Below, piece after piece: positions 1 through 49,370 of a DNA stretch of 49,370 nucleotides (within the stretch, counting starts at the first letter, position 1; each line of letters begins with the position of its first letter). Position numbers and translations under genes: made by a program. The DNA is from Chloroflexota bacterium (GTDB lineage: Bacteria > Chloroflexota > UBA5177), in NCBI GenBank assembly GCA_025449555.1, contig JANWJD010000030.1:1-49370 (forward strand). Direction: 5' to 3'. The notes beneath the pieces were generated by a model. That model searched no databases and was not told the origin of the DNA. It saw only the letters and a program-made list of their open reading frames with translations.

Positions 1-219
1 CCAGGAGGCGGAAAAGTTCAGAACAACCGGCCGGCCGCGTAGCTGCGCGAGCGAAACGGTTCGATTTCCGTCGATGTCTCGCAGTACAAATCCGGCAGCC
101 GGTTTGTGCACCAGAGGTGAGGAGATGGCGTTGGGATCTTGGCGAAAACCGGTCGCCAGCAAGACGAGAAATAGTGCTGCCGTGACGCCAATGGTCAGTG
201 CCCAAAACCTACGTTTCAC
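1..219 (-). CDS. ccmG: CcmG/TlpA-family thiol:disulfide oxidoreductase, N-terminal part (truncated by window edge)
   Basis: Hand translation from a GTG overlapping the ccmF stop (GTGA) gives MKRRFWALTIGVTAALFLVLLATGFRQDPNAISSPLVHKPAAGFVLRDIDGNRTVSLAQLRGRPVVLNFSASW. It has an N-terminal TM anchor and the PVVLNFxASW motif that normally precedes CxxC. Confidence 0.85.
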   Translation of the reverse strand, partial: MKRRFWALTIGVTAALFLVLLATGFRQDPNAISSPLVHKPAAGFVLRDIDGNRTVSLAQLRGRPVVLNFSASW

Positions 220-2336
220 GCCGTTACTTCTTCTGCATGGACTCGCAGCTCGGGGACCACGGCGCTCACGCGCCGGCGCTGGCGCGCTGGAAGAAGCGCG
301 GCTGCGCCACCCAGTCCCAGCAGAAACCCACCTAGCCAGATGAACCCAACCATGGGATTCACCATAACTTGCAGCAGGATGGGGCGCCTGGAATTATGCG
401 TGCTCGCATTTTGCGTGTCGATGCCCTGCAGCACGACGTATAGATCCTCAAATGGATTCCGACCGTGGACGAGTTGGGCCAGATCGGGCAGCGGATTCCG
501 GCCTTGCACTACTCCGGTTACCATATCCCAGGGTTGTTCCAGCACTGCCGGCGTGACCACCGGCTGCTGCACGGTGGCGTAATAGTTCAGCGAGGGAGTC
601 AACCTCCCAAGATCTTGATTGGCCCGTGAGGCGCTGAGGTTCGCCTGCAAGACCATGCGATTCGACTCCCGGCGAGGCTCGAAACCAAGGTAGCGCACAG
701 TGTACCCGCCAACGCTCACCGTCTGGCCGGGCACCAGAGTCGCCGAGGTACGGAGCACGTACGCTTGTGAGGCTGCGATCCCAATCACGGCCAGGATGAC
801 GCCGACATGGGCCAGATATCCGCCGTAGCGGCGAGGATTGGCCCGCACGAGGCGGCGACCGGCCCCGAGCCAGGTCTCGCCGGTATTGCTGCGTCGTGAT
901 CCGACGTCGGCGCCCATGCTTGACACCGTGACCACCAGCACGAATGCTGCGAGTCCGAAGGTCACCAGCGGGCCGATGCCTCGCACTCCAATTGCAAGCA
1001 GGACGAACACCACACCGACGCCTGCGATCACCGGACCGAGCAACCGGTACTGCAGCTCCGAGAGCCGGGCGGCGCCCCAGGGCAAGGCTGGACCGATTCC
1101 CATCAGGAAGAGCAGCGCGAATCCAATTGGCACCGCGATGTGATTGAAGTATGGAGCTCCAACCGAGAGTTGAGAGCCCTGAACCGCCTCCGCCAGGAGC
1201 GGAAAGATTGTACCGAGCAAGATCGTAAAGGTAATGGCAACCAACAACAGGTTATTTACGAGAAAGGCCGTTTCTCGACAAATGGTCGCGTCGAGCGTCC
1301 CGGCCACCCCTAGGTCTCTGCTTCGCGCCACCAGGAGCGCCGCCGAAGCGAGGAGAAAGAAGCCGAAAAAGGCCAGGAAGACTGGTCCAATGGCTGTCTG
1401 CGTGAACGAATGGACCGATTGAAGTACACCGCTGCGAGTCAAAAACGTGCCAAAGATGCTCAGCAACCAGGCGGCCACAATCAACGACATCGTCCAGGTC
1501 TTGAGCATGCGACGGCGCTCCTGCACTTGCAGCGAATGAAGAAAGGCGGTGGTCACCAGCCAGGGCATCACCGATGCGTTTTCGACCGGGTCCCAGCTCC
1601 AATAGCCGCCCCAGCCCAGGACGGCATACGACCACCACATGCCGGCCGTAATGCCGAGCGAGAGGAAGATCCACGGCACCAGAGCCCACCGCCTGATCAG
1701 CCTAAGCACCTCGGGGGAGGTCGAGCCGCAGAGAAGTGAAGCCATAGCGATGGCATACGGGACCGATAGACCGACGTAGCCCAGGTAGAGTAGCGGAGGA
1801 TGAAGACCCATCATGGGATGGTTCTGCAAAAGGGGATTCGGTCCGCAGCCATCTGCCGGGCATCCGGCTGCGGGCGCCGCCGGACTTACGAGTGCAAACG
1901 GATTGCCCGGGAAGGCGATGACGAAGAGAAAGAAGGCCGAGATGAGAAGCAAGACGCCGGTCGCATACGCCTGCAATTCAGCGAAGCGATCTCGCATCAG
2001 CGACAGAAACAGCGCGGTATAGCATGACAACACCAACGCCCAGAAGAGGATCGAGCCTTCGAGTGCCGCCCACAGCGAAATGACAGTGTAATACAGGGGA
2101 GTCGATCGGCTCCCGACGTCGGACACATATTTCACCGAGAAGTCATGGGTAACCAGGGCCAGAATCATGAGCCCGGTCGCAAAAGCCACCACTCCCAGTA
2201 CGAGGAAGGCAGCACGACGGCCCCACAATGCCCAGGTCGGCTGGTTGGCGGGCTGTGCAAGCAGCGAGGCGGCCGCTCCCAGGAGCGCCACTGCCAGACC
2301 GCACAGAATGCTGAGGTGACCGAAAAAGGAAATCAT
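216..2336 (-). CDS. ccmF: Heme lyase CcmF
   Basis: Motifs WAALEGS, NPLLQNH, HPPLLYLGY, WGGYWSWDPVEN and SVHSF; many TM helices; located in a ccm operon. Confidence 0.97.
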   Translation of the reverse strand: MISFFGHLSILCGLAVALLGAAASLLAQPANQPTWALWGRRAAFLVLGVVAFATGLMILALVTHDFSVKYVSDVGSRSTPLYYTVISLWAALEGSILFWALVLSCYTALFLSLMRDRFAELQAYATGVLLLISAFFLFVIAFPGNPFALVSPAAPAAGCPADGCGPNPLLQNHPMMGLHPPLLYLGYVGLSVPYAIAMASLLCGSTSPEVLRLIRRWALVPWIFLSLGITAGMWWSYAVLGWGGYWSWDPVENASVMPWLVTTAFLHSLQVQERRRMLKTWTMSLIVAAWLLSIFGTFLTRSGVLQSVHSFTQTAIGPVFLAFFGFFLLASAALLVARSRDLGVAGTLDATICRETAFLVNNLLLVAITFTILLGTIFPLLAEAVQGSQLSVGAPYFNHIAVPIGFALLFLMGIGPALPWGAARLSELQYRLLGPVIAGVGVVFVLLAIGVRGIGPLVTFGLAAFVLVVTVSSMGADVGSRRSNTGETWLGAGRRLVRANPRRYGGYLAHVGVILAVIGIAASQAYVLRTSATLVPGQTVSVGGYTVRYLGFEPRRESNRMVLQANLSASRANQDLGRLTPSLNYYATVQQPVVTPAVLEQPWDMVTGVVQGRNPLPDLAQLVHGRNPFEDLYVVLQGIDTQNASTHNSRRPILLQVMVNPMVGFIWLGGFLLGLGGAAALLPARQRRRVSAVVPELRVHAEEVTA

Positions 2337-2767
2337 TGGGTTGAGTTGTCGACGTAGGTATCCGGGACGGGGGTTTGCCCCGGTTTCGGAGCTCGATAGG
2401 CGTTCGAGTGCTTCACCATGAGATTGGTGGCACTGAATAATCTTCCGGTATACGTGCCTTCCACCACGACGCCGATGCCGGCCCGAAACATTTGGGGAGG
2501 GAGGTCATGGCTGACGACTTCGACCGACGCCTTTGGATCTTGCAACACAAAGCGCAGGAACCGGATCTTGGGATTCAACTGCACGGAACCCGGTCGAACC
2601 TGTCCACCCAGTCGAAAGCTCTGCCCCGTGATGTTTTGTTTCGTCAGCAATTCACTTGGGGTTATGTAGTACACGAGATTGTTTGAAAGCCCTTGATAGA
2701 TCAAGACGCCGACGACGCCAATGATCAAGGCGCTACCAATGATTAAGGAGCGGGTGGGGTGTCGCAT
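2333..2767 (-). CDS. ccmE: Heme chaperone CcmE
   Basis: N-terminal TM; YYITPSE, RLGGQV, P-x-x-F-x-x-G-x-G-VVVEG and the HxxxY heme-binding motif (KHSNAY). Confidence 0.95.
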   Translation of the reverse strand: MRHPTRSLIIGSALIIGVVGVLIYQGLSNNLVYYITPSELLTKQNITGQSFRLGGQVRPGSVQLNPKIRFLRFVLQDPKASVEVVSHDLPPQMFRAGIGVVVEGTYTGRLFSATNLMVKHSNAYRAPKPGQTPVPDTYVDNSTQ

Positions 2768-2934
2768 ACCGTGCCGTCCTTGTCGACGGCCTGCATCTCA
2801 TGCTCAAGTGACTTCTGCAAAGCCCGTGTGACATCCCGCGCCTGAGCGACACGGCGCGCCAGCAAGACCGCGTACGCCGCCACAGAACCCCAGACCAGGG
2901 TATATGCAATCGCAACGAAGCCCCAGTTAGACAA
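2743..2934 (-). CDS. ccmD: Heme exporter protein CcmD
   Basis: TTG start at 2934 after GGAGG. MSNWGFVAIAYTLVWGSVAAYAVLLARR is a single TM followed by a charged tail; lies between ccmC and ccmE. Confidence 0.8.
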   Translation of the reverse strand: MSNWGFVAIAYTLVWGSVAAYAVLLARRVAQARDVTRALQKSLEHEMQAVDKDGTVCDTPPAP

Positions 2935-3625
2935 CCCGGGCCTCCTCCCAGAGGACTTCATCCCGGCGTTGTTCAAGTTGCGCGAGCTTCAAGCGCTGCC
3001 CCAGCAAGAAGACGAACAGCACGGTGAAGGCGAAGAGATTGACAAACAGCGCGACCTCCATACGCGGATCGAGCGGCGCGTTCCCCAGGTTCGGCTGCAA
3101 GATGGTGGGAGCCTGATGCAGGCTCCTCCACCACAGCACCGACATATGAACGATCGGGATGTCAATAAATCCGATGATTCCTACTATGGCGGACTGTTTC
3201 GCCCGCGAGCGAGGATCTGCCGCCAGAGTACGTAACATCAGATAACCGGCGTAGATGACGAACAGGATGGCGGTCGTGGTCAAGCGCGGATCCCAGGTCC
3301 ACCACACTCCCCACACCGGTTTGGCCCACACTGAACCGACGGCCAGGGTGAGTGCGGTCAACAGTACGCCCAGTTCTGCCGCGGAACCCGCCAGGCGGTC
3401 CCACTTGAGGTCACGCTTCCAGAGGTACAAGACGCTTCCCACCAGTACCAGAAAGTACGCGAGATACGCTGTCCAGATAGTGGGCACGTGCATGTAGAGA
3501 ATCCGCATGGCATCGCCCTGATCGACATCCGGTGGAGACCACACCAGACCAAGGTACGCGCCGATCGCCATCGAGCCGAAAGCGGTCAATCCAAGCAGGC
3601 GTCCCTGCCTTTGTATCCATTCCAT
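2927..3625 (-). CDS. ccmC: Heme exporter / heme-delivery protein CcmC
   Basis: RILYMHVP, WWD motif WGVWWTWDPRLT, and WWRSLHQ; ATG at 3625 follows GGGGAG. Confidence 0.96.
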   Translation of the reverse strand: MEWIQRQGRLLGLTAFGSMAIGAYLGLVWSPPDVDQGDAMRILYMHVPTIWTAYLAYFLVLVGSVLYLWKRDLKWDRLAGSAAELGVLLTALTLAVGSVWAKPVWGVWWTWDPRLTTTAILFVIYAGYLMLRTLAADPRSRAKQSAIVGIIGFIDIPIVHMSVLWWRSLHQAPTILQPNLGNAPLDPRMEVALFVNLFAFTVLFVFLLGQRLKLAQLEQRRDEVLWEEARVV

Positions 3626-3757
3626 TTCCGTGCTCCCCAATCAGTGTATAACCCAACGCCGATGCAGGCGAAGACTCCTTATGTCAAATAGAAATCGCGG
3701 CCGGCGGCCAATGGCGGCGCACACGCAGCTCGCCGAGCACTCGTTCAACATGGCTCC

Positions 3758-4438
3758 TCATGTGCTTACCGCGCTGTCGTACAGCAACAAGCCGGCAGTG
3801 ATGAAGACGATATCAAAGGCGATGAGAACCTCAATCCATAACCCGACATCCTGCCGCTGGCCTGTGAGCACGTACGAGGTGGCCTTGACGGCTCCCAGAA
3901 TCACCGGCACAGTCACCGGAAGCATCAACAGTGGCAACAATACCTCCCTGGCGCGCAGTGCCATCGTCAAGGCGCCATACAGGGCGCCGATGGCTGAGAA
4001 TCCGAGCGTGCCCAGCACCCCGATCAACAAGAGTGCGGGAATCGATCGCCACAGATCGATGTTGAAGAGGATCGCCATGAGAGGGAGAATCACCGCCTCG
4101 ATGAATAGCATGACGGCGGCAGCTCCACACAGTTTGCCCGCGTAAATGGCGCTGCGGTTTTCCGCGATCAGGAGTAACCCCTCGAATGCGTTATTTTCGG
4201 TTTCGAGTTGATACGAACGGCCGAATGCGAGTAGACCGGCAAAGATAAAAGCGAGCCATAGCAAGCCGGCCGCGGCGGTGCGCAAACGCGCCGGATCCGG
4301 GCCGAGCGCAAAGCTGAAAATGAGCAGCACCGTGCCGGCGAAGAAGAGCATGGCATTGAGGTTGACCTTGGTGCGCAGCTCGACCACGACATCTTTGCGG
4401 AATACGGCCCATGCCTGACTAGCCCACGTGGAGTGCAT
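3758..4438 (-). CDS. ccmB: Heme exporter permease CcmB
   Basis: KDVVVELR, ExExxxFEGLLL and REVLLPLLMLPVTVPVI; hydrophobic; start inferred at ATG 4438. Confidence 0.93.
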   Translation of the reverse strand: MHSTWASQAWAVFRKDVVVELRTKVNLNAMLFFAGTVLLIFSFALGPDPARLRTAAAGLLWLAFIFAGLLAFGRSYQLETENNAFEGLLLIAENRSAIYAGKLCGAAAVMLFIEAVILPLMAILFNIDLWRSIPALLLIGVLGTLGFSAIGALYGALTMALRAREVLLPLLMLPVTVPVILGAVKATSYVLTGQRQDVGLWIEVLIAFDIVFITAGLLLYDSAVST

Positions 4439-5114
4439 GCGCCCCCTTGTATCCATGGACGGGACCTGCGTATTGCACGACGCCTCGGTCGAGATAGGCA
4501 ACCAGATCTGCCAGGGCCGTGATGCGCTTCGCGTCGTGCGTCGCGACCACTACCGCGCCACCAGAGCGGGTGACGCCGCGGATCCAGTCGTCGATCATGT
4601 CGGCGCCGTCCGCGTCCAGGCTATTGTATGGCTCATCAAGCAGCAGCAAGCGTGGCTCGAGTACTTGCACGCGAGCGACCGCGAGACGACGTTTCATGCC
4701 GCTCGAGAAGGACCGGACGCGATCATCGGCGTGGGACGCGAGTCGCACCGCTTCAAGCGCGTCTGAAACCTGGCTCTTGGTGGCCTTGCGTCCTGCCATC
4801 GTGAGGGTAAAGTGCAGGTTTTCGGCTGCTGTGAGGTCATCGTAGAGGTACGTCTCGCCGGCGAGCAGTCCGATTTGCACTCCGGCGCGACGCGCACCGT
4901 CCCAACCATCGTGACCGAACACCTCAACCGTACCCGCCGTAGGCGCAATGGCACCGGCCACGATCTTGAGCAGCGTCGTCTTCCCGGAGCCGTTAGCTCC
5001 CAGCAGCGCGAGCGACTGCCCGTGGTCGAGTTGAAGCGTTACCGCTCTGAGCGCAATGGTGCGCCCAAAGAGTTTCGATAATCCTCCGATTTCGAGCGCA
5101 GAGGGGACAGGCAT
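4419..5114 (-). CDS. ccmA: Heme ABC exporter ATP-binding protein CcmA
   Basis: Walker A GANGSGKTT, signature FSSGMKRR, Walker B LLLLDEP; directly upstream of ccmB. Confidence 0.92.
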   Translation of the reverse strand: MPVPSALEIGGLSKLFGRTIALRAVTLQLDHGQSLALLGANGSGKTTLLKIVAGAIAPTAGTVEVFGHDGWDGARRAGVQIGLLAGETYLYDDLTAAENLHFTLTMAGRKATKSQVSDALEAVRLASHADDRVRSFSSGMKRRLAVARVQVLEPRLLLLDEPYNSLDADGADMIDDWIRGVTRSGGAVVVATHDAKRITALADLVAYLDRGVVQYAGPVHGYKGAHALHVG

Positions 5115-5134
5115 GGTCCTCCGGCCAACGGCCG

Positions 5135-5458
5135 TTACTCAACCTTCTCTTCGGCGTCCTCTCCGGCTGAACCGAGCGCCACGATATCCCCGTCGTGGAA
5201 GAGAATAGATTGCAATGCCGCTCTCCACTTGGGCTCCCGGCGAAGCAAAAACTCGAGGTCCATGCCGAAATGTTTGAATTCTTCCTCTTGGGCAGCGGCC
5301 ATGATGTTCCGGGCATCGACATCCGGTTCGACCGACATGCGCTGCTGATACCAATTGATGGCCTCAGCCTCCTCGGTGAGGGATGTAATTATCCGGGCGA
5401 AGGTGCGCGTCTCCTGCGATAACTCGCTCGCCGGCTCGTGGTACTGTTCTGTCGGCAC
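5135..5458 (-). CDS. Encapsulated-ferritin (EncFtn/Flp)-family ferritin-like protein
   Basis: YHEP...SLTEEAEAINWYQQR...EEEFKH...LEFLLR matches the EncFtn two-helix ferroxidase pattern EExEAxxWY / EExxH. GTG start at 5458 follows GAGGAG. Confidence 0.85.
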   Translation of the reverse strand: MPTEQYHEPASELSQETRTFARIITSLTEEAEAINWYQQRMSVEPDVDARNIMAAAQEEEFKHFGMDLEFLLRREPKWRAALQSILFHDGDIVALGSAGEDAEEKVE

Positions 5459-5597
5459 GATAACTTCTCCTCTCGGTCGCGACACTCAACGTGACACCTA
5501 CGCCTGGGCACCCAATTCGGCGCACAAGCAGCGGCCAGAGCGCGAGTGCCGGCTTCGGCGACTGTGTTCTCACCTCTATGCTAAAGCCTGGAGCCGA

Positions 5598-7250
5598 CTA
5601 TGCTTCCCGTTTGAGCATGCCACCGATGGAAGGCAATCGAATCGGGTCCTCGGATTGTGCGATCGCCAGAGCAAGCTTCGGAATCTTGAGAACATCTCGG
5701 TACGCCAGGTAACGACTGCACCAGTTCGGCGCAAACTTATCGTTGAACTGGTAGAGGGATTTCAACTGATAGAACGACGAGAGGTGATCGAACAGGAACC
5801 GTCTGGTTTCATCGATGGCCTTCGAATCTATGTCATTGGCGGCGTTTGAGAGTGTGGCGAAGTTGAGGCTCAAACGGCAACTTCCTCGAGCCATATAAGT
5901 CTCGGCGGCGGCAATCACCAAAAACTCCATCAATCCATTTGGGCTATCAGGACGTCGCCGCATCGAATCGAGCGACCAGGCATTTCCCTGGTAGACCGGT
6001 GCCAGGGAGAGAAACCCGAAGACCGTATCGCCCTGTTGCGCCACGATCAGTTCGCAGTCCTTGTCCGCGGCTCGAGGCAACCGACCGAGCGTCATGGAGA
6101 AGCCGCGTTCACTCCCGCCTTTAGCCCGCACCCACGCCCGGGAAATAGTACGCACCTGGCTCATGATGTGAGGCGGCACCTGGTCTCGCCGGTATGTCAC
6201 GGCGGAAAATCCGAGGTCCGAGACGTGTCGCGCCGCCCGGCGAACCTTTCTCTTGAGCGACGACAGGTTGAATTCAGCCAGATCTATGACCGCTTCCTCT
6301 CCCACTTTGAGTGTCCCCAACCCCAGCGAACGATAGAGGTGAGCGGAGTTTCCAGAGATCCCAAGAAAACACGGCTCGAGGCCGTTGCCGACGGCAAACT
6401 GCATGAACGATGCGATGAGATCACGGTGGCGCTCGGGAGGTCCAACCGGGTCGCCGGCCACCAACGCAACGTTACCCCATACGCGATACGAGACAAACGC
6501 CGTTTTGGCGCTATCAAAAAAGTAACTTCTGCCGTCTTGCAACGAAAAGTATGCGAGCGTGTCCGATGCATACTGCTCAACGAGTTTGCGCGCGCGCGCG
6601 CGCTCCCATGCGGTGGCGCTGTGCTCGGGAATGAACGGCCGCAGCACCCGCAGGACCACGTACAACGCCACGCAGCAAGCGAAACCGGTGATCGAACGCT
6701 CGAACCATCGTGCTTGCGGAGTGAGATAGTGGTAGTACGCCGCGTCACTCAGCAAACGGAGTGGTTCCTGCACGACGTGAACCATGGACGGAGCCGGAGA
6801 GATATAACGCCGCAGAATGACGAAGCCCGCCACGACGTAGGTGACGTAGAGGACCACGATGGCATGTACACGCGAAAAAAGCCGGCCCGGAACGGCCATC
6901 CGGCTGGGCACGCTGAATGTATCACGCCCGCGAGTCAGCAGCCAGGCGAGTGACAGTGCCATAATCGCCTCCTCGAAATCGAGGCCCTTCGTCAGATGGA
7001 ACAGCGCGGAGAGCAAGAGCGCAGCGACCGCAATCTGAAGTGCTCGTTGACGTCGTTTGCGCAATCCATCTGCCACCAACACAAGCGCGAACCCAAGCAG
7101 TACGGTGGCGGATTGAGCACCTCTAATCACAGTAAGAGGAAGAATGTCGGCCAGAATCTCCATACGCGCCGGGACAGCGGGATACAGGGCCGAAACAATG
7201 TTCATAACGCCGGCCAGTGCGGTCAATAAGGCGCCGAGTCGCCTGGTCAC
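5598..7250 (-). CDS. MprF/LysX-type aminoacyl-phosphatidylglycerol synthase (about 6 TM plus DUF2156 synthase domain)
   Basis: HLTKGLDFEEA, GDPVG, KVGEEAVIDL, ERGFSMTLG, LDSMRRRPDSPNGLMEFL and LYQFNDKFAPNW. Start inferred at GTG 7250; the ORF-track start at 7586 looks overextended. Confidence 0.85.
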   Translation of the reverse strand: MTRRLGALLTALAGVMNIVSALYPAVPARMEILADILPLTVIRGAQSATVLLGFALVLVADGLRKRRQRALQIAVAALLLSALFHLTKGLDFEEAIMALSLAWLLTRGRDTFSVPSRMAVPGRLFSRVHAIVVLYVTYVVAGFVILRRYISPAPSMVHVVQEPLRLLSDAAYYHYLTPQARWFERSITGFACCVALYVVLRVLRPFIPEHSATAWERARARKLVEQYASDTLAYFSLQDGRSYFFDSAKTAFVSYRVWGNVALVAGDPVGPPERHRDLIASFMQFAVGNGLEPCFLGISGNSAHLYRSLGLGTLKVGEEAVIDLAEFNLSSLKRKVRRAARHVSDLGFSAVTYRRDQVPPHIMSQVRTISRAWVRAKGGSERGFSMTLGRLPRAADKDCELIVAQQGDTVFGFLSLAPVYQGNAWSLDSMRRRPDSPNGLMEFLVIAAAETYMARGSCRLSLNFATLSNAANDIDSKAIDETRRFLFDHLSSFYQLKSLYQFNDKFAPNWCSRYLAYRDVLKIPKLALAIAQSEDPIRLPSIGGMLKREA

Positions 7251-7491
7251 GTGGCACGCCCCGGAGTGAGATGGGTGGACATTGAATCTCTTTACTTCAA
7301 AAATAGGCAGCCTCGACCGCACGGCCCTGGAGCAGCACATCAAGGAACGTGAGCCGTCGCGATTTACCGGTGCCAGTCTGATCCGGTTTTGCGCTACATA
7401 GAGTATCAGATACCGGTCTACCTGGGGGATAGATGCATTCGAGGCGAATGTCCTGACTTGCACGGGCCTTCTGCCTCTATCACCTTCCCTT

Positions 7492-7514
7492 TCACTGACG
7501 CTATATGTCAGTGA
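7492..7514. promoter_or_regulatory. Inverted repeat, candidate operator
   Basis: TCACTGAC-N7-GTCAGTGA, a perfect 8-bp IR in the divergent intergenic region. Confidence 0.4.
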
Positions 7515-7616
7515 CGGGACATTGCCCGCACCCACATGGAGACTTACGTCTTTCTCCAGCGACGGAAGAATGTACCTATGTGCCATTGACTAAGGCTGGA
7601 GCACCGGAGGAATGCG

Positions 7617-8153
7617 ATGCACATACTTGACATGGACCGAGCGGGCATAGACAGCGGAGTCTTTGCGTTTTCGACCGAGTTTTACACTGAACACTTCGTC
7701 GTGCACGCGAGATTATCGAGTCCGGAGCGGAGACTGTCCGACCACCTCAACGGTTCGGTAGCATCGGTTGACATTCGACCAGTGTCCGCCCTGCAGCTCA
7801 ACACGGGAGTGTCAGCGGAATTGGGCAGAACGCACGCCCAGATTACAAAGGCGCGCATCCTGTTCGTCGTACCGATTTCCGAACCGGATCGTCCCAGCGG
7901 ACAGAGCAATGCGGCGTGGAAAGCAACGTCGAAGTACGGCGCCTGGGCCGGCGTGGGACCCTACAGCATCAGCGGGACCATTCACACCGATGCGGGGCGC
8001 GACCCGCAGATTGCGCTCCGGCTGCTCGACAAGCAATTTCTTCCGTTCACCGCCGTGACGATCACATTCCCCGACGGTGAAAAGAAACACTTCCCGACGA
8101 TCATCGTCAATCGCCAATACCTCGACCTGCTGGCGCTGGAGGCAGGCACGTAG
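7617..8153 (+). CDS. Hypothetical protein, DUF6812-like tandem domain
   Basis: GGAGG RBS; two similar halves (RRLSDHLN...QITKARILFV and GTIH...FLPFTAVTI...IIVNRQYLDLL). The family assignment is from memory only. Confidence 0.65.
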   Translation: MHILDMDRAGIDSGVFAFSTEFYTEHFVVHARLSSPERRLSDHLNGSVASVDIRPVSALQLNTGVSAELGRTHAQITKARILFVVPISEPDRPSGQSNAAWKATSKYGAWAGVGPYSISGTIHTDAGRDPQIALRLLDKQFLPFTAVTITFPDGEKKHFPTIIVNRQYLDLLALEAGT

Positions 8154-8173
8154 GTTATGCCGGCGTCGAGTGC

Positions 8174-8202
8174 TTGACTGAAATGTGGGCTCCGCCTATA
8201 CT
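8174..8202 (+). promoter_or_regulatory. Sigma70-type promoter of the aro/trp operon
   Basis: TTGACT (8174-8179), 17-bp spacer, TATACT (8197-8202). Confidence 0.85.
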
Positions 8203-8232
8203 TCCAATCAAGAAGCAGGAGTTTTCATAGTC

Positions 8233-8295
8233 ATGGCACTCCACGGGTCGGCGTCGGCCGATCGGTATTATTGGTTTTATAGGGGCATAACGTGA
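8233..8295 (+). CDS. Attenuator leader peptide MALHGSASADRYYWFYRGIT
   Basis: AGGAG at 8217-8221, ATG at 8233, five consecutive aromatic codons TAT TAT TGG TTT TAT (8266-8280), TGA at 8293-8295; upstream of aromatic amino acid biosynthesis genes. Confidence 0.9.
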   Translation: MALHGSASADRYYWFYRGIT

Positions 8296-8338
8296 CGGTT
8301 CTATAAGAGGAACCGCCCCTCACGTTATGCCCTTTTTT
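8283..8338 (+). promoter_or_regulatory. Attenuator hairpin 1 (protector/pause or first terminator)
   Basis: GGGCATAACGTGA (8283-8295) is perfectly complementary to TCACGTTATGCCC (8320-8332). Inner stem CGGTTC/GAACCG; followed by T6. Confidence 0.8.
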
Positions 8339-8370
8339 GACCGGAGGTTTTCACCTCCGGTCTTCTTTTT
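8339..8370 (+). terminator. Attenuator intrinsic terminator
   Basis: GACCGGAGGT-TTTC-ACCTCCGGTC 10-bp stem followed by TTCTTTTT, before the aroF start. Confidence 0.9.
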
Positions 8371-8420
8371 GCCTCACCAAGGAGAATCCCGTGATCGCGG
8401 TAGCAGAGGAGATTGGGAAT

Positions 8421-9434
8421 ATGATCATCGTCATGCAGAGCCATGCCGGCCCGGAGCACATCCGCAGCGTGGTACAGCGCATCGAGGAGATGGGATACCG
8501 ATCCAATGTCTCGGAAGGTGAGGAGACCACGATCATTGGCGTGATCGGACATAGCTCTCCGGATCAATTGGCTTCACTGGAATTCATGCCGGGTGTAGAC
8601 CGGATGGTCCCCGTCACCAAACCGTACAAACTCGGCAGCAGGGATTTCCGACCGAAGAGTACAGTGGTGCAGGTAGGTGACGCTCGCTTCGGCGGCGAAG
8701 CACTGGTTATGATCGCCGGTCCCTGCTCGGTCGAAAGTGACCACCAACTATGGGAGGCGGCACGCGCCGTCAAGGCAAGCGGCGCCCAGGTGTTGCGCGG
8801 TGGCGCTTTCAAGCCGCGTTCCTCTCCATACAGTTTCCAGGGACTCGGCAAGCCGGCCCTCGAGATGCTCGACCAGGTGGGCGATGAGTTGGGCCTCCAG
8901 GTGATTACCGAGGTGCTCACACCGGACGATGTCGACCTGGTCGCCTCATACGCAGACATCTTGCAAGTTGGCGCACGAAACATGCAGAACTTTACGTTGC
9001 TGCAGGAAGTTGGCCGCTCAGGTCATCCGGTGCTGCTCAAGCGTGGGATGAGCGCTACTCTGGAAGAACTGCTCATGTCGGCGGAATACATTCTGGCCAA
9101 CGGAAATGACAACGTGATCCTGTGCGAACGTGGCATCCGGACGTTTGAGGATTCCACCCGATTCACCCTGGACATCAGCGCGATTCCAGTGCTCAAACAC
9201 CTCACCCACCTTCCCGTCATCGTCGACCCGAGTCATGCCACCGGTAAGTGGGCGTTCGTGCCGGCGGTGGCCAAAGCGGGTGTAGCGGCGGGGGCGGACG
9301 GTCTCATCATTGAAGTTCACCCGCGACCCGAGGAGGCGTTGTCGGATGGGCCACAATCGCTGAAACTCGAACGATTCGCGCAACTCATGATTGAGTTGAA
9401 GCCTCTTGCCCTCGCGGTCGGCAGGTCCCTGTGA
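8421..9434 (+). CDS. aroF: DAHP synthase type I-beta with N-terminal ACT/ferredoxin-like regulatory domain
   Basis: MIIVM...IIGVIG N-domain; [37 protein letters not shown] and DPSH. Alternative in-frame GTG start at 8391. Confidence 0.96.
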
Positions 9435-10276
9435 CCCAACGCCGAGTAGCCGTGATCGGCCTCGGCTTGATCGGGGCGTCGTTGGGAGGAGCGCTGCGCG
9501 CTCGGGGCTACCTCGTGAGCGGGCTGGACCATGATCCAGCTACCATGCAAACGGCTCTGGATCGAGGTCTGGTCGACGTCGTCTCCGATGACTTGAGGGT
9601 GGTTCTGAAGGAAGCGGATCTGGTGATCCTCGCCATGCCCGTCCTCTCCATCATCGATACGCTGCCTCAGATCGATGAACTGTCGCGTCCCGGTGCCGTT
9701 ATCATGGACGTCGGCAGCGTCAAAGGACCGGTGGTTGACGCCATGGAACGGCTGCCGGGTGCGGGGCGGATGATCGGTGGACATCCCATCGCGGGCAAAG
9801 AACAATCGGGACCCGGCGTGGCCGATGTCTCGCTTTTCCAGAGACGTTCATTTGCGCTGGTGCCGAGCGGCGCGACGAGCATTCCCACCCTTCACACTGC
9901 CGAGTCAGTGGTTCGAGCGGTAGGGGGTGTTCCGGTCGTCCTCGCGGCCGTGGAGCACGACCGCATGGTCGCCATGACCAGCCACCTTCCGCAACTGCTT
10001 GCGACGGCCCTCGCGCTCTCAGTCGAGCCGCGCGATGAGAGTCTGGCCGGGCCAGGGCTGCGCGACATGACCCGGCTGGCGGCGAGCGGGGCAAGCATGT
10101 GGACAGATATTCTGGTGTCGAATGCCGACAATATTGCGGCTGCGCTCGGGGGGTGTGTGGCGCAACTTCAAAACCTGAGCACGATGGCAAGCGCCGGAGA
10201 TACGGTGGCACTGGAAGGTGCCATGACGCTCGCCAACGAACGTGCCGCCACGATCGCCGGTTCGGTGCCCTCGTGA
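9431..10276 (+). CDS. tyrA: Prephenate/arogenate dehydrogenase (no C-terminal ACT domain)
   Basis: [33 protein letters not shown] and [11 protein letters not shown]. Confidence 0.93.
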
Positions 10277-11553
10277 TGTGGCGCGTGCGTCCGTCCACGA
10301 TTGGTGGCTCGGCGTCCGTGCCGGGAGATAAATCTATCGCCCATCGAGCTTTGATGCTGGCCGGGCTCGCTCGAGGTACCTCCGTCATCCAGAATCTGCC
10401 GAGCGGCGAGGACGTCCGATCGACTGCGTCATGCATGGGTCGATTGGGCGTCGTACTCGACCTGCAATCCGGCAGCGCACGACTGGATTCGGCAGGCGAA
10501 CTGCGTGCACCCGAGCAAGAACTCAATGCGGGAAACTCGGGCACTACTATGCGATTGCTCGCCGGCATGCTCGCGGGCCAGACGTTCTCCAGCCGGCTGA
10601 CCGGTGATGCATCGCTCCGACGCCGTCCCATGGGAAGGGTGGTCGATCCTCTGCGCCAGATGGGAGCCTTGATTGCCACTCGCGACGGTTGCGCACCGCT
10701 CGATATCGCCGGCAGCAATCTCCACGGAATCACCTACACCTTGCCCGTCGCGAGCGCTCAAGTGAAGTCGGCGGTGCTGCTGGCGGGACTCTTCGCGACC
10801 GGCACGACCACGGTGATCGAGATCGTACCGGCCCGAGACCACACGGAGCGGATGCTCACTGCGTTGGGTCTGAACGTGCGACGACATGGGATGTCGGTCC
10901 AGGTCGAACGCGGCACACCTCCGAACGGATTCGAGCTGACGGTTCCGGGTGATATCTCATCCGCCGCATTTCTTTTGGCGGCTGCAGCCGTCACGGATGG
11001 CGCAGTGTCGCTGGATTCGATTGGGTTGAATCCTACTCGAACCGCCATTCTCAGTGTGCTCGAGCGGATGGGAGCTTCCGTCACTGCCGCGATAGAGCGA
11101 GAAGAGACCGGTGAGCCACGCGGATCAATCGCCGTGAGCGGCCGCATCGAGCGCCCGATCTGCCTCTGTGCGGAGGATGTCCCAGGGTTAGTGGATGAGC
11201 TCCCGTTAATCGCCCTGCTCGCCACCCAGGTCGCGGGTGAAAGCGTGATCGAAGGGGCAGCGGAGTTACGCGTAAAAGAAGCTGACCGGATCGCGGCGGT
11301 CACACAAGAACTTCAGGTGCTGGGAGCCGATATCGAGGAGAGACCGGACGGGTGGCGCATTCATGGCAAGAGACCGTTGCGAGGCAGAAAGGTGCAGAGT
11401 CACGGCGACCACCGCCTGGCTATGATGCTTGCAGTCGCGGGAGCGTGCGCCCAGGGAGAGACCACCATCGAGGGCGCCGAGGCAGCCGATGTCTCGTTTC
11501 CCGGGTTCGCCTCAGTCTTTGCGTCGCTGGGAGCCGCGATTGATGAAGATTGA
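10276..11553 (+). CDS. aroA: EPSP synthase (class II)
   Basis: PGDKSIAHRA, GNSGTTMRL, SAQVKSA, RDHTERM, ELRVKEADR and DHRLAM; TGATG coupling to tyrA. Confidence 0.96.
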   Translation: MWRVRPSTIGGSASVPGDKSIAHRALMLAGLARGTSVIQNLPSGEDVRSTASCMGRLGVVLDLQSGSARLDSAGELRAPEQELNAGNSGTTMRLLAGMLAGQTFSSRLTGDASLRRRPMGRVVDPLRQMGALIATRDGCAPLDIAGSNLHGITYTLPVASAQVKSAVLLAGLFATGTTTVIEIVPARDHTERMLTALGLNVRRHGMSVQVERGTPPNGFELTVPGDISSAAFLLAAAAVTDGAVSLDSIGLNPTRTAILSVLERMGASVTAAIEREETGEPRGSIAVSGRIERPICLCAEDVPGLVDELPLIALLATQVAGESVIEGAAELRVKEADRIAAVTQELQVLGADIEERPDGWRIHGKRPLRGRKVQSHGDHRLAMMLAVAGACAQGETTIEGAEAADVSFPGFASVFASLGAAIDED

Positions 11554-12391
11554 TCGATTCGTGGTGATCGGCGACCCGATTGCGCACAGCCTGTCGCCGG
11601 TGATGCATCGTGCCGCCTTCGCCGCCGCGGGTGTCGACGCCACGTACGAGAAGGAACGGGTTTCCCCCTCCTCACTCGGTACGTGGGTTCAAGCCGCACG
11701 GGAGCGACCACTTGCCGGCTTCAATGTCACCATTCCGCATAAGGAATCGATCGGCTCATACGTCGACGAGCTGGACGAATCCGCTCGACGCGTGGGCGCC
11801 GTGAACACAGTCGTTAACCGCGACGGCGTGCTGACCGGATACAACACCGACCTTGCGGGCTTCATTGCTACGGTGCGATCTCTCGAAGTGGGACTGCGAG
11901 GGCAGCCGGTGGTGGTGATCGGAGCCGGGGGGTCGGCCGGAGCGGTCGTGCGGGCTCTGGACGATCTAGGCGCGCACGTGACCATCTGCAATCGACACGA
12001 AGGCAACGCCCGCAATCTGGCCGGGAGGCTTTCGATCCCGGCGACGACCATGGAACTCCATAGTTCCGCAGCACGACACGCCATCGAAAGTTCTCGTCTG
12101 GTGGTCAATACCACACCGCTTGGAATGAGCCATTTGCCGGTGTCGCCGCTTCCAAACGAGACGTATCTGAATCGACGAACGGCGGTCATTGACCTGGTGT
12201 ACGGGCTGACGACACCGCTCGTCACGCAGGCTCGGGCCGCGGGTTGCCTGGTGCTCGACGGGATTGAGATGTTGGTCCAGCAAGGCGCCGCTAGTTTCGA
12301 GCTATGGACCGGCGTGGCGCCGGACCTGGACGTCATGCGGGCAGCCTGCAGGCACTCATTCAGGGAGGTAGATCGATGCTCCGTTTCCTGA
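11543..12391 (+). CDS. aroE: Shikimate dehydrogenase
   Basis: GDPIAHSLSP, NVTIPHK, GAVNT, GYNTD, GAGGSA and DGIEMLVQQG. Confidence 0.95.
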   Translation: MKIDRFVVIGDPIAHSLSPVMHRAAFAAAGVDATYEKERVSPSSLGTWVQAARERPLAGFNVTIPHKESIGSYVDELDESARRVGAVNTVVNRDGVLTGYNTDLAGFIATVRSLEVGLRGQPVVVIGAGGSAGAVVRALDDLGAHVTICNRHEGNARNLAGRLSIPATTMELHSSAARHAIESSRLVVNTTPLGMSHLPVSPLPNETYLNRRTAVIDLVYGLTTPLVTQARAAGCLVLDGIEMLVQQGAASFELWTGVAPDLDVMRAACRHSFREVDRCSVS

Positions 12392-13491
12392 CCGCCGGTG
12401 AGTCGCACGGTCCCTCCCTCACCGGCATCCTCGAAGGCATGCCGGCCGGCCTGCAGGTCGATACGCACTTGATCGACCGCGATCTGGTTCGCCGCCAGGG
12501 AGGCTATGGACGCAGCGGGCGCCAGAAGATCGAAAAAGATCACATCGATTGGCTGTCGGGCATGGAAAATGGCTGCTCGACCGGAGCGCCCATCGCGATG
12601 AGAATCGAAAACCGAGACTATGCGAATCAGCAAAAACGCGAAAAGCCGGTGTTGACTGTGCCGCGACCGGGACACGCCGACCTGGCGGGCGCCACCAAGT
12701 ATCGATTGGCAGACATGCGAACCGTGCTCGAACGAGCAAGTGCACGTGAGACGGCTATGCGGGTTGCGGTGGGAGCGCTCGCCAAACGGTTGCTCAGCGA
12801 GTTTGGGATCGTGGTGGCGGGCCAGGTCATTTCAATCGGCGATGAAGTAGTGCAAGGCGCGGATCTCGCGGATCCTGCAGTCCGTGATCGCATTGAAGTA
12901 TCAGAAGTACGTGTGGCCGATCCGGAGGCGGAACGGCGCTTCATCGAGCGGATCGACCAGGCCCGGCGTGACCGCGATACGCTGGGTGGCGTGTTCGAGG
13001 TGCAGGTTCTCGGCGTGCCGGTGGGCCTGGGGAGCTATGTGCAGTGGGATCGCAAATTGGACGGCCGGCTGGCGCAAGCAGTCATGAGCATCCAGGCGAT
13101 CAAGGGAGTCGAAATCGGCGCAGGGTTTGAGAACGCGCGGACGCCGGGCACCAGGGCGCACGATGCGATTCTGCCGGGTGAGAGCGGTCCGCAACGTGGC
13201 AGTAATCGCGCCGGGGGCCTGGAGGGCGGCGTGACCAATGGCGAACCGGTCATCGTGCGAGGGGCCATGAAGCCGATATCAACGACTTTGACTCCCATGC
13301 AGAGCATCGACGTCCGGACCGGGGAGGGCGCGCTGGCGCAGTATCAGCGATCCGACATCTGCGCCGTTCCTGCCGCTTGCGTGGTAGGCGAGGCGATGGT
13401 GGCGTTCGTCATGGCAGACGCGGTATTGGAAAAGTTTGGCGGTGACAGTATTGCTGAAATACACGAACACTTCAAATCGGTGGCGCGGTGA
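12376..13491 (+). CDS. aroC: Chorismate synthase
   Basis: MLRFLTAGESHG, PRPGHAD, ERASARET, NRAGGLEGG and RSDICAVP. Confidence 0.97.
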   Translation: MLRFLTAGESHGPSLTGILEGMPAGLQVDTHLIDRDLVRRQGGYGRSGRQKIEKDHIDWLSGMENGCSTGAPIAMRIENRDYANQQKREKPVLTVPRPGHADLAGATKYRLADMRTVLERASARETAMRVAVGALAKRLLSEFGIVVAGQVISIGDEVVQGADLADPAVRDRIEVSEVRVADPEAERRFIERIDQARRDRDTLGGVFEVQVLGVPVGLGSYVQWDRKLDGRLAQAVMSIQAIKGVEIGAGFENARTPGTRAHDAILPGESGPQRGSNRAGGLEGGVTNGEPVIVRGAMKPISTTLTPMQSIDVRTGEGALAQYQRSDICAVPAACVVGEAMVAFVMADAVLEKFGGDSIAEIHEHFKSVAR

Positions 13492-15059
13492 GGAACCTGA
13501 TTCTGACCGGCTTCATGGGGACTGGAAAGACCACGGTTGGCCGCATTTTGGCTCGTCGCTTCGGCCTGGAATTTCTGGACACGGACGATGAGATCGAGCG
13601 CACATGCGGTTGTAGTGTGGCCGAGCTATTTGCCCGCGACGGCGAGAGCTGTTTCCGCCAACTGGAAACGCAAATATTCAGTGAGGCGCTTCAGGCGTCC
13701 GGGCAAGTGATCGCCACGGGCGGGGGAACGCTCTTGAGCGGGAGCAACCGTCTGCTCCTGGGGTCCGACCAGGAGGTCGTGTGCCTGACCTGCGACCCGG
13801 ATACCATAGCGCAACGCGTCGGCGATGCACGCCAGCGTCCACTGTTTGACCCGCGGCAACCCCGGAAGGTAAGAACCCTGCTGGCGGAACGTGAGCCCGT
13901 TTACTCTCTCTACTCGCAGGTGGACACTACCAACAGATCGCCGGAGCAGGTTGCCCAGGCAGTCACAGATTTGATCCCGCTGGCTGAAGCCGCTGCCTTC
14001 GACCTCACCCAGACCCAGCAGTCGAGGGTTCTGTTCGAAGCCGGACTGTTGCCGCGTGCCGGCACGACTCTGGCGCGACATGGCTTGACGGCTTCGGTCC
14101 TGGTGCTCACCGATTCCACGGTAGCCGGCCTGCCCATCTTCAACGCGATGCGAGCGTCGCTCGCAGCCGCGGGGCTCGACACTCACGTCCACACGATCCA
14201 TCCGGGAGAGGAGCATAAAACGCTTCAGACCATGGACGGCGTCTACCAGGCAGCAATGCAGGCGAGACTGGATCGCTCCTCCACCGTGTTGGGAATGGGC
14301 GGCGGCGTCGTGGGAGACATGGCCGGTCTGCTGGCGGCAACCTACCTGCGCGGACTGAACCTGGTGCTGGCTCCGACGACGTTGCTGGCGCAGGTGGATG
14401 CGGCGATTGGCGGCAAGGTCGGCGTCGACTTTCATGCGGCGAAGAACATGATCGGGGCTTTCAAGCCGGCCAATCTGGTACTGATCGATCCAGCCGCCCT
14501 CCGGACGTTACCGGCCTCGACCCTCGCGGAAGGGTTGGTGGAAGTCATCAAGATTGGGTTCATGTGCTCCCAAGCCTTGATCTCGCAGCTGGAAGAAGTC
14601 ACGCTGGATGACGTGCTCGAGCACCCGCAGATCATTCGAGCCGCCGCTCATCAGAAGGTTGAGATCGTGCAGCGCGACCCACTCGAGCGCGGCGACCGGA
14701 TGCTGCTGAACTTCGGACACACCATCGGCCATGGGCTGGAAGCGGCCAGCGCATACCGGCTCTCGCACGGACAGGCGGTGAGTATCGGCATGGTGGCGGA
14801 GACGCGCCTGGCCGTGACCCACGGCTGGTGCGCCGAGTCGACGCTGGAGACTCTTCGCTCGCTGCTTGCTCGATTTTCGCTGCCGACTGAGGTCGGGCAC
14901 ATAGACTGTGACGCAGTCTTACGCTTCGTGGGTCAGGACAAAAAGCGACGGGCAGGCGCGATCCGGCTGGCGATTCCGCGAGACATTGGGGACGGGGCCG
15001 TGGTCGAGGTTTCACTCGACGATGTGCGATCGGCATTGACCGAAGGCGCGAAGGTGTAA
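13488..15059 (+). CDS. aroB: Bifunctional shikimate kinase / 3-dehydroquinate synthase (AroK-AroB fusion)
   Basis: N-terminal GFMGTGKTT, GExxFR, ATGGG and RPL; C-terminal [31 protein letters not shown] and DKK. Confidence 0.95.
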
Positions 15060-15060
15060 C

Positions 15061-15504
15061 GTGGCCTCGATCCTCGTCTTACACGGCCCGAACCTCAACT
15101 TGACCGGCACGCGTGAGCCGGAAATTTACGGACGCACCACACTGGCCGAAATCGATGAACGACTCCACGCGGTGGCGCGAGAACGTGGCGCCGTCATTCG
15201 CACGACGCAGTCAAACCACGCAGGGGTGCTGATTGATACGCTGCATGAGGTGCGGAACTGGGCCAACGGGTGCATATTCAACCCCGGTGCGTTCACACAC
15301 TACAGTTACGCCCTGCGAGACGCGGTCGCGGCGGTTGACTACCCAGTGGTGGAGGTCCATATGTCGCTCCCGGCGGCCCGCGAAGCGTTTCGTCACACGT
15401 CGGTCATCGCTCCGGTCTGTCTGGCACAGGTGGCCGGTTTCGGGGCACGCAGTTACGATCTGGCATTGCTCGGGTTATTGCAGAGCCTGGAGGGACGAAC
15501 GTGA
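15061..15504 (+). CDS. aroQ: Type II 3-dehydroquinate dehydratase
   Basis: [32 protein letters not shown] and EVHMS. Confidence 0.96.
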
Positions 15505-15857
15505 AGGCGCTGCGCGGCGCGATCACTGCACATGCCAACACGGAAGAGGCGATCATCGATGGTACCCGTACCCTGCTGTCATGCCTGGTGGAGCGTAACC
15601 ACCTGACTCTCGAGGAAGTCGTCAGCGTCTTCTTCACGTTGACGCCGGATCTCAATGCGTGTTTCCCCGCACGTGCTGCGCGCGAGATGGGATGGGATGT
15701 GCCGATGCTGGACATGCAAGAAATCGACGTGCCCGGGGCCCTGGCGTTCTGCATTCGGGTTCTCGTGCACGCAGAAATCAACCGGCCGCCGCGCCATGCG
15801 TACCTGCGCGGTGCGGTCAGCCTTCGTCCGGACCTTGAAACAGAGAGTGCACCATGA
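15501..15857 (+). CDS. aroH: AroH-class chorismate mutase
   Basis: [27 protein letters not shown] and H.YL.GA..LRPDL. Confidence 0.95.
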
Positions 15858-17305
15858 ACAACGACTATTTCCCCTCCCTCGGGGAGTGCCGGCGAATCGG
15901 TATGACCGGCTACCCGATCGCCATTTCCCGGGAAGTCTTCGCCGATCTCGACACGCCGGTGTCCGCCTATCTGAAAGTGCGCGAAGCCGGGCCGAGCTTC
16001 CTCCTGGAAAGCGTGGAAGGCGGTCAGAGCCTTGGCCGATACTCCTTCATCGGGTCACGTCCACGCCGCGTCTTGCGCGTGGCCGGTGGGATGCGCCGCT
16101 TCGACGATGATCCTCCCATTCTCTGTCCGGATCCACTCCAAGCGATTCGCGCGATGGTCGACGCCTACGGTCCTTCACCGGCCCCAGATGCTCGCTTTGC
16201 GGGCGGCGCGGTGGGTTACCTGAGTTATGAAGCCGCTCGCTGGTTCGAACGGATTCCGCTGGCCCCGGAAGATCCATTGGGACTTCCGGATGCGGTATTC
16301 CTCGACGTCGATACTGTCCTGATTTTCGACCACGTGCGCCGCAAGATTCGCATCGTGAGTCATGCCTGGCCGTCCGCATCGATCGAACGGTCGTACGGCT
16401 GTGCGGCCGATCGAATCGACGAGATCGCGGAGCGCCTGGAGCGCCCGGTGGATGCTCCGCCGCTGCCGCCGCCGGTGCACCTGCAACCGAGCAGCAACCT
16501 CGAGCCGTCGGAGTTCGAGGATATGGTGGTCGCCGGCAAGAAACATATCCGAGCCGGCGACATACTGCAAATCGTACTGTCGCAACGTTTGAGCATGCCG
16601 CTGGAGGGCGACCCCTTCGGGCTGTATCGGCGGCTTCGCACCGTCAGCCCTTCACCGTATATGTATTATCTCGACCTGGGTGACCATCAATTAGTAGGTG
16701 CTTCACCCGAATTGCTCATCCAGGTGGAGGACGGAGTCGTCTCGAGCAGGCCGATTGCCGGTACACGACGACGCGGCAGGAATCGCGAAGAGGATATGGC
16801 CCTGGCCAGGGATCTGGTCGAGGATGAAAAGGAGCGAGCCGAACACCTCATGTTGGTCGACCTCGCGCGGAACGATGTCGGACGGGTGAGCGCGGCGGGC
16901 ACGGTCGAAGTATCGAATTTCATGGGCGTGGAACAGTTCTCACATGTCATGCATCTGGTCTCGGATGTGACCGGCCGCCTCGGAGCGGACTTTTCGCCCT
17001 ACGACGCGCTACGCGCCGCGTTTCCCGCCGGCACGGTGTCCGGAGCGCCAAAAATTCGGGCGATGCAGATCATCTCCGAACTTGAACGTGACCAGCGCGG
17101 CTCCTACGCCGGAGCGGCCGGATTCATCGGCAAAGGCGGCAACATGGAAACCGCCATCACGATTCGAACGGGTCTGATCAAAGGTGGTGTGCTCCACCTG
17201 CAGGCCGGAGCGGGCATCGTGGCGGACTCGGTGCCGGAGCGGGAGTACGGCGAATCCATGAATAAGGCGCGGGCCATGTTGGAAGCCGCGGGAGGCGCAG
17301 CATGA
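15854..17305 (+). CDS. trpE: Anthranilate synthase component I
   Basis: LLES and SPSPYM Trp-feedback motifs; PIAGT (PabB usually has PIKGT); EHLMLVDLARND and GAPKIRAMQII. Confidence 0.88.
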   Translation: MNNDYFPSLGECRRIGMTGYPIAISREVFADLDTPVSAYLKVREAGPSFLLESVEGGQSLGRYSFIGSRPRRVLRVAGGMRRFDDDPPILCPDPLQAIRAMVDAYGPSPAPDARFAGGAVGYLSYEAARWFERIPLAPEDPLGLPDAVFLDVDTVLIFDHVRRKIRIVSHAWPSASIERSYGCAADRIDEIAERLERPVDAPPLPPPVHLQPSSNLEPSEFEDMVVAGKKHIRAGDILQIVLSQRLSMPLEGDPFGLYRRLRTVSPSPYMYYLDLGDHQLVGASPELLIQVEDGVVSSRPIAGTRRRGRNREEDMALARDLVEDEKERAEHLMLVDLARNDVGRVSAAGTVEVSNFMGVEQFSHVMHLVSDVTGRLGADFSPYDALRAAFPAGTVSGAPKIRAMQIISELERDQRGSYAGAAGFIGKGGNMETAITIRTGLIKGGVLHLQAGAGIVADSVPEREYGESMNKARAMLEAAGGAA

Positions 17306-17877
17306 TCTTGTTGATCGACAATTACGACAGCTTCACTTACAACCTATATCAAGTGCTGTCGGTGCTCGGGGCTGAAGTTCGGGTAGAGCGCAATGACGCG
17401 ATCTCGGTTGAGGAGGTTGTACAACTTCGGCCGGACGGAATCGTGGTCTCGCCCGGTCCCGGCAATCCGGGAGAGGCAGGAATATCGTGCCGGCTCATGC
17501 GCGAAGTGGGGCCATCGATTCCCACACTGGGTGTCTGCCTGGGCCATCAGTGCATCGCCGCCGCGTTTGGCGGTAACGTGGTCGGTGCTCCGGTTCTGAT
17601 GCACGGCAAGACCTCCCAGGTCTTTCATACTCAGGCCGGCGTATTGGCGCGACTGCCGTCGCCGTTCCAGGCCGTCCGGTACCATTCGCTGACGGTCGAC
17701 GAATCGTCCTTGCCCGCGTCGTTGGAGGTGACGGCTCGCTCCGAAGATGGGACCATTATGGCATTGCGCCATCGCGAATACCCCATCGAGGGTGTGCAGT
17801 TTCACCCCGAATCCGTGTTAACGCTCGACGGGCCGCAACTCCTCAGCAATTTTGTCGCCATGTGTCGCCGGCCATAG
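17302..17877 (+). CDS. trpG: Anthranilate/aminodeoxychorismate synthase component II (glutamine amidotransferase)
   Basis: IDNYDSFTYN, SPGPG, GVCLGHQ, RYHSL and QFHPES. Confidence 0.92.
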   Translation: MILLIDNYDSFTYNLYQVLSVLGAEVRVERNDAISVEEVVQLRPDGIVVSPGPGNPGEAGISCRLMREVGPSIPTLGVCLGHQCIAAAFGGNVVGAPVLMHGKTSQVFHTQAGVLARLPSPFQAVRYHSLTVDESSLPASLEVTARSEDGTIMALRHREYPIEGVQFHPESVLTLDGPQLLSNFVAMCRRP

Positions 17878-17880
17878 CGC

Positions 17881-18024
17881 GTGCTGGAACTCGAGATGCC
17901 GTTCGATCCGATCGCACTCACGGTACTCGGAACGATTTTCAGCGCGGCGGTTGTCCTGTTGCTGGTCGTCGTTTTCGTGCCGACCACCGTCATTGTCTGG
18001 TTCATTACCCGGCCACGTAACTGA
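17881..18024 (+). CDS. Small hydrophobic membrane protein (47 aa; 42 aa from ATG 17896)
   Basis: Hand translation MLELEMPFDPIALTVLGTIFSAAVVLLLVVVFVPTTVIVWFITRPRN. It starts 3 nt after the trpG stop and has GC3-rich codons. Confidence 0.55.
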   Translation: MLELEMPFDPIALTVLGTIFSAAVVLLLVVVFVPTTVIVWFITRPRN

Positions 18025-18029
18025 GCGCG

Positions 18030-18878
18030 CTACGCCAGAGCCTCGCTCGTGGCGACGGGCGCGAACAGATCGGTCTCCCGCTCACCAGCCATGGGTGGAG
18101 GCAGGACTCGAACGAAATACTCCACACCCGATCCAGCCGCGAGCGCTTCGTCAGGGATCTGCAAGTAAAAGAAGTCCGGTCGAATTTGCGTCCGGTGGAC
18201 TGCGAGGGCCTGCTTCTTGAGGCCGACAAACGGTTCGACGTCGATATGCGCGGTGATCTCCGCGTCCGGCACGCCGTATTCGTCGAAATTGAAATCTCCG
18301 TCGATCCACGGGACGGTCAACCCGTGCTCCTTGATGGCCTCCACGTAGCGGCGAAAGCCCTCCCGGGAGCGAGCTGAATAGTAGAGTTTGCGCGGGGCGT
18401 CGGGTTCCCCCTGGAGTTTTTGAAACGCTTCGACTGCGATGCGGTGCGCCATGATGTGGTCAGGATGACCGTATCCGCCCTCCTCATCGTACGCGATCAT
18501 GACCTGCGGTTGCGTCGTTCGGATGATCCCGATCAGGCGTTCGGTCGCCTCGTCAAGCGCTGCATTGGCAAACGCGGCCGGATGGGTGTTCTCCTCGGTA
18601 TCCTTCATGCCGGAGTCGCGATACCCGAGAAACATTACATCGGTTACGCCCAGTAACGCGCACGCTTTGCGGGCCTCCTCCATGCGGATCTCACCCAGCC
18701 GGGGTATCGCTTCGTCCGCCACGAGGTCCTCGTCGTGCATCTCACCCGCTTCCCCGTTCGTGCAGTACACCACGACCACCCGATCACCCTGCTGCGCGGA
18801 CTTGGCTAGGATGCCGCCGGTTGAAAACACTTCGTCATCGGGGTGCGCATGCACCGCCATCAAGCATCGATTTGCCAT
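18030..18878 (-). CDS. PIG-L family deacetylase (MshB/Mca/BshB-like)
   Basis: VHAHPDDE, TNGEAG, YRDSGM, GGYGHPDH and ALAVHRTQ. Confidence 0.92.
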   Translation of the reverse strand: MANRCLMAVHAHPDDEVFSTGGILAKSAQQGDRVVVVYCTNGEAGEMHDEDLVADEAIPRLGEIRMEEARKACALLGVTDVMFLGYRDSGMKDTEENTHPAAFANAALDEATERLIGIIRTTQPQVMIAYDEEGGYGHPDHIMAHRIAVEAFQKLQGEPDAPRKLYYSARSREGFRRYVEAIKEHGLTVPWIDGDFNFDEYGVPDAEITAHIDVEPFVGLKKQALAVHRTQIRPDFFYLQIPDEALAAGSGVEYFVRVLPPPMAGERETDLFAPVATSEALA

Positions 18879-18940
18879 TACACGCCACCACGTTCTCTGA
18901 AATCAAAACAGGTTTGTCAGCGGCATTGTATCAATGCCGG

Positions 18941-20146
18941 TTAGATGTCTCCGACGAACCTGCCGGGACTCATGATGCGCTGTGGATCGAAGACCGATTT
19001 GACGGCACGCATTAACGTCAGCTCTGTACCCACCTCGCCCCAGGTCGAGGCATGTTCGAGGGCCGGCGAACGGCGCCACACCATTACATTTCCGCCGGAA
19101 CGCGCCGCGTCTCGGCGCAATGTAGTTACATTGTCACCGTTCCAATCGGGGGCAAAAAGGAAAGAGGTACCAATGGTGGGATACGAGAGTGCCTCCACCG
19201 AAGACGAGTCGGCGGCGCTCACATGAGGACGGGACATGCGGGCCGAGAGCCGCACGGTGGCACGGCCGGGGAAGTCTCGCATGGCTTGCATCACGGCATC
19301 TGACTCCGAATCGTCCAGCACCCGGACATTCTGAGCCGGCGCCTGGGAGCAGATCTCTGCCATCAACTCTGCTGTTGCCTCGGCCGTACCGCCCAGCAGA
19401 GCGATGGTCGACGCTCCCTCCAGCTGCATTACTCCGGCGAGTCGATCATTCACGACAGCCAGAGAGAGCAAACCGGGACCGAGCCTCGCCACGCCTACGG
19501 CGAAATCCATCGCATTCGAAACACCGGCCGCCGGGACGACGAGCGCACGCCGGGTGAGTGGAAGTGGAAACACCTTGAAGGCCGCCTCCACGATGATTCC
19601 GAGCGTGCCAAACGATCCGATGAAGAGCTTCGACAGATCGTAGCCGGCCACGTTTTTCACCACGCGCCCACCGCTTTTCGCTACGTGCCCACTGGGCAGT
19701 GCCACCCGCGTGCCGATGACCGCATCTCGTATCGAACCGTATGCCAGGCGCAACGGTCCACTCACATTCGCGGCCAGGGTACCGCCGATAGTCGCCCGTT
19801 CCGGAAACGGTGCCTGCACCGACAGGAATTGGCGGTGTGGGCGGAGTTCGGCTTCGACCTCGGCCAGGGTCGTGCCGGCGCGCACCACAATCGTGAGGTC
19901 ACCGGGGTTGTATTCCACGATGCCGGTGAGGCGGTCGGTGGCGACGGCGACCGCGTAGCGGGACGGCGCATTGCCCACATCCAGCAGCGTTGCCCCGCCA
20001 ACCGGTACAACCGCGTCCTCCGCCTGTTGGGCGGCGAGAAGCAGCTGTGCCGCCTCCCGCTCGTCGGCGGGATGGAGTACCCGCTCGGGGATCATCTCTC
20101 CGATGGAGTATTGCGCCGATTCCGCCGAAGTCGCCGCCGTCGTAAT
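18941..20146 (-). CDS. glcE: FAD-binding oxidoreductase, glycolate oxidase GlcE-like
   Basis: ATIGGTLAAN.SGP.R..YG, GGRVVKNVAGYDLSKLFIGSFGTLG and FDPQRIMSPGRF. The first canonical ATG is at 20095; the likely start is ATT at 20146, 7 nt after GGAGGT. Confidence 0.85.
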   Translation of the reverse strand: MTTAATSAESAQYSIGEMIPERVLHPADEREAAQLLLAAQQAEDAVVPVGGATLLDVGNAPSRYAVAVATDRLTGIVEYNPGDLTIVVRAGTTLAEVEAELRPHRQFLSVQAPFPERATIGGTLAANVSGPLRLAYGSIRDAVIGTRVALPSGHVAKSGGRVVKNVAGYDLSKLFIGSFGTLGIIVEAAFKVFPLPLTRRALVVPAAGVSNAMDFAVGVARLGPGLLSLAVVNDRLAGVMQLEGASTIALLGGTAEATAELMAEICSQAPAQNVRVLDDSESDAVMQAMRDFPGRATVRLSARMSRPHVSAADSSSVEALSYPTIGTSFLFAPDWNGDNVTTLRRDAARSGGNVMVWRRSPALEHASTWGEVGTELTLMRAVKSVFDPQRIMSPGRFVGDI

Positions 20147-20179
20147 CGCCCTTACCTCCCGATGCCATCCATCGTATAC

Positions 20180-20227
20180 AAAAAAGGCCGCGACCCTTGC
20201 GAACGCAAGTTCGCCTGGATCGCGGCC
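20180..20227 (-). terminator. Intrinsic terminator after trxA
   Basis: Minus strand GGCCGCGATC...GGTCGCGGCC followed by T6. Confidence 0.8.
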
Positions 20228-20245
20228 CTCTGAAGCTCGATGGAG

Positions 20246-20587
20246 TTAGGCGGTAGCGGTAGCACCAATATGGGGCCGAACCTTGCCGAGCAAGCGCTCT
20301 TTGGGCATGTACCCTACGATGCGCTCTACCGGTTCGCCGTTCTTGAACAGAATCAAAGTGGGAATACTCTGCACACCGAACTTCATCATCGTCTTGGGAT
20401 TGGCGTCCACGTCGAGCTTGACGATTTTCAGGTTGTCAGAATACTCGTCAACCATGGACTCAAGGATGGGAGCGATCATGCGGCACGGGCCGCACCACTC
20501 TGCCCAGAAGTCGACCAGGACAGGCTTGGATGCATCGACGACCTCGCTCTGAAACGAGTTGTCAGATATGGCAACAGGATGGGACAT
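20246..20587 (-). CDS. trxA: Thioredoxin
   Basis: VDFWAEWCGPC, SIPTL and FKNG. Confidence 0.97.
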   Translation of the reverse strand: MSHPVAISDNSFQSEVVDASKPVLVDFWAEWCGPCRMIAPILESMVDEYSDNLKIVKLDVDANPKTMMKFGVQSIPTLILFKNGEPVERIVGYMPKERLLGKVRPHIGATATA

Positions 20588-20609
20588 TCGAATCTCCTCT
20601 CAGGAATCT

Positions 20610-20656
20610 TTACTAACCAGTATATAGTAACTACCACTTTGATAGCAACGTGCTAT
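20610..20656. promoter_or_regulatory. Candidate HxlR-family operator repeats between trxA and the regulator
   Basis: TTACTA-N9-TAGTAA (20610-20630), CTACCA-N3-TGATAG (20631-20645) and ATAGCA-N3-TGCTAT (20642-20656) in an AT-rich spacer. Confidence 0.55.
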
Positions 20657-20687
20657 AGTAAGGGATGAAGGCTAGGAGGTGCATGGA

Positions 20688-21032
20688 ATGGGCCGGGTGA
20701 AAACGCGACATGCATCCGTCTGCCCGATTGCCAATGCGGCTCGGCTCCTGGGAGACCGGTGGACCCTCGTCATTTTGCGCGATCTGGCGGAAGGTTCGAT
20801 GCGCTTCTCCGAACTCGAGGACGCCTCGGGTGGTATTAGTCCCCGCACATTGGCGGACCGGCTGCGCCAAATGGACGGCGATGGAATGATTCAGCGTGAG
20901 TCATTTCGCGAAATCCCGCCGCGTGTGCAGTACACGCTCACAGCCAAAGGGGTCGCGGCCCTGCCTGTCATCGAGGCGCTACGTGCATTCGGAGATGCAT
21001 GGCTGACCGACGCGGAAAAAGAGTGCTGTTAG
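20688..21032 (+). CDS. HxlR/DUF24 (HypR/YodB-like) winged-helix regulator
   Basis: CPI...LLGDRWTLVILRDL, RFSEL and EIPPRVQYTLT; AGGAGGT RBS; ends in Cys-Cys. Confidence 0.92.
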   Translation: MGRVKTRHASVCPIANAARLLGDRWTLVILRDLAEGSMRFSELEDASGGISPRTLADRLRQMDGDGMIQRESFREIPPRVQYTLTAKGVAALPVIEALRAFGDAWLTDAEKECC

Positions 21033-21147
21033 CGCGATTGGATTGAAGTCGGATCCGCCTTCACCAATTGGATCGCGATGCGACCCCGAAGCGTCGTAGC
21101 CTGCGAGGCGTACTGTACAATTCCTCCTGCCCCTGGAGGACCGAGCT

Positions 21148-22713
21148 ATGCGCTTCATCATCCCGTTGTTGGTGCTCGCCCTGTTCATTGACGGCTGTGG
21201 CTCGAAGAGCCCGACGGTCGTTGGTCAGGCAGGTCCTACAACGCAACCAGCAACGACAACCGTGCAGTGGGGATTGGCAGGCATTTCCGATGTCCCCACG
21301 CTCGATCCCGCTCTGGCTTCGGATCCTACGTCGATCAGCGTGGCATCGCTGGTATACGGCGGATTGGTACGGTTCGATCAACACTTACGGGTCCAACCTG
21401 ACGGCGCTTCACACTGGACTATTTCGCGCAACGGGAAGACCTACACCTTCTTCCTGCGCCGCAACCTGCGGTACGCCGACGGCAGCAAAGTAACGGCGAA
21501 TGATTTTGTGGCCGCCCTGGACCGTGCCCTCGGCCCGGAAGGGCCGGCCGGAACAGCTCCGTTTTACCTTCAGCTGATCGTCGGGAGCACTTCCGGCACG
21601 AAGCCACGCGGCATCGTAGCCGTGAATTCCTCGACGGTGCGTATCACGCTGACGCGGCCCGCCGCACACTTCCTGTCGGAGCTCGCGTTTCCGGCCGCGT
21701 TTGTGCCTCAGCCGACACTTGTGTCAAAGTTCGGCACTTCGTGGACCGATCACGCCATGGGCTTCGGTCCCTACATGGTGAATGTCTGGCGCCACAGTCG
21801 CTACCTAACCCTGGTGCAGAATCCGCATTACTACGGCGGTACGGTTGCGCCACGCCGCATTACGCTCCGCTTTTACCCGCAGCGGAACGCCGTGACCGCA
21901 TACGATCGCGGCGCACTTGACGTCGTTTCAGGGCTGCCGGCCGGTGAAACGCTCGGTTCCCATCCACCCGGGACACAACGACTTCCGGCACTCGCACTCG
22001 ACTACCTCGCATTGAATACCTCCCGACTGCCGTTCAAGCGACTCAATACCCGACGGGCCTTCGCAGCCGCGATTCAACCGGGTGTGGCCCGCCTCACCAT
22101 GGGCGCAAGCGTGTTTCCCAGTAGCGGTCTCGTTCCGTCCGCGCTCGACATGCCGCTTGCAAGATGGTCGGCCTCGGCCTCGGCGTCCACATACCTGGCG
22201 CGTGCCAGGTATCCGCATGGCAATAAGTTTCCGCCGATCGTTCTGGTGCTTCCCCAGGACGCACATCTGCACGCGCTGGCCCGTGCGCTAAAACTCGACT
22301 GGTTTCGCACCTTGAAGGTTGATGTTCGGATCCAACCGGTCAATGCCACCAACTACACGCAGATATTGAACGCCCACGCTTTTGACCTGGCCCTCGTGCG
22401 ATGGGGTGGTGATTATCCGGACTCACAAGATTTTCTGGGAACGCAACTCGGCGCCTCGCCGTACAACGTCACCGGGTGGTCCAAGCCGAGCTACAACGCG
22501 GCGGTGCAGCTTGCCGACTCGTACAGCCCCTTGGATCCGCGGCGTCAAACGCTGTTGAAACACGCGGCATTCGTCGCGACCCGTTCACTTCCCATCATCC
22601 CCCTGGATGAGCCGGCGGTGACAGCCATCATCCGGCCCGGGCTGCAGGGATTCGCCCTCACCGCGCTCGGCACGATTGTCATCCGGCACGCTGCGCCGGC
22701 AATCACTCGCTGA
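21148..22713 (+). CDS. OppA/family-5 ABC substrate-binding lipoprotein
   Basis: Lipobox-like IDGC, TLDPA, YTFFLR....DGS.VTA.DF, GPY and W.GDYPD. Confidence 0.88.
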   Translation: MRFIIPLLVLALFIDGCGSKSPTVVGQAGPTTQPATTTVQWGLAGISDVPTLDPALASDPTSISVASLVYGGLVRFDQHLRVQPDGASHWTISRNGKTYTFFLRRNLRYADGSKVTANDFVAALDRALGPEGPAGTAPFYLQLIVGSTSGTKPRGIVAVNSSTVRITLTRPAAHFLSELAFPAAFVPQPTLVSKFGTSWTDHAMGFGPYMVNVWRHSRYLTLVQNPHYYGGTVAPRRITLRFYPQRNAVTAYDRGALDVVSGLPAGETLGSHPPGTQRLPALALDYLALNTSRLPFKRLNTRRAFAAAIQPGVARLTMGASVFPSSGLVPSALDMPLARWSASASASTYLARARYPHGNKFPPIVLVLPQDAHLHALARALKLDWFRTLKVDVRIQPVNATNYTQILNAHAFDLALVRWGGDYPDSQDFLGTQLGASPYNVTGWSKPSYNAAVQLADSYSPLDPRRQTLLKHAAFVATRSLPIIPLDEPAVTAIIRPGLQGFALTALGTIVIRHAAPAITR

Positions 22714-23215
22714 CGCGTCGGCCCGCCTGGATATCGAGCGGTTCCTCGTGCACTACATGTTCCATGGCAGCGGGTAACCGGCGCAGTGCAGAGGTCAGGA
22801 ACGTGGGCACGAGCTTGACATCGTCCAGATGTTCCAGCGGAAACCACTTGAAGGTGAGAGGTGCTACATCTGCCTCCAGGCCCGTGTAGATTTCTGTCTT
22901 GTTCAGATACGACGAGCCGACAGGTAGATCTATGAGGTAATAGAGGCCGAGTTCGTGAAACTGGCGGGTTTCGAACTTAAAGAAGTTTTCGACGACCCAG
23001 AGCACGCGGCGGACGCACACCGTGACACCCAATTCTTCCTGCATCTCACGAACGACAGTGGTCCGCGACGATTCGAGTATCTCTGCCCTACCGCCCGGCA
23101 GCGACCAGAAGTTCTCATAGTCGGCGCGATGGAGCAGGACGTATCCATCGTCAATGCACACGGCAACGATCCGATAGCTAAAGCGTCGTCCTGGCTCAAA
23201 ATCCAACGAGATCAC
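22703..23215 (-). CDS. NUDIX hydrolase
   Basis: WSLPGGRAEILES....VREMQEELG Nudix box; GTG start overlaps the upstream stop (GTGA). Confidence 0.88.
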   Translation of the reverse strand: MISLDFEPGRRFSYRIVAVCIDDGYVLLHRADYENFWSLPGGRAEILESSRTTVVREMQEELGVTVCVRRVLWVVENFFKFETRQFHELGLYYLIDLPVGSSYLNKTEIYTGLEADVAPLTFKWFPLEHLDDVKLVPTFLTSALRRLPAAMEHVVHEEPLDIQAGRRVSE

Positions 23216-24402
23216 GCGCGCTGAACCTCGATGCCGGACGCCGGCCGAGAACAGAACTCGAACGCCATCCGGGTGAGGATTTCGGCGCAATTCTCCACCT
23301 CGGACAGTGAGGCATACTCCGTCGTCGCGTGCGCACCCGCCCCTCCCGGGCCAAAAACCACCGTGGGAATCCCGGCAGCCGACAGTAGGGCCGCATCCAT
23401 CCAAGGTGTGTCTCCGTACGTTTCTGGGGACTCGCCGGTCACCGACCGCGCAGCTCCCTCTAGGGCACGCACTACCAGTTCCTCTGACGCCACCTCGAAC
23501 GGCTCCCTCCAGACGGTGAGTCGAAAGGTACCGTTGAAACGGTCATCGCGGGCATGGAGACGATCGAGCAGTTCTACGATTTCACGGATCACACCGGCCT
23601 CAGTCTCCCCTGGAATAGTTCGACGTTCAACCTGGAGACGACACAATTCCGGATAACTACTCAACTCCTGTCCGCCTTCGATCAGCGACGCATGAACCGA
23701 GCCGGTTCCGAGGAGCGCATGTCCTGTCCTCGCGGCGAGCACCATCCCCAGACCCTCGAGTTCGCTCAGGAAGCGCCCCATGTGCGCAATGGCGTCCACT
23801 CCCAATTCCGGTTTACTCCCATGCGCGGCTCGTCCTCGCGTCTCGATCTCCAGCCAGGCGAACCCTTTGTGAGCCAGACAGAGGCGTAGACCGGTGGGCT
23901 CCGTGACCACCGCGCCGTCGGTCTTGAGCTTCTTCACAACCGCCTGCGTGCCCAGGCTGGCGTACTCTTCGTCCATCACCGCGGCGACCAACACATCGCC
24001 CTCGGCTCCGCCGGCCTGCGCCACGCTTCTGCCGGCCAACATGGCGGCGGCCAGTCCGGCCTTCATGTCATAGGCGCCACGCCCGAACAGGCGGTCTCCT
24101 TCGATGCGTGGCCGGAGAGGATGCGCCATACCGACGACGCCCACGGTGTCGAGATGAGCGTTGAGCATGAGGCTACGACCACCCGAGTGCCCCGCCACCC
24201 GTGCCACCACGTTGGGCCTACCGGGCAACACTTCGACGATTTCGACGTCGAGCCCATGCCTGGACAGCCATTCCGCCACGAAACGTGCAATCTCCCCTTC
24301 ACCAGCGGCACCCGGCACAAGTGAGGGATTGACTGAGTCGATCGCGACCAGATCCGACAACAAGGAAGCAACATCGTCACGTTGCAAACGCTGGTACGCC
24401 AT
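23212..24402 (-). CDS. ArgE/DapE-family M20 deacylase
   Basis: NAHLDTV, GRGAYDMK, DEE, TEPT, GRAAHGS and GAH. Confidence 0.92.
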   Translation of the reverse strand: MAYQRLQRDDVASLLSDLVAIDSVNPSLVPGAAGEGEIARFVAEWLSRHGLDVEIVEVLPGRPNVVARVAGHSGGRSLMLNAHLDTVGVVGMAHPLRPRIEGDRLFGRGAYDMKAGLAAAMLAGRSVAQAGGAEGDVLVAAVMDEEYASLGTQAVVKKLKTDGAVVTEPTGLRLCLAHKGFAWLEIETRGRAAHGSKPELGVDAIAHMGRFLSELEGLGMVLAARTGHALLGTGSVHASLIEGGQELSSYPELCRLQVERRTIPGETEAGVIREIVELLDRLHARDDRFNGTFRLTVWREPFEVASEELVVRALEGAARSVTGESPETYGDTPWMDAALLSAAGIPTVVFGPGGAGAHATTEYASLSEVENCAEILTRMAFEFCSRPASGIEVQRA

Positions 24403-24677
24403 GCGCGCGACGCTCCTTTGCCCACAGTATCACGCCGCAAATGCTGCCACGATATGTGCACAATGGTGTCTCACCACCGGTCAAGACTGCTCGACCCGAC
24501 TGCCGCGCTCAACCTTCGACGGTTCGAGACATCTTTGACGTTAGTGTGTTACAAGATGCGGCCATTCAGCGTTGAGTCTTTTGAGGGAGACAATATTTTC
24601 AATCGAAAAGGTCGACCGAGACTGACGAGCGACGGCTCTCAGGGTGTGGAAACGGTTCTCGTGTTCAGGAGGAAGCA

Positions 24678-25943
24678 TTGGACAGATCGTGGGTAGCGGG
24701 TATACGCATCATGTGCCTGGCACTCTTCATAGCAGTAGCCGGGCAAACTCTGCAGCCGGCTCACACGTTCGCGGCCGGCGAAGCGATTACAGTCACTCCC
24801 AATTCAGGAACAGTCGGCAGCTTATTTACGGTCAACGGTAGCGGATTCGCAACCAGTTTGGTCTCGGTCTATTTCAACGGCACGTTTCTTGGCAATGCGG
24901 GCGTGTCGGGCGGAAACCTCGTCAATGCGACGTTCCAGGTTCCTAATGTGGCGGCCAATCAGATGTATAGCGTCGCCGTGGCGAGTGGACCTTTGAACTT
25001 TTCCCAGAGCGCCAATTACACCGTGGTGGCCAGCACTACCTCGCTCGGTAATTTCGGATTGAGCAAGTTTGTCCAGACCAGCTCCGGCTTCACGTCCTGT
25101 CCAAACGGCGGAGGCTGCACGATCCAGAACTCGGCAGGCGCTACTGAGACCTACGCCGTTCAGTACCAGAACACGGCGAACGCAGCGATCGCACAGTTGA
25201 CAATCACCGACACGCTGCAAGCCGGCCAGACCTTGGTCAATGCCTCGGCCGGGTGCACGGCGAGTGCCACCTCGCCCATGGTCGTCACGTGCACGGTGTC
25301 AAACGTGCCGGCGAGCCCTCAAAATGGTTCGACCAATAGCGTATTGATCACGACCCGACCGGCGGCCGGGTTCGCGGGCGTTATGACGAATCAAGCATGT
25401 GCGACGGAATTGGGGTTTGTGGGCCAAGCGTGTTCCAACACCACGTACTTAACGGTAGGTGGCACCGCGGCAGTCGGCACCGGGACGCAAATCTGCGGTC
25501 TGGTGACCTTCTACACTCCGCCATCGCTCTTTACTAACTCGTACGGACCGATCACGATTGGCGGGCAAACCTTCACGATCGCTCCCAATGCGCAGATTTC
25601 GAGCACGATCACGATCCAGCCTCCGGCCAACAACGTTTGCATCACGTTCACCTTCGTGAACCAGGCGGCTACCGTGCTGACCGTCACGCCGAATCTGGCA
25701 ACCTCGAATGTGGTGTGTGGGATTCTCACGCTTCTGTCACCGAGCACGTCAACCATCGCGGTAGGCAATATCTCCTATCCCGCGCTCGGCAGTGTGACGT
25801 CAGGAACCCTCCTGGTACTTGGGCAGTCGTACTGCTTCCTGATCCAGAACAACACCATCGTGGGAGTCTTGACCGGTGTTCCCACTGAAGCGCATGCCGT
25901 GGCCGGTGCCGGTTACCACCGCGGCCTCATGATCGCCGAATAA
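24678..25943 (+). CDS. Secreted Thr/Ser/Gly-rich multi-domain beta-sheet protein (Ig-like plus DUF11-like)
   Basis: AGGAGG RBS with TTG start; signal peptide ending TFA; ITVTP..G..G..FTV.G.GF Ig-like start; DUF11-like TYAVQYQNT..LTITDTL; paired Cys residues. Confidence 0.75.
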   Translation: MDRSWVAGIRIMCLALFIAVAGQTLQPAHTFAAGEAITVTPNSGTVGSLFTVNGSGFATSLVSVYFNGTFLGNAGVSGGNLVNATFQVPNVAANQMYSVAVASGPLNFSQSANYTVVASTTSLGNFGLSKFVQTSSGFTSCPNGGGCTIQNSAGATETYAVQYQNTANAAIAQLTITDTLQAGQTLVNASAGCTASATSPMVVTCTVSNVPASPQNGSTNSVLITTRPAAGFAGVMTNQACATELGFVGQACSNTTYLTVGGTAAVGTGTQICGLVTFYTPPSLFTNSYGPITIGGQTFTIAPNAQISSTITIQPPANNVCITFTFVNQAATVLTVTPNLATSNVVCGILTLLSPSTSTIAVGNISYPALGSVTSGTLLVLGQSYCFLIQNNTIVGVLTGVPTEAHAVAGAGYHRGLMIAE

Positions 25944-25963
25944 GGTCAACCGACCCTGAGGGG

Positions 25964-25991
25964 AGAGGGCGTGGCCCCGGCCACGCCCTCT
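25964..25991. terminator. GC-rich hairpin between convergent genes
   Basis: AGAGGGCGTGGC-CCCG-GCCACGCCCTCT 12-bp stem; weak U-tail. Confidence 0.65.
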
Positions 25992-26088
25992 GTCTATTCG
26001 ACTGAATTGCGGGCACCCTCGGATGTCGCGTGGTGTGCCACGGGACGGTGAGTCGATCTGCTGCTGGACAAGCGATGAGGCAGACCGG

Positions 26089-26766
26089 CTACAGTTGCAT
26101 GAATCCGTGTCGAAGCGCGTACACCACCGCCTGAGCTCGATCACGCAATTCCGCTTTGCTGAAGATATTGTTGATGTGCGTCTTTACGGTCGCCTCTGAT
26201 ACGACGAGGCGCTGCGCAATTTCGCTATTGCTGAGCCCTTCTGCGATCAAGCACAGCACCTCAGCTTCACGGGAAGTAATCCCGTCGGGATATGCCGGCT
26301 CGGAACTCGAGCGACGCGCCGGCATGCCACGAACCTGCTGAATCAGGCGGCGCTGCACGGTTGGATCGAGCAGTGCCTCGCCGGAGTGGACGGTCCGGAT
26401 CGCCTCCTGGATCTCACGAGCGCCGGCATCCTTGGTGAGATACCCCATCGCGCCCGCTTCGAGCGCGCCGAAGATGGATTCATCATCGGCATACGTGGTG
26501 AGAACCACCACGTGAGTCGATGGATGTTCGCGCACGATACGACGCGTGGCCTCGACTCCATCGCACCGGGGCATTCTCAGGTCCATGAGGACGACATCGG
26601 GTTTGACCTCGGCGACCAGCCGGATAGCCTGGTCGCCGTCGTTTGCCGTAGCCACGACCTCGATTCCCGGGCTCAACCCAAGCAGCATCTCGAGCCCCTC
26701 GCGAATGAGCGCCTGGTCATCCGCAATCAGGACGCGGATCGGTCGCTCGGATCGGTCGGTAACCAT
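26089..26766 (-). CDS. NarL/LuxR-family response regulator
   Basis: ADDQ, VLMDLRMP, LTT, GYLTKD and HTH REAEVL..IAEG.SN.EIA..L.VSEATVKTH. Confidence 0.96.
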   Translation of the reverse strand: MVTDRSERPIRVLIADDQALIREGLEMLLGLSPGIEVVATANDGDQAIRLVAEVKPDVVLMDLRMPRCDGVEATRRIVREHPSTHVVVLTTYADDESIFGALEAGAMGYLTKDAGAREIQEAIRTVHSGEALLDPTVQRRLIQQVRGMPARRSSSEPAYPDGITSREAEVLCLIAEGLSNSEIAQRLVVSEATVKTHINNIFSKAELRDRAQAVVYALRHGFMQL

Positions 26767-27935
26767 AGACAGACCCTGAAACCTCCGGCCGTGGGACCGG
26801 CCTCCAACTTTCCATGAAGAAGCTCAGCTCGCTCACGCATCCCGGCTACCCCGTACCCGCCGCCTGGAAGGTGAGAGGTAACAGAGACACCTTCATTCTC
26901 AATCACCAATTCGACGGTGTCCACCGTGCTGCGCAGCGTGATGTCGACCACGGAGGAATCCGCATGTTTGCGCACGTTGGTCAACGCTTCCTGGGCGATC
27001 CGGTACAAGGCAAGTCTAGCGTCAGCAGACAGTTCAACCGGCGTCCCCTCGATGCGCAGGCGACATTGCGCGCCGGTGTCGCGCTCGAATTCCTGAGCAA
27101 GCTGAGGCAAAAGATCCGGACCCGGGAGTGTCTCCCCTCGCAGCGACCCGACGGCGCGCCGTGCCTCACCCAGTCCCTCCTTTGCGAGACCCGAAGTCCG
27201 GTTAAGAGCGGTCACCACGGCTGGATCGCACGCGCGCTGCTCAGCCAACAGGCGGGCGCCCTCCAACTGAAGACTGAGTGCCGACAGGGTATGCGCCAGC
27301 ACGTCGTGCATCTCTCTTGCCAGGTGCGCGCGCTCATCGAGCGCCGCAGCCCGAATCACCGCATCGCGTCCCTCCAGGACCTCTTGAAGCAGTTCCTGAG
27401 TCCTCTGTTGCTCCACTCGTAGGCGACGCATCGCGGTGGACCCCAGGTAGGTGAAGAGAAGAGCAGGTATCAATGACACGATCGCGAGCAACGAAAGAGG
27501 ATGCGGGCTGATGGCACTGGCAGCCAGGAAACCGATGCCGCTCAGCCCTGCTGCAACACGCGCCAGGTCCGAGTCAAGTCTGAGGCTCGCCACGGCGATC
27601 GAAGCCACGACGGCGACGAATGCGCCGTTGCCCGGCGCCAGGAACTGCATCGCAACCGCTGCCAGGCCGCTGACCACGATGAGTTTTCCGGCCGTGGGGC
27701 GGGTGACTACGAACGAGAATGTCCCCAAAAAGACGACAGCGCTGATCCAGGCGGCTGCGCCTCGGACGGTTAGCGACTGTGGGACGGCCCCAACCATCCC
27801 ATATATCACCGACAACCAGCAGGCCATAAGCAGGACTCGACCGACCCGGGGTGGGACGATCGAGCCTGGTGTGGTCATGGTCGGTGATGCGTTCGCCGGG
27901 AGAGTGTGTCGAAGAAAACGGATCAGCATCTGCAA
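26727..27935 (-). CDS. HisKA_3 intramembrane-sensing histidine kinase
   Basis: About 5 TM helices, ERAHLAREMHDVLAH, QEALTNVRKHA and GYGVAGMRER; start uncertain. Confidence 0.93.
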   Translation of the reverse strand: MQMLIRFLRHTLPANASPTMTTPGSIVPPRVGRVLLMACWLSVIYGMVGAVPQSLTVRGAAAWISAVVFLGTFSFVVTRPTAGKLIVVSGLAAVAMQFLAPGNGAFVAVVASIAVASLRLDSDLARVAAGLSGIGFLAASAISPHPLSLLAIVSLIPALLFTYLGSTAMRRLRVEQQRTQELLQEVLEGRDAVIRAAALDERAHLAREMHDVLAHTLSALSLQLEGARLLAEQRACDPAVVTALNRTSGLAKEGLGEARRAVGSLRGETLPGPDLLPQLAQEFERDTGAQCRLRIEGTPVELSADARLALYRIAQEALTNVRKHADSSVVDITLRSTVDTVELVIENEGVSVTSHLPGGGYGVAGMRERAELLHGKLEAGPTAGGFRVCLWLPTDPSDRSAS

Positions 27936-27973
27936 GCCCCAGTTTCGCGCATCATCAGTGTGCAGTGTGTTGA

Positions 27974-28501
27974 TTACGACTCGAGAGCCGAACCCACCGT
28001 AGACGGTCGTACCAGCAGCAAGGCACGAACCGCAACCACCAGGGTCCGAGTCAGTACCATCGACAGTGCCATGAAGACGAAGGCGGCAGTCCAGGCGGCG
28101 GAGCTGGTGATCTGATGCTGGATGGAAAATTGCGCGACCTGGTGTGACCAGAGATTGGAAGCGGCCCAGGCAAACGCCAGCCGTCCGCCGAACACGATTG
28201 CCCAGAGGGCAGCGTACGTGATTCCCGCCTCCGTCACGATCGAGCCCGTCTGATCGTCGCGCTCGACGTCCATGAAGCCCGCGGCGAGGATGCCACAGAG
28301 GGCGCCGGCGAGGCTCAGAGTAACTTCGAAGTCGAGGTCGCCTCCGACCGTCGGAACTCCTTGGAGGTAATGGTAGCCCACGAGGACGACGGCCACGAAG
28401 GGGAGCAAGAGACGGCGAAGGGTGAGACGGCGGCGCCCCATCTGGGTGGCGATGATGAAGGTCGCGAGGCCGGCAAAGGTGACGATTTCGGTGGTGTTCA
28501 T
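27974..28501 (-). CDS. Membrane protein (DUF1453/CcdC-like), first gene of the two-component operon
   Basis: About 5 hydrophobic segments; AGGAGG RBS; RLLLP and R.A motifs. The family call is tentative. Confidence 0.7.
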   Translation of the reverse strand: MNTTEIVTFAGLATFIIATQMGRRRLTLRRLLLPFVAVVLVGYHYLQGVPTVGGDLDFEVTLSLAGALCGILAAGFMDVERDDQTGSIVTEAGITYAALWAIVFGGRLAFAWAASNLWSHQVAQFSIQHQITSSAAWTAAFVFMALSMVLTRTLVVAVRALLLVRPSTVGSALES

Positions 28502-28540
28502 CTCGATCCTCCTGGAGTAATCATTGTTTCTACGGGTTTC

Positions 28541-28619
28541 ACTCTAGAGGAAGATCGAGTCGTCGTCATCGGAGCGGGTATGGATTCTCGGGAAGTGGCT
28601 CCCTCCACCCGAGGGTGGA
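28541..28619 (-). promoter_or_regulatory. Candidate response-regulator-activated promoter: 7-2-7 inverted repeat plus -10 box
   Basis: TCCACCC-GA-GGGTGGA (28604-28619) and minus-strand -10 TAGAGT (28541-28546); no clear -35. Confidence 0.6.
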
Positions 28620-28689
28620 CGAGCGCGGCTACCCGTATCGTTTACCATGACTCCAATCAGTACACGTCAGTACGCAGTGGAGGTATCTT

Positions 28690-28947
28690 ATGGCACTCGT
28701 GCGCTCGCTCGTGTTTTCAATCCTGGCATCGGTTCTTGCAACCTTGGTTGCGCGTCGCGTTCTGTCGGCTACCTCCGTGCCCGACCTCGATGGACGTGGG
28801 ACGGCGCTGGGCGATCGGGCCGTCGTGGTCGTGGTGCCGGTGTTCGTGGGCAATAGCAACAATCGAATTGGCTGGATCAAAGAAGAGCATCATCACCATC
28901 GCGGCCGACCACGCTTCGGTAGCCGGCATCACCTCAAGAGGCGATGA
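28690..28947 (+). CDS. Small hypothetical membrane-associated protein with His/Arg-rich tail
   Basis: GGAGGT RBS; hydrophobic N-terminus; C-terminus EEHHHHRGRPRFGSRHHLKRR. Confidence 0.6.
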   Translation: MALVRSLVFSILASVLATLVARRVLSATSVPDLDGRGTALGDRAVVVVVPVFVGNSNNRIGWIKEEHHHHRGRPRFGSRHHLKRR

Positions 28948-28967
28948 GGTTGCCGGTAGATCCGGCC

Positions 28968-30695
28968 CTATTCGACGGCCAGCGTGGTCGAAGCCTGAAC
29001 CTTTTTCCCGTGCAGCCGCACGACGGCGAGAACCCGAACCGATTGAGTGCGATGTGCGGACGGCAGCAGCTTGAAGTGCAGCTTGACCCAGCCGAGTTTG
29101 CCGGTCGTGCCGCGCAATCGCTTCTCCTTTCCATTCGTGGCTCTCAGCGTCACTGAGACCGCCGTATGAGCCCTGGTATGTACCAGGATCGCTCCCTTGC
29201 CGCCTGCGGGCAGGATGCGAGGTTGCGCGACCACATCGATCTCTCCGTATCCGATCGTGTACTGGACGGACATCGTGGCGCTGCCAGACGCTGTCGTCGC
29301 GGTGACTTCCACCCTGGCTGTGAGACTTCGGCGGGTTAATTTGCTGTCTGCTTGTACGAACACAAATTGCGAATGACCTGTTGGATCAGACGTGGCATGC
29401 CCTTGCATCACTTCGCCATCCGGAAAGATCACGCGAATCTGAATAGACGTTGCCGGCACAAGATTGCCGATCGAGATGCGCTGCGCCGCACCTGGCTTCA
29501 CAACTCCTGAGAGCGAGATCAGCGCCGGCACGGGAGGGTGCGTTGGTACGGGCATGGAGGTGGCGGTGGAGGTGGGTAACGGGGTCGAAGTGGCAGTCGA
29601 GGTTGGCGTTGCCGTAGCCACCGGTTGAGGGGTAGACGTTGCCGTTGGCTCGGGTGTATCGGTCGCAAGCGGGGGCGTGGTTTGGACGTTTCCGGCTGCG
29701 GCCGAACTTTGCAGTGTCACTGACCCATCGCCGACGTAGCCCAGGGTCGCGGGAATCCCGCTGTCGCTGCTGGTGCCGTATCCCGCGGCGCGCAAGGTCG
29801 AAATCGCGGCCGAAACGCTCTGGCCGGTGCCCATCACATTGAAGAATGCAGCCGCCGACAGGTAATCGTCTTTGGCGGCTCCGTTCTGGTCCCAGCTCAC
29901 CAGTGCGGCGGCGCCCCGGCTGTGGAGTGCCTGCCAGAAGGTCGTCGATCGTAGCAGGGCGCATCCGTTCAGAAACAGCAGGGAGCCGGCGGGAAAGTTT
30001 CCTTCGTGACGGGTAATAAACGCGCCGGTGATGCCGTAGTACTGTTGCGGGCTGCCGGCAACTCCCACCGCGATCACGCTGCCGTCGCTGAGATACGGCG
30101 CAACGGCTGGATCGCCGTTGACGGGCTCCCCACTTGCCACGATGCCATCCCCTGCCGCGCTGACGCCCGAGTGGGTATGCATATACACCACGTTAAAGCG
30201 GGAGAGCGTCGCTATCTGGGCGACCGTGACGCTGGTATCGTACTTCTGGTCCACCCCGAAACCGGCGGCCTGTAGCTGCTGCACTTCGATGTCGCCGGCA
30301 TGTGGACCGAGGCCCAGCTCGGCTGCGAACGGCTCCCAGACAGCGGCCTGTGCAGCGGGTGCGGCACTGGGTGCACCGGGCCGAAGCAGCGGCCGGAGTC
30401 CGGGCACGGCCACGTCCCGCTGCGACCTCCCCAGAATCGCGGCTCGGGGTCCGTCACGGAAGTGGATGGAGATCGTCTGGCGATCCCGGCCCACGGCCGC
30501 GGACGAGACCGCACGCTGGGAACGCAACCAGCGAACGACGGACACGGGCGAAAGGAGCCCTGACCGAACCGATGCCCTGGCCAGGATCTGCGTGTCGCTG
30601 TGCCCCGAGGCGGCGGCCACGGAATCGTGGGAATGTGCAAACGACAGGCAAACCGCCGCGATCATCGCCACTATGGCAGTAATCTTCATTGACAT
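28968..30695 (-). CDS. Secreted protein: putative caspase-hemoglobinase-fold domain, Pro/Thr linker, beta-sandwich C-terminus
   Basis: Signal peptide; VVYMHTHSG and LLFLNGC motifs; PT-rich linker. Confidence 0.75.
   Translation of the reverse strand: MSMKITAIVAMIAAVCLSFAHSHDSVAAASGHSDTQILARASVRSGLLSPVSVVRWLRSQRAVSSAAVGRDRQTISIHFRDGPRAAILGRSQRDVAVPGLRPLLRPGAPSAAPAAQAAVWEPFAAELGLGPHAGDIEVQQLQAAGFGVDQKYDTSVTVAQIATLSRFNVVYMHTHSGVSAAGDGIVASGEPVNGDPAVAPYLSDGSVIAVGVAGSPQQYYGITGAFITRHEGNFPAGSLLFLNGCALLRSTTFWQALHSRGAAALVSWDQNGAAKDDYLSAAAFFNVMGTGQSVSAAISTLRAAGYGTSSDSGIPATLGYVGDGSVTLQSSAAAGNVQTTPPLATDTPEPTATSTPQPVATATPTSTATSTPLPTSTATSMPVPTHPPVPALISLSGVVKPGAAQRISIGNLVPATSIQIRVIFPDGEVMQGHATSDPTGHSQFVFVQADSKLTRRSLTARVEVTATTASGSATMSVQYTIGYGEIDVVAQPRILPAGGKGAILVHTRAHTAVSVTLRATNGKEKRLRGTTGKLGWVKLHFKLLPSAHRTQSVRVLAVVRLHGKKVQASTTLAVE
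29530..29690 (-). repeat. Pro/Thr-rich low-complexity linker
   Basis: TDTPEPTATSTPQPVATATPTSTATSTPLPTSTATSMPVPT. Confidence 0.8.
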
Positions 30696-30816
30696 GTCTC
30701 ATTCTAGGATGACTCGGTTGCTGGCCGGACGACTGTATAACGTCGCGTCCAGCGGCGATGTGACGCCGCCGCACCGGCCGAACCTGGTCCAAGTCATTCT
30801 GGTATCCTGCCACCAT

Positions 30817-31629
30817 ATGGCCTCACGATCGACTGAGACGAGAACGCGGGCTCGTCACACCTGGGTCCAGCCGGCGCGACCGCACACCAAGCAGCGGCGA
30901 TATCGTCGCCTACGACGCTTCATCAGCGTCGTTGTGGTGTTGGCACTGCTACTGCTCGCCTGCTGGATCTACGTGCTGCATGTCTACGCGCCAGGCTTGC
31001 GAACCGAGGTGCGCGCGATACCGACGCTGGTGAAGGCGGAAGTCGTGGCCAATGGTGGCACTTACGTGACCGAGAGCCAGATTTCTCCGAATTTACTGCA
31101 CGCGATCGTGGCCATTGAAGACTGGCGCTTCTACTATCACCCGGGGATCGATCCGCTCGGCATCGCACGAGCCTTATGGATCAATACCAAACACGAACAC
31201 ATCGATCAAGGCGGAAGCACGCTGGAAGAGCAGTTAGCAAAGCGAGCGATCGTGCACGACGACAGCACGATTCGGGCGAAGCTGCGCACGATGGCGTTGG
31301 CTTGGGCCATCGACCAGGAATTCACCAAGTCGAAAATTCTTGAGGAATACCTCAATGCGGCGTACTTCGGGCAGGGCGCCTACGGCGCGGCCGCCGCTGC
31401 TCGGGTGTATTTCGGCACCGACGTCGCCCATCTGACGATTCCCGAGGCTGCGTTTCTGGCCGCTCTGCCCCAGGCCCCGTCCATATACGGAGACCACCCC
31501 AACGCACCGGTCGTGGTCGCACGCAAGAACACCGTTCTGAGCGACATGGCCAAGTACGGGTACATTTCCGCCACCCAGGCCGCGGCTGCTCAGAGTACCC
31601 ACCTGACTTTTGCCCTGCCGAACCCGTGA
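30817..31629 (+). CDS. Monofunctional peptidoglycan transglycosylase (GT51)
   Basis: AIEDWRFYYH.GID, QGGSTLEEQLAK, K.KILE.YLN..YFG and EAA.LA; single TM; no transpeptidase domain. Confidence 0.92.
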   Translation: MASRSTETRTRARHTWVQPARPHTKQRRYRRLRRFISVVVVLALLLLACWIYVLHVYAPGLRTEVRAIPTLVKAEVVANGGTYVTESQISPNLLHAIVAIEDWRFYYHPGIDPLGIARALWINTKHEHIDQGGSTLEEQLAKRAIVHDDSTIRAKLRTMALAWAIDQEFTKSKILEEYLNAAYFGQGAYGAAAAARVYFGTDVAHLTIPEAAFLAALPQAPSIYGDHPNAPVVVARKNTVLSDMAKYGYISATQAAAAQSTHLTFALPNP

Positions 31630-31744
31630 ATTCGTCGCAGCGCGCAGCCGCGCAATAGGTAAGCACCACGCGAGTGCCCTATAGTTGCCTAAGCCCTGGA
31701 ACAAAGTTTGCAACCGAGCATGGAAATCAAAGGAGACCGTCAAA

Positions 31745-32050
31745 ATGGAAAGCGAGAAGGTTGATCGGCTCTCCGCACTCAGCGCCCTGCAAATTGCAGG
31801 ACTGGCTATTGCGGGTAGCACCCTGATTGCCGTTGCCACGTTGATCGGATTGCGGCGACTTGGTTTGGTGAGAAGTTTACCGCAGGAGAACGCAGGGACT
31901 GGAGAGCCGCAGCCGGCAGTTCCGGTCGCGACGTCGGCCTCGATTCCCAAGCACTTTAGTGAGAATGTCGTGGTACCCGGCATCACGTACACCGGGGCCG
32001 ATGTTCGGCGGCAGGATGAACAGGACGGTCGCAGCCCGGAAGGCGTCTAA
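31745..32050 (+). CDS. Hypothetical single-TM protein
   Basis: AAGGAG RBS, ATG at 31745, one hydrophobic helix followed by a polar tail. Confidence 0.65.
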   Translation: MESEKVDRLSALSALQIAGLAIAGSTLIAVATLIGLRRLGLVRSLPQENAGTGEPQPAVPVATSASIPKHFSENVVVPGITYTGADVRRQDEQDGRSPEGV

Positions 32051-32054
32051 ATCG

Positions 32055-33161
32055 CTACACATTGAAGCGGAAGTAGACAACGTCGCCTTCCTGCATCACG
32101 TAATCCTTACCCTCCACTCGGGTGAAGCCGAGTTCTTTCGCTTTCGCCTCGCTCCCCGCCGCCACCAATTTGTCGAACGGGGTGGTTTCGACTCTGATGA
32201 AGCCGCGTTCGATATCGGAGTGGATCACACCGGCCGCCTCCGGCGCCTTTGCGCCCTTGCGGACCGTCCACGCTCTCACCTCCGGCGTCCCGGCGGTTAA
32301 GAAGGTCAACACGCCGAGCTCGCGATACGCTGCCTTGATGAATCGAGACAGACCGGTATCAGCGACTCCGATGCTTGCCAGATACTCCATGGCATCTTCC
32401 GGTTCCAGCTCCGCGAGCTCCGATTCCAGCAAGGCGCTCACCACCGCAACTTCGGCTTCGTACTGCTGCGCTGCCGATTCGATGGAAGCGATCACTTGGC
32501 GAATACCGGTGGAATCCTCGGCTGCCGGGTTGTACAGGATCGACAGATCCTCTTCCGAGACATTGGCGACGATGATGAACGGTTTGAGTGTGGTCAGAGC
32601 GAGGTCCTTGAGACTCTGCAATTCCGTATCAGACAGCTCGACGCTGCGAGCGGAACGTCCGGCATCGAGCGCTTCCCGCAGCGCCAGCAGAGCCTGCTCC
32701 TCGCGCTGGGCCAGCGGATCGCGCGACCGTGCCGCCTTCGAGGTACGTTCGAGTCGCTTGTCGACCCGTGCCAGGTCCGAGAGCTGTAATTCGAGGATGA
32801 TCCCTTCCAGATCGCTCAGTGGTTGCGCTTTGTCGGGACCAAACCCAATGTCGGGGCGATCGTACAGGCGCAATACGATGGCCAAGGAATTTACCGGCTG
32901 TAACTGCCCCAGGAACTGACCACCCAGTCCGCCGTCTTTCGAACCCCCCTTGACGAGCCCGGCCACATCCACCATCTGGACTCCGGTCGGAACGACTCTC
33001 TTGGGTTTATACATCTGGGCCAGCGTATCGAGACGTTCGTCCGGGACCGGCAGTGTCGCCGTGGTGGACCGGCCGCTGATTGTGCTCTTTCGGGTCAAGG
33101 CGTTGAACAGCAGGGTTTTTCCTACATCCGGAAGCCCCACGATGCCTACACTTATGTTCAT
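32055..33161 (-). CDS. ychF: YchF/Ola1-family ATPase, atypical
   Basis: GIVGLPDVGKT, VPDERL, DVAGLVKG, NVSE and TGS domain EVRAWT...AAGVIHSD...EGKDY.MQEGDVVYFRFNV. Confidence 0.92.
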   Translation of the reverse strand: MNISVGIVGLPDVGKTLLFNALTRKSTISGRSTTATLPVPDERLDTLAQMYKPKRVVPTGVQMVDVAGLVKGGSKDGGLGGQFLGQLQPVNSLAIVLRLYDRPDIGFGPDKAQPLSDLEGIILELQLSDLARVDKRLERTSKAARSRDPLAQREEQALLALREALDAGRSARSVELSDTELQSLKDLALTTLKPFIIVANVSEEDLSILYNPAAEDSTGIRQVIASIESAAQQYEAEVAVVSALLESELAELEPEDAMEYLASIGVADTGLSRFIKAAYRELGVLTFLTAGTPEVRAWTVRKGAKAPEAAGVIHSDIERGFIRVETTPFDKLVAAGSEAKAKELGFTRVEGKDYVMQEGDVVYFRFNV

Positions 33162-33321
33162 TCTGATTCACCCCGCTTACAGTATCGGTCACTTCGCCAC
33201 TCGACCAGATTCTGCGGCGTACGGAGCAGAGTCTCGGAAAGTCAAGCAAATCCGGCGCGCACCCACCACACGGATTCCGTGGTACCGTCGGGATAGGTCA
33301 CTCCAGGAAGGAGCGCTTCCC

Positions 33322-35277
33322 GTGTCGATTGAGACGACGCCTGACATCATCTGGCAACCGGGCCAGCGGTACCTCGACCAGAGCCGAGTGCTCCGTCTCA
33401 TGCGCCACCACGGAATTGAGCGGTACGAAACATTCTATGCGCGGTCGATCGACGATCCCGAATGGTTCTGGGAAACGGTGGTCAAGGAGGAGCTCGAGCT
33501 CGAATGGTTTCGACCGTACGAGCGGGTGCTCGACACGTCCCGGGGACCCGCATGGCCCCAGTGGTTCACCGGCGGCAGGTTCAATTACGTAGCCAATGCG
33601 GTGGACCGGCATGCCGAAGGGGCGCGTGGCACCCACATGGCAGTTACCTGGGAGGGAGAAGAGGGGGCCGTACGTGGCCTCACCTATCGAGAACTCCAGT
33701 ACGAGGTGAACCGCCTCGCCGCCGGCCTGCGTGAACTGGGCATCCAAAAGGGTGATCGGGTAGGCATCTTCATGCCGATGGTGCTCGAAACCGTGGTGGC
33801 AACACTCGCGTGCTCCAAGATCGGTGCGATTTACATTCCAACCTTTTCGGGGTACGGATCGGAAGCGGTGGCGCTCCGGCTGCGGGATGCCGAAGCGAAG
33901 TTGTTGATTACGGCTGACGCTTTCTACCGACGCGGCAGAAAGATCGAGATGAAAGCGACCGCCGACCGCGCCGCGGAGCTCGCGCCGTCCATCGAACGTG
34001 TCCTGGTGTGCACGCGCGTGGCTGGGGAGATGCCCTGGACTGAGGGCCGGGATGTCCACTGGTCCGAGTTAGTAGAGCGGCAGGCCGGTGATCTGGCGAC
34101 GGAGCAAACCGAAGCCGACGATCCGTTCATGATCATCTACACGTCCGGGACCACCGGGCGTCCCAAAGGCACGTTCCATATCCATACAGGGTTCCCGATC
34201 AAGGCCGCGCAGGACATGGCACATTGTTTCGATGTCCACGACAGCGACACACTCTTCTGGCTCACCGATCTTGGCTGGATGATGGGGCCGTGGGCGATCA
34301 TGGGAACGCTCATGCTGGGCGCCACCTTATTCCTGTACGACGGAACCCCCGACTATCCGGAGCCGGATCGGATCTGGCGGATGGTCGACCGGCATCGCCT
34401 GTCGGTGCTCGGCATATCACCCACCGTGATTCGCGCCTTGATGCCGCACGGCGAACAGTGGCCCCACAATCATGACCTCTCGTCACTGCGTGTCCTGGGC
34501 GGATCCGGCGAGCCATGGAACCCGGGTCCCTGGATCTGGTACTTTCAGCAAATCGGCAATAGCACCTGCCCAATCATCAACTACTCCGGTGGAACCGAGA
34601 CCTCGGGCGGCATTCTCGGCTGCAATACCATACTGCCGCTGCGCCCTACATCGTTCTCGACGCCGGTACCGGGTATGGCGGCTGACGTCTTTGACGAACG
34701 TGGTGAGTCCGTGCGGGGCGTGGTGGGCGAACTCGTGGTGAGGAAGCCATGGGTCGGCATGACTCATGGGTTCTGGCAGGACGCGGAACGCTACGAAGCA
34801 ACCTATTGGTCCAGATTCCCCGGTACCTGGACTCACGGCGACTGGGCGCTGGTCGACCGGGACGGCTTCTGGTACATCCTGGGCCGTTCCGACGACACAT
34901 TGAAAGTCGCCGGCAAGCGCGTCGGTCCGGCGGAAGTTGAGTCGGCCGCGGTAAGCCACCCCGCCGTGCAGGAAGCAGCCGCTATCGGAGTTCCACACGA
35001 GGTCAAGGGCGAAACGGTCACGCTTTTTGTCATCCTGGGACGGGAACACGTTCCGAGTGAAGCCCTGCGGGAAGAAATTCGCCAGGAAGTGGGCCGACAC
35101 CTGGGCAAAGCGCTATTGCCGCAGGAGGTACGGTTCTGCACCGATTTCCCGCGGACGCGCAATGCAAAGATCCTACGACGGGTCATCCGAGCGCGCTATC
35201 TCAACCAGGACGATCTTGGTGACCTTTCCTCGCTGGAAAACCCATCAGCGCTCGAGGCTATAGCCGCTTCTACCTGA
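33322..35277 (+). CDS. AMP-forming acyl-CoA synthetase (acetate--CoA ligase-like)
   Basis: YTSGTTGRPKG, SGGTE, GRSDD and PRTRNAKILRR; GTG start after AGGAG. Confidence 0.93.
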   Translation: MSIETTPDIIWQPGQRYLDQSRVLRLMRHHGIERYETFYARSIDDPEWFWETVVKEELELEWFRPYERVLDTSRGPAWPQWFTGGRFNYVANAVDRHAEGARGTHMAVTWEGEEGAVRGLTYRELQYEVNRLAAGLRELGIQKGDRVGIFMPMVLETVVATLACSKIGAIYIPTFSGYGSEAVALRLRDAEAKLLITADAFYRRGRKIEMKATADRAAELAPSIERVLVCTRVAGEMPWTEGRDVHWSELVERQAGDLATEQTEADDPFMIIYTSGTTGRPKGTFHIHTGFPIKAAQDMAHCFDVHDSDTLFWLTDLGWMMGPWAIMGTLMLGATLFLYDGTPDYPEPDRIWRMVDRHRLSVLGISPTVIRALMPHGEQWPHNHDLSSLRVLGGSGEPWNPGPWIWYFQQIGNSTCPIINYSGGTETSGGILGCNTILPLRPTSFSTPVPGMAADVFDERGESVRGVVGELVVRKPWVGMTHGFWQDAERYEATYWSRFPGTWTHGDWALVDRDGFWYILGRSDDTLKVAGKRVGPAEVESAAVSHPAVQEAAAIGVPHEVKGETVTLFVILGREHVPSEALREEIRQEVGRHLGKALLPQEVRFCTDFPRTRNAKILRRVIRARYLNQDDLGDLSSLENPSALEAIAAST

Positions 35278-35337
35278 CTTCCTCGGCTTGAATCAGCCGA
35301 CGGCCCTGCCCGACGGAAACCTGGCCGAATATCGTGC

Positions 35338-36483
35338 TCACTCGTCGCGGAGCAAATCGTCGGCAATGATCATGCGCTGTATTTCGCTGGTTCCCTCATA
35401 GATGCGGACGATACGGGCATCCCGGTACATGCGTTCGATATCGAACTCCTTCATGTATCCCATGCCGCCGTGTACCTGCACCGCACGATCCACCACGCGA
35501 TTCAGCATTTCGCTGCAATAGACCTTCACCACCGCCGCCTCATGCGATGCCCGCTGACCGGAGTCAATCTTCCAGGCAGCGTGATAGGTCATCCAGCGTC
35601 CGGCGTGCACATCCACCTCGGAGTCGGCCAGCATCCATTGGATCGCCTGGTTGCTGGCAATCGGTCGCCCGAACTGCACGCGTTGCCGGCTCCATTGGAT
35701 CGACATAGTGAGGGCGGTCTGCGCCTGTCCCACACAGCTTGCCCCGAGCGCGATTCTGCCTCCGTCCAGGGTCTGCATGGCGACTCGAAAGCCACGCCCC
35801 TCCTCCCCGATGACATTCTCGGCGGGCACGCAGCACTCATCGAAAAAGATCTCGCTCGTCTTGGATCCGCGCAGCCCCATTTTTTCGTCGACTTTTCCGA
35901 TGGTCAGACCCGGTGTGTCGCGATCCACGACAAAGGCGGTTACCCCTTTCGAGCCTTGTTCCTTGTCTGTGACCGCAAAAACCGTGTAGAGATCCGCCAT
36001 CGGACCATTGCTGACCCAGAGCTTCGATCCGTTCAGGACGTAGTGGTCTCCGTCGCGGCGGGCAGTCGTCTGAATGTGGGCCGCATCAGATCCGGCGTTC
36101 GGCTCGGTCAGCGCAAAGGCTCCCAGCTTCTCACCTGTCGCCATGGCGGGAAGGTAGCGTTGCTTCAAGTGGTCGGAACCGGCCAACGCGATGGCCGCGC
36201 CGCTCAAACTGCAGTGGCCCCCGATGATGTTGGAATATGCAGCGTTGACAGCTCCCAGCTCTTCCATGGCCACACAGTAGCCGAGTTCACCGAAGCCCCC
36301 GCCACCGTACTCTTCGGCGAACGGAATCGCGAACAACCCGAGATCCTTCATTTCCTGCAAGACTTCGGATGGAACGGCGTCATCATGTTCCACCTGCATG
36401 GTGAGCGGCGCCAGACGATCGCGCACGAACTCGCGCACCGTCGATTGCAGCAATTTCACATCGTCGGGAACGGAAAAATCCAA
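35338..36483 (-). CDS. Acyl-CoA dehydrogenase
   Basis: FALTEPNAGSD, KMGLRGS, R.QFG.PI, QVHGG.GY and IYEGTSEIQR. Confidence 0.96.
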   Translation of the reverse strand: MDFSVPDDVKLLQSTVREFVRDRLAPLTMQVEHDDAVPSEVLQEMKDLGLFAIPFAEEYGGGGFGELGYCVAMEELGAVNAAYSNIIGGHCSLSGAAIALAGSDHLKQRYLPAMATGEKLGAFALTEPNAGSDAAHIQTTARRDGDHYVLNGSKLWVSNGPMADLYTVFAVTDKEQGSKGVTAFVVDRDTPGLTIGKVDEKMGLRGSKTSEIFFDECCVPAENVIGEEGRGFRVAMQTLDGGRIALGASCVGQAQTALTMSIQWSRQRVQFGRPIASNQAIQWMLADSEVDVHAGRWMTYHAAWKIDSGQRASHEAAVVKVYCSEMLNRVVDRAVQVHGGMGYMKEFDIERMYRDARIVRIYEGTSEIQRMIIADDLLRDE

Positions 36484-36551
36484 CGTCTGTCTCCCGTCAA
36501 ACTGAGGTTACGCCCCTCAGCTCAGCACCAGGTGCGTTCCAACCCCTGACT

Positions 36552-36965
36552 TTAGCCGAAAAAAGCGCTCCACCATTGATTCCAGGTGGCCGGTTGCGGG
36601 GGCGGGGGCGTCACCGGTGCTGGTCTGAAGTGCTCGACTACCGCCTGGGTCGGCGCCAGTTGTACGAGAGTTTCTCCCGGTTTCGTATACCCCAGGACAG
36701 AGCGGGCGATGTTCTCGACGTAGGCCGGCGATTGATAGCCACGGATGGCAGCCTGCGTATTCGTGCGGTCTCTCTCTAGCGCAAGATTCTGCTGCTGCAG
36801 CGCAACCTCCTGAGAGGTCAAGCTCTTAATCTGGTCGGTCTTCTGTACAAATTTGAAGGCAAAGAGGCCCATCAGAAGAATGAGCACCACATAGGCGGGG
36901 CGAAATCTGAAGCGCTTTCGGCTCTCCGGAGCCTGCTTGTTCTTGCGTTGTGTTACAGTCGGCAT
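36552..36965 (-). CDS. ftsB: Septum formation initiator FtsB/DivIC
   Basis: Basic N-terminus, TM, coiled coil, YVENIARSVLGYTKPGE. Confidence 0.88.
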   Translation of the reverse strand: MPTVTQRKNKQAPESRKRFRFRPAYVVLILLMGLFAFKFVQKTDQIKSLTSQEVALQQQNLALERDRTNTQAAIRGYQSPAYVENIARSVLGYTKPGETLVQLAPTQAVVEHFRPAPVTPPPPQPATWNQWWSAFFG

Positions 36966-36971
36966 CGATCC

Positions 36972-37448
36972 TTACCTTCCCAGGAGCGCGAACACATGGT
37001 CGACCGCAGCTTGGGGCGTGTCCGCCTGCACCAAATCATCGGACTCTCCATCGGGCCGCGCGCAGCGCCAGGTGTGCAAGCCCACGACCGGCTTTCCAGT
37101 CTTGCGAGCAAGAGCAATCTCTGACAGAGTGCCCCACTCACCGGCGACGGCAATCACAGCCCCCGCGCTACTCACGATCAGACCGTTCCGCAACTGTCCC
37201 ATTCCAGTTGGAATGGCGACTTCGACCCACGCATTCGCCGCAGCCGGATCAGCCCCGGCCAGAATTCCGACGACCAATCCCCCGGCCGTGTGAGCGCCCC
37301 GGGAGGCTGCTTCCATCACGCCGGTCGATCCGCCAGTAATCAGGATGGCACCTCTCTCAGCGATTAATCTGCCGACTTCAGACGCCAGAGCGGCAGTGTC
37401 GGCATCACATTCTCCGGATCCAACGACCGCGACCGCGACTCGTGCCAC
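36972..37448 (-). CDS. TIGR00725 / LOG-family Rossmann protein
   Basis: TGG..GVMEA, TGMG..RN and G.WGTLSEIA. Confidence 0.9.
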   Translation of the reverse strand: MARVAVAVVGSGECDADTAALASEVGRLIAERGAILITGGSTGVMEAASRGAHTAGGLVVGILAGADPAAANAWVEVAIPTGMGQLRNGLIVSSAGAVIAVAGEWGTLSEIALARKTGKPVVGLHTWRCARPDGESDDLVQADTPQAAVDHVFALLGR

Positions 37449-37580
37449 GCCACGCCGCTCCTTCCGAGATATGGTGTTAGTGTACCGAGGGCCATTTCAC
37501 AGAAGCAATACATCTCGCGAGGAATGTGCCCGCATTCGACCGGCACCAGACACATTGCCCGGGCCACTGGCGAGCTGCAC

Positions 37581-38546
37581 ATGACCGTAACGCTGATTCA
37601 CGGCGACAACCAAATCGAAATAGACGACGCACTTCACACGATTCGCGCGCCCTTCAATGACGCGGACATCCTCACCTTTGACGGCGCGGTCGTGGGATTG
37701 GGTACCCTCTCGGAAGCCTGTTTGACGGCGGGTCTCTTCGATCCCGAACGCCTCGTGATCGTGCATGACCTTCAAGAGCGCCTGAAGGGCACCAAAAAAG
37801 ACGCGGGCGAAACGCAGGAGATTCAGAACATCCTGTCCGGCGTGGCTCCAACCACCACGCTGCTTTTGCTGTCAGCCGGAATGCCGGCAGACAACCCCCT
37901 GGTTTCGCTCGTACGAAAGGCGGGAGGCGAAGTGCGCACCCTCACGGTGCCACGCAAGAACGACCTGCCACGTTGGGTCATCGGCCGAGGCAAGCAGCAC
38001 GATGTGACGGTCGATCGCGATGCAGCCATATTGCTCACGGACCTCGTGGGTGCTGACACAGTGTCACTGGATACCGAGCTCGAGAAACTCGCGACCTTCG
38101 TGGGAGCGGAGGCGCGCATTACGGTGCCGGTGGTGGATTCGCTAGTCGGCGCTGTACCCCAGGATTCGATCTTCGCGCTGGTGGATGCGATCGCGACCGG
38201 AGATCACAAAAACGCATTTAGGCTCCTGCATGCCCAACTCGATTCTTCCTCGACCAACGCCGTCGAATTCGCGTTGTATCTGATTCGAATGCTGGCTCGA
38301 CAGGTGCGGATTCTCCTGCGCATCCGGTTGGGGCTGAGTGCGGGGAAGCCGCAAGGCGTCATCGCCTCGGAATTGCGACTCGCTCCGTACTACACCGAGC
38401 GGTATTTTCGGCAGGCGAAACGACTGTCCAATGACCGATTGAGAGATGCCTTTGAGACACTCGCCGCCCTGGAATACGCGCTCAAGCAAGGGAAAATGGA
38501 CGCATCCGCGGGTCTGGACCTGCTGGTGGCGGAACTCTGCGCGTGA
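37581..38546 (+). CDS. holA: DNA polymerase III delta subunit
   Basis: LIHGD, GLF...RLVIV, ELEKL, IF.LVDAI and ALKQG; adjacent and convergent to rpsT, a common arrangement. Confidence 0.92.
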   Translation: MTVTLIHGDNQIEIDDALHTIRAPFNDADILTFDGAVVGLGTLSEACLTAGLFDPERLVIVHDLQERLKGTKKDAGETQEIQNILSGVAPTTTLLLLSAGMPADNPLVSLVRKAGGEVRTLTVPRKNDLPRWVIGRGKQHDVTVDRDAAILLTDLVGADTVSLDTELEKLATFVGAEARITVPVVDSLVGAVPQDSIFALVDAIATGDHKNAFRLLHAQLDSSSTNAVEFALYLIRMLARQVRILLRIRLGLSAGKPQGVIASELRLAPYYTERYFRQAKRLSNDRLRDAFETLAALEYALKQGKMDASAGLDLLVAELCA

Positions 38547-38579
38547 GTGTGGTGGTCATGCTCGAGGGAGCTCAATGCG

Positions 38580-38609
38580 AAGACCCCAGCTCGGTTGAAC
38601 CGGGGTCTT
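38580..38609. terminator. Hairpin between convergent holA and rpsT
   Basis: AAGACCCC...GGGGTCTT stem. Confidence 0.55.
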
Positions 38610-38649
38610 GAGCAATCCTACTCATGCGACCGCGAAGCGGCTCGCCTGG

Positions 38650-39000
38650 CTACTTCTTGGTCGCTCGGGTCTTTGTACCAGTCGCTTTCGCCCGCGAAGG
38701 CTTCTTCGCCTCGGGCGCGACCTCCGGCGTCGCTTCCACGGCGATCGCCGCGTTGAACGCCTTCATCAATCGAGATTTCCGGCGAGAGGCGTTGTTCTTA
38801 TGAATGACACCCTTTTTTGCCGCTTTATCGAGAGCAGAAATCGCCGCGCGAAGATCGTCCTGTGCTTCGGCGGCATTTGTGTTGATCACCGCACGAGCCT
38901 TCTTGACGAAGGTTCTGGTCGACGATTTCACAGCCACGTTACGCGCGTGCCGCTTCTCGGCAATTTTCTCGCGCTTGATGGCCGATTTCGTATTGGCCAT
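38650..39000 (-). CDS. rpsT: 30S ribosomal protein S20 with C-terminal extension
   Basis: MANTKSAIKR and LDKAAKKGVIHKNNASRRKSRL. Confidence 0.97.
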   Translation of the reverse strand: MANTKSAIKREKIAEKRHARNVAVKSSTRTFVKKARAVINTNAAEAQDDLRAAISALDKAAKKGVIHKNNASRRKSRLMKAFNAAIAVEATPEVAPEAKKPSRAKATGTKTRATKK

Positions 39001-39077
39001 ATGAGTTACTTTCCTCCTGCCGCAGTGCCCTAAACAGTAAAGGGCTACGCGGCCCTGCAGACGGCGTAGCTAGGAGG

Positions 39078-39107
39078 ATTATACCAGCCGCTCTGAATGC
39101 AGGGCAA
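39078..39107 (-). promoter_or_regulatory. rpsT promoter
   Basis: Minus strand TTGCCC, 18-bp spacer, TATAAT with a TGn extension. Confidence 0.75.
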
Positions 39108-39161
39108 CGCACGACGGGTATCAATCAAGCGGGCGGATAGATTCCATGGCGCAGACGTCGT

Positions 39162-39410
39162 TTACTGTGGTGACAACGGGGTGCCACCGATGCGTTGTTG
39201 CAAAAGTCTCCGATGGACTCCGGGAAGCGGCTTTCCAGACGTGCGGTGGTGAACAACGGACGGACGCATACGATCGCCGGGCGTCGCCCCAACAGCAGTG
39301 CCGCCCAGCGTCCCGGTGATCAGCGCTATGCCCAGAATGAAAGATGCGATCCAGAGCGTGGCCACCAAAGATCGTCGCTTCGGCCAACTTCCGCTCGAAA
39401 CCACCTTCAC
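39162..39410 (-). CDS. Small hypothetical protein with signal peptide/TM
   Basis: KRRSLVATLWIASFILGIALITG hydrophobic stretch; possible TTGTAG-17-TACAGT promoter upstream; weak RBS. Confidence 0.35.
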   Translation of the reverse strand: MKVVSSGSWPKRRSLVATLWIASFILGIALITGTLGGTAVGATPGDRMRPSVVHHRTSGKPLPGVHRRLLQQRIGGTPLSPQ

Positions 39411-39493
39411 CTCGCCACAGGATGCCTCGACCCGTTCCTGACCTCACTGTAACGGTCCATAGACGTATCTACAAGGTCGATCCGACGTCAACC

Positions 39494-39665
39494 GTGTGGC
39501 TGGTCGACCTCCCACAAGCCTGACCCGCGGTAGGGAGGGCCGCGCAGCAGTGCTCCTCCGCCCTCACGGTCGCTTCCGGAGAAAACGACCGAAGCGGCGG
39601 GCCACTGCGGCTGACGCCGCGGGCGTGCCCTACCGAAGCGAAGTGGAGGCGCCATGCAATCACAC
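39494..39665. ncRNA. Rod-shaped structured RNA candidate (6S-like)
   Basis: Six nested complementary segments spanning about 170 nt; no convincing ORF. Confidence 0.45.
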
Positions 39666-39831
39666 AAGCGGCAGCATCCACTCCCATCGGTCGGGCCTCA
39701 CGGTGCTGCCCCCACTCACATCTCACATCGCCTGATGCGCGCGGCCCGCACGGGACGCTACCCTAGAGTCACAGGTGCCGCACGGCTGCGAGGCTGGAGT
39801 GCGGCGCAAACCGATGAGGAAGGACTGAGTA

Positions 39832-41166
39832 GTGGTAGCAGGCACGACGCCACTGGAATCGGGTGATCCGACACCTCGCGTCGGCGGGCCGACTGAAGAA
39901 GATCTCGCGAAATGCGTGCACTGCGGCCTCTGCCTGAATGCCTGCCCGACGTATCGTGCCACCGGTCTCGAAACGGAGTCGCCCCGCGGGCGCATCTATC
40001 TCATGCGGGCGCTACATGACGGACGCATTGATCTGGACGACAGCTTTCATACGCACATGGATCTCTGTCTGGTATGCCGTGCGTGCGAGACCGCGTGTCC
40101 GTCAGGAGTGCCGTTCGGACGCATGATGGAAGCGACGCGCGACCAGATGTGGAACGAGCCGGTGGGACCGCCCGCCCAACGCGTCGCCAATCGGCTCACC
40201 TTCGAGTTCGTGTTTCCACACAGGCGACTCTTTCAAAGACTGTTTGCCGCGATGCGTATCTACCAGCACTCCGGACTACGGAGCATCGTGCGCCGCTCGG
40301 GCCTGCTGCGGAAGATGCCGGGAGGGTGGGGCGAACGGGAAGCGCTCATGCCACTCCTGGATTCGGCTTCCTTTGTTGTCCAGGACGCAATACCTCCACG
40401 GCTGCCGGGCGTACCTCGGGTTGGATTTCTGGCGGGTTGTGTGATGAGTACCGCCTTTGGCGACGTACAGCGCGCTTCAGTTCGTGTCCTCGAACGTTTC
40501 GGTTGCCAGGTCGTGGTCCCACCGGGCCAGGGCTGCTGCGGTGCCCTGAATGTCCATGCGGGCGAGCGTGCCCGTGCCAAGATCATGGCGAAGGCGGTCG
40601 TCGAGTCCATGCTCGAAGCCGACCTGGACGTGATTGTGGTCAACTCCGCCGGCTGCGGGTCGACCATGAAAGAGTACTCGGAACTATTTGCCGATGAGCC
40701 CGACTACCTGCCGAGAGTGCGCCAGTTCGAGCGCCTGGTGCGCGACTTCAGCGAATTTCTGGCCGAGTTGCCATTTCCCAGGGTCTCCGGTCCCGGATCG
40801 AAGGAATCGGACGGCGTGATCGCGGTGTATCAGGACGCGTGCCACCTGCGCCACGCGCAACGCATCGCCGCGCAGCCCCGCGAATTGCTGAAACAGGTGG
40901 ATGGTCTACAAACGGTGGAGTTGGCGTATCCCGATCTCTGCTGCGGTAGTGCCGGGGTGTACAACTTGCAACATCCTGCGATGTCGCGCGAAATCCTCAA
41001 TGCCAAGCTGGACGACATTCGCGCGAGCGGTGCATCGTTGGTGGTCAGTGCCAATCCGGGATGCATCATGCAACTCCGCAAGGGAGCCGAGGAGGCCCAA
41101 CTTCCAATCCAGGTTCGACACATTGCGGAGGTACTCGACGAAGCGCTGAACGGTCGGGATGGGTAG
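39832..41166 (+). CDS. glcF: Glycolate oxidase Fe-S subunit
   Basis: CVHCGLCLNACP and CLVCRACETACP ferredoxin motifs; two CCG domains. Confidence 0.92.
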   Translation: MVAGTTPLESGDPTPRVGGPTEEDLAKCVHCGLCLNACPTYRATGLETESPRGRIYLMRALHDGRIDLDDSFHTHMDLCLVCRACETACPSGVPFGRMMEATRDQMWNEPVGPPAQRVANRLTFEFVFPHRRLFQRLFAAMRIYQHSGLRSIVRRSGLLRKMPGGWGEREALMPLLDSASFVVQDAIPPRLPGVPRVGFLAGCVMSTAFGDVQRASVRVLERFGCQVVVPPGQGCCGALNVHAGERARAKIMAKAVVESMLEADLDVIVVNSAGCGSTMKEYSELFADEPDYLPRVRQFERLVRDFSEFLAELPFPRVSGPGSKESDGVIAVYQDACHLRHAQRIAAQPRELLKQVDGLQTVELAYPDLCCGSAGVYNLQHPAMSREILNAKLDDIRASGASLVVSANPGCIMQLRKGAEEAQLPIQVRHIAEVLDEALNGRDG

Positions 41167-41169
41167 GGC

Positions 41170-42621
41170 ATGAGACGATTCGAACGGGACTCGACGCAGT
41201 TGGTGGCCGAACTTGTGGCGGTCGTGGGAGCAGAGCATTTGCTGCATAAGCCGGAGGATACGATCGTCTACGAGTCCGACGGCACGGCGGAACGGGGTAT
41301 TCCGACCGTCGTCGTGTTGCCTGATTCGGCAGAGCAGGTAGAGGCGGTCGTTCGAGTCGCACGGCGTCACGGATTGCCCATTGTTCCCAGAGGAGCCGGC
41401 ACCGGTTTGAGCGGTGGGGCCGTGCCGGATTCAGGTGGAGTCTTGATCGGCACCGCGCGGATGCGCCGCCTGCTCGAGCTCGACGTACGCAACCAATTCG
41501 CCATCGTGGAGCCGGGCATGGTCAATGCGGAGCTCTCGGCGCTGGTGGCCCGCCACAATCTGTTTTACGCGCCGGATCCATCAAGCCAGAAGGCGTGTAC
41601 GATTGGCGGTAACGTGGCCGAAAACTCAGGTGGCCCCCATTGCCTGATGTACGGCATGACCACGAACCACATTCTGGGCCTCGAAATCGTCACGGTGGAC
41701 GGCGAACGAATGTGGATCGGCGGGGCGAATCCGGATCCGGTCGGCTATGACCTGGTTGGCGCAATTGTTGGGTCGGAGGGAACGCTGGCGCTGGTTACCA
41801 AGATCATGGTTCGACTCCTGCCCAAACCGCCTGCGACCCGGACCATCCTGGCAATTTTTCCGACCATGGACGCCGCGTGCGACGCCGTGTCTGCCATCGT
41901 GAGCGCCGGCATCGTACCCGCCGCGATGGAAATGATGGACGCCGTGACCACGAGCGCGGTCGAAGCCGCCGTACACGCCGGTTACCCGCTCGATGCAGGA
42001 GGAATCCTGTTGGTGGAGCTGGATGGAACGGCGACGACGCTGGCGGCGCAGGCAGCGTCGATCGAGGCGGTGTGCAGAAACCACCAGGTGCGCGAGGTGC
42101 GAGTGGCGGATCGCCAGGAGGAGCGGGACCGGCTCTGGGCGGGCCGAAAAGGGGCTCTCGGGGCGTTGGGCAGACTGGCGCCGAACTATTTCATTCAGGA
42201 CGGCGTGGTGCCCCGCACGAAGCTACGGGAGGTTCTGCAACGCGTGCAAGAAATCGGCGAGAGGTATGGCTTGGTGGTCGCCAACGTGTTCCATGCGGGC
42301 GACGGGAACCTTCATCCCAACATCCTGTTCGATGCGCGAACTCCCGGAATCCGAGATTGGGTGAGACAGGCCGGGGCGGAAATCCTGCGTGTCTGTGTCG
42401 AGGCCGGTGGCAGCATCACCGGCGAACACGGCGTCGGAGTCGACAAACAAGACTATCTGGCCTGGATGTTCACCCCGGTCGAGATCGACGTGATGAGGGA
42501 ACTCAAGGCGGCGTTCGACCCACAGGGCATTCTTAACCCCGGCAAGATCTTTCCCGGCGCCAAGGGGTGCGGTGAGATACAAGGCGTGGATCGGCGACTC
42601 GCGCTCGCCGCCATGGTCTGA
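41170..42621 (+). CDS. glcD: Glycolate oxidase FAD subunit
   Basis: PRGAGTGLSGG, APDPSSQ.ACTIGGN.AENSGG, QDGVVPR, HAGDGNLHP and GEHGVG. Confidence 0.93.
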   Translation: MRRFERDSTQLVAELVAVVGAEHLLHKPEDTIVYESDGTAERGIPTVVVLPDSAEQVEAVVRVARRHGLPIVPRGAGTGLSGGAVPDSGGVLIGTARMRRLLELDVRNQFAIVEPGMVNAELSALVARHNLFYAPDPSSQKACTIGGNVAENSGGPHCLMYGMTTNHILGLEIVTVDGERMWIGGANPDPVGYDLVGAIVGSEGTLALVTKIMVRLLPKPPATRTILAIFPTMDAACDAVSAIVSAGIVPAAMEMMDAVTTSAVEAAVHAGYPLDAGGILLVELDGTATTLAAQAASIEAVCRNHQVREVRVADRQEERDRLWAGRKGALGALGRLAPNYFIQDGVVPRTKLREVLQRVQEIGERYGLVVANVFHAGDGNLHPNILFDARTPGIRDWVRQAGAEILRVCVEAGGSITGEHGVGVDKQDYLAWMFTPVEIDVMRELKAAFDPQGILNPGKIFPGAKGCGEIQGVDRRLALAAMV

Positions 42622-42698
42622 AATAAAAAAACCGGGCGGTGCGCGCCTCCCCAGGCTACACCACCCGTTGGCAATCCCCCACCTCCGCAGATTGCCAA
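42622..42698 (-). ncRNA. Two-hairpin small RNA candidate ending in an intrinsic terminator
   Basis: Hairpin TTGGCAATC/GATTGCCAA (42668-42698), then a G-U-containing stem (42633-42667) and T7. Upstream TTGAGT-16-TATAGT. Confidence 0.45.
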
Positions 42699-42843
42699 GA
42701 CCTACTATAAGGATCTCGCCGGAATACTCAATGGCTGCGAGCCGAGATTCGGCCGGTTCGCAGATGTTATGTCGAGCGTGGCGGCCCATAGCGACGGTGG
42801 CATTGAGGTGACGATGTCGAAAGAATGTCAGTAGTCGAGGGAT

Positions 42844-42907
42844 TTATCCACGACCTGTGGACGAGCCTCAGAGCTCATCCACAGAAGTGTCCACGAGATT
42901 ATGCAGA
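42844..42907. promoter_or_regulatory. Cluster of DnaA-box-like 9-mers
   Basis: TTATCCACG, TGTGGACGA (reverse), TCATCCACA, GTGTCCACG and TTATGCAGA, compared with the consensus TTWTNCACA. Confidence 0.55.
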
Positions 42908-42956
42908 TGTGACATGACCGGCGAGCCCGAGGTAGATTGTTTGCCGGCGAGTCGGC

Positions 42957-43955
42957 TCAGTCGTCCGACAACGACGCGGCAAATGACTCATCCGCGGAGT
43001 ATTCCATGCTGATCATCGGGTGCATGCCGGCGTGCACCACCAATTCGAACACATCGGGCCGCGCGTAATGCCCGGCTACGTCCAGTGACGACCGGGCCGC
43101 ACGCGCCTCCCTGGGATCGACCTGGGCGTACAGGATTCCCTCTTCGGCTTCGAGCGGACCCGCGATGAAGGTGCCATGGGGATTCACAATGGCACTGCGA
43201 CCAACGTTGATCCATTCATCCGCCTGCCCGTAGAACCGTTGCTTCATCGCCAGCGAGTCCGGACTATCCGACAACCTGAGTGCCATGCAACTGCTGATCA
43301 CGTGCACTCGTCCCTCGCGCGCGATGTGTTGAATGGTTGCCTGCCAGCCGTCGCCGCGATCCCAGGTGGAGGCGATATACAGTTGCACGCCCCAGGCATA
43401 CAGGGTGTACCGGGCGAGCGGCATGTAATTTTCCCAGCAGATCAAACCACTCAATCTGCCGTAGGGAGTATCGAACACCTGAAGTGTACTGCCGTCCCCC
43501 TGCGCCCAGATCAAGCGCTCACCGCCGGTGGGAACGAGCTTACGATGCTTGCCCATAATATTGCCCTGGTCATCGATGTACAGGAGCGTGTTGTACAGGC
43601 TGGTGCCGCTGGCTTCGGCGTTACATTCGTTCAGGCCCACCACCACAAAGGCGTTCGCCGCCTGTGCCGCCGCACAAAGATCGTCCGTCGATTGGCTAGG
43701 AATGGTGACCGAATTGGCGAGCAGGCGTCCGTACAGGTGATCGAGCGTATCACTATCTCCCGCCGGCACCGCCCACACCCAATCGGGATAGGTTGGAATG
43801 TACGCCTCGGGAAACACGATCACACGGGCTCCCCGAGATCCAGCGTCCTGAATGAGACGGCAAGCTTTGGCGACGGTCGCTTCGCGATTCAAGAACACCG
43901 GCGAGGCCTGTACAGCGGCAACCGTGAATGGTACATCCAGCGGGAGATTATCCAT
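42957..43955 (-). CDS. Nitrilase (carbon-nitrogen hydrolase, nitrilase branch)
   Basis: Glu-Lys-Cys triad FPEA / HRKL / ICWENYMPL; D..GHYARPD. Start inferred at ATG 43955. Confidence 0.92.
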   Translation of the reverse strand: MDNLPLDVPFTVAAVQASPVFLNREATVAKACRLIQDAGSRGARVIVFPEAYIPTYPDWVWAVPAGDSDTLDHLYGRLLANSVTIPSQSTDDLCAAAQAANAFVVVGLNECNAEASGTSLYNTLLYIDDQGNIMGKHRKLVPTGGERLIWAQGDGSTLQVFDTPYGRLSGLICWENYMPLARYTLYAWGVQLYIASTWDRGDGWQATIQHIAREGRVHVISSCMALRLSDSPDSLAMKQRFYGQADEWINVGRSAIVNPHGTFIAGPLEAEEGILYAQVDPREARAARSSLDVAGHYARPDVFELVVHAGMHPMISMEYSADESFAASLSDD

Positions 43956-44013
43956 GGTCGAACTCGAAATGGAGTTGTGGTGCCTCCTGATGGTAGTAAG
44001 TTCGGTCTTGCAT
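43948..44013 (-). CDS. 21-aa uORF MQDRTYYHQEAPQLHFEFDHG overlapping the nitrilase start
   Basis: GGAGAGG RBS, ATG at 44013, stop overlapping the nitrilase ATG (ATGGATAA). Confidence 0.5.
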   Translation of the reverse strand: MQDRTYYHQEAPQLHFEFDHG

Positions 44014-44060
44014 GATGCGCCTCTCCGTGCCGCTGAACGATCGCAAGTCCTAGCACGGCA

Positions 44061-44089
44061 ACCATAACGCCGGATTGTGATCTTGTCAA
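44061..44089 (-). promoter_or_regulatory. Sigma70 promoter for uORF-nitrilase
   Basis: Minus strand TTGACA, 17-bp spacer, TATGGT. Confidence 0.7.
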
Positions 44090-44418
44090 AGAGCGGCAGG
44101 TGCGTGTCTCGCTTTGTGCATGCCGTTAAACGCTCGGGCCGCACCCTGCCTGGAAAGACGGGTACGTAAGGGTCGCTCCCGGGCAAAGAATGCGTATAAC
44201 AGCGAGGCTCCGACGAGATAGCAGCCGGTCCCCATGAGAAATGCCGGAGTGAAGTCACCGACTTTTTTCAGCTGCCCGCTGACCGCCGGCGAGCAGTACG
44301 GGACGCCGTACGACCCGATCGGCCAGGAATCCTAGCGGGAGGCTGACCAGCAAGACGGCCGGCGAAACAATCCAGGATACTGACCCTGTGTCACGCACTT
44401 TGATCCCGGAGAAAAGCT

Positions 44419-46038
44419 ATGCCCGATGAAGCCACTCTGTACAGCAACGGAATCATTCACACCATGCGAGCAGGGGAAGGCCCTGCCGAGGCGTTCCTGG
44501 TGCGCGGCGAGCGCGTTGCCGGGGTGGGGAGCCGAGAGGACCTTCTGGCGCTAGCGGGGGGAGCGGCCCGCGTTGATCTCGACGGATGTACCGTCATTCC
44601 GGGCTTCAACGATTGTCATGCGCACCTCCTTTCCTTTGGGCTCGCGCTCGATCAGCTCGATGTCAGCGCGGACTCCGTTCACTCGATCGCAGACATCGTC
44701 GGCGCCGTGGAACGGCGTGGTCGGGACACCGGTTCACACGCGTGGATACACGGTCGCGGTTACAACCAGAACGAACTGGTTGAGGCCCGACATATCACGC
44801 GACTCGAGCTCGATGCGGTCAGTAGCGCGCGGCCCGTAGTACTCGATCACACCTCCGGTCATGTGCTGGTATGCAATACAGCGGCGCTGGAACGGGCCGG
44901 AATCGCACGCGACACCGAAAATCCGGCCGGTGGGGAGATCGAGCGCGATGAGCACGGTGATCCAACGGGATTGTTAAAAGAGTCCGCCATGGATCTACTG
45001 CGCCGTGTGATCCCGACAACCACCGAAGTGGAGGGCCGGGACGCGATTTTGAAAGCAATGGCAACGCTGTCGACATTCGGCATCACCAGCGCCTCGGACG
45101 CGTGGACGGGACACGGCCCATCGATCGAGGGAGAGCTGGCCATGTATCGCGCTTCGGTGCGCAGCGGTCGGCTGACGGCTCGGATCACCCTCATGCCGCT
45201 GATTTCATATGTCGTTCGAGATGACTCCGACCGTGTGCGACTCCCATCTGACTTCGACGTCGGCTCGGATCCGGCCTGGCTCACCATTGGTGCAACCAAG
45301 ATCTTTTCTGATGGAGCGCTTTCCACCCGCACGGCTGCCATGCGCGAACCGTACGCCGATGATCCGTCGAACCGGGGGATTCTCTTCTGGGAGCGACCGG
45401 CGTTGGTAAGCGTGATGCGCCGTGCCCACGAGGCAGGCTGGCAGATTGCAACGCATGCCCTGGGCGATCGGGCGGTCGAGATGGTACTGGACTGCTACGA
45501 CGGGGCCATTCGCGACAGACCCCGGGCCGATCATCGGCACCGTATCGAGCACTGTATGTACGCCGACGAGACCATGGCGCGCGCAATCCGGGATCTGGGC
45601 ATCGTGCCGTCCTTGCAGCCGGACATCTACCGACTTGGCGATGCCTACGTGGCGGCGCTCGGACTGGAGCGCGCTGCTGAGAGCATTCCAATCGGGCTCT
45701 TTCGGCGGTTCGGGATCGAGTTGGCGCTTAGTTCCGACCTTCCGGTGATCCCGGGGCGACCGCTCGACGTTATCCGTTCCGCCATGGAACGAACGACTCC
45801 GAGGGGAGTGGAATTGGGCCCGCACCATGCCATCCCCGCCATGGACGCGATCCGGGCCTACACCTGGGGTGGCGGGTATGCGACGCACTCCGAGCGGATA
45901 AAAGGGACCCTGGCCCCGGGCATGCTCGCAGACTTCATCGTGCTGTCCGGTGATCCCGCCCAGACGGAACTTGATGACTGGCAGACGATCCAGGTGGTAC
46001 GGACAGCGGTTGGAGGACAGCTTATGTACCGGGGCTAG
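44419..46038 (+). CDS. Amidohydrolase-3 family (YtcJ/NfdA-like)
   Basis: PGFNDCHAH, KIFSDG, HALGDRA, HRIEH, SSD.P and G.LADF.VL. Confidence 0.92.
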   Translation: MPDEATLYSNGIIHTMRAGEGPAEAFLVRGERVAGVGSREDLLALAGGAARVDLDGCTVIPGFNDCHAHLLSFGLALDQLDVSADSVHSIADIVGAVERRGRDTGSHAWIHGRGYNQNELVEARHITRLELDAVSSARPVVLDHTSGHVLVCNTAALERAGIARDTENPAGGEIERDEHGDPTGLLKESAMDLLRRVIPTTTEVEGRDAILKAMATLSTFGITSASDAWTGHGPSIEGELAMYRASVRSGRLTARITLMPLISYVVRDDSDRVRLPSDFDVGSDPAWLTIGATKIFSDGALSTRTAAMREPYADDPSNRGILFWERPALVSVMRRAHEAGWQIATHALGDRAVEMVLDCYDGAIRDRPRADHRHRIEHCMYADETMARAIRDLGIVPSLQPDIYRLGDAYVAALGLERAAESIPIGLFRRFGIELALSSDLPVIPGRPLDVIRSAMERTTPRGVELGPHHAIPAMDAIRAYTWGGGYATHSERIKGTLAPGMLADFIVLSGDPAQTELDDWQTIQVVRTAVGGQLMYRG

Positions 46039-46225
46039 CCGGCTGACGAGGCACCGTACAACCACATATGTCAGGCGTTCCAACCCGGCTCCGGGCGTGG
46101 ATTGCGCTGGCCCTGTTAGAAACTCACACCGATGAGTAACTAGACTGAAATCGGAGAGCCGTGAGCGGACCCCGCATCAGCAAACGACTGCGGTAGACGC
46201 CAGGGCAGGATGCTTCCGAAGGGGT

Positions 46226-47212
46226 GTGGCTAGCGACGCCATAGCCCCGGTACGGTTGCATTCACGCCTACCGCCTCTCGTTTTGCCTATCCTCAGGGTG
46301 GAACGTGGCCTGCAAAACGACTCTCCACCATCCATAACGAACAAAGAGGCCCGCACGAAACAAATCGAGTTCGGAACGTCAAGCTTACTTGCGGACGGGG
46401 CCATGGGAACCGAACTCTTGCGACGTGGCCTACCGGCGTCGTGTTGTCTCGAAGCCGCCACGCTGACTCACCCCGACTTGGTGAGGTCAATCCATCGTGC
46501 GTACCGCACGGCAGGAGCGCAACTGCTGACCACGAACACCTTTGGTTCGAATCGCTTTCGGTTAGCGCGTCGCGGTCTGACCGACCATACCGGTGATTTC
46601 AATCGGGCAGCAGCGCGACTCACTCGCTCGATTGCGGGTGACGCCCTCATAGCCGGCTCGATCGGTCCCAGCGGCGAGCAGGACCGGCTTCCACCCGAGA
46701 ATGATCTGCGTGCTGCATTTCGTGAACAGGCGTCGGCGCTGGAACAGGGAGGGGTCGACCTATTTCTGTGCGAAACGTTTGGCGACCCGGGCGAATTGAG
46801 AGCGGCCGTGCTTGGGATCCGTGACATGTCTGCTCTTCCTATTATCGCCAGCATGTCCTACGGCCCTGATGGGCGCACGTTGACCGGGGTCGAACCGGCT
46901 GCCGTCGTCGGGACACTCGGTGATCTGGATATTACCGCCTTCGGTGCGAACTGCTGCATCGGCGATGGGACGATTGAGCAGGTCATCACTGCACTGCATG
47001 AGCTGACCGCACTGCCGCTGGTGGTTCGCCCGAATGCGGGTCAGCCAAGACTCGTCGGGGGGCGCTGGACGTATCCACTCGGCCCGCGGCAATTTGCTGA
47101 ACTGATAGCTCGCCTGAAGGGAGCAACCCGGCTGGTGGGAGGCTGTTGTGGTACCACGCCGGCACACATCGCCGCGCTGCACGACGGCTGGAACTCGATC
47201 GCGCCCAATTGA
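46226..47212 (+). CDS. Stand-alone homocysteine S-methyltransferase domain protein
   Basis: DGAMGT, TNTFG, GSIGP, ET, GANC, PNAG and GGCCGT Zn ligands. Start uncertain, possibly ACG at 46355. Confidence 0.88.
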   Translation: MASDAIAPVRLHSRLPPLVLPILRVERGLQNDSPPSITNKEARTKQIEFGTSSLLADGAMGTELLRRGLPASCCLEAATLTHPDLVRSIHRAYRTAGAQLLTTNTFGSNRFRLARRGLTDHTGDFNRAAARLTRSIAGDALIAGSIGPSGEQDRLPPENDLRAAFREQASALEQGGVDLFLCETFGDPGELRAAVLGIRDMSALPIIASMSYGPDGRTLTGVEPAAVVGTLGDLDITAFGANCCIGDGTIEQVITALHELTALPLVVRPNAGQPRLVGGRWTYPLGPRQFAELIARLKGATRLVGGCCGTTPAHIAALHDGWNSIAPN

Positions 47213-47242
47213 CACAGGGCGATCTGAAACGTCGGATCGTCG

Positions 47243-49090
47243 TTACCGCACGCCCGTGTCGCGTTCGCTCCGTGCCTGCACCTCATCTTCGGCCTGACGT
47301 GCCACGCGCTCAAGCAGGGCGCGATCGTCGACCTCCGGGAGATCGCGATAGTGGTTGGCAATCGGCAGGCGTCGATCCTTGCCGAAGGCGCGCGTGCTGA
47401 TCTTGATGCCGGGGGGCGCCTGTCGCCGTTTGTACTCGTTGTGGTCCACCATGTTGATCACCCGGGTCACTACCGCTGCGTCGTAGCCACGCGCCACGAT
47501 GTCGGATGCGCTGCGATCCTCTTCCACATAGAGCTTGAGAATAGAGTCGAGCACGTCGTACGGCGGTAACGAATCCTGATCCTTCTGCTCGGGCCGGAGC
47601 TCGGCGGACGGTGCCTTTTCGAGCACGGCGGCCGGGATGATCTCCCGGCCCGCCGATTCATTCTTGTACCGGGCCAACTCGTACACCTTGGTCTTGAACA
47701 CGTCCTTGAGCATCGAGAAGCCTCCCGCCATGTCACCGTAGAGCGTGCTATAGCCCACCGCCATCTCGCTCTTGTTCCCGGCGGTCAACACGATGCCACC
47801 GAACTTGTTGGTGAGTGCCATCCAGATGTTGCCGCGGATGCGGGCCTGGATATTCTCTTCGGCGAGGTCCATGGGACGGCCCTGGAACGGGCCCTCGAGC
47901 GTCTGCAGGTATGCTGCATAGATCTCCTCAATCGGAATGCTCGTGAACCGAATGCCCAGGTTCTCGGCCAGTGCCTGGGCATCGGTTCGGCTCCCCGCGG
48001 AGGAGTAGCGGGAGGGATTGGAGATGCCGAGGACGCACTCCGGCCCCAGCGCATCGACCGCCACGGCGGCGGTGAGACTGGAATCGATGCCTCCCGAGAG
48101 GCCGATGATGACCTGCCTGAAGCCGGATTTGCGGACGTAGTCACGTGTGCCGAGTACGAGCGCGCCATAGATCTCCTCCAGCGGCTCCGGCAAGGGGCAC
48201 AGGTGCGGCGGCAACGGGTCACGCGTCAGTCGTTCCAACGGCGCGGCGAGTGGCGTTGCCACGACCCGGCCGGGAGCATCCAGCCATGCGTCGGCGTGTA
48301 CCACGCTCTGGCGTCGCCGGGCATCATGCAGCCGGGCATTGAACACCGAGTCGACATCGAGATCGACCACCAGAAAATCTTCCGCAAAGAATGCACCGCG
48401 CTGCAGCAACGACCCGTCCTGATCGAACACCATACTGGCGCCTTCGAAGATCAATTCATCCTGACCGCCGACGGAATTGAGATAGCACACGTAGGTCAAC
48501 TCGTCCATCGCTCGGGTCGAGACCATGCGATAGCGCTGCTCGTACTTGCCGCTGCGGAAGGGGGAGGCATTGATGTTGAGGATCACCTCGGCGCCACTGA
48601 GTGCTTCCAGTGCGCCGGGGCCGACCGGGTACCAGATGTCCTCGCAAATCGTCACTCCCACCTTGACGCCGCGAATGGTATAGACGGCCCACTCGCTGCC
48701 GGCGCGGAAGTAGCGCTGCTCATCGAAGACCGAGTAGTTGGGCAGGTAGAACTTGCGGTGGCGTCCGACGATCTTCCCCTGCTGAATGATGGCGGCGGCG
48801 TTGTAGATGTCGCCGCCATCCGTGTCGACGAAACCGACCACGGCCGTGATATCGGCCACCGCCTCGGCGATGCGATCGAGTTGACGTAGGTTGTCTCGGA
48901 TGAATTCGGGCTTGAGGACCAGGTCTTCTGGTGGGTACCCGGTGACCGCCAACTCGGGGAACGCCACGATATCGGCGCCTGCTTCCTCGGCCCGCTTGAC
49001 CCACTCGATCATGCGGTCGGCGTTCTCTTCCAGCCCGCCCACCACCGTATTCATTTGTGCCAGAGCAACTCGCAGTGTGCGCATAGACAT
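47243..49090 (-). CDS. nadE: Glutamine-dependent NAD+ synthetase
   Basis: N-terminal glutaminase (FPEL, K..LPNY.VFDE.RYF, ICED) and synthetase (GLSGGIDS, ENIQARIR, PSAELRP.QKD, EYKRRQ). Confidence 0.97.
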   Translation of the reverse strand: MSMRTLRVALAQMNTVVGGLEENADRMIEWVKRAEEAGADIVAFPELAVTGYPPEDLVLKPEFIRDNLRQLDRIAEAVADITAVVGFVDTDGGDIYNAAAIIQQGKIVGRHRKFYLPNYSVFDEQRYFRAGSEWAVYTIRGVKVGVTICEDIWYPVGPGALEALSGAEVILNINASPFRSGKYEQRYRMVSTRAMDELTYVCYLNSVGGQDELIFEGASMVFDQDGSLLQRGAFFAEDFLVVDLDVDSVFNARLHDARRRQSVVHADAWLDAPGRVVATPLAAPLERLTRDPLPPHLCPLPEPLEEIYGALVLGTRDYVRKSGFRQVIIGLSGGIDSSLTAAVAVDALGPECVLGISNPSRYSSAGSRTDAQALAENLGIRFTSIPIEEIYAAYLQTLEGPFQGRPMDLAEENIQARIRGNIWMALTNKFGGIVLTAGNKSEMAVGYSTLYGDMAGGFSMLKDVFKTKVYELARYKNESAGREIIPAAVLEKAPSAELRPEQKDQDSLPPYDVLDSILKLYVEEDRSASDIVARGYDAAVVTRVINMVDHNEYKRRQAPPGIKISTRAFGKDRRLPIANHYRDLPEVDDRALLERVARQAEDEVQARSERDTGVR

Positions 49091-49370
49091 AGTTCCGATC
49101 CGTGCCGTACTTTCCGCTATTCTACCGACCGGTCGCGGAGCGTAGGCTGTTTCCGCATCGAAGCCCTACGGACGCGTTCTTCGTACTGCATCCGAGTTTC
49201 GAGTTATTCAGTAACCAACCATGCATCAGTGGCGCTACTTCCGGTATACGTCATTAAGACAGATTCGCCCCTGCTTTGCGTCAGACCAAGGGCGAGACAC
49301 AATCTGGGTCTATGACCCACATTTCCCCGGCGAATGCCGAGTTCGCGATCGTCTCTTTTGAGGGACCGGA

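Follow-up and report, generated by a model that had tools for sequence, protein, structure and literature searches.

A predicted aromatic leader-peptide attenuator upstream of a ten-gene shikimate operon in a soil Chloroflexota bacterium

The aroF-to-trpG operon of a soil Chloroflexota bacterium is probably preceded by a functional leader-peptide attenuator that senses aromatic tRNAs. Judged from sequence, this reading carries a probability of roughly 0.78. It was derived from the window, that is, the whole stretch of 49,370 nucleotides that was analyzed, and from related loci. The leader harbors a translatable open reading frame with a start codon and a ribosome-binding site, clustered and conserved codons for end products of the pathway, and an intrinsic terminator ahead of the first gene (Table 1). 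However, a helix that forms according to ribosome position and excludes the terminator was not among the elements detected in the leader.

Table 1. Positions of the leader elements and of the adjoining genes in the window.
Feature	Position	Strand	Basis
Sigma-70-type promoter: TTGACT (8174-8179), 17-nt spacer, TATACT (8197-8202)	8174-8202	+	sequence reading
Shine-Dalgarno-like AGGAG, 11 nt ahead of the leader ATG (8233)	8217-8221	+	sequence reading
Leader ORF, 20 codons MALHGSASADRYYWFYRGIT (8233-8292) and TGA (8293-8295)	8233-8295	+	sequence reading, homologous uORFs
Hairpin P0, within the leader ORF, directly 5' of the U-rich aromatic codons	8246-8263	+	RNA fold
Regulatory codons TAT TAT TGG TTT TAT (Tyr-Tyr-Trp-Phe-Tyr), five consecutive	8266-8280	+	sequence reading
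Hairpin P1, 52 nt, about -33 kcal/mol	about 8282-8333	+	fold, covariation
U6 run (TTTTTT) after P1	8333-8338	+	sequence reading, alignment
Intrinsic terminator T: stem 8339-8362, 10 pairs (7 G-C), 4-nt loop, tail TTCTTTTT to 8370	8339-8370	+	fold, conservation
Operon aroF-tyrA-aroA-aroE-aroC-aroKB-aroQ-aroH-trpE-trpG, 10 genes	8391-17877	+	gene calls, profile matches
aroF, start GTG (8391), behind AAGGAG (8379-8384)	8391-9434	+	Pfam DAHP_synth_1 and DAHP_snth_FXD
trpG, last gene of the operon	17302-17877	+	gene calls
PIG-L family gene, convergent, closes the operon unit	18030-18878	-	gene calls

The promoter, the AGGAG motif, the 20-codon ORF with its five aromatic codons and the terminator before aroF had been described in an initial annotation of this DNA, and all of them are present. 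The promoter is the sole 10/12 match that a promoter scan returned between positions 7500 and 19000, and relatives carry similar hexamers in the same place. The transcript is expected to start near positions 8209-8211. For positions 7600-9600 no RNA run was listed, a result that weighs on neither side. Within the ORF, hairpin P0 scored as terminator-like, with seven pairs followed by GGTATTATTG. A hairpin in this position is present in most family members, and P0 is a possible pause hairpin for RNA polymerase.

Short ORFs are common and the Shine-Dalgarno spacing is long, as would befit an ORF that arose by chance within a structured 5' UTR. This explanation is very improbable in view of both the genome and its relatives. 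A scan of 7.36 million six-frame codons yielded 13 runs of at least five consecutive aromatic residues in the genome, and of these the leader run alone lies in a short ORF that is followed by a terminator and a long gene. The initial annotation had proposed to look for uORFs with runs of Tyr, Trp and Phe upstream of aroF in related genomes. Such uORFs, defined by at least four aromatic residues in six within an ORF of 6-45 codons, were found at 15 of the 28 loci from the same phylum, but at only one of 28 on the reverse strand and at 0-3 of 28 in 30 shuffles. Locus L008, which comes without upstream sequence, was excluded from this count. Attenuators of the same build were also sought elsewhere in the genome, where 3067 terminator-like sites were reduced to 76 candidates with a small ORF, none of them convincing before a biosynthetic gene except the aroF leader.

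A covariance model of the leader gave exactly one match per genome, always beside aroF, in 12 of the only 16 genomes that make up the order. The homologous uORFs of these 12 genomes vary at the N-terminus, and within the peptide conservation is limited to the aromatic run. Tyr and Trp occur in the main run of every leader (12/12) and the TGG column of the alignment is invariant, whereas Phe is present in only six of the 12. The term tri-aromatic, by which the leader had first been described, is thus appropriate for this genus but not for the order as a whole. The 12 leaders all belong to one order and three of them to one genus, and therefore they are not independent. An unpublished genome, G004, is the source of leader L006/L120, which counts among the 12, and of the pheA locus L207; it is included in the counts 12/12, 6/12, 15/28, 12/16 and 7/12. 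The aroF relatives recovered in a metagenome scan were at most 62% identical, and no more members of this leader type were found among them. In sets of 80 and 77 loci, aromatic-run uORFs were counted 15 and 14 times over a shuffle background of 1-7 and 0-6, respectively, so that part of these counts is noise, notably among A+T-rich loci from Firmicutes. Comparison of positions 7000-20000 with Rfam at E values up to 10 returned six matches, all of them to microRNA or sRNA models and far under the gathering scores, and 17 related loci gave no match at gathering score. The leader fits no leader or riboswitch family of Rfam, be it the Trp, Phe, His, Thr or Leu leaders, the T-box or others.

The genes of the operon abut or overlap by a few bases. 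They comprise the common shikimate pathway, including a fusion of aroK and aroB, together with tyrA, the chorismate mutase gene aroH, and trpE and trpG. Their order is identical in all four relatives examined, and in the 12 genomes of the order the leader always stands ahead of this ten-gene operon. The proposed position of a leader-peptide element before a shikimate operon that carries the branch entries for Tyr and Trp is supported as a conserved arrangement. The codon content of the leader agrees with the content of the operon (tyrA, trpE/G), and in the relatives checked for it, pheA has another location and no leader.

The RNA between positions 8205 and 8375 folds with -79.4 kcal/mol (z = -8.4), which none of 200 shuffles equalled, into the three successive hairpins P0, P1 and T. 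The overlapping hairpins of the initial annotation were not recovered, as the hairpins are consecutive and no overlapping alternative structure is supported. In an alignment of 11 sequences, changes on both sides of the stem occur in five of the ten pairs of T, with 100% of cells paired, and in 10 of the 17 pairs of P1. Taken together, P1 and T show such changes in 15 of 27 pairs with 94.9% of cells paired, a result reached by none of 500 shuffles, and slid controls gave 34-46%. On this covariation, P1 and T are real structures. T is followed by a U-rich tail in all 12 leaders and here lies 20 nt ahead of the ribosome-binding site of aroF. Of the two, only T is the conserved terminator. The U tract behind P1 is confined to this genus (three genomes), where it gives P1 the look of a first terminator.

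Sequence is conserved in P1 beyond the requirements of pairing. Three basal G-C pairs are invariant, a C-rich bulge on the 3' side is conserved, and a near-invariant U(G/A)ACG is retained even in two leaders where it is not a stop codon. The spacing of the elements is conserved as well. In the window P1 begins 1 nt past the last aromatic codon, and the stop codon of the leader is located inside its 5' arm. The gap between the run and P1 amounts to 1-8 nt in 12/12 leaders; it is 1-3 nt for this genus and L004, and 4-8 nt for the order's second family. The stop codon lies at -2 to +22 nt from the first paired base of P1, and P1 is separated from the maximally extended stem of T by 0-5 nt (both 12/12); measured to the ten-pair consensus stem of T, the distance in this genus is 6 nt, and in the window T follows P1 at five to six nt. 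Due to the position of the stop codon inside P1, a ribosome that completes the peptide must open P1, whereas a ribosome held on the aromatic codons need not.

These features would be consistent with ribosome-mediated attenuation of the following kind. Transcription from the predicted promoter would yield a leader RNA of about 160 nt, in which the ORF sets the Tyr-Tyr-Trp-Phe-Tyr codons between the small P0 and the long P1. With ample charged tRNA-Tyr, tRNA-Trp and tRNA-Phe, the ribosome would reach the UGA in P1 and hold P1 open, and T would terminate transcription. If any one of these tRNAs were short, the ribosome would be held on the aromatic codons, P1 would fold, and more polymerases would pass T into the ten genes. 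This direction of the response is presumed from the way in which all known biosynthetic leader peptides work, and the step from a folded P1 to a failing T is likewise a presumed one. The preferred, though tentative, reading of this step is that folded P1, close to T, acts as a ribosome-gated antiterminator without pairing to T. It might do so sterically, by blocking completion of T in the exit channel of the polymerase, or through an effect on the polymerase. A ribosome at the stop codon would then unfold P1 and termination would be restored. The U6 run fits badly with read-through by a folded P1, since in this genus folded P1 should itself terminate.

Four approaches were used to look for an alternative helix excluding the terminator, which is one of the hallmarks of classical attenuators, and none revealed it. 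In folds constrained by the position of a ribosome, T forms in every state in 10 of 11 sequences, namely those whose folded RNA included T; in the remaining fold, that of the leader described here, the RNA ended ahead of T. Pairing of the 5' leader and the 5' arm of P0, which are exposed behind a stalled ribosome, with the arms of T was at chance level (mean z 0.03 and -0.05). The only alternative helix common to all 11 aligned sequences joins YUGGY at the Trp codon to ACC(G/A)G in the 5' arm of T and encloses P1. It comprises only five pairs, of which many are G-U, and the half of T that nucleates the hairpin stays unpaired. As this helix would sit under the stalled ribosome, it would act in the wrong direction for a starvation antiterminator. 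Inspection by eye added three candidates: a pairing of CCUC in the C-rich bulge of P1 with GAGG of T, which is present in only 5/11 aligned sequences, base pairs between the loop of P1 and the U tail, which are not conserved, and a pseudoknot between the inner P1 arm and T, which is sterically unlikely.

The 3' arm of P1 and the 5' arm of T can pair with -3.9 to -15 kcal/mol. In the window, about ten pairs with two internal loops form at -7.1 kcal/mol. The antiterminator of the E. coli trp operon has an energy in a similar range. A classical attenuator could thus be envisaged, in which a ribosome stalled at the end of the aromatic run opens the lowest pairs of P1 and the freed 3' strand briefly pairs with the 5' arm of T, a short-lived antiterminator being sufficient. 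The distance of only 1-3 nt between the last aromatic codon and P1 in this genus and L004 would suit such an arrangement, and a helix of a weak or kinetic nature may exist between P1 and T. However, relative to 300 dinucleotide shuffles for each sequence these pairings have z values of +0.10 to +1.46, above zero in 11/11 cases, and the consensus fold reaches only -1.5 kcal/mol with no shared register. Moreover, with the wider gap of the second family a stalled ribosome would hardly touch P1, and a ribosome waiting at the stop codon would open P1 even more, giving read-through in plenty and hence the wrong direction. Classical attenuation is therefore a doubtful reading. The pairing is weaker than the shuffled mean in all 11 sequences, as would be expected if T had to remain undisturbed once P1 is open.

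The invariant G-C base of P1, its U(G/A)ACG and its C-rich bulge would also be expected if P1 were the target of a protein or small molecule that acts in trans and decides on termination at T, with translation of the leader only modulating access to P1. The failure to find an antiterminator made of RNA only points in the same direction. Such a factor is nevertheless unlikely, as no candidate regulator gene is linked to the leader, the gene upstream showing only a sub-threshold match to DUF6812, and as Rfam gave no match in the window or in the 17 related loci. Furthermore, the conserved aromatic codons and the placement of the stop codon are fully explained by ribosome sensing only.

The persistence of T across all modelled ribosome states with T in the folded RNA would equally suit a constitutive partial terminator. 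The uORF would then be translated without control of termination and might act on mRNA stability, on translation of aroF, or on nothing. This would accord with the proposal, put forward in PMC4833913, that many leader genes serve re-initiation and not regulation. The explanation is disfavored by the distance of about 95 nt between the uORF stop and the aroF start, with the terminator in between. The conservation of the aromatic run as the one constant part of the peptide, of its distance to P1 and of the stop codon within P1 also argues against it, and aroF of Acidobacteriota is preceded by similar aromatic leaders with a clear antiterminator. This explanation is accordingly regarded as improbable.

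If attenuation by the ribosome is accepted, an uncultured Chloroflexota order would place the whole common aromatic pathway, together with the branch entries for Tyr and Trp, under a single translational sensor. The leader would offer a small natural example, about 160 nt long, in which a sensor hairpin and a terminator are both backed by covariation and have no common strand. A non-classical link between P1 and T would add to the routes by which translation is known to control termination, as a mode distinct from the textbook competition of alternative helices. Should a weak helix suffice, it would set a lower bound on the pairing needed for an antiterminator. For annotation, the covariance model and a simple rule are available to mark leaders that are absent from Rfam 15.

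The leader resembles the enterobacterial trpL and pheL in its promoter, its short ORF with codons for end products, the hairpin on or after the regulatory codons and the intrinsic terminator before the first gene. Each of the latter senses one amino acid and controls a terminal branch, and their terminator shares a strand with the antiterminator. P1 and T, in contrast, have no strand in common, and the alternative pairings tested here do not exceed chance. A model for P1 acting without pairing is put of phage HK022, a cis-acting antiterminator RNA whose folded hairpin makes the polymerase ignore a nearby terminator. It serves as a model for this reading only; it shows no similarity in sequence or in Rfam, and a contact of P1 with the polymerase is hypothetical. 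The Acholeplasma motif uORFC-13-1, a predicted uORF with Phe codons before aroF (Brewer et al. 2021, PMC8632094), likewise has an aromatic-codon uORF directly upstream of a terminator stem and an additional conserved base-paired element. As far as its published description goes, it differs in that it belongs to another lineage, only Phe codons are noted, and the prediction is purely computational. The literature searched contained no description of an aromatic leader from Chloroflexota or Acidobacteriota, although Lopatovskaya et al. 2010 may list such leaders and supplementary material of PMC4833913 and PMC8632094 may be relevant to a prior description. In Acidobacteriota, uORFs that mix Tyr, Trp and Phe codons were observed 140-200 nt before an aroF homologue (51-59% identical), together with a conserved terminator. 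A copy of the 3' arm of this terminator, GAGUGG, lies at or just past the leader stop and is able to pair with the 5' arm. The Acidobacteriota leaders thus possess a plain classical antiterminator, unlike the Chloroflexota leader, and their upstream hairpin does not adjoin the terminator as P1 adjoins T.

Corynebacterium glutamicum, a member of the Actinomycetota, harbors the aroR attenuator, on which Neshat et al. 2014 have reportedly worked. The Chloroflexota design had been thought to be without a characterized example, which has to be revised: aroR, with its Phe-Tyr-Phe leader, is a studied attenuator ahead of the aroF operon (PMC11802643; PMC7356990), and the Acholeplasma motif had been predicted (PMC8632094). 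The aroR and Chloroflexota systems both place a leader with mixed aromatic codons before a DAHP synthase gene, and stalling on aroR is described as raising transcription of the operon; this likeness is a functional one, drawn from the Phe-Tyr-Phe motif as quoted in a review. The response of aroR was reported to occur upon Phe limitation and not to depend on Tyr availability (PMC11802643), which indicates that not every aromatic codon need be sensed and cautions against taking the leader as an OR gate for three charged tRNAs, as the initial annotation had envisaged. In contrast to the quoted aroR motif, which contains no Trp, Tyr and Trp are constant in the Chloroflexota leader, ten genes including tyrA and trpE/G follow, and the hairpins are arranged without a detectable antiterminator. 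Mixed aromatic leaders before DAHP synthase genes thus recur in at least three phyla, the Actinomycetota (published) and the Chloroflexota and Acidobacteriota (found here). The principle is known already from aroR, and the wiring in Chloroflexota looks unusual.

The region upstream of aroF contains a promoter, a ribosome-binding site, a short leader ORF (uORF) with consecutive aromatic codons and an intrinsic terminator, as the initial annotation had described, but the hairpins it had taken to overlap fold as three consecutive, non-overlapping structures, termed P0, P1 and T. RNA folding of the leader (8205-8375) gave -79.4 kcal/mol (z = -8.4), and none of 200 shuffles was as low. P0 together with the U-rich aromatic codons (8246-8280) scored terminator-like and may serve as a pausing signal that keeps ribosome and polymerase in step. 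The aroF frame is open 5' of its GTG (8307-8390), across the P1 3' arm and T, with a TTG in frame at 8337, and 22 to 60 additional open codons precede aroF in relatives too. This open frame is probably a by-product of the G+C-rich hairpins.

Features of the aroF leader and the genes that follow it
Feature	Position	Basis or remark
Promoter TTGACT-17-TATACT	8174-8202	best promoter-like site in 7500-19000, 10/12 matches
AGGAG ribosome-binding site	8217-8221	window sequence
Leader ORF MALHGSASADRYYWFYRGIT	ATG 8233 to TGA 8293-8295	window sequence
Tyr-Tyr-Trp-Phe-Tyr, ORF codons 12-16	8266-8280	window sequence
Hairpin P0	8246-8263	within the ORF, immediately 5' of the U-rich aromatic codons
Hairpin P1, 52 nt, about -33 kcal/mol	about 8282-8333	followed by U6
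Hairpin T	8339-8362	followed by UUCUUUUU
aroF start codon GTG	8391	AAGGAG ahead of start
aroF, DAHP synthase with ferredoxin-like domain	starts 8391	Pfam
tyrA, aroA, aroE, aroC, aroK-aroB fusion, aroQ, aroH (chorismate mutase type I), trpE, trpG, after aroF		Pfam

The aroF leader is a real, conserved regulatory element and a variant of a known attenuator principle. Aromatic runs of at least five residues occur 13 times in the 7.36 million six-frame codons of the genome (a Chloroflexota MAG of 3.68 Mb, 84% complete), eight of them in frames of 148 codons or more and five in stop-to-stop frames of 21-94 codons. Only the run in the aroF leader has a ribosome-binding site before it and a terminator and gene after it. 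A second five-aromatic run in the window, FWYWW (3439-3453, minus strand), lies in a 75-codon stop-to-stop frame, shows none of the features of a leader and probably arises as an out-of-frame artefact. The 40 other genomes of the phylum yielded 29 aroF loci, 28 of them with upstream sequence, and a locus was scored positive if a short ORF had at least four aromatic residues per window of six. Such ORFs were found at 15/28 loci compared with 1/28 on the reverse strand and 0-3/28 in 30 shuffles, which bears out the conservation in relatives that the initial annotation had proposed as a check. A covariance model built from 11 leaders (R1) matched once in each of 12 of the 16 genomes of the order, in every case beside aroF. 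Three of the four unmatched genomes also lacked an aroF match for the query used; those genomes are 64-90% complete. The counts include a single leader, among the 12, and one of the pheA loci considered below that come from an unpublished genome (G004). The closest named aroF record (75% identity) belongs to a 'Chloroflexi bacterium' MAG and covers the same contig range as the relative G005. In the sister family, one aroF locus (L012 of genome G015, 75% complete) has no recognisable leader or R1 match, unlike its congener G013.

Across the order the peptide N-termini vary freely and the aromatic run is kept, as YYWF(Y/H), YYWY, YYWW, YWYW, WYWW, WYW or FYYWF. The main run contains Tyr and Trp codons in all 12 leaders and Phe codons in six. 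The ten genes downstream (8391-17877) abut or overlap by a few bases, a convergent gene closes the unit, and their order is identical in all four relatives fetched (one from the same genus, another from the same family and two from its sister family). This operon includes tyrA and trpE/G and lacks prephenate dehydratase (PF00800). No PF00800 was found in the window's assembly (84% complete); the domain occurs in 7 of 12 family genomes, both same-genus genomes among them, and in all four loci read (L205-L208) it lies at a separate locus away from the operon. None of these four has an aromatic uORF directly upstream of PF00800, and in three a long same-strand frame ends within about 100 nt upstream. 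Because of the codon counts, the operon content and the separate position of pheA, the conserved core reads at the sequence level as a Tyr/Trp sensor, with Phe as an addition in the window's genus and some others. The label 'tri-aromatic' thus holds for Tyr and Trp throughout, but for Phe it applies to the window's genus and is not a general feature. Of the Trp branch, only the first step (trpE/G) is under the aromatic leader. trpA is located on another contig of the assembly (G000 C194, locus L204), where the 405-codon ORF directly upstream is probably trpB. Contig C3 (28926-29939, minus strand) encodes a further DAHP synthase, a paralogue with 56% identity to the window's aroF, and both other genomes of the genus likewise have one.

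Compensatory changes back both P1 and T: both sides vary in 15 of 27 pairs and 94.9% of cells are paired, values reached by 0/500 column shuffles, and slid controls were 34-46% paired. T alone is followed by a U-rich tail in every one of the 12 leaders, and the U6 after P1 is limited to the three genomes of the window's genus. P1 measures 46-54 nt (-26 to -38 kcal/mol) in the 12 leaders and starts 1-8 nt after the aromatic run, the leader stop codon lies between 2 nt before P1 and 22 nt inside it, and 0-5 nt separate P1 from the maximally extended stem of T. Therefore P1 must open for a ribosome to complete the peptide, and it can fold wholly or for the most part if the ribosome is halted at the aromatic codons. 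In two leaders, L123 (genome G007) and L007, the UGACG that is nearly invariant in P1 has either changed or is no longer in frame, and the stop is moved to the apical region of P1; thus this motif is conserved at the RNA level and not just as a stop codon.

Based on anatomy, conservation, codons that match the operon content, and precedent, the element is most likely an aromatic-tRNA-sensing leader-peptide attenuator in which starvation raises read-through (probability about 0.78). P1 would be folded when the ribosome is held on the aromatic codons and opened when it has run through the leader, and the expected logic would require that folded P1 means read-through. That the uORF plays no role in termination is improbable.

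Masked folds, with the ribosome footprint at the second aromatic codon, the last aromatic codon or the stop codon, and pairing tests revealed no conserved alternative helix excluding T, so that the proposed overlap of hairpins found no support here either. T was kept in every masked state in 10/11 sequences; the window's own folded RNA ended before T. When transcripts were truncated 5' of the T 3' arm, the T 5' arm did not pair consistently with any one segment in the stalled states. P1 and T share no strand. Classical pairing that is weak and variable might still link the ribosome to T, and the P1 3' half and the T 5' arm can pair at -3.9 to -15 kcal/mol. Relative to dinucleotide-shuffled P1 strands this pairing is never better (z +0.10 to +1.46, above zero in 11/11), the alignment consensus for the stretch is -1.5 kcal/mol, and such a link is doubtful. 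P1-T complementarity is, if anything, avoided. The leader 5' part pairs with either T arm at a mean z of about 0. The sole alternative common to all sequences joins the invariant Trp codon region (YUGGY) to the ACC(G/A)G in the basal part of T and encloses P1. This short, G-U rich helix was ruled out as a starvation signal, since the stalled ribosome covers it.

The search is able to pick up a classical antiterminator, as the Acidobacteriota aroF leaders show. These leaders, from MAGs and metagenomes, show the textbook arrangement (L046, L071, L072, L074, L075, L078, L088, L099, L100, L134, L163, L165, L176, L185 and L201). Their uORFs (e.g. ..SYRFSFWF.., ..YWFRFS.., ..FYWYRF..) combine Tyr, Trp and Phe residues, and an R-F motif recurs in them. 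A copy of the 3' arm of the conserved terminator (CCCACUCG..CGAGUGGG) coincides with the leader stop codon or follows it immediately, and is able to pair with the terminator 5' arm, whereas no such antiterminator was detected in window-type leaders. The Acidobacteriota leaders account for part of the uORF-positive loci in two wider aroF surveys, 15/80 and 14/77 (reverse strand 6 and 3; shuffles 1-7 and 0-6), and no Rfam match was obtained in the 12 Acidobacteriota-type loci scanned.

As P1 shares no strand with T and complementarity between them is not favored, we tentatively prefer a link in which folded P1 acts on the adjoining T without base-pairing. P1 could sterically hinder T in closing its final pairs at the exit channel of the polymerase, or it could act on the polymerase, as cis-acting antiterminator RNAs do. 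This non-pairing action is in line with the conserved bulge and base of P1 and with its short distance to the extended T stem, 0-5 nt in 12/12 leaders versus 20-45 nt by eye in Acidobacteriota leaders. The U6 in the window's genus speaks against it, because folded P1 should itself terminate there. An alternative in which a trans-acting factor acts on P1 is unlikely.

The element is of value because a Tyr/Trp(/Phe) sensor is coupled to a ten-gene operon in a conserved manner, because mixed aromatic leaders recur across phyla, and because its two hairpins, both proven by covariation, do not compete with each other, which poses a mechanistic question. No Rfam 15 family matched in the window or 17 related loci. 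No description of Chloroflexota or Acidobacteriota aromatic leaders was found in the literature searched, and a 2010 comparative survey by Lopatovskaya et al. may contain some. The design is not unprecedented, as had initially been supposed: according to two reviews, aroR of C. glutamicum (Phe-Tyr-Phe) is a characterised mixed aromatic leader before a DAHP synthase gene, which responded to Phe limitation and not to Tyr availability (PMC11802643, PMC7356990). For Acholeplasma, a uORF motif with Phe codons has been predicted upstream of aroF (PMC8632094). trpL and pheL follow the same principle as the window's leader. The ORF, the codons and the terminator of the leader-peptide attenuator class are all present, and the exclusive antiterminator helix of that class was looked for in the leaders and not found. 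The window's element would work like this class and differs from it in wiring.
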